From Eledone cirrhosa (lineage: Eukaryota), in contig OZ024741.1 in assembly GCA_964016885.1 (NCBI GenBank), positions 184,202,001 through 184,266,000 of the forward strand: 64,000 nt of DNA, written 5' to 3'. The notes under the pieces are model-generated. The model saw nothing but the letters and a program-made list of their open reading frames with translations, was not told the origin of the DNA and did not search any database. The first letter of the stretch is position 1, and every line of letters begins with the position of its first letter. Of the stretch, positions 1 through 64,000 are shown piece by piece. Both the position numbers and the translations under genes were made by a program.

Positions 1-130
1 TTATTCCGAGCATCCGCAGTTATCTCCCTGACATCGACCTACTGTGGGCTTACCTCCCTCGCGAGAAGTGACTGTTTCTGCAACTGCGTATTCGTACAGT
101 TATTTTTCCTTTTCCGTAAAATTTCATTTA

Positions 131-174
131 GGCAGACCTAATGATCCGAATAAGGTGAAACAATTGTTCTCGGC
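131..174 (+). ncRNA. Degenerate type I hammerhead-like motif
   Basis: CTAATGA-tcc..ggt-GAAA-caattg-TT. Stem III is palindromic, the core has G5A and stem I is poor. Lies about 35 nt before a (TA)n tract. Confidence 0.35.
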
Positions 175-202
175 AATGGGGAACTAACTGTTGTGGAGCT
201 AC

Positions 203-316
<114 letters not shown>

Positions 317-428
317 TGAGAGAGAGAGAGAGAGATTGATATACATATATATTATTCTGTAGTATACATAGAGCAGTCTTCTTTCCTTTACCTTTTCTAC
401 GGAGATACATAACACACACACACACACT

Positions 429-516
<88 letters not shown>

Positions 517-670
517 TTCTTGTTATTTTCCACTGTGGTTATGATCTTATATACTAAGAAAGAAGAAACAAATTCTTCCCCGAATAAGAACTTTGTCCAT
601 CATGTAACAGACCCTTCTTACATTTGCATACGAACTTGTGTCTGTCTCTCACCCCTTTCTCTCTCTCTCT

Positions 671-720
<50 letters not shown>

Positions 721-727
721 TTGTGAT

Positions 728-1066
728 ATATTAGTAAAAAGGAAAAATAGTAAACAGTGAAAAATTGTTTAAATAGGAATAAGTATAAATTAGTAATAAG
801 TATTAGTTAGTACTCAGTTTTAGTTTTAAGTTTTTAGCGGTTGCGCATTTCTTATGCTTTTCACAAATAATTCTGAGAGAGAGTTCTCCAAAAATCACGA
901 GCATTCTATTTCAAAATTATTTTTGAAAAGCATAAGAAATGCGCAACCGGTAAAAACTTAAAACTAAAACTGAATACTAACTAATACTTATTACTAATTT
1001 ATACTTATTCCTAATTAAACTATTTTTCACTGGGAAAAATTTGTCACCATTTTCTTTTCCTTTTTG

Positions 1067-1073
<7 letters not shown>
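728..1073. repeat. Foldback (inverted repeat) island between two (TA)n tracts
   Basis: About 755-875 is the reverse complement of about 912-1032. Outer ends atattagtaaaaaggaaaa / ttttcctttttgctaatat are also complementary. Confidence 0.8.
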
Positions 1074-1137
<64 letters not shown>

Positions 1138-1328
1138 TGCCTTCTTCACCACCTCTTCTACGGCCTCGATATAAATACCCCCTCCGCCTCCGTGGTATTT
1201 TCTTCGGGGTTATAAGAGGCTTAGCTCTGTTTCTCGACCGTTATATCGCGTGACTATCTCCCCCTCCGCCTTTTGGGATTCTTTCTCACGTCGTGTAGAC
1301 GCGTTCTTGAGACTAGTAAAATGAGGTA

Positions 1329-1418
1329 TCCTCTTGATAAGTCGGCAGACCTCGCAAGGACTCTATATCTTCATGATATATTGTTTTTGTTTATGCCACG
1401 AAACTACGTAGTCGAGGA
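1329..1418 (+). ncRNA. Degenerate type I hammerhead
   Basis: Stem I tcctc/gagga; core TTGATAA (two substitutions); stem II gt.ggca/tgccac; GAAA; palindromic stem III Actacgtag T; C17. Confidence 0.6.
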
Positions 1419-2307
1419 ATTTAGGAGCAGTTTAGGTATGATACATTTTATTACTAATTATATCTAAATGTTTCTTCTCTCTTCATAATGTATTTTTAAC
1501 TCTGATACTGGTTCAGTCTAGTTCAACTGAATTGGTCTGTCCCAGTCATTCATTGAGCAACATCGGTGAAGTTGGCACCCTTAACTCACAGTTGGGTGCG
1601 GATGCATTCATGTATATATGTGTGTGTGTCCGCATGTATCTGTGTGTTTCTAATTATATTATATATATATATATATACTACCACTAATTGCATCGTCTTC
1701 ATTTTCCAGAAATTTGGATTATTTGATACTATTTGTGTTATCTCCCTCGTTCTGCATATTGTGTTTGGATTTTAAACACAGGGAAGGTTTTCTTTTGTAA
1801 TTGAAAAAACAATTTTAATTAACTGGGGAACTGGGGGTTCAACTCACGATATTACATATGTGACTATCGTGAGACTACATACAAAGCCCCAATAACATGC
1901 TAGTAATGAATGTCATCTCTTTGCCTTTATTTGTTTGTATATAGATTTCTAAGTTCTACAATATGCTTCATTGTTGCCATCTAACAATATCGAAACAGGT
2001 TCGTTTCATTCATGAGTTAGCGGATCCACTCCTAACTGGATCATCTTTATTTTCTACAAAACTATATGAGCTGATATTATTGGTTTTATCTTCCTAGCTT
2101 TGTTGTATTGAGGTATTAATCACCTCAGGGCGGAATTGCTGTATTCTAATTGCAAGGATACCCTTTGTTAAATGCTATTTTTCAATTCACTCTATTACAT
2201 ATATAAAACCCATCAGCATACAAAACGCTCCCATGAAGTATTATCCATTAGTCCCATTGTTGGTATTTATAATCAGTATCTCCACATTCCTTTTATTTTT
2301 CTATATA

Positions 2308-2407
2308 CAGAGTGCCCCCAAAAATGTATACACACTTTAACAGCTTTCTAATAGATGTTGCCTGTACACGTACCCAAAGTGTATATACATTTTTTTAGGA
2401 CATCCTG
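2308..2407. mobile_element. Tc1/mariner-type MITE (100 bp)
   Basis: TIRs cagagtgcccccaaaaatgtatacacacttt / aaagtgtatatacatttttttaggacatcctg, with TA on both sides. Confidence 0.75.
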
Positions 2408-3410
2408 TATATATGCTGTATATATTTTGATCATTTCTTAGGTGAATATGCAGCATAGCTACTGCATACAGTCAGAAGATGTTTTATAAACAGGTGTTAG
2501 AAATAGCAGCTAAATCTTCTTCAAATTGTTCCACTCTACCACCTTTGATTTGTTAATCATGACTGATCTGGACGGAAATCTCATAACAATCGTGCATGGA
2601 ATATATAGAAGAAGCCTCTATGTGATCGTTCGACGTGCTAGAAATATACGCAATATCTGACACAAATCTCAACATACCAACATCAAAAATTGGCTGTTTA
2701 CATAAGACAATGTAGTTTTAACAAATAAGGAAAGATTGAGGTGGGTTATGTCTGAAATTGTTTTGATCATGGACATGCTGAATCAGGATTGATTTAGGGC
2801 TAAATAACAACAATGACGATGACATCGATAACAAGAGTATCAGCAGCAGCAGTATTAGCAACAGAAACAAGAGGCCGTGGTATATTTGTTTGGGACAGGA
2901 AACAAATTTGATATACATTTACTTAGGTCTACAGAGTGGCAGATATAAACATATCGTTGAAAATTAGCAAGAGAACATTAATTGGCCGCTGTAACAATAT
3001 CTATCTAGGTATGTCTGGATGTTCATGTCTATCCAGATTATAAATTTATGTGTAGCCAGCTATTCATATTAATATTTGGACCGAGTAATAGACAATAACA
3101 TTGTTTCATTTCAGACAAATGAAGAAATTATTTAATTGGTAGGTATTCCGCAAATTCAACCTGTAAGTGAAATAGTGAGCAGCGAAAAACGTATTTTTAA
3201 TTTAGGATACTACTCCATATATGTATATATATATATTTATGTATTTAAGTGTATATATATATATATATATATATATTGTTATGTTTGGGAGGGTCATGTT
3301 GGCAATAAGAAACACACGCACCAGTCGCTTTCACTCCAATTTATTATAAATTTAAGAATTTATAAATTTCTGGTTGGTTGTTTCCACAACCAGACGATTG
3401 TTCATATATT

Positions 3411-3453
3411 GTCAAAGTTCTTTCGTCACACATTCTGTGACCTCTTCAGGGAC
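3411..3453 (-). ncRNA. Minimal hammerhead in the 3' region of a Penelope-like remnant
   Basis: Minus strand gtcc-CTGAAGA-g-gtcac..gtgac-GAAA-gaac-TT-tgac, downstream of the GIY-YIG stub on the same strand. Confidence 0.55.
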
Positions 3454-3651
3454 TGGGGATTCTTTTCTTTGTTTTTGTGATTCTCCTTTGTTCTGTCCTA
3501 CGACATCTTGTTTTTGTGTGTGTTGTGTGCTTAGTTTGAGCATGTGTTACATCCGGGTGTCTGTGTGTGTTTATATTTGCTTATTTATTTGTTTATTTAC
3601 ATGTTAGTGGTTGGTTGTTTGTTCTATGTGTGTGTGTGTTTTCATTTTGCC

Positions 3652-3890
3652 TTAATTGTAAGTTGTGATGTTGCTATTCCATTCATGTTTTCTATTTAAT
3701 TTTGGTTGGAGTTCATCTATGTTTATTGCCTCTGTGATTTGTCTAAACATTGCGTCTTTTCTGTGTGTAGATTCTATTTTTATTTCTATATTCTCTAATT
3801 TGTCCTTATGTTCTATTTTAGCATGTTGGTGGAGTATAGATGATTTTTTACTATCTTGAAGCTCTCGCCAGTGTTTAGCGGTTTCACCAC
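3652..3890 (-). pseudogene. C-terminal half of a Penelope-like GIY-YIG endonuclease (remnant)
   Basis: GETAK..H..S..H..H..R..EAI.I....P.LN.K.EW pattern typical of PLE endonuclease C-termini; 5'-truncated next to (TA)n. Confidence 0.7.
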
Positions 3891-3934
3891 ACGTTTTCAG
3901 ATAAAGAATCTTGCTAAACAAATTCAGAAACGAA

Positions 3935-3965
<31 letters not shown>

Positions 3966-3966
3966 G

Positions 3967-4292
<326 letters not shown>

Positions 4293-4367
4293 ATATATAT
4301 GTAGTGAATTTCCAATCGATTAGGTATGATTTCCATTGGTACGTCTCTATTTATAAAACAAACTTTG

Positions 4368-4432
4368 TATTTTATTTGATGAAAGCGTACCTATGTTGTT
4401 TTGGTAGCCCTTGAAATATATATAATAAAATA
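4368..4432 (+). ncRNA. Type I hammerhead, GAAA-tatrta-TA family (C3U)
   Basis: tattttat-TTGATGA-aag..ctt-GAAA-tatata-TA-ataaaata. Stem I extends with tatttataaaac/gttttataaata. Confidence 0.7.
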
Positions 4433-4566
4433 AATATGGTTTTATAAATATAGTTTCCATTCATTTAATATCAGTGAATATTTACTCCTGTAAACTCTCG
4501 AGTGCTCTAAATCAGTTATAAACATTTATGTTTGTCGGACTTCCTACAAATTAAATACGACTTCTA

Positions 4567-4657
<91 letters not shown>

Positions 4658-4733
4658 ATGTATATAACTACCTCACTCTTTATCTATCGGTGTAACTACT
4701 TATTTCCATTCTCCTTTAATATAAATTTATATA

Positions 4734-4789
<56 letters not shown>

Positions 4790-4834
4790 ATGTAAAACGA
4801 AAAATCAGTGATGCATCTGGACTCAATTCATTGT

Positions 4835-4922
4835 GTGTTACAATTGTTTCGCCGGCGGACAGCTCGAGACACGATCATTGTGTGGATCTGTCTGATTCTG
4901 GAACTGTAGGTTCGTCGGACAC
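4835..4922 (-). ncRNA. pLTR hammerhead (CCGACGA core, long stem II insert)
   Basis: gtgt-CCGACGA-acc..(about 55 nt)..ggc-GAAA-caattg-TA-acac. Confidence 0.7.
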
Positions 4923-5175
4923 TGGCAATAATTTCGGATCAAATTTTCTCACTGGGCGTTAGCGTCAAAAAACATCTTCCTCGCTTGACCTGCTGTTGGC
5001 TGTTGTTTTTCTACGTCATCGTAAATTCTGGCCAATAGTTGCTGTCAGACTCTCCACCAACTACCCTCCGCCTGACACACTTCAATGAATTCAAGCTGGG
5101 TTTGGTATTTCATAAGTCCACTCACACACATATACACACATATACACATACACATACATACACATACATACGCAT

Positions 5176-5235
<60 letters not shown>

Positions 5236-5872
5236 GTATATATATATACACACACATTCACACACACACATGCACACAACCATATAACTAAAAACATACG
5301 CGTCCACAGACGCCTGCCTACATGCCCACCTACATCAGTTTTCACACGCACACACACGCGCACATACACGCGCACACACACGCACACGCACATACACACA
5401 CGTGTCCGTATATAGAGTCACAAAAACAGACTCGCTCCCAAACACAAATATATATACACATATATATATGTATATATGTACACACACATAGATGTACACA
5501 CAAACAAGCTCTTACCCTACAGTAGGTGCACGTACACACACACACACTGGCTCATATACATTCAAACAAATACGCGCCTAATATCTACATGCCCACGTAC
5601 ATCTACAAAGATGCATACACGCATACGTATATCTGTCCGTACTCAAATATGATATTCTCACAGAGTCATATAAATCTACACAAAGGGTCATACAGGGTCA
5701 TCCATGAAAGGATGCATCTTGTTATACACATGCACAAATATAGACAATGTAACCAAATACATACATCCATACACACACATGCATGTATATATACACACAT
5801 ATAAATAAATAAATAAATAAGTAAATAAGAAAATAAATAAATGTATATATATATACACACACACACACACAT

Positions 5873-5903
<31 letters not shown>

Positions 5904-6633
5904 CACATACACATACACACACACATATATATGTACATACACACACATACATACACATCTATACTAAAATATACATATAACGTAATACAATAAAATATGT
6001 ATCTTTTACTAAACATGCACAGATATAAACATTATAATCATATACTTACATCCATACACATTCACGTAACATATACATATATATATATAAAACTCTCTCT
6101 ACATACACACATACATATATATATACACATATGCAAACACATATACACACATATTAAAACAATAAAATAAATATACAAAATATTAAAATATGTATATAAC
6201 GTCACATAGAGATATATAAAAAAAAAGAGAGGAGAAAGAAGAAGGTACGTGTGTGCGTATGATATAGTACACACTTAGGTCTGTATACGAAACAAACAAT
6301 ATGTGTTCCAAAATGGAACACATGGAGAGTATGTATTCACGATTGAAAAGCTACACATGCATGGGGGTGCGTGGCCCGGTCATATTGGAGAATGTCACTG
6401 TGGTTGGGGTATGTTGTCCTATAGGTGTAATGTATTTGACTGAAAGACCGTGGAACCCGGGTCAAGCTCTCCCGGCTCAGGCGATGTTCCTGCCTAAGGT
6501 GCGGTGCAAAGTCGGGTATGCATCGTGGGTTATTTTCCTTTCCCCACGGGGCATATATTGTCATCAGGGAATGGTGCCTGATCCCTTGAACCCATTTCGT
6601 CGCTCTGGTCGGCGCGTGCTCCGCCGCATGCCC

Positions 6634-7554
6634 TTAGCCTGGGCTTCCCGGAGGATTCCATGCGGAGAGTGTGCACATTCTCTGGTGTCTGCATGTCATA
6701 TTAATTTCCGATTTCAGGTTGACCGCATTATCCTTCAGTCTGACTATTTCCATGGCCTCGTATAGGCTTAGGCTACACTTTCTACTTCCAGCCGAGTATG
6801 CATTCGCGTGTCGAACGATACTCCAGTCAAGGGTGTAAAAGGGTGCCTTTGTCTTTCAGGTCCCACACCAGGTCTGCTAGCCTAGTGGAGTGCCTCTTAC
6901 TGCGGTCCTTGAAGGAGATCGTGTGCTTATACATCCGGTCGTGGATGTTGCGCCGATGTAGGCGCGCTTTATATTGTGGGTGCTAACCACACATTTGTAT
7001 ACCAAGCCCTTCGTCAGGCATCTTCCCTGTAGGGGGCACTGGGTGCCCGCTCTGCAGTTACATGTTCTGTCGTTATTTTGTTCACTTTGGACGCCTGGCC
7101 CTCGATATGCTAGAGCCCCCTCTCGATTCTCAGGGTGTTGTTCTGTCGCCACGATGGTCTCCTCCCCGCCACTCGTTCCCCCCTGGCGTTGGATTGTATC
7201 GCCTTCCGCGGGCATGGCGGCTGCCGCGGGCATGGCGGCCGCCGCGGGGCCGAGTGGTTAGGTTATTGGGAGGCCGCTCTCCGATGGACGGTCATTCTGC
7301 CGCCGCGGTTGACGGTAGATGTTCCCCATCTTTACCGCGTTGGTTTTGGCCATGTAGTCGGCCATGTTAGGTGCTGTGGAGAAGGAAAACTTCACCGTGT
7401 GGCGGTTGAAAATCTTGTGGTATTTGTTCGACGGCGCGAAGCACTCGTCTAACGCTTGGAAAAAAATCCCTGGCACATTGCTGCGTACATGTTTAGAGTA
7501 TGGCGCGTTAAACCACGTAACGGCCTTAGATCTAGTCTTGTTCTTTCGTGTGTG
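6634..7554 (-). pseudogene. PLE RT-thumb/linker, Cys motif and GIY-YIG endonuclease, disrupted
   Basis: WFNAPYS..KYHKIFNRHTVKFSFS; in-frame stop at 7258-7260; CNCRAGTQCPLQGRC..GLVYKC..YIGATST; then frameshifts; then ..KCSLSLYE..CRHQR. Collinear with the 11004-13326 protein. Confidence 0.85.
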
Positions 7555-8151
7555 TAGTAGTGTGAGTGTGCCCTGGATCTGGTGTCCTTCTCGGGTTTTT
7601 CCCGCCTATTATTACGTCCCCTATGTTGCCTCTATCTGTATGTCTGCTGTGGGCGTCATAGTCATGCCTTTCACTTACTATGGTATTCCGTTCTATATTG
7701 TCGGCTCTACTGTTAGTCTCCTTAAAGCTATGTGGTGCTGCTGTCGGGGCTATACCACTACTACCAGGCGGGTGCCACGGCCGTACTTGTCGTTACCCTG
7801 TCCCTAGATCCAGTTACCGCGTTGCATGTAGTGTGCGTGCCGGCCCCAAACCTACGTGTACTACGTCGTCTAGCGCCCATGTGTGCCTTCGTTCCTCCTA
7901 TTGTCGGTCCTGTGTCATTAAGGTGAACTGTGTTGCTACTCGTGTCCTTGGAGACTAGTACCGGGTCATTTCTTCTACCCATAGAAGTGCCACCGCTATT
8001 GCCGTATCCGCATTCCTCGGCGCTAGGCTCTTCCCTGTCTGGGGTAACCAATATATGATGACGTAGAAAAACAACAGCCCAACAGCAGGACAAGCGAGAA
8101 AGATTTGAAGCTAACACCCCAATGAGAAAATTTGATCCGAAATTATTGCCA

Positions 8152-8239
8152 GTGTCCGACGAACCTGCAGTTCCAGAATCAGACAGATCCGTACAATGAT
8201 CGTGTCTCGAGCTGTCTGCCGGCGAAACAATTGTAGCAC
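8152..8239 (+). ncRNA. pLTR hammerhead, inverted copy
   Basis: gtgt-CCGACGA-acc..ggc-GAAA-caattg-TA-gcac. Confidence 0.7.
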
Positions 8240-8454
8240 ACAATAAATTGAGTCCAGATGCATCACTGATTTTTCGTTTTATATTATATCACACTCTGCT
8301 CTGTAAGAGCATAGAGTGCTCAACCAGCCTACCGCCTATGGACGCATCATAGCTACCATCAAACACACACACACACACACACACAAGCATACGCACGCCC
8401 CCCCCCATATATATATATGTATACACGGGTGTGTATGATTGTGTATAGAAGATT

Positions 8455-8678
8455 ATATTAATAAAAGGAATTCCAACTTTGTCTGATTTACTCGTTTTAT
8501 TTACAATCCTTTAAAATTTATAATGGCATTAGAATGAAATAGCATGAAAGTACTTGTTCAATTAACACTTAACATTTAATATTCTACCATACTATTTCAT
8601 TCTAATACCATTATAAATTTTAAAGGATTGTAAATAAAACGAGTAAATCAGACGAAGTTGGAATTCATTTTATTAATA
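8455..8678. repeat. Foldback island abutting (TA)n
   Basis: About 8455-8542 is the near-perfect reverse complement of about 8592-8678. Confidence 0.85.
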
Positions 8679-8705
8679 TATATATATATATGTATGTATG
8701 TATAT

Positions 8706-8832
<127 letters not shown>

Positions 8833-9540
8833 ATATGTATGTAATTATATATGTATATATCATATACATATATGTCTGTGTGTGTGTGGGTGTATTGTTT
8901 ATATGACTAAGAAGAAAACCCTGCATATGAAATATAGTATAGTATAGAGAAGGGCAAAGGAAAATTGTGGATATTTATAGATAGAGAAACAAATCTTGTC
9001 TTAAAATCTAAAGATCTGAAGCGGAAATTCTGAAATAATTCTTATGTACATTTATCTCCTTAGTTGCTTATTATTTACCTCTCTTTTACAGTAACCTCTC
9101 CATTTTCCATTGTTTAGAATACGAAACTATTTTTCCTCTCTTCTTTCTTAACATTGAATGCGACATATTTTGCAAATTGTCACGGATCCAAATTTGAGCT
9201 GGAAGCAAGATATAATATGTTAAGTCTATTACCGGATAATTGTAAATATGAAAAAAAGAAACGGAATAAATAAGGTAGCGGCACTAGGATATTTAAGCAG
9301 TAATTAAATTATTATCCAATTAGTAGATATACAGTTATTATCAAGAGGCTGTAAAAGAAACATATTTTTTTCATTCGCTTTGTTCTCATGAATTAATTGA
9401 GAAATTCAACACAAACGCAATTTCATGTATATACATGTGTGGATTATTAATTTCTTCTGAGTTCACATATACATACATACATACGTACATACATACAAAC
9501 ACACACACACACACATATATATATATACTTATACATACAT

Positions 9541-9594
<54 letters not shown>

Positions 9595-9886
9595 ATGTAT
9601 GTATGTATGTATGTATGTATGTATGTATGTATGCGTGGGCGTGCCTGCTTGTGAGAGTGCTTTTCTGCGTGAATGTCTTTGTTTAAATGAATACGTGAGT
9701 ATAATGATAATACACATAGTTATGGGCATAACATTGAAAAATGGTAGTATGTATGTATATATATATATATATATGTATTTAACACTCTCTCACTTTCTGT
9801 ATATATATCTATATATCTATCTCTATATATATATATATATATATATATAGAAAGATTTGAATGGATACAGTTTAGTTGAAAGGAAT

Positions 9887-10003
9887 TTATTGACACGTGT
9901 TTCTATAACAGTTACATAACCTAAAACAGCTATCTACAAACTTTTAGTTATGCAGACATTCAATATTTCAATGTTATTATTTACTGTCATTTCATCAGAA
10001 TAA
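9887..10003 (-). ncRNA. pLTR hammerhead of the PLE (left arm)
   Basis: Mirror copy of 15869-15985. Confidence 0.8.
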
Positions 10004-10570
10004 TATTACTGAGGACCTATTTAGTTTTTATAGAGAATATTAGGAGGGAGGGGTGAAGTTGTTAGAAGAATAGTTGAAGGAGTGGTTTTTCGATAGCAGT
10101 GAGAATTCTTGGTGGCAGTGAGTAATTAGATTCCCATCTGTTGTTTTGACATTTTTTATAGAATATATTATTGGTTATTTTTCTAAATCTATAGAAGGAT
10201 TAGAGATAGTAAAGATATGCGTGGTTGGTTTTGTGTTTGCACTTAATTAACATTCAGACTTAAATTTTTCTTTCGAGTGTACGTATCCTTTCACCCACGC
10301 ATTCACACACAAATATATTTGCACACCTCTACAAAATACATATACTCACAATTCACATATTCATACTTACATATATATACACATGCATACACATATATAT
10401 ACACACATGTATTCATGTACATACATACGCGCTCATGTGTATACATTTTCATACTCAACTTATCTTTATATACACACGTATAGACACACACATATATACA
10501 TACATACTCTAGTCCATGTGTACACACATACACATACATACACATCCATATACACATACATACATACACA

Positions 10571-10626
<56 letters not shown>

Positions 10627-10643
10627 TACACACATATACATAT

Positions 10644-10690
<47 letters not shown>

Positions 10691-11003
10691 TACACACATA
10701 TACATATACACACACACATATATATATATATATAAGCACTTTAATACATGAATACACTTACATCTAACTATACACATCAAACATATATATATATTTACTT
10801 ATTTATATACATTTTCACATATATATACATACTTATGGACGTTTTTAGACACATTCATTATCGCATATTTGTACCTATTCTCATCAGCATATCTTTTCAT
10901 TATTAGTATGGTAATTTAAGGTTATTAATATATGTTGAGAAGAGATTGTTTTTATATTTTTCTAACTAGATTAAGGTTTATATAGTTGGGGGATGTCCCT
11001 CTT

Positions 11004-13326
11004 TTATGTAATATTCGGCTTGTAGTGGGAAAAAAGGGTTTTAGTTCTGTGACGGCAGAATAATGTTCGTTCAATTCTGTTATTCAGCAGTTTCTTCTTG
11101 TGTGTGATTATGTAATAAATCTCAAGATTACACAATTTGCAGAAATTTTGGCTCCTGGAAAAGCTTTGGGTTTTAGCTAATTTTTCCCATTTTAGGGTAA
11201 ACTTTTGATTGCTATCCCTGAGCGTCCAAGCTTTTTCTGCTAAAGTTGTTACATTTCTTTGGCTCTGGTGTTTTATTGAGTAAGAATGCCTATACAATCG
11301 AGATTTAAACGATGTTGCCGTTGATCCCACGTAATACCACTCGTTGCCTCCGGATTTAATGGTACACTTATAAATAATATTTTTTTCCAGGCAGTTATTG
11401 CCGAGGGGGCAGTTGTCAGGATAGGTGCAGTTACAGTTGTGTACGTTGGGTTTTCTCTGGAGTAGTATTGCGGACGAACTTAGGTGTGGTTTATTTATGT
11501 TCTGTAGTGTATTGTCTACTGTTTTTTTTTGAGTTCTTTGTACTTAAGTTCTTAGTGTTTTCGTTTAACCTTCTAGTATTGATCTTTTTTATGTGTTGTT
11601 CAAGGTTTAACGCTGTAGAGTATGACAGTCTTATAGTGGTAGGGTTTAGGATTTTGTGGTATTTGTGTGATGTGGGAAAATGTCTTTTAATTATTTTAAA
11701 GAAGAGTACTGGTAAATTTGTACTAATGGAGCTATTGTATTCGGGGTTATACCATAAGTACTCTTTGCATCGCTTTCTATTAGTTTTGTTTGTTGGTTTA
11801 CTGGTGTGCATACTATAGTAGTGAGTGTGGTTTGGTGTTGTGTTATTATATCTACCTATGTGGGATTTATTTTGGGTGTTTTGATTGTTCCCATCTATGT
11901 ACTCTATTTTGTTGAGGTAGCCTGCTTTACTAAGGGCGTTATCGTAGTACTCGGCGTGTTCCTTAAATACTTGTATGTTAGAAGATAGACCCGAGATTCT
12001 AAGGGAAATATTTTTAGGGATAGATTTAATTATAGAGATGGGGTGGTTAGACCCAACATTTACGTATTTGAGATTTTCATTCAATTTATGAAACGGTTTA
12101 ATCAAACCAGAGTTTAAATTGAGTGTGACATCCAGGAAGTTAACTACTTTAAGGTTGTATTCATATGTTATAGTTAGTCCTATTTCGAGTAGTAGTTTTC
12201 TTATATCTTTGCGTAGTTTTTCTAGTTTTTGGTTATTAAGGTTTTTAGCTAGGAGGAGAACATCGTCGCGGTATATTCCGCCGTGGAGATTGCTGAATTT
12301 TTCCTGGAGTCTAAAGGCGATAAATAACCCCACAATATCAGTTATTTCCGCCGAATCGTTAGAGCCCATTGTTATGTCAAAGTTAGAGGGTCTATCTTTA
12401 CGTACCCAATAACTGTTCTCAAATTTGACTATAGTTTTCCTAGCTTCTAATATAATCTTAATTTCATCGTTTGTAAGGTCAGAGTTATCCTTAGCAAACT
12501 TAATGGCTCTATTCAAAGTTTCAGGTGATATCGATGAGTAATATTCATTGATATCAAACTGGATAAACTTAGATTTATTCTTATTGCTAATGCTATTAAA
12601 CCATCTTATTGCTTCTTGGGTCTTCCCCCAGAGTTTAATGTTAACCTTAGCCTTAATTTGGGGGATGATTCTATCTAAGATATATTTGCTTATTTTACCT
12701 ATATCTGATTTAGAGGGGCAGATTAATCTAATTTTAGGGTCATTATCAAAGTTTACCTTGTGGTCCTTAAGATTGAAGGTGGGTACCGCCGGTAAGATGG
12801 TCCTGTCCTATCTTCGATTCCGAGATTTTTCACTATTTCGCATGCCTCATCATTGATGTGCTTAAGGGTTACTTCACTCGTTTTTCTATATTTTTTATGT
12901 AATTCTTTTCGAATGAAGTTGTTGTATGTAGTGCAATCCATAGTGTACAGGTTTGATGTTTTGTCCGCTTTTACTACAATTCCTTTGGTGTTTTTAAGGT
13001 CGTCCAGTAGTTTTTTTTATATCTTTCTGTAATTTGCTGTTGGTGTTGCGTCCTTTGAATTTAATTTTAAGGATTAAGTTCATAAGGTCCTGCTCAAATG
13101 CATCTAATAGTGGGTTGGTGGGTGGGTTTTTACAAGTCCTAAAACCGAATTTGTTGTTTACACCACTTTCTAATGTTGAGTTCATACGGCTTCTATCATA
13201 GTGGAGCGTTTTCCACCTGACACGTCGAATGAATTCATTAGTTTTTTGAATCATGCTCAATAAATATTCCTTTCTACCTTGGGTTGGTATGTTTTTGAGT
13301 GACATATCCAGGTAGTGTTTTTCCAT
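11004..13326 (-). pseudogene. PLE polyprotein (about 770 aa reconstructed): reverse transcriptase plus GIY-YIG endonuclease, 3 frameshifts
   Basis: SLKNIP..RVRWK, KADKT, LKDHK..RLICPSK, FIQFDINEYYSSI, MGS, YRDD, NFLDVTL, CNC-x5-CPL-x3-C, IIYKC..YVGST, CKLC..CRH. Shifts at the A8 run 13011-13018, at about 12800, and at the A9 run 11522-11530. Confidence 0.93.
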
Positions 13327-13404
13327 TGTTGTGGTTGCGTTTGCTGTGTGGGTTGCTCGACTTTACAGGAGGTAAATATACAGTATTTTCCGTTGTGTTG
13401 TAAT

Positions 13405-14868
13405 ATGAAATTAAGATTATATTAGAAGCTAGGAAAACTATAGTCAAATTTGAGAACAGTTATTGGGTACGTAAAGATAGACCCTCTAACTTTGACATAA
13501 CAATGGGCTCTAACGATTCGGCGGAAATAACTGATATTGTGGGGTTATTTATCGCCTTTAGACTCCAGGAAAAATTCAGCAATCTCCACGGCGGAATATA
13601 CCGCGACGATGTTCTCCTCCTAGCTAAAAACCTTAATAACCAAAAACTAGAAAAACTACGCAAAGATATAAGAAAACTACTACTCGAAATAGGACTAACT
13701 ATAACATATGAATACAACCTTAAAGTAGTTAACTTCCTGGATGTCACACTCAATTTAAACTCTGGTTTGATTAAACCGTTTCATAAATTGAATGAAAATC
13801 TCAAATACGTAAATGTTGGGTCTAACCACCCCATCTCTATAATTAAATCTATCCCTAAAAATATTTCCCTTAGAATCTCGGGTCTATCTTCTAACATACA
13901 AGTATTTAAGGAACACGCCGAGTACTACGATAACGCCCTTAGTAAAGCAGGCTACCTCAACAAAATAGAGTACATAGATGGGAACAATCAAAACACCCAA
14001 AATAAATCCCACATAGGTAGATATAATAACACAACACCAAACCACACTCACTACTATAGTATGCACACCAGTAAACCAACAAACAAAACTAATAGAAAGC
14101 GATGCAAAGAGTACTTATGGTATAACCCCGAATACAATAGCTCCATTAGTACAAATTTACCAGTACTCTTCTTTAAAATAATTAAAAGACATTTTCCCAC
14201 ATCACACAAATACCACAAAATCCTAAACCCTACCACTATAAGACTGTCATACTCTACAGCGTTAAACCTTGAACAACACATAAAAAAGATCAATACTAGA
14301 AGGTTAAACGAAAACACTAAGAACTTAAGTACAAAGAACTCAAAAAAAAACAGTAGACAATACACTACAGAACATAAATAAACCACACCTAAGTTCGTCC
14401 GCAATACTACTCCAGAGAAAACCCAACGTACACAACTGTAACTGCACCTATCCTGACAACTGCCCCCTCGGCAATAACTGCCTGGAAAAAAATATTATTT
14501 ATAAGTGTACCATTAAATCCGGAGGCAACGAGTGGTATTACGTGGGATCAACGGCAACATCGTTTAAATCTCGATTGTATAGGCATTCTTACTCAATAAA
14601 ACACCAGAGCCAAAGAAATGTAACAACTTTAGCAGAAAAAGCTTGGACGCTCAGGGATAGCAATCAAAAGTTTACCCTAAAATGGGAAAAATTAGCTAAA
14701 ACCCAAAGCTTTTCCAGGAGCCAAAATTTCTGCAAATTGTGTAATCTTGAGATTTATTACATAATCACACACAAGAAGAAACTGCTGAATAACAGAATTG
14801 AACGAACATTATTCTGCCGTCACAGAACTAAAACCCTTTTTTCCCACTACAAGCCGAATATTACATAA
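13405..14868 (+). pseudogene. 5'-truncated inverted duplicate of the PLE ORF (RT C-half plus GIY-YIG)
   Basis: ORFs 13503-14381 and 14542-14868 translate identically to the minus copy and share the same A9 frameshift at 14342-14350. Confidence 0.92.
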
Positions 14869-15181
14869 AAGAGGGACATCCCCCAACTATATAAACCTTA
14901 ATCTAGTTAGAAAAATATAAAAACAATCTCTTCTCAACATATATTAATAACCTTAAATTACCATACTAATAATGAAAAGATATGCTGATGAGAATAGGTA
15001 CAAATATGCGATAATGAATGTGTCTAAAAACGTCCATAAGTATGTATATATATGTGAAAATGTATATAAATAAGTAAATATATATATATGTTTGATGTGT
15101 ATAGTTAGATGTAAGTGTATTCATGTATTAAAGTGCTTATATATATATATATATGTGTGTGTGTATATGTATATGTGTGTA

Positions 15182-15228
<47 letters not shown>

Positions 15229-15245
15229 ATATGTATATGTGTGTA

Positions 15246-15301
<56 letters not shown>

Positions 15302-15868
15302 TGTGTATGTATGTATGTGTATATGGATGTGTATGTATGTGTATGTGTGTACACATGGACTAGAGTATGTATGTATATATGTGTGTGTCTATACGTGTGT
15401 ATATAAAGATAAGTTGAGTATGAAAATGTATACACATGAGCGCGTATGTATGTACATGAATACATGTGTGTATATATATGTGTATGCATGTGTATATATA
15501 TGTAAGTATGAATATGTGAATTGTGAGTATATGTATTTTGTAGAGGTGTGCAAATATATTTGTGTGTGAATGCGTGGGTGAAAGGATACGTACACTCGAA
15601 AGAAAAATTTAAGTCTGAATGTTAATTAAGTGCAAACACAAAACCAACCACGCATATCTTTACTATCTCTAATCCTTCTATAGATTTAGAAAAATAACCA
15701 ATAATATATTCTATAAAAAATGTCAAAACAACAGATGGGAATCTAATTACTCACTGCCACCAAGAATTCTCACTGCTATCGAAAAACCACTCCTTCAACT
15801 ATTCTTCTAACAACTTCACCCCTCCCTCCTAATATTCTCTATAAAAACTAAATAGGTCCTCAGTAATA

Positions 15869-15985
15869 TTATTCTGATGAAATGACAGTAAATAATAACA
15901 TTGAAATATTGAATGTCTGCATAACTAAAAGTTTGTAGATAGCTGTTTTAGGTTATGTAACTGTTATAGAAACACGTGTCAATAA
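15869..15985 (+). ncRNA. pLTR hammerhead with branched stem II
   Basis: ttatt-CTGATGA-a-atgacagt..(two inner hairpins)..actgttat-a-GAAA-cacgtg-TC-aataa. Predicted cleavage after C15980. Confidence 0.8.
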
Positions 15986-16132
15986 ATTCCTTTCAACTAA
16001 ACTGTATCCATTCAAATCTTTCTATTTTTCTCCGGATTACTTTTGGAACTACAACTGGAACCGTCGAGCAAACTCTACGTGAGCTGATAATCTACTGTGT
16101 GTAATATTTATATTACAACACAACGGAAAATA

Positions 16133-16176
<44 letters not shown>

Positions 16177-16249
16177 GAGCGGAACAAGCCAACATTAAAC
16201 AATCTTTTAAATAAATTAAAATACGATTTAAATATTCACCTGTTTTAGT

Positions 16250-16329
16250 GCTGTGACCGACGGTTTCGCTTCTTAAAAGATTGGAAATTCAGAGAATTTC
16301 CATTGGAAAGAATTAGCTCTTCAGATAGC
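16250..16329 (-). ncRNA. Type I hammerhead
   Basis: gctat-CTGAAGA-gct..hairpin..agc-GAAA-ccgtcgg-TC-acagc; one stem I mismatch. Confidence 0.7.
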
Positions 16330-16602
16330 TATTTCCATGCCACAGGGCACAATGCCTTGTAGTAGGTAAATATATCGCTTTCTGCCCGATGCATGAGGTC
16401 AGGCCGTTAAAGTGACCCACACATAAATAGGCCGTAAGAAAAAGCTGGAATTATAGACTTGTTGAAATTTCATGTTACTAAAAATAGCAGCTCGATACAA
16501 CATTTTTTTATCTACATAGAAGGAGAATACATATAAATGATGTAAATATTCCAGTAGGTACTAAGTACCCACGGAAAGATACATAGTGTCTATAACAGTT
16601 GT

Positions 16603-16644
<42 letters not shown>

Positions 16645-17003
16645 CATTTATTGGCTGACAATTGTTATGTAAGGTGTAATGCAAAGCACGTGATAGAGTT
16701 GGGTATGTGATTTTCATTTAAGTGTTTTTGTGTTGTAGTTCGTGTGTATGTGTATGTGTTACTCACATTTATTAACCATGGGATTATTTTGAGTAGTTTA
16801 TTATCAATAGGTGTTTGTTTGTTAAATGTAAATTCCGCCGAATTACTGGCCATGTTGTTATTTAGGTATATTTTTTTATGCATTATTTATCTACAAATTA
16901 TTTTTTCTAGGGTTTGTATTAGTCGTTATTAAGCTGTTGTAAACGGTTATGTTGCTTAATTAAGCAATATAAGGATTTTAGTTACATGTTTCGACATTCC
17001 TTA

Positions 17004-17049
17004 TGCTCCGAAGATTCCAGACTTCCTTCTAGACAAACAATTGTCACCA
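17004..17049 (+). ncRNA. Degenerate hammerhead-like motif
   Basis: tgct-CCGAAGA-t-tccaga..tctaga-CAAA-caattg-TC-acca. A 3' fragment is repeated inverted at 16640-16666. Confidence 0.4.
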
Positions 17050-17400
17050 AATAAATGTTCTAAACTAAAATTTGATCGTTTTAACACTTTGTATCTCGGC
17101 TTAGTAAAACACTAGAAAATTTGTATTGAGCCGTTTGTCATACTGGTAACCGGCTAGTACTTAGTACTACCCTACATATTTATAGTTATATCAAATATAT
17201 ATAAATATAAATATTCTTATTACTATATATATAGTAATATATGTATAAATAAAACAGAGTAAATTTCGTGTCTAAAATTACGAGGGTAGAGAATTTACCG
17301 TGTTTATTTATACATATATTACTATATAATTGTTTCTACTTTAGGCACAAGGCCAGCAATTAACCAGTACATTACTGGTACTTTATGTTATCGACCTCGT

Positions 17401-17922
17401 AATGCTCAGTATTTATACTTTGAGCTTGTTTAATTGCAGGGTATCAATATGAGTTAATAACTCTGTATTTTATTTGTATTTCGGCTCCCTATCTGGGTGA
17501 GCTTATAAATTGAGTGTAATAAGACTATTATTTCTAGCATAACCCCTCATACCACGTACAGCGTGCAGCCCACAAGGAGCATACTTTTACTCCTCCGGTT
17601 GCTGTTAGATGTGTTTTGTTTCATTTGATCTAATCTCTCGCTGATGATAGCCTACAGATTATCTGTTACAAACACAATTTTCAGGGCGAAACAGATTAAA
17701 TCCCTAATCTGTCCGAGAGGTGAAATGTTTTTGATACGGTCAGTATAAAATTATATCCTACTTTATGTTTAAGATAAAATATTTAAAACATTTGTGGTAT
17801 TCTTTACCCTCGTAATTTTAGACACGAAATTTACTGTTTATTTATAAAATGCTCAGTATTTATACTTTGAGTTTGTTTAATTGCAGGGTATCAATATGAG
17901 TTAATAACTCTGTATTTTATTT
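17401..17922 (+). mobile_element. Non-coding HHR element, 447-nt unit with 75-nt terminal direct repeat
   Basis: 17401-17475 matches 17848-17922; ends in (TA)n; inverted fragment at about 17245-17294; contains a canonical HHR. Confidence 0.75.
17635..17719 (+). ncRNA. Canonical type I hammerhead ribozyme
   Basis: ctctcg-CTGATGA-ta-gcc..ggc-GAAA-cagatta(aatccc)taatctg-TC-cgagag. Stems I and III are perfect. GUC site at 17711-17713. Confidence 0.88.
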
Positions 17923-18161
17923 ATATATATACACATACACATATATATATATATATATACACACACGCATGTATGTGAGTGCATGTGTCTTCATAAATGC
18001 ATTTGTGTGCACATATATTTGCATACATATATACACGCTTATTTTATGTTTATATATATATGTATATGTATATATATATTTAGGGTAGTAGAGTGTGTAA
18101 TATAGGTCAGATCTAGCTCTCGATACGGCCGGAACTCAGCGGTCGGGGTTCTGACTCTTTT

Positions 18162-18253
<92 letters not shown>

Positions 18254-18301
18254 ATATTAATAATATTAATAAAATGGAAAATATCTTAATAACAACATAT
18301 A

Positions 18302-18361
18302 TATTTTATTATACATATTTCAAGGATACTAGATTATAGTATGCTTTCTTCAGATAAAATA
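18302..18361 (-). ncRNA. Type I hammerhead, GAAA-tatrta-TA family
   Basis: tattttat-CTGAAGA-aag.atact..agtat.ctt-GAAA-tatgta-TA-ataaaata. Confidence 0.8.
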
Positions 18362-20670
18362 CAATATTTGGTGTTAAGATATTAAGATACCCAGAGCATA
18401 ACCTTACAACGTAAGCCAACAATGGGTAGTTACATATATATTTCTAGTGTTGTAAGAGTAGTTTGTCTCAATGTTATATTGTACTACAGAATATATCTAT
18501 GTATTGCATAAAGCCAAACCTGTATGTAATACATAGATGTAAACCTTTGTTTCCTCATGGTAATGCTAGATAGTCTTTTTGACAAGTACGGGCTTTATCC
18601 TGCCGGATTTCTATCATCTTTCCTTACCATGTTAGTCTTGTGTGGGTACTTTTGTTTTCGCCGAAAACCCGATCATGTAACATATTATACTCTACTATAT
18701 GTTGCTAGTAGGACTCTCCTTTAACTTGCCCATAATGTATCAATATATTTTAAAGAAACTGATGTAAACATCATGACTTTACGTGAATATTATAGTGGAC
18801 AGCAAAAGAGGGACTAATTAAACTATTTTTAATCCTACGTTGAAAATTCCTCGGTATTGAAATATCACTTTTAAAGTCAGTATTAATAAGGGCTTATGTA
18901 ACTGTGTATTTGATTAATAAATTGATACACCTGTAAATTAGACAATGTTCTCACTGCATATATCCGTAAGTTACATAGTACTCCCATTACATTACGCCCA
19001 TGAATTAGACAATAGTCCCACCACATCCATTCATAAATTGTAAAATTTAGCGCCTCTTATAGAGTGGTATGTGTTATTTAGCAGTAAAGCTAAATTGTTG
19101 TTTTGTTCCAGGTGAAAATTAATGAAGCAGTATAAAATCCAGAATTCTATTAGCCTGGTAACGGTTAGTAAATAGAAGAATTTGATAAGTTCAGTACTTG
19201 TGAGAGGTGTACAATTTAACGTTTCTGTCAGTTACCTTAATTGAACAAACATGCTATTAAATATATTCCAGTCGTGGCCCTCTCGTGTTTTCAATATCAT
19301 GGTTAAAAAGTTAGCCTATATCTCTATCTTATCTCGATTTTATGTGAAAGTACATGACTGCCACTTGGACGGGACGGAAGGTTGATTCACAATTGGTGTT
19401 AATACTCATATTTCAATTAAGTGACTTGGAGTAACATGCAATAAAGTGCCTGGTTAAGGGACGCAACGCACCACCCAATCTTGGAATTGAGCCCCGCTCT
19501 TATGATCGTGAGCCAAACACAGAAACTACTAAGCCGCACACCCTCAAGGAGAGTATAGAATTCAGTGTACTTTTTGTAAGCAGTAAGGTTAAGTTTGAAA
19601 GAGATTTCCTATCTATTTCCGGCAAATTGTGTGACCGTATTGAGGCTCTCTCGTTAAAAACACAGTGACGTTGCATTCAGTGCGTTTGGTATCAAATGTA
19701 TTTATCTCGAACATTCCTAGAAAATTGAAAAATAAATGGACATAAAATGAGTTAATCTGACCGTCGTTAAGTCGTGGTATATTATTACACCGTAACATTA
19801 TGTGAAAATTGTTATATAGAATTTTCGGAAATGAAAGATTATACCTGGCCCCTTAGAGGAAACTTATTCCACGATGGCGTAAATCTACGCCTTTTATTTA
19901 TTTATATATTTATTGAAAACGAAATCCATTCTCGGACATGTCCAAGCAACATCCGATTGCTATTTGCTGTGTTTATCTGGAAATCTAAAAAAGAAAAAAA
20001 ATTGACTTTCATAAGATGAATAATGGCGGATAATGGCGATATTTAAGAATCAATAGTTGTTCTCCAAACAATTGAAATAACTATCGATTTCATTATTTTC
20101 TTTTTGCGTATTTATTTCTAATTATGAGATGAGTTAATTGGTTTTATTTTCGTATGGCTTAGTCAGAAAAATAAGGACAGTGTCCATGACATTTTGCTGG
20201 ACCTCCGAGACCGGTGGAGAGACTGGAAACATGACACGAATGTTTGCAACAGAGTAAGTTGGTCTAAAGCTATCCAAGGGACATATGGCTATGTTTATAG
20301 CCATATAGAGCGATAGATTACGTTTACCACAAATAATTGTTTCTACTTTAGGCACAAGGCCAGCAATTACCCAGTGCATTACTGGTACTTTCTGTTTTCT
20401 ATCCCGTAAGGATGAAAGGCAAAGTCAACCTCGGCGGGTTTCACAAATAATGGGTTCGGTTCACCTTGAAGAGTTACCGCACAGTGAAGGGGCAACCGAA
20501 CTTTACACACATGGCTTGGGTTTATCAAAGGCTACGGAAGAAGACGTTTAGAAAAGATTCTTCGCAAGAGGAACAGAACCGTAATCATTTTATTCAGCCT
20601 CTGTGCCTGGGCATTAAACAATAAATAAATAGATATATAAATGAATAAACGAATGAATAAATAAACAAAT

Positions 20671-20859
20671 AATTGTTTCTACTTTAGGCACAAGGCCAGC
20701 AATTACCCAGTACATTACTGGTACTTTATTTTATCGACCCCGTAAGGATGAAAGGCAAAGTTAACCTCGACGGGATTTGAACTCAGACCGTAAAGGGACG
20801 TAACTATGCTGGAAAGCATGGCGTCCGACTCTCTACCGATACTGCCAATCCACCGCCCT
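20671..20859 (-). mobile_element. tRNA-derived SINE (major family), full length
   Basis: A-box-like ggcggtggattggcag; B-box gagttcaaatccc; central tttcatccttacggggtcgataaaataaagtaccag; TSD aataaataaacaaataat. Partial copies at 17327-17402, 20332-20438, 22667-22741, 31822-31872, 38955-39089 and 39885-39960. Confidence 0.85.
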
Positions 20860-20985
20860 TATAAATAAATAAACAAATAATGCTCCTAACTAATGATAAG
20901 TAATTAACAGGTTTTATAGCCTGAAGTAAGAAACAAATCCAAAGTCTTTAACGGAAAGTAAATATCACATATATACGCACACATG

Positions 20986-21089
<104 letters not shown>

Positions 21090-21104
21090 GACGCTCACAA
21101 ACAA

Positions 21105-21159
<55 letters not shown>

Positions 21160-21417
21160 ATACATTAACAGAGAAAGCTTTCAGCGATACTCTGACCAAC
21201 TCCATCTCACTCAACAAACATTAGGATATACCTGAGTATAATCCCAATTATGTGTTTGGGGTGCTAACTATATAGTATTCTGTGGATAGTTGGTTGTATT
21301 GTGAAACAAAATTAAATAAATCTCTCTTTCTTTCCATACGATCGTTTTGTTATAAGATTTCTACAACGTGGGAGAAATAATATGCAAGTTATGTAGAAAC
21401 TTGTATATAATCCAAAG

Positions 21418-21534
<117 letters not shown>

Positions 21535-22046
21535 TTACATATATAGATACATGCATATATACATAATACACACACACTCATATATATATATATCATATAA
21601 GCTCCCTTCTTTGCTGTGATCCGTCTCTTTTCTCTCCCCTTGATGCTATCCTCTCCCCCCCTCCTCTCTCCTTCTACCTCTTACTTCCGCTCACCCCCTC
21701 TTCTAGTCACCTTTTCTCGGCTAGCCTCCCACTATAACTACCTCTTTCTCGCTTCCTCTTACTTTCACTCACTCCCTCTCTGCTAGTCATCCTCTCTCCG
21801 CTAGCTCACTTCCTCCCTCCTCCGCCACTGTACACAGTCTCTTCTCTCGCTAACACTGCTACAGCTAAGACGTTTCTTTTTTCTCTCTCGTCAAAATTCG
21901 CCAGTTCTTACGTTCGAAATGAGTTGACTCGATATTTTCCTAATTTTCCTCTCTTTACGTTGCTTCATCTTTCATGTCTGTTTACCCCCCCCCCCTCCTT
22001 ATTTTATCCCAATAACTTCTTTTAGTTATTGTTCGCCCTAGGCTGA

Positions 22047-22110
22047 GGTATATTGTCTCTAACGAGAAGAAATACCAATGATTCTTAGTAGACAACTGAC
22101 GAGGATATCC
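22047..22110 (+). ncRNA. Candidate non-circularly permuted hammerhead
   Basis: ggtaT-A-ttgtct ... GAAAtacc ... agacaa-CTGACGA. Stems III and I are in exact register with the core; stem II is not evident. Confidence 0.45.
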
Positions 22111-22909
22111 CTTTCTTTCGCCCGTAACTTTTATTTTTCATTATATATGTATACAGGCACACACACATATATATATATATATATTTGTTATGTGTATTTG
22201 ATGTATACATTCGTATGCGTGCAGATACAGGCGTTGCGTGGGTTCTGTATGTGCGTGCGGGCTAATTTTTATTTTTTTTTAATTCTTGTGTACGTGCGTG
22301 TATTTGTATACATATGGCGAGTGTTTTCGCGTATGCTTGTGTATGTTCGTATATGGGTGCGTGTATTTATTTATTTAATTTCAATTACCTCTGTATATTT
22401 TTTACTTTATTCTTAACTCTGAAGCCGAGAATCATTCGGTTTCCTAGTTAGAATGTTAGTCTACGCCTTCAGTTATACCATTTACGTGGTTTTGTCTTTG
22501 CGCGCAATTGTTCTCCCCGACCCACATATGACGTATTATCTTCGTTTTTTCCGTTCATTGCCAGAGAACGTCTCTATGAACCACCTAATAGAATATTAGT
22601 CTACGACTTCTGTTATACCTTAAACGTGGTTTTGTCTTTGTGTGTAATTGTTTTTCACCGTTTCAAATAATTGTTTCTAATTTAGGCACAAGGCCAGCAA
22701 ATACCCAGTGCATTACGGGTACTTTATTTTATCGACCCCGTAAGGATGAAAGGCAAAGTCAAACGCTACAAATAATGACGTATTATATTCGTTTTATCCC
22801 GTTCTTTGCCAGGGAACGTTTCCACAAACCAAAATATCGTCTTCCTGTCTTCCTCCGGTTGCAACGTTTTTTGAAATATTCACTTCTGCGTTCACAGATT
22901 GATTTTGTT

Positions 22910-22960
22910 AGTTTCAGAAGATCCCGTTAAGAGTGAAAGTAGCGATTCTTTGCTTAAACT
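22910..22960 (+). ncRNA. Hammerhead with CAGAAGA (U4A) core, in a repeated pLTR-like family
   Basis: Family consensus agttt-CAGAAGA-t-ccc..ggg-t-GAAA-gca..tgc-TT-aaact; this copy has two stem substitutions. Other copies at 23160-23209(-), 23284-23334, 34420-34470 and 60320-60370. Confidence 0.65.
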
Positions 22961-22976
22961 TTAATCTGTTATTTTA

Positions 22977-23049
<73 letters not shown>

Positions 23050-23052
<3 letters not shown>

Positions 23053-23358
23053 ATAATAATAAATTTGAAGATTAAAATCCAAAGAGGGCTCGATAAGGAT
23101 AAATATATATCAGATATATAAGAACCGTAGAGCAAATATTTATTAAAATAACAGATTAAAGTTTAAGCAAAGAATGGCTGCTTTCACCCTTAAGGGATTT
23201 TCTGAAACTAACAAAGTCAATCTGTGAACGCAGAAGTGAATACTTTGAAATATTCACTTCCGCGTTCACAGATTGACTTTGTTAGTTTCAGAAGATCCCT
23301 TTAAGGGTGAAAGCAGCGATTCTTTGCTTAAACTTTAATATGTTATTTTAATAAATAT
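23050..23358. mobile_element. pLTR-like fragment with foldback (CAGAAGA family)
   Basis: About 23140-23241 is inverted against about 23250-23358; flanked by (TA)n. Same family as 22775-22980, 34218-34580 and 60185-60383. Confidence 0.75.
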
Positions 23359-23411
23359 ATATATAGTGACGAAACATAAGTCAATTGCATGACACTCATA
23401 ATCCTTTATTT

Positions 23412-23467
23412 ACTGCTATATATATTTCGATGATAGCCATTGAATGGCTATGACCTCATCGGGGAGT
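23412..23467 (-). ncRNA. Hammerhead-like motif (CCGATGA)
   Basis: actcc-CCGATGA-gg..atagccat/atggctat..tc-GAAA-tatata-TA-gcagt. Confidence 0.55.
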
Positions 23468-23807
23468 TAGTCAGTTCTTAGATATGTCAGATCTGTGATT
23501 ATAGTGTTGATGGTATCAGAGCCTTGGGACATATATATATATACATACTATTTTAAAGAACCATAACATATGTAATATGTATAATGAATATGTTTCTCAA
23601 GCGGAATAACTCAATGGCTGTTTTTCCAGAGCATTAATAATTCAAATAAAGAAATATATGTATATAAACATATATCATTAGCGTAAAACATAATATTTTA
23701 TACATATATACATAAAGCATATACTATTTGGGTAAAGTTCCTTCAGGTCGCTGTTTCATAGTTCGTAGAACTAAATATTCATATCTATATTATTAAAAAT
23801 ATTGACA

Positions 23808-24185
23808 AATGAAAAATATTCTCATAATCAAAATATATACTTTATTATATATATTTCAAAGGTACTGTATTGTTTTGTCAGTACGTCTTCATCAGACAAA
23901 ATATATGATTTGATATATGACATACCGCTACGGTCTTGATTATTCAATTCCAGTATTGGCAGTGATTTATTTCATCAAATCTCAACGTATATATACCACA
24001 AATAATATGAAAACTTAAAGAAGAAGAGGACTGCCAATACTGGAATTGAATAATCAAGACCGTAGTGGTATGTCATATATCAAATCATATATTTTGTCTG
24101 ATGAGGACGCACTGAAAAAACAACACAGTACCTTTGAAATATATATAATAAGGTATATATTTTGATTATGAGAATATTTTTCATT
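23808..24185. repeat. Inverted repeat carrying two hammerheads (23840-23901 minus; 24092-24153 plus)
   Basis: Arms 23808-23963 and 24030-24185. Each carries ttttgt-CTGATGA..GAAA-tatata-TA-ataa. Confidence 0.8.
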
Positions 24186-24929
24186 ATTAATATTTTGAAT
24201 AATATTAAAAACTCCAGGAAAACCAACTGTTGAGTGCTTCTAATATATTGTAAAATTGTATTCATTGAGTAATCAACGAATCATACTAATCTTTGGACAT
24301 ATTCATATCTATATATAGACACGTTGCACAATACTATAAATCTGCCCATTTAAAGCTTACCTGGTGGTTAGCAACAATAACACAGACAACGATAAAATTG
24401 CAACAAATCACAAAATACCATAAAATGCATACAAGTATAGAGATATAACCTAAGTCACAAGTAACTAAAGAATAGTATAACATCTAGTGTAATATCTAAA
24501 GCGTATTGACACACTCATATACACTCAGATACACACACGTGTATGTGTGTGTGTATGTGTGTGTATGTGCGTATGTGTGTGTATATGCGCGCGTGTGTGT
24601 GTGTGTTTGAACTCACACACGTACACACATATGTATTAATGTATACTGACGTGCAAGAACAAGATTTTAATATCTAAATACATTACGCAATACAACAAGA
24701 ATATTTATATATATATATATAAATCTATTTGCGACTATCTTATAACGTTATAATACTATTTCAGTCCTTTCGACTATTTCAAAACTATTTCAAAACTATT
24801 AAATTAAAATCGAGAACTGAATATAAGTGAATAGAGAATTCTTCCATTCAATATTACTTTATATTCAACTCTTAAATGGATTTACTTTACAAGTTTTGAA
24901 AAAGAAATGAATCAGGATTATAACTTTGC

Positions 24930-25259
<330 letters not shown>

Positions 25260-25348
25260 TATGAAACGAAAGGAGCTGTGTGGTTACTAAAAACAAGGTT
25301 TACGATGGTGGTTAGGACGGAACAAGAGGAGAAAGGAAGAAAGGAGTT

Positions 25349-25421
25349 TCCATCATCAGCTGTAAATGTTTCCCGAACCGATGTTTCGGCGCTGAATTAC
25401 AGGACATCGGTGTAGTTCGGG
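25349..25421 (-). ncRNA. Candidate non-circularly permuted (pseudoknotted) hammerhead
   Basis: Minus strand: cccgaac-tac-accgatgT-C-ctgtaa-ttcagcg-cc-GAAAcatcggt-tcggg-aaacat-ttacag-CTGATGA-t-gg. Perfect core, 8-bp stem III, 6-bp stem I, 2-bp stem II. Confidence 0.6.
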
Positions 25422-25885
25422 TGCGCGCGAGGCCTTTTATTAATCAAAAGGCCAGGTGTAAAAGGAGAGAGAAAGAGAGAAAAAAAGGGGGAGAAAAAGT
25501 GAGAAAGAAAGGGAAAGAGAGGGAAAGGAGGAAGACCAGGGGAGAAAAAGATGAGGAGATAGGAAGAAGGGGGAAATATAGGGAAGGAATAGGGGAAAAA
25601 AAGTGTACAGGTCCCATTGTGGGAAGACACAGGTGAAAGAAACATGCACAAAAGTCACCGTGGAAAAATAGGGAAAGTAAGTTGTGGCCAACCTGGGAGA
25701 CTTTAGCCTGGTGGTCAGCTACGACTCAGAGCTGGTATAATCATGCTGCCTCTAACGAAGTAAGTGTGGTAAGGAACCACGTGGACCATAACGCACCAGA
25801 GTACTCGATACTTAGAGTAGACCTAGCTGTCGAAACGGCCCGAGCTCAGCCGTCACGGTCCCGACTCTTTTGTTATATATATATG

Positions 25886-26063
25886 CCGTATTTCCAAGTC
25901 GGCACCGAAGACGCTCGTCCTCGAGGACGCACCCTAATTTTGACAACCAAAAATTTGAAAAAAATAATAAACAACCTTCCGCCTCCAGGACGCATGATTG
26001 ATCTTTGAGACTTATTTTAGGAAAAAAGTAGCATTAGGAAAAAAGTAGTGCCGGGAAATACGG
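25886..26063. mobile_element. pogo/Tc2-like MITE
   Basis: TIRs ccgtatttcc / ggaaatacgg; TA on the right and TG on the left. Confidence 0.6.
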
Positions 26064-26081
26064 TATATATATATTTATGTA

Positions 26082-26353
26082 CACTGGACTCTCGGTTCAC
26101 ATACAGAAGGTCTTTCGTCATTTGAAAAGTTCGTAAACGAAAACTATTTTTCTAATACGAAATTTTAAGAGAAAAATACAGTGAGAGTGATACAGATATA
26201 TATCCACACAGTAGCTAACTTCGCAGCAAGTGCCGGCCTGCGTGTTCGTTACTCGAGACACCGCTCGTCATCTGCGACGTTTTATGTTCGGAAAAATTGT
26301 TCGAGGACCGATGTGTTCGTGATGAGAGGCGCTTGTGAACCGATGTTCCGCTG
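26082..26353. mobile_element. Tigger/mariner-like MITE
   Basis: Imperfect TIRs cactggactctcggttcac / gtgaaccgatgttccgctg with TA on both sides. Confidence 0.65.
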
Positions 26354-26399
<46 letters not shown>

Positions 26400-27279
26400 C
26401 ACTTATATTAAGAGCCCGATTCAGAACTTGGGGTGGCGGCGCACTTCATGTTTAAGGGATGGCTCATACACAATAAATAAAAATACACAACAAACCTCCT
26501 AGTTTTCATTTGAAAGTCGGCTTGGCGTATGTAATTGGAGTTTCCGAATGTTACATACCGATGTTAAATGAAAATGATATGACCCGCTTCATTTTAAGTG
26601 CACTCTCCAAACTTAAAAATCCCCTTGTCTTCTACAACAACCATAAAGTGTTGCTAATATCGAAAAATATGATCATTTGCCATAAGTAGTTTTTGTTAAA
26701 TATTGTTCTTGTAACGATGTGATGTTTCTAAATTAAAGAAATGTCGATGAATTGACCGCAGGATTGACATTATATACTTGTTAAAAATATTGTCCTGGTG
26801 TGTCTAAATGATAAAACTAAAAAGCCCACCAGGGCACATCCGTCTTGGGCACATAAGCCAAACTCACGCCGCTTGGGCCAGGGTAAGAGTTTACTATATC
26901 ATATAGTAAACCCTTATCCATTAATTAAGGCATATAGTCTATATGCCTTAATTAATTACCAACACGAGTGCTAATTATATGCAAATATTTGTGTGAGCAA
27001 ATGGGTATATAAACTAATGAAATACATGTTAATTTGTGGTTAATTCGATTATATACATGCCTTCTGATGAGGGTTCAATTAGATCAGAAAATCGATGAAA
27101 TACATTTATCATTTATTTCAATCTCAGAGAAATCTGTGTTTACTGACATGTTTACAAGCCTACACATTAGATAGACATATATATTTATCTACATTGGAGC
27201 CGTCACGGCGACTCACTCTGTATACATACACGCAATTCGACTATTAGTCCACTTCTTACTATATACACATATATATGTG

Positions 27280-27575
27280 TGTTTAATGGTAGCAATGATG
27301 CTTCCATAGGCGGTATGCCAGTTGAGCACTCTATGTTCTTACAGAGCAGACTGTGATATAATATAAAACGAAAAATCAGTGATGCAACTGGACTCAATTT
27401 ATTGTGTGTTACAATTGTTTCGCCGGCAGACAGCTCGAGACGTGATCATTGTGTGGATCTGTCTGATTCTAGAATCAGACAGATCAATACAATGATCGTG
27501 TCTCGAGCTGTCTGCCGGCGAAACAATTGTAACACACAATAAATTGAGTCCAGATGCATCACTGATTTTTCGTTA
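27280..27575. mobile_element. Solo foldback pLTR of the GC-rich PLE family
   Basis: Matches 8176-8362; palindrome centred at 27470/27471. Another rearranged copy at 34614-34772. Confidence 0.85.
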
Positions 27576-27578
27576 TAT

Positions 27579-27628
<50 letters not shown>

Positions 27629-28069
27629 TGGTGTGTTTATTATATATGTATATATATGTATATATGTATATATCTCTATATATATATATGTTTGTGTGTG
27701 TGTGTGTCTGTGTATGTGCATGAGTGTGTAAGTGTATGAGCACGCGTGTTAATATGTGTGCATTTTGTGTATTATTTCTTCTACTATTATACTACGTTCA
27801 ATCAAAATTTGCTATACAGTGGCCCCTTCATCAAGCAAATTAACCCCGGTAATTCCTTTAGTTTCCTGCTAATTTTATAGATCTATGTAATTATTAAATT
27901 ACTAAATTACATTGTTGCTATAATGCTGCATGTTTTACACTCCTAAAGATAAACACTAGCTTGGACACAAGACAACAAACACACGAATACGCGCACGCAC
28001 ACCCACACCTATCCTGCACACATTAATCACGCGAACACATATCTTTGTGTAAGTGTTTTGGTATTTGTA

Positions 28070-28231
<162 letters not shown>

Positions 28232-28310
28232 AGGTAAACAGAAATAACAACACAATCGGTGTAAATGAAAGGAATATATTAGGTTAACAATTGAAATAGC
28301 TGGAAGAGGG

Positions 28311-28346
28311 TCTTAACGTTTCCGACGCTAGTCTGTCATCAGAAGA
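28311..28346 (-). ncRNA. Minimal type I hammerhead (36 nt)
   Basis: tctt-CTGATGA-ca-gac(tagc)gtc-g-GAAA-cg-TT-aaga; ACGT palindromic stem III; about 80 nt from (TA)n. Confidence 0.75.
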
Positions 28347-28444
28347 AAGAATGATAAATTAGATAGTTTAAAAGGACGGGAGTGGTGGAATTGGAAAAAA
28401 ATGTTTTTAGAGAAAAATAACAGGTCCAGTCATGTTGACATCTC

Positions 28445-28487
<43 letters not shown>

Positions 28488-28955
28488 TGCGCGTGCGCGC
28501 GCGTGTGTGTGTATGTGTGTGTGTGTGTGCGCGCGCGCGCGCCTGTGCGCGTCTGTGCTGAACAGCACTTCTCTTAGACTTGTATAAAATACGCAGTTTT
28601 CTTGTGATATCTGTTGAATTAACTTTTTACATAATCTCACGAGATCCATTCTGTTTATTTGGCACGGATGAGACTATGGATGTTTAGAAATGTTGATGGT
28701 CTCCATCGCCCAGGCATAATCATGTGTTTGTCTATCTCCACGGTGCATGCCTGGGCATGGTTTCTTCGTTGGATACTACTTTCAATGTGGAAAGAAAAGC
28801 AAAGGGGTTGGCACTAGCATCGTTACAGCTGAACACAGAGCGTAAATATATTTTAATAATCACTCTAAAAATTTCTCCAAATATATATACATAGCAAAAC
28901 ATGGAGAGAAGTGGTGTTAGTGATTGAATCCATACTAATTACTTATTATTCCTGC

Positions 28956-29149
28956 AGGGCGGTGGATTGGCAGTATCGGTAGAGGGCCGGACGCCATGCT
29001 TTGACGCATAGAGTTACGGCCCTTGCCATTCTGAGTTCAAATCCGGCCGAGGTTAACTTTGCCCTTTATTCTTACGGGGTCGATAAAAGAAAGTACCAGT
29101 AATGCACTGGGTAATTGCTGGCCTTGGGCCAAAAGTAGAAACAATTATT
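28956..29149 (+). mobile_element. tRNA-derived SINE, full length
   Basis: Same family as 20671; TSD attattc(c/a)tgcag. Confidence 0.85.
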
Positions 29150-30769
29150 CATGCAGCACATAGATGGAGATATTAATTCATTGGAGGAAGGACTATAAAA
29201 CTGTTAGACGGTATCCAAAACATTTATTTGTGTTCCAGTAATGGATAGATATATGCGATTGATTTTTGGACATATATTAGCCACACTAATAGGAACAAGT
29301 GAGTAGGGTTGAATCAACTAGAGATACTATGCGTGATGTCAAAACCTGGTAGAAATAGAAGACACTATTCTCTAAAATGAGTAAGTCTAATAGATGCTGG
29401 TGCAAAATGTATTAACATGCTAATAAAAAAAATGTAGATTATCATGTTTGAACACATAGGCAAGAACATAGTAACATAATCTTGTTCAGATACCCTGGCT
29501 ATAATAGATTGTAGTGCATAATACGTTATAAATATTGAGGCCATATCTAAAGAAATACATTGAAACACTCACAGATACATAACAATTCATTTCAAATAAT
29601 GGTAACCACAATAGTAAATAGCATAAAGTAGCATTCAAATACTGCCTATGAAGAGAAACATATTCACACACGTATGTATTAAGTTAAATACTGACGCTTA
29701 TTGTTGGTCACAGTGATGGCTGTGTGGTTAAAAAGTTCGATTTACAATTACGTGGCTTCGGATTCGACTTCCCTGCGCAACACTACATATGAGCAAGTAT
29801 CTTTTATCATAGCCTTTATTTAACCCAGGCCCTGTTTCTGAAATTGGTTAAATGGGAGCTGTGTAGAAGACAGTAAAATTGACTGTACATGCTCATGGGT
29901 GCTCAACCTTAAGTAATTGTTCGCTCAATTTAACACAGCCTCACGGGTGCATTTATCGTAATCTACTCTGTTGCAAGTATTCGGAACAGGTCTCTGGCCT
30001 GTGGATAATTCTATTGTTTCCCACCATGTGTCTCAGTGTCTCTAGAGAAAAACTTCCCGGTCCTGCTCCTTTCTCTACTTACTAAGCTGCGTAATATACG
30101 AAAAGGGGGTAAAGTTTTCCATTTGTTTTCATTCGATAACAATTTGGCAGGTATTAGGTCAAATACTTCCTCTTCCAATTATGTAACGGAATGTCAAGTG
30201 GGATGTAGATGTACATGTAGCGTATATCCCCTCCACCTCCTTACATGTGACATTATTGTATTATCGATATTGTATTTGGTTGCAGGGAAGGAATATAAAA
30301 TGAACAATTCCATGGCCATGTCTGATCGGAACGAAAACCGCCGGATATAATGTAAAAACTAAGCATCACCAAATGACGATGAAGAAAGAAAAAAGAAGAG
30401 ATGTATCATCTCAAGACATGAGATAGATTACAATAGACAACTGCTAGATTCCCCTAAGGCAACGGAAAAGGTATCCTCACACACACACGCGCCAGCTCAC
30501 AGTAAAAGATACCCATATACATACATAAAAGGGAAAAAGGAATGAAAAGATAAGCGAGATTATGGTGATTTCAATAGATACATATTGGAATAGTGTTTCT
30601 CAGAAATACAAATTCGAAGGTATTGTTGTAAAAATGCCTTTCTTGTCACTTTTATATTGTATTTTCTATGTTTATTATATGTTTCTGGGTGAAATGGAAG
30701 TAAAGAATTTCGTACATTCTCTATTACTGCTTATCTAAAGAATTTTTTTGTATATTTTGTTCTTTCATT

Positions 30770-30824
<55 letters not shown>

Positions 30825-30958
30825 CTGTTTGTGTGTGTACATATATATATATATATTTATATATATGTGTGGATATATATATACATATATATGTATACAT
30901 ATATATATATATATATATACATACATATATATATACATATATATATATTTCCCCATTT

Positions 30959-31000
<42 letters not shown>

Positions 31001-31200
31001 GCTCACAAACTCATGCACTTAAACACTCCACTCACACATATATGTATACATATTCTTCTTCTTCATCTTCTGCCTTCCAGCTAGTGTTAAATGCATCACT
31101 GGACAATAATTGCGGCCATGTTGTAACAGCTGTGATGATCCCATTTAACACAGAGAGGCCATTCATTGTAGGAGATTCTACAACTGTTGACCCGCAAGGC

Positions 31201-31290
<90 letters not shown>

Positions 31291-31703
31291 TGTCTGTGTA
31301 TGTCTGTGTGTGTGTGAGAGAGAGAGAAGGGGGTCTGTGAGATAAACACACCAGCAGTGAGTGAGATAAGTTTTGGGGAAAGATGGGAACGAGTAATATT
31401 TCGTGCGACTATGAAGGCGACGTAGATAACAGAAGAGATAAACGGTGAGAGAGAGAGTGTGTGTATGGGGGGGGGGGGCGTGTGTAGGTGTGTGTGAGGG
31501 AGAGAGAGAGAGGAAGAGTGTCAGGATGAGGGTTGGATTTAATAATACTGAGAGTGTGCATGTCAGAGTAAGTGATAGGGAAAAGAAAAGAGATTGACAG
31601 ATGTTTAGAATGAGAAAGCAGGGAGTGAAAAGAGCATGTAACAGAAAAAGGCGATGACAAACTGACAGACAGTGAGTGAGTGTGAGTGTGACAGAATGTA
31701 TAC

Positions 31704-31798
<95 letters not shown>

Positions 31799-31927
31799 GC
31801 TGGGAGAGGGAAAGTGGTATTATTTGTAAATAAAGTACCAGTAATACACTGCTATAATTGCTGGCCTTGTGCCAAAAGTAGAAACAATTATTTGTTAAAT
31901 ACAATTTTTATAATTAGCAATAGCACT

Positions 31928-32146
31928 AGGGCGGTGGATTGGCAGTACTGGTAGAGTCGGACACCATGCTTTGCAGCATAGAGTTACGACCCTTTAAGGT
32001 CTGAGTTCAATCCCCGCCGTGGTTGACTTTACCTTTCATCCTTACGGGGTTGATAAAATAAATTACCAGTAACGTACTGGGGTCGATTTAATCGACTTTC
32101 CCCTCCCCCGAAATTACTGGCCTTGTGCCTATACTAGAAATCATAA
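31928..32146 (+). mobile_element. tRNA-derived SINE, long variant
   Basis: Same family with an extra gggtcgatttaatcgact segment; TSD ataattagcaatagcacta. Confidence 0.85.
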
Positions 32147-32867
32147 TTAGCAATAGCACTAACACAACATGATTCACAATAGAGCTGCAAATAGAGCCAT
32201 ATGGAATATGTTTATGTATATTAAAGATACATAAGTCTCGCTGTACCGAGTGAGAAAACATCACTGAAGATAGATAATAATTCTGAAATATATGTAGCTG
32301 GCGTTCTCGAACTGTTACTGAGATGGCAGTTATATGATGAAGCTGAGAATAGCCACAGCGTGACTTACGCATGTTTATCATAAATAAACTTATTGTATAT
32401 GCTTCCATATACATACGTCTCTATCCGCACAACAACTCATCCCCTTCTTTAAGTACCACTTCAGAAGGAAGATGAGAGTGGAGAGAGAGAGAGGTAAATT
32501 CGCTGAAAGGTGGCTGAATATGGCGAAAATGGCCCAGGTGAATGGCCCTTCTCTGTATATAAACCTGTAGGTTGAGGAAGATAAACAGGGGGAAGACGAG
32601 AACACCTACAAAACGTGTTCCTGGTGTTGCGGGTTGTCCTATCCACGGGGTGTAAGACAACCCCGCAGTAGCATTAACCCCCCCCCCCTCCCCTAATGGG
32701 GATTTCAATTGTTTTATTTTTATATAGCTTATCGTTATTTATCATTGTTAAAGATTTTATGTAAAAACCCCGCCGTCACGTCTTGTAATGTCCCATTTTG
32801 GTACGCCTCTGTGGCAAATAAAGAAAGATATCTATATGTATATAATATTTATATATATATTTCTATA

Positions 32868-32971
<104 letters not shown>

Positions 32972-33063
32972 CACACACTATATGTATTTTCATTTTTCAA
33001 TTTCCTGTTCTCTTTTCCCTATCTTCCATTATAAGTTTGGATTCAACATAACCCTGTTTTATA

Positions 33064-33157
33064 ATTCTGTCGAAGTTACCTGATGAGTTCGTCCTGTCTT
33101 GCATCATAAATGGATGTTGGATCTGGCCATTGAAATATGTATAATGATTTCACAGAA
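33064..33157 (+). ncRNA. Hammerhead, GAAA-tatrta-TA type, decayed
   Basis: ttctgt.gaagttac-CTGATGA..GAAA-tatgta-TA-atgatttc.acagaa. Confidence 0.6.
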
Positions 33158-33379
33158 TTTAAATTTTGCAGCATATCTTCCAGTCCCGCCTTCTGTTGTC
33201 GTTATATATAAAGTAAAAACCCGATCGCGACACCTTGCGGTTTTGGCTTATATTCAGCAAGCTTTTCAGTGTTGTACTAAGCGTTTTTACCTTCTTTTAT
33301 ACCCACTCAACATCTTCCCATGCATAGAATACTACCTTGAATTGTGGTCTCCTCGCTCTCGGCACCGCTGACTTTATAC

Positions 33380-34130
33380 GTATCTATCTATCTAAGGCGA
33401 GTATGGACGAGTTCTCTCCAACGGTCTCATCATCGCTGCCATCTCCTGCGTCCCCAAGAGACCAGCGCGTCTGTCATTAGCGCATCAACATATGTCAACA
33501 TCTGTCTCCCTCTTCTAGTGTGTCCGTGTAGGGACTCCCACAGGAGCACTGAGTGCAGTGTCAACTCTGGATGTCGATGAGCATGTCCAGCTAACCTCAA
33601 TCTCCTCTGTGCTACTTTCGAACTAACTTTTGGGAGGCTCCCGTACAGCTCTGAGTTTTTCATCCTCATTGTATACTGATCAATGTTCAGAACCATCCTC
33701 AGCATTCTCGTGTAGCATCCATCCACCATTTGAATGAGTTTCTTGGTCAGTGTCCAAGTCTCAGATCCGTACAGCAGCACAGACACCACTACAGCAACGA
33801 AGAGACAGATCTTCAGGTCTTTACGAAGGTCCGACTTTCACACCAATCTCAAACTGTGGCACGCCGCCCAGGCTTTGCTCTTCCTCTCAACTACATCATC
33901 CTCTGTGTTTCCAATCTTTGCTCCCAGATACAGGAAGTCCTCAACCAATTCTAGCGGCTTCCCGCCTACATTCATAATCTTCTCTGGCTTCTTGATATTC
34001 TCTATCAGATACTTCGTCTTAATCTCATTCATTCTCAGCCCGACATTCATCTACACAGTCTCCACCTCCTACATCAACTCCTCTATCTCTTTCACTGTGT
34101 TGGTCACCGGAACTATATCGTTGGCAAATT
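33380..34130 (-). mobile_element. 5'-truncated RTE-like LINE (RT C-terminal region)
   Basis: GLRMNEIKTKY..VEDFLYLGA..SVLLYGSETWTL..RRLRLAGH..RRGR; one in-frame TGA; (TAGA)n 3' tail at 33380-33394. Confidence 0.88.
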
Positions 34131-34172
34131 CACCATCTGATATCTTTTTCGCCTTAACTCTCCTACTCTGAG

Positions 34173-34223
<51 letters not shown>

Positions 34224-34577
34224 TAACAGATTAAACTTTAAGCATGGAATCGCTGCTTTCACCCTTAACGGGATCTTCCGAATAATGACGTATTATATTC
34301 GTTTTTTCCCGTTCTTTGCCAGGGAACGTTTCCACGAACCAAAGTATCGTCTTCCTGTCTTCCTCCGGCTGCAACGTTTTTGGAAATATTCACTTCTGCG
34401 TTCACAGATTGACTTTGTTAGTTTCAGAAGATCCCGTTAAGGGGGAAAGCAGCGATTCTTTGCTTAAACTTCAATCTGTTATTTTAATAAATATTTGCTC
34501 TACAGTTCTTATATATTTGATATATATTTATCCTTATCGAGCCCTCTTTGGATTTTAGTCTTCAAATTTATTATTAT

Positions 34578-34619
<42 letters not shown>

Positions 34620-34788
34620 AAACGAAAAATCAGTGATGCATCTGGACCCAGTTTATTGTGTGTTACAATTGTTTCGCCGGCACTGATTTTTCGTTTTATA
34701 TTATATCACACTCTGCTCTGTAAGAACATAGAATGCTCAACTGCCTATGGAAGCATCATAGCTACCATTAAACACACACACACACACA

Positions 34789-34878
<90 letters not shown>

Positions 34879-34880
34879 CA

Positions 34881-35686
<806 letters not shown>

Positions 35687-35701
35687 ATATATATATATAT
35701 A

Positions 35702-36755
35702 TACAATATGTTGAAAAGGTAACACACTATAGAAAGACAGAGTGCCATCAATAAAACAGGTAAAACCACCAGTGTATGGAATCTATAATCTATGGAAGGC
35801 AGGGTAGACACACAATAATTAAAAATATAAACTAAAATGTATATACGCACCTCTATAACTATATAACACACGCGTACAAATCCAAAGAGATCTGTTTCGC
35901 CAGGAAGTTGTTGACTGAAATGGAATAGCCTATGGCTCATCAGCGCGTGCAAGACTATACATTCCAGACAACTCTAAGAGAATCTAAAGCGACCGTCCAG
36001 CTACACCCGGCAGAGAGATGTCACAGCGTGTTTAGGGCAGTGAACCAGTGGTATCTGAGGGACAAGCTGCTAGAAAGAGCAGCCCCAAAGCCACTCAAAG
36101 AGGTGTGCTCAACCAAACAGAGAGAGAGGAAAGACTGTTATAAGGATCGAAATATCATAATAAATTAACGGAGCCATAGAGTCTCGTTATTCCCTGTCAA
36201 TAATGTGCTCAAAGGAAAAGGAATCCTGAGCTCTTTAAAATACAATATGTTGAAAAGGTAACACACTAAAGAGAGAGATAGTGTGCCATCAATAAAACAG
36301 GGAAAACCACTCCTTATAACAGTCTTTCCTCTCTCTCTCTCTGTTTGGTTGAGCACACTTCTTTGAGTGGTTTTGGGACTACCCTTTCTAGCAGCTCGTC
36401 CCTCAGATACCACTGGTTCACTGCCCTAAACACACTGTGACATCTCTCTCCCACGTGTAGCTGGACGGTCGCTTTAGATTCTCTTAGAGTCGTTTGGAAT
36501 GCATAGCCTTGCACACGTTGATGAACCATTTCAGTCAACAACTTCCTGTCGAAACAGATCTCTTTGGATTTGTATGCGTGTGTTATATAGTTATAGAGGT
36601 GCGTATATATATTTTAATTTATATTTTTAATTATTGTGTATCTACTCTGCCTTCCATATATTATAGATTCCATACACTGGTGGTTTTCCCTGTTTTATTG
36701 ATGGCACACTATCTCTCTCTAGTGTGTTACCTTTTCAACATATTATATTTTAAAC
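35702..36755. mobile_element. Non-coding HHR element, 539-nt unit, partial tandem plus inverted copy
   Basis: 35702-36146 is inverted against 36311-36755; the terminus is repeated at 35702 and 36241. Confidence 0.82.
35869..35949 (-). ncRNA. Canonical type I hammerhead ribozyme
   Basis: cacgcg-CTGATGA-gcca..tggc-GAAA-cagatc..gatttg-TA-cgcgtg. A decayed plus-strand copy lies at 36511-36580. Confidence 0.88.
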
Positions 36756-36756
36756 A

Positions 36757-36957
36757 GCTCAACAATATTTCTATGAACAATGCACGTAGACAGCTAAACT
36801 ATACTTTCAACTTCTTAATTTTTTCCAAATAAAATAAGTTTCCTGTCGGTATATTTTCGTGAGTTTTTAACAGGCACTCACAAATAAACGTTTCTCATTG
36901 GAAGTGCTATTACCATTGTTCTTACCCGTGCAACGCCTGGATACACTGCTAGGCTAG
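36757..36957 (+). mobile_element. Helitron 3' end fragment
   Basis: Near-identical to 60892-61087; cccgtgcaacgcc GC-rich subterminal motif followed by CTAG|T. Confidence 0.65.
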
Positions 36958-37885
36958 TATATATATAAAACGAGCGTCCAATTATATGCCCCGGCATTTG
37001 GTCCTGTTCTCAGCGCACTTAATTTAATTCTGGGTCAATTAATAAAGTACCATAACTGTTCGAGTTGGGCGTAATTCTTTGTGATGACTAAACTTGGTCT
37101 GGCCTTCTGAGTTCAAATACTGCTTCTTTCTGCCAGAAATCTATATATGATCCATTTCCTATGAGTTGCACAATTCATATATAGTGGAGACGAGGTGGTG
37201 GTGATGTTGATTTTGATAAGGATAATGATGGTGATACTGATTTGGTGACCGTCATCATGATGGTGGAGGTAAGGATGATAAAATTAAATTGCTGATATCT
37301 TATATTGAGACCAATAGGATATAAGCGATTGAATTTACCTTGGTGTATGTCTGGGCACTTGTTTTATTGAACAACCCCCTTCCGCCGCAGCTTGGATTAC
37401 GTCTTGGATGTGAAGATCAGGTCTCGTTTCTTGTCTAATTGTCTGGCTGTGGCTAATGTTGTCTGACAGTAACTGTAACAGGGAACAACTAACAGTGGCT
37501 GGAAGAGTCTAACAAGGATCGATAACGCTTGACATTGATTGACGGCGGTCACTAACTGTTATTGATTGACACTGATTGACAGCGACTGACAGAAACTAAC
37601 AGTGGCTGACTGTAACTGATAGCATCTGATAAGGACTGACCGTGACTGATAAGCTATAACAATGATTACACTGGTTAACACACTTTTTCCTGACTTAGGT
37701 GTTATTGTGGTTTTTAGATAACTTTGAGGCGCTGATTTCAAATACGGCATCTATTTTCACCTATTACATCAGGTTTTCATGTTTCTCTTTCGCTCGGTTA
37801 TCCTATAAACACAGGTCAACAAAACTACTCAAGAACAGGTCTTAAACTTAGGCAGAAACAAAGCAAAATGTTATTGGCCAGTGTT

Positions 37886-38075
37886 GCGGTGGATTGGCAG
37901 TATCGGTAAGGGTCGGACGCCATGCTTTGAAGCATAGACTTACCCCCCCTTTATGATCTGAGTTCAAATCCCGCCGAGGTTAACTTTGCCTATCATCCTT
38001 ACAAGGTCGATAAAATAAAGTACCAGTAATGCACTGGGATAATTTCTGGGCTTGTGCCAAAAGTAGAAACAGTTA
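37886..38075 (+). mobile_element. tRNA-derived SINE
   Basis: Same family as 20671. Confidence 0.85.
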
Positions 38076-38502
38076 TATAATGGTATATGGTATGATAGTG
38101 ATTGACAATATTTGTCTGCTTGCGTCGGACACCGGCTTTCAAAGCTATATCTAGGCCACCGTTTCGCACATGAATACTGTAGCTGCTGCGGTAACTTTTC
38201 CCCCGTTCACTTTTTATGAGAATCCCAAACCAAGAGGTTTCATTTGGTATTCTCAGCTGTTTTGCTTGAAGAGGCCTGGAAGATAGCCAAATAAGTCAAC
38301 GTAAGCGTCCCCAGTGCTTGAATATTACCTGAATATTGCACTTTTGAGCACAAAGGGAATGTTTATTAAGATATAAGTTGAACTTAGAATATAAAGTGCT
38401 GGAACATATACCAAAGGTCAGTTTGTCTTATGCTCTAACATTCTTGTCAATTCATGATTAATGATGATGATGATGATGGCGGTGGCAATGTTGATGATGA
38501 TA

Positions 38503-38541
<39 letters not shown>

Positions 38542-38568
38542 TGATGATGGCAGTAGTAATGTTAATGA

Positions 38569-38764
38569 TAATTGTTTCTACTTTTTTGGCACAAGGCCCA
38601 GCAATTACTCAGTGCATTACTGGTAATCTATTTTATCGACTCCATAAGGATGAAAGGCAAAGTAAACCTCGGCGGAATTTGAACTCAGAATGGCAAGGGC
38701 CGTAACTCTATGCGCTCAAAGCATGGCGCCCGACCCTCTACCGGTACTGCCAATCCACCGCCCT
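38569..38764 (-). mobile_element. tRNA-derived SINE
   Basis: Same family; TSD gtaatgttaatgataat. Confidence 0.85.
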
Positions 38765-39278
38765 TATGTAATGTTAATGATAATGATGAATGATGTTGTC
38801 GAAGATGATACTGATGATAATGAGGAGGAGGGGGATGTCTATGATGAAGATGATGATGATGTCGTTCAAGATGGCAGTGATAATTTTGATGATCATGATG
38901 TTGATAATAGTGATGGAGATGATGATGGTGGTGTTGATTGTAGTGACCATGATAATAATTGTTTCTACTTTTGGCACAAGGCCAGCAATTATCTCAGGGT
39001 ATTACTGGTACTTTATTTTATCGACCCCATAAGGATGAAAGGCAAAGTTAACCTCGGCGGGATTTGAACCCAGATCATAAAGGGCCGTGATGATAATGAT
39101 GACGAAGATGAAGATGTTGACGATGAGAGACAAATCCACTAAATGTTTTGAATGTCTAGATCTACTTCCTGATTATACTCCACTCACCACTTTACCACCC
39201 TCTTACCCACTGTGTACTTGTTAGTCTTCTTGATACTCTACTAGTCTAGAAAGTAACACCAAGTGTACGTGTTAGTGT

Positions 39279-39614
39279 TGCTACAGTTGTTGTTTTGTTG
39301 TTATTACTGCTGGTGCTACAGTTGTTGTTGTTGTTTTGTTGTTATTACTGCTGGTGCTACAGTTGTTGTTGTTGTTTTGTTGTTATTACTGCTGGTGCTA
39401 CAGTTGTTGTTGTTGTTTTGTTGTTATTACTGCTGGTACTACAGTTGTTGTTGTTTTGTTGTTATTACTGCTGGTGCTACAGTTGTTGTTGTTGTTTTGT
39501 TGTTATTACTGCTGGTGCTACAGTTGTTGTTGTTGTTTTGTTGTTATTACTGCTGGTGCTACAGTTGTTGTTGTTTTGTTGTTATTACTGCTGGTGCTAC
39601 AGTTGTTGTTGTTG
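39279..39614. repeat. 36-39 bp minisatellite
   Basis: About 9 copies of gctacagttgttgttgttgttttgttgttattactgctggt. Confidence 0.9.
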
Positions 39615-59311: not shown

Positions 59312-59920
59312 TATGTTATATATGTGTGTGTTAATCGATTACATCGAGCCCCAAAATGATTTCATTATGTGACTTATTTTACCGATCTCTATTTGTAGAA
59401 ATTGTACGATATGTTTTTTTTACACATCTCCGTTTACGCTCTTTCAAACGGCATGTTTTTAATTAAATACGAACATGGACACAGATAGACAGACATATAT
59501 ATGACGGGCGTCAGTATAAGTTTGTATCATAGGCTTCAGGTCTTCACAATGCGAACAGCCAATCAAAGCATGTCAACATACATTATGTGTAATATAGTCA
59601 GTAATTTAATAGACATCTTTATAGAGAAGGGAATCTGGGAATCCCTACATAACCGTTCAATATGCTAGAAATATCAACCAAATCTCATTCGATAATCCCT
59701 CTATTGCTGTAAAACTCTAATGAAACATTAGAGAAATTAATCCTAGTTATACAAAATGGTCTGCCCGGAGTGCCTTTGATTAGGAGTCTGTTCGACGAGG
59801 GCTGACGCTTATCTAAACAAGAATAAACATCTAAATAAGCTGCTCTTTTATTTTAAATTTAAAAGCGTAAAAAGTACCAGAATATAGAGAACATCATAAA
59901 TACACGTTGGCTGCGATTCA

Positions 59921-61087
59921 TCTATACATATATATAAAACTGTAGTTGTGTGTGTGTGTGTCCTCATTTTTGCAAAGTCTATACAAATTCACATTTCTAC
60001 TCCGATTGACTTCAAACTTGCATTTATATTTTCCTTGCGGTCTAAAGGTATTAACTGCAGATTTTATTTTTCAATTTTCTGTTGTTAAAGGGGTGTTAGG
60101 GGCTGGTTATCGATCTCTGTCGCGCCCTTATAATATCTGTCTGTATGTCTGGCTATCTGCATTACGACATTATGACAAACATTGATGACGTATTATGCTC
60201 GCTATTTTCCGTTCATTGCCAGGGAACCTTTTCACGAACCAAAGTATCGTCTTCCTGTTTTCTTTCGGCTGCAAAGTTTTACGAAATATTTACGTCTGCG
60301 GTCACAGATTGATATTTTTAGTTTCAGAAGATCCCGTTAAGGGTGTAAGCAGCGATTCTTTGCTTAAACTGTAATCTGTTATTATAATATATAATATAAG
60401 CGAGGCAAGCCAGGCAAGTTGCCACTTCTTGCCAATAAACATTAACCCTTTGTGCGCCATTCATCTTATTGTAGACCAACAAATACCAACTAAACGGAGC
60501 GTTGACAAGAACGATGGCGAATGAATCTTCGAGGTAAGCAGTTTCCTCCTGAGCTGTTAGTTCACGCGGGATTCTCTGCTACACCTTTTCGTAATAATAC
60601 CGAACAACGTACTGCTGGTCACTCCCTCGTCCAAAAGCCGTAGAAAGCGGACATGTGCATCGGGCAGATGGATCAGGTGCAAATCTACACCAGGCCTACG
60701 CGAGAAATTCGCAAGAGACTGCAGCGACAGGGATAGAGAAAAAGAGTATTCGTGAAAAGAGTACGAATGAACTTTTGAGGTAAGTAGCCTACGCCTTACT
60801 GCTATTGCACTGGAACCTTCTGCCAACTTAACCTGTGACTTTCTCTTTCACATTTACTCAAATAGGCCACAGAGGAGTATGAAGAGAAGGGGCTCAACAA
60901 TATTTCTATGAACAATGCACGTAAACAGCTAAACTGTACTTTCAACTTCTTAATTTTTTCCAAATAAAACAAGTTTCCTGTCGGTATATTTTCCTGAGTT
61001 TTTAACAGGCACTCACAAATAAACGTTTCTCATTGGAGGTGCTATTACCAATGTTCTTACCCGTGCAACGCCGAGATACACTGATAG
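59921..61087 (+). mobile_element. Non-autonomous Helitron-like element
   Basis: A|TCTATAC.. 5' end with tatataaaa and (TG)n; 3' cccgtgcaacgcc..ATAG|T (CTAG in the 36.9-kb copy); no TSD. Confidence 0.6.
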
Positions 61088-61401
61088 TATATATATACAA
61101 ATTATAAGTGAAAAAGCACAGAAGTATATTTAAAGATTATCTTTTCTTTAATCCGAGAGAATGAATAATTGTTGCATTAAGTAGATTTAAATTCTTTTCA
61201 AATATTATTGGTTTCGATTGGTATATCAATGTTATCAATATTAAATAATAAATATAAAAAAAGTATTTTCATATATTCTGTGAGCAGTTTGAATATATAT
61301 GAATTTTCTGTCAAAATTCCTTTATATATATATTCTTTATGGAGGTGCGGTGGTGAAGGTGGAAGTGGGGTTCAACAAGTCAGGTTTCATTCAATTCACT
61401 T

Positions 61402-61728
61402 GGTTATGGCTTAGTGGTTAGAGGGTCGAGATTACAATCGTGAGGTTGTGAGTTCGATTCTTAGAACTGGCTTTGCTTTGAGTTCTTGAGCAAGACAGTT
61501 TATTTCATGTTGCTCCAGTTCACTCAGCTGTAGAAATGAGTTGCGACGTCACTGGTGCCAAGTTGTATTGGCTTTTCCTTTCACTTGGACAACATTGGTG
61601 GTATGGAGGAAGGAGACTGGTATGCATCGGCGACTACTGGTCTACAAACACCATTGCCCGGACTTGTGCCCCGGAGGGGAACTTTGTAGGTGCAAATCCC
61701 ATGGTCATTCGTGAGCGAAGGGCGTCTT
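61402..61728 (+). mobile_element. Second tRNA-derived SINE family (CORE-like)
   Basis: A box tggcttagtggtta; B box gagttcgattc; then cttgagcaagaca..cagctgtagaaatgag. Decayed relatives near 19410-19545(-), 29715-29870 and 45650-45800(-). Confidence 0.75.
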
Positions 61729-64000
61729 CACACTTGGTTATAATACAAAAATCTTTTACTATTCAAAATAATGGCCCAAATAGTATTTTGGTCAGTGTTT
61801 TCAGGGTTTGTGAAAGGAACAAAAAAAAAAAAACGTATGTTAAGATGTTAAGAGTGGTTGTAGAATTTTCCTTTTGTCTTGTGGTGCGCGCGTGTGTGTG
61901 TGGGGGGGGGGTATGTGTGTGTGTGTATGTGTGTGAGTAACCCTTCTGTCAAGAGATCATGATTATATTTAGGGTTTGCAGATAAATGCAAGGGTAAACA
62001 TATGAATGCAAATATCAGTAGAAACACGATTGAAAGGGGTGCAAAGGATAGGTTTATGAAGGATTTGTTGAAGAGAAGGAAAACAAAAAAAGGTAGGAAG
62101 AAAAGAAAGAGAAAAAGAAAGAAGAAAAGGAAGGGTATAAAGGCTTTTAGTAGAGGTTTCTTCGGAGATATGATTTTTCCTTTCATCTTCATAAACCCAT
62201 CCTTTGTCCCCACCCCAATGTAGAGAGAAACTGCGTTGAAGTTCTTTTGTATATATATATATACATATATATGTGTGTGTGTGCGTTTCTTCGCAGATGT
62301 CTAAAACTGGGAAACCGATTCCTGCTTAGCGTCAGAAATGCACTGGACCAGCCGTTTGCCTGTTGAAAGTCTGTAACCACCAATGCTAATGTTTATGAGA
62401 TGTCATATAGAATAACAGAAGAAGAAACAAAGAAAAAGGATAAGTTCGGAATATTTTCTGGTTAGATACGTAATTATCTGAAAAGAACAGATGTGAATAT
62501 TTTGTTCAAGAACACAAATGAAGTATTTAGCATCTGTCAAGCTTTCGTTCCTCAGCCACGTATTCATATATAATTCTTCACAGCTTCGCATGGCAGCCGC
62601 TAGATGTCGTGTCATTCACAGCAAGTAATCATTTGCGATAACATAATATTTTTAATCAGTATTTTTGCATTTGTTTCCATGTCAGTTTGGGTGTAGGTGT
62701 AAAGTGTTTTATTGGACTAATTGCCTTTCCTTATATCAATTTTACAGTTGGATGATTTGTCTACGTTCCATGATTTAACTCTGAATTAGTAGTGTGAAAT
62801 TTGAAGGAGATTTTGCTGCCATAACTTGAATGGCTACGTTGCTGCGACAGCCGCAGCGATCCCAGCAATAACAACAGCAACAACAGCAAGAACATAACTG
62901 TGAATTCGTGGGTGCGTCTACGGGATTGCTGGATCCAATAAAAATAGCCACCAAATTTTCTTCAAATTACACCCCATTGTTTTTAACAAAAGAACACATG
63001 GGATAATACTAGGCCAGAGGAAAAATAAATGACATGTTAGTCAGAAAAGTAACACATTTAATTGTAGGCCTATCAGATCTGTGACCTAATCTGGACAAAA
63101 TGACCACTGCAAGTTAACGTCACTGTGAGCCACTGATGAAAGTTTTACGTAGTCTCTCGACCTGCTAGAAATAACAGCCAAATTTCTCTCAGATATCGAT
63201 CACTTGTTCTTAATACGGAAAGTGCACACAATTTCTAGCATTGATTGAAGGTGAAATATTGTGGAGCGAGAAGTAACAATTAATTAAATCGACCTCATTA
63301 CTTCACAAGTCCTTATTTTGACGACCAACGGAAGAGGACGTTAAAGTTGATCAGGATAGGATTTTAACTCCAAAGAACGTAAAGGGCCGTAACTGAATGA
63401 TCTCTTATCGATCCAGGAAATATTTGAACAAAAAACGAATAATCAATCTTTAATCATTCCCATGCTGCGCCGCATATCCGTTTGTCCACGCCCTCCATAT
63501 CTGTCCTAAAATATTCTGCGTGATGTTTCGTCCATACATGGCATGTCTTCCTCTGGACTGCTTGGGTTTTCCTTTGTTTTTTTCAAACGGTTTCTGTAGC
63601 AAGAGTATTTCTTATGGGGAAATCCTGTCAGCCTCTAGTTCGACTCAAGGGCTTAGGACCACCTGACATTCACATTTAAATGACAATAACAAGACTGGAG
63701 ATCGACAGATTTAGAGAGAAGGGGTGCACGGGGTGGAAAAGGCAGAGGTAGTCGTAAATTGACCCCAGAACCTGATTTTATCGGCATTGGAAGAATGAAA
63801 TGCGAAGTAGAATTGGAATCAGGAACAAAAACCTTATGGAATTCGTCCAAGCGCTAACCCACATGCTGATCCGGATGTCTAAAATATGTACAAAGCTTCA
63901 AATCTATGCGAAGATGTATAGATATAGGTACTTTATGTATATATATATAGGTACTTTATTTTATCGACCCCGTTAAAACGAAATGCAAAGTTGATTTCAG

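Follow-up and report, generated by a model that had tools for sequence, protein, structure and literature searches.

A candidate S-G-C-ordered hammerhead with a surrogate stem II in a short non-coding repeat of Eledone cirrhosa

Introduction

Hammerhead ribozymes of types I, II and III carry their core blocks, CUGAnGA (block C), GAAA (block G) and the cleavage site (block S), in the circular order C-G-S or a rotation of it. The order S-G-C was described as type SGC by Eckert et al. (2023, PMC10085705; HRIMA-1, SGC variants). Natural type-SGC RNAs are reported there to cleave in vitro as single units, with rates of 0.007–0.19 per min for the ribozymes tested. Stem II was formed from block C in all of these, block C was assumed to be uninterruptible, and stems I and II are connected by a fourth helix. 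Type-SGC hammerheads were found in metatranscriptomes, and none in the genomes of known organisms (PMC10085705); non-circularly permuted hammerheads have thus far been environmental only, with neither a known host nor a known role. The literature covered here, outside which most subscription papers fall, contains no report of SGC hammerheads in animals or Naiads.

Animal non-LTR retrozymes are short non-coding repeats tied to Penelope-like elements (Cervera and de la Pena 2020, PMC7229834). Their hammerheads are of type I, and the searches for them used no other models than those of type I (PMC7229834; Li et al. 2026, bioRxiv 10.64898/2026.07.22.740005). Naiads have been reported to be without canonical hammerheads, some of them having "half cores", and the cephalopod Naiads are described as long inactive (Craig et al. 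2021, PMC8557442); the same paper suggests that hammerheads may merely ride on Penelope-like elements.

The present analysis concerns a motif in a 64,000-nt stretch of Eledone cirrhosa DNA (GCA_964016885.1, contig OZ024741.1, positions 184,202,001–184,266,000, forward strand), referred to as the window. An earlier sequence-only reading had taken the motif for one of a family of hammerheads with reversed strand order, an order that is itself already described as type SGC.

Results and Discussion

Strand order and occurrence beyond chance

Every strand quoted in the sequence-only reading lies on the plus strand where it had been placed (Table I), and the blocks follow one another from 5′ to 3′ as S, G and C. 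The circular order C-G-S, or any rotation of it, was not obtained for this motif with an order-blind descriptor. The start had been set too late, at 22047; the motif begins 15 nt earlier, at 22032. CUGAnGA, GAAA and UH all lie at the junction, and the window copy keeps 11 of 11 core bases, as do 21 of its 30 nearest copies. By analogy with hammerheads, cleavage is predicted 3′ of A22052 (H17).

Table I. Coordinates of the motif, its host element and the sister motif (positions in the window)
Feature	Position	Strand	Basis
Host element of family A, 553-bp non-coding repeat, (TA)n-flanked	21593–22145	+	Copy alignments
UUCGC, upstream strand that forms the 5′ half of surrogate stem II	22032–22036	+	86% of cells paired, double changes in 3/5 pairs
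Stem III extension, 5′ strand CUAGG	22038–22042	+	94% paired, double changes in 4/5 pairs
CUGA, non-bulged strand of predicted kink-turn	22043–22046	+	Sequence pattern
Block S: stem III GGUA (22047–22050), U16.1 (U22051), H17 (A22052), stem I UUGUCU (22053–22058)	22047–22058	+	Sequence, descriptor and covariation
Block G: GAGAA (3′ half of surrogate stem II), core GAAA (22069–22072), stem III UACC (22073–22076)	22064–22076	+	Alignments
Bulge AAU (3 nt), kink-turn GA and UU, stem III extension 3′ strand CUUAG	22077–22088	+	Alignments
Block C: stem I AGACAA (22090–22095), core CUGACGA (22096–22102); following U of most family copies absent	22090–22102	+	Sequence and family matches
Family B sister motif, wired alike but with other stems; kink-turn replaced by a 5-nt bulge	25353–25427	−	Descriptor and alignment

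A comparison with dinucleotide-shuffled sequence had been proposed in the sequence-only reading. With the order-blind descriptor, two S-G-C sites were found in the window (the motif studied here and that at 25.4 kb) versus none in 60 dinucleotide block shuffles; the same descriptor gave six ordinary type I matches in the window. A strict descriptor applied to 40 evenly spaced 10-kb genome stretches (400 kb) returned four S-G-C sites, versus a mean of 0.08 in 25 shuffles. The window motif is confirmed as real, beyond chance. Genome-wide, a loose pattern in which GAAA, the bulge letters and, 27 nt further on, CUGAYGA were the only fixed positions yielded 15,019 matches, and the reversed control 4; for the non-U complement of the pattern, the corresponding counts were 535 and 10. 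As the pattern was built from families already found, these counts measure abundance and are not independent discovery. Searches of Rfam gave no hammerhead match on the motif and no match at gathering score, and the 150 listed of 329 matches in the window comprise only microsatellite-driven miRNA matches. The family B motif in the window has a change of its own at 25427, by which the opening pair of its upstream helix is lost; the other 29 aligned copies are mostly intact at this place.

Fold and covariation

Two covarying helices were identified beyond those of the earlier reading. One joins 22032–22036 to the five bases 5′ of GAAA. The other pairs 22038–22042 with 22084–22088 and extends stem III, from which it is set off by CUGA opposite a 3-nt bulge and GA. 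The alignment of the motif family derives from 161 matches, reduced to 110 distinct sequences and 35 clusters, from which 19 representatives were picked by eye; the 16 clusters left out showed indels, 5′ truncation or apparent decay, and addition of the window copy gave 20 rows. The selection script demanded the core words and most stem I and III pairs, which favours the structure, and did not demand the two new helices. Across the 20 rows, 93.8% of 418 cells pair, and both sides change in 15 of 21 pairs. None of 500 shuffles reaches the observed level of covariation, a comparison that kinship of the rows can inflate, and slid structures pair in 29–48%. Stems I and III, which flank the cut, are paired in 96.6% and 98% of cells, respectively, in part favoured by the selection script. 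Among 3,403 column pairs ranked by corrected mutual information, the top five are all proposed pairs, as are 10 of the top 25; the pairing of the strand 5′ of stem I with the upstream strand of the stem III extension accounts for ranks 1, 3, 5 and 10. An extension of stem I by CUAA/UUAG, proposed from the window copy, did not hold up, its last two pairs being kept in only 58% and 42% of the 19 subfamily rows.

Compensatory changes occur in all four helices across diverged subfamilies, bearing out the covarying family that the sequence-only reading had expected; its interpretation as a family of reversed-order hammerheads is supported. The same changes already refute the highly improbable account in which a chance arrangement in one founder was multiplied by transposition, an account to which the absence of S-G-C sites from all 60 window shuffles is also contrary. 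In favor of such a founder, copies within a family are not independent and Rfam has no hammerhead match to offer, although its models presuppose circular orders.

Stem II is not where a canonical hammerhead would have it. Positions 10.2–11.2 and 10.3–11.3 are paired in 26% and 0% of the 19 rows. For the base 5′ of GAAA (11.1), the upstream strand offers a pairing partner in 10 of 19 rows and the base after CUGAnGA does so in 14; a partner of either kind is present in 17. The helix that closes the core next to G12 is the upstream helix, 86% paired; with stem II supplied by this strand, the opening in the core would fall between A9 and position 10.1. Decay of the copy or a different fold had been offered as reasons for the missing stem II, and both apply: the upstream strand supplies the stem, and the window copy is partly decayed. 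The G-opposite-A gap seen in the window copy is filled in family copies, which was the outcome sought from a consensus. Two other partners were considered and rejected. The GGA-nnn-UCC stretch after CUGACGA forms only one pair with the strand 5′ of GAAA (a small hairpin is present within it in families A, B and D, not C), and a second UUCGC (22117–22121) is not common to other families. Minimum-energy folding, within whose reach crossing helices do not lie, gave mixed folds. H17 is A, C or U and never G in the 19 rows, and no selection was made for it.

In the proposed structure, stems I and III would form as in any hammerhead. Stem II would be built with the strand that precedes the cut site, the base after CUGAnGA contributing one pair at most. 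Stem III would be bent by the kink-turn, or by a 3- or 5-nt bulge in other subfamilies, its far end reaching stems I and II through 1-nt linkers.

A kink-turn consists of a helix, a 3-nt bulge, tandem G-A/A-G pairs and then further pairs. CUGA at 22043–22046, opposite the AAU bulge and GA, presumably represents this consensus. Both G-A/A-G positions are kept in 29 of 30 family A copies. Among the subfamilies, G occupies the third place of the CUGA strand in 12 of 19 rows and the kink-turn pattern is present in approximately 12 of 19; about a third of rows are without it. The element thus qualifies as a kink-turn at the level of sequence pattern, and the bend is predicted. In a clade related to family B (L166–L195), the kink-turn positions are now ordinary pairs and a 3-nt bulge is left, providing a natural test of what the hinge needs. 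No report joining a hammerhead stem III to a kink-turn was found in the literature covered, most subscription papers lying outside it, and the word "kink" occurs 0 times in the text of PMC10085705 as available.

The window family shares with the type-SGC ribozymes of PMC10085705 the S-G-C order, a complete CUGAnGA/GAAA/UH core, stems I and III, a short connection between stem I and the block G strand of stem II, and several crossing helices. In contrast to these ribozymes, its block C is interrupted and stem II comes from an upstream strand; an extra helix extends stem III through the kink-turn or bulge, and a helix joining stems I and II was not found. A further difference is that the window family consists of animal genomic repeats, whereas the type-SGC examples are from metatranscriptomes.

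The same pairings could in principle be made between molecules, as covariation is blind to cis versus trans and does not separate the two. In such a swapped dimer, one unit would lend its upstream strand and block C to the core of another, in a tandem transcript or between circles, and single units would be slow. Tandem and inverted neighbors are common, and with stems II and III coaxial, linkers of only 1–2 nt could hardly span the distance from stem III's far end without a sharp bend. Two Naiad examples, identified by eye among the published consensi, have 9–13 straight pairs before any hinge, and dimer cleavage is reported for small Penelope-associated hammerheads. However, most variants have their hinge (kink-turn, 3-nt or 5-nt bulge) 5–7 bp from the core, followed by 6–9 bp, as a monomer folding back on itself needs, and natural SGC ribozymes cleave as single units, according to the type-SGC report. 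A dimeric arrangement is considered unlikely.

Host element and repeat families

The motif lies approximately 90 nt from the 3′ end of the 553-bp repeat, in which the longest ATG-initiated ORF has 47 codons' worth of product (47 aa). Family A copies have a common 3′ end that runs into (TA)n and are truncated at varied points at the 5′ end; they are often adjoined by an inverted partial copy, with a tail of approximately 35 nt at either end. The tandem unit measures approximately 580–590 bp including this tail, which the window copy does not have, and tandem spacings range from 458 to 611 bp. A first look gave 1,686 family A candidates in the 3.0-Gb genome, 40 of which were scored, and three further families sampled gave 968, 1,450 and 2,066 candidates. 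Copies of family C are approximately 99% alike and lie in head-to-tail arrays. Between diverged families, the bin containing the motif is 71–84% identical, versus 30–59% in the other internal bins (the first bin reflects an end effect). A family A unit of 458 bp, internally deleted and with the motif intact, recurs as tandem arrays on four contigs (L234, L235, L249, L250, L270).

As in the animal retrozymes, the units are short and non-coding, solo or in tandem, and carry one hammerhead each. In contrast to retrozymes, the 460–610-bp units bear the SGC form instead of type I, and they are known here from genomic DNA alone.

Genomic copies are bounded by (TA)n at both ends and run through the cut site, which fits circular or uncut templates and lends no support to cleavage. 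A pile-up of 5′ ends at the cut was not seen (1 of 71 within 3 nt), and the 3′ half of the motif shows a mild excess of 5′ ends (27 of the 71 nt hold 12 of the 20 ends; p = 0.04, post hoc). This distribution of ends is among the points in favor of a conserved structure that does not cleave or does so very slowly, a hammerhead-derived pseudoknot that would protect the 3′ end or be bound by the reverse transcriptase (RT) of the element or by a host protein that recognizes kink-turns. The irregularity of stem II would suit such a role, as would the suggestion in PMC8557442 that hammerheads may be passengers. The role is nevertheless improbable, given that G is never found at the unselected H17 in the 19 rows and that the full catalytic core recurs with wholly different stems in cnidarian, acanthocephalan, crustacean and cephalopod Naiad consensi (PMC8557442).

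Relation to Naiads and candidate partner enzymes

The repeat resembles Naiads (PMC8557442) in its (TA)n targets, 5′ truncation, inverted and tandem partial copies and 30–40-bp tail; this anatomy is common to other Penelope-like clades and is therefore not Naiad-specific. In contrast to Naiads, the element has no ORF and so no N-terminal GIY-YIG with C-terminal RT. The same wiring was recognized by eye near the 3′ end, on the sense strand, of Naiad_Obim, Ovul, Plae, Amil, Aacu, Anas and 2_Movir (file S5 of PMC8557442), and in one unnamed consensus in the arthropod part of that file. The file was surveyed by eye and not systematically over its 54 consensi; at least eight fits were found, with three coral and two octopus entries being near-duplicates. 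In the fitting consensi, the upstream helix has 5–6 bp, and Naiad_Obim and Ovul share with family A a kink-turn-like loop and a similar upstream context. Within the same material, Naiad Bfor and Esco fit only partially, and several nematode and other Naiads have CUGAnGA before GAAA instead. The base after CUGAnGA mismatches the C 5′ of GAAA in the fitting Naiads, and an upstream G pairs with that C, a pattern suggesting that the split core came first. The motif likely derives from Naiad 3′ ends, and it is likely the ribozyme that Naiads were reported to lack.

Three Naiad patterns gave no match to a Naiad reading frame in the genome, and scans for RT signatures near motif loci detected no linked RT. 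None of 50 GIY-YIG loci has the Naiad order, and where an RT was seen the elements were all of the C-terminal-nuclease kind. These loci come from the best 150 of 10,597 candidates, which were the ones scored, so that absence of a Naiad ORF is not established. Penelope-like elements with a C-terminal nuclease include open frames of 938, 844 and 1,096 aa (L306, L307 and L308), and elements of this kind could act as helpers in trans.

The window copy is probably a slightly decayed copy of an S-G-C hammerhead core within an abundant non-coding repeat, with self-cleavage predicted after A22052, and would likely cut tandem transcripts into units for retrotransposition. Transcripts of tandem copies would be cut into unit-length RNAs, the monomers would be circularized by a host ligase, as in animal retrozymes, and the circles would be copied into (TA)n sites by a Penelope-like RT with a GIY-YIG nuclease. 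The balance of evidence leans, less firmly, toward a wider reading: a natural active hammerhead with its core opened between A9 and stem II, rebuilt from four strands and hinged by a kink-turn, which would be the missing Naiad ribozyme across several animal phyla and would drive a retrozyme class with >15,000 copies in a single genome, invisible to searches for types I–III.

Should cleavage prove true, a non-circular permutation of the hammerhead would be common in animals and would gain a biological context, and the published view of Naiads as multiplying without hammerheads would have to be revised. An uninterruptible block C would no longer hold as a rule, so that ribozyme searches could be cast more widely, and cleavage could be coupled to a host RNA-binding protein through the kink-turn in the ribozyme.

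State of the window copy

The window copy retains stems I and III. At 22065, A is found only in this copy among the 30 nearest (25 have C and 4 have U); this private C22065A change breaks the middle pair of the upstream helix and brings the duplex to −0.9 versus −4.6 kcal/mol. The family form of this strand is GCGAA, versus GAGAA in the window copy, and the 3′ strand of the stem III extension is CCUAG in the family versus CUUAG in the window copy, leaving a G-U wobble. After CUGACGA, an extra base is present in 196 exact family matches and missing from 8, and is U in 98 of the 100 listed. As read from the alignments, this U pairs with the base 5′ of GAAA in most family copies, and the window copy is without it. 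The base is also missing in 18 of the 30 nearest copies, which therefore represent a minority subfamily that nonetheless spread to at least 18 loci, a point against the preferred reading. In 56 full-length motifs recovered from 60 regions chosen by their 3′ half, H17 is C in 49, the position equivalent to 22065 is C in 51, and the upstream helix is complete in 35. With both U10.1 missing and C22065A present, the window copy is probably weakened, and it is doubtful that it still cleaves well. Within a notable family, it is an unexceptional copy that has partly decayed.

Other features of the window

Several further repeats lie in the window. A 2,621-bp perfect inverted repeat at 9847–16025 contains an RT with a C-terminal nuclease, Penelope-like and split over shifted frames (11004–12807, minus strand; 13404–14868, plus strand); Pfam gave no match here, and the Penelope-like label was accordingly assigned by eye. 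At 17626–17736 (plus strand) and 35852–35958 (minus strand) lie two hammerhead-like sites of type I, related to each other and each with a long insert in stem II; they probably derive from canonical Penelope-like ends. A perfect hairpin of approximately 50 bp per arm at 25034–25220, an inverted partial copy of another short repeat, adjoins the family B element. At 52990–55850, a duplicated unit of approximately 2 kb has perfect inverted arms of 302 bp and contains four weak type I descriptor matches.
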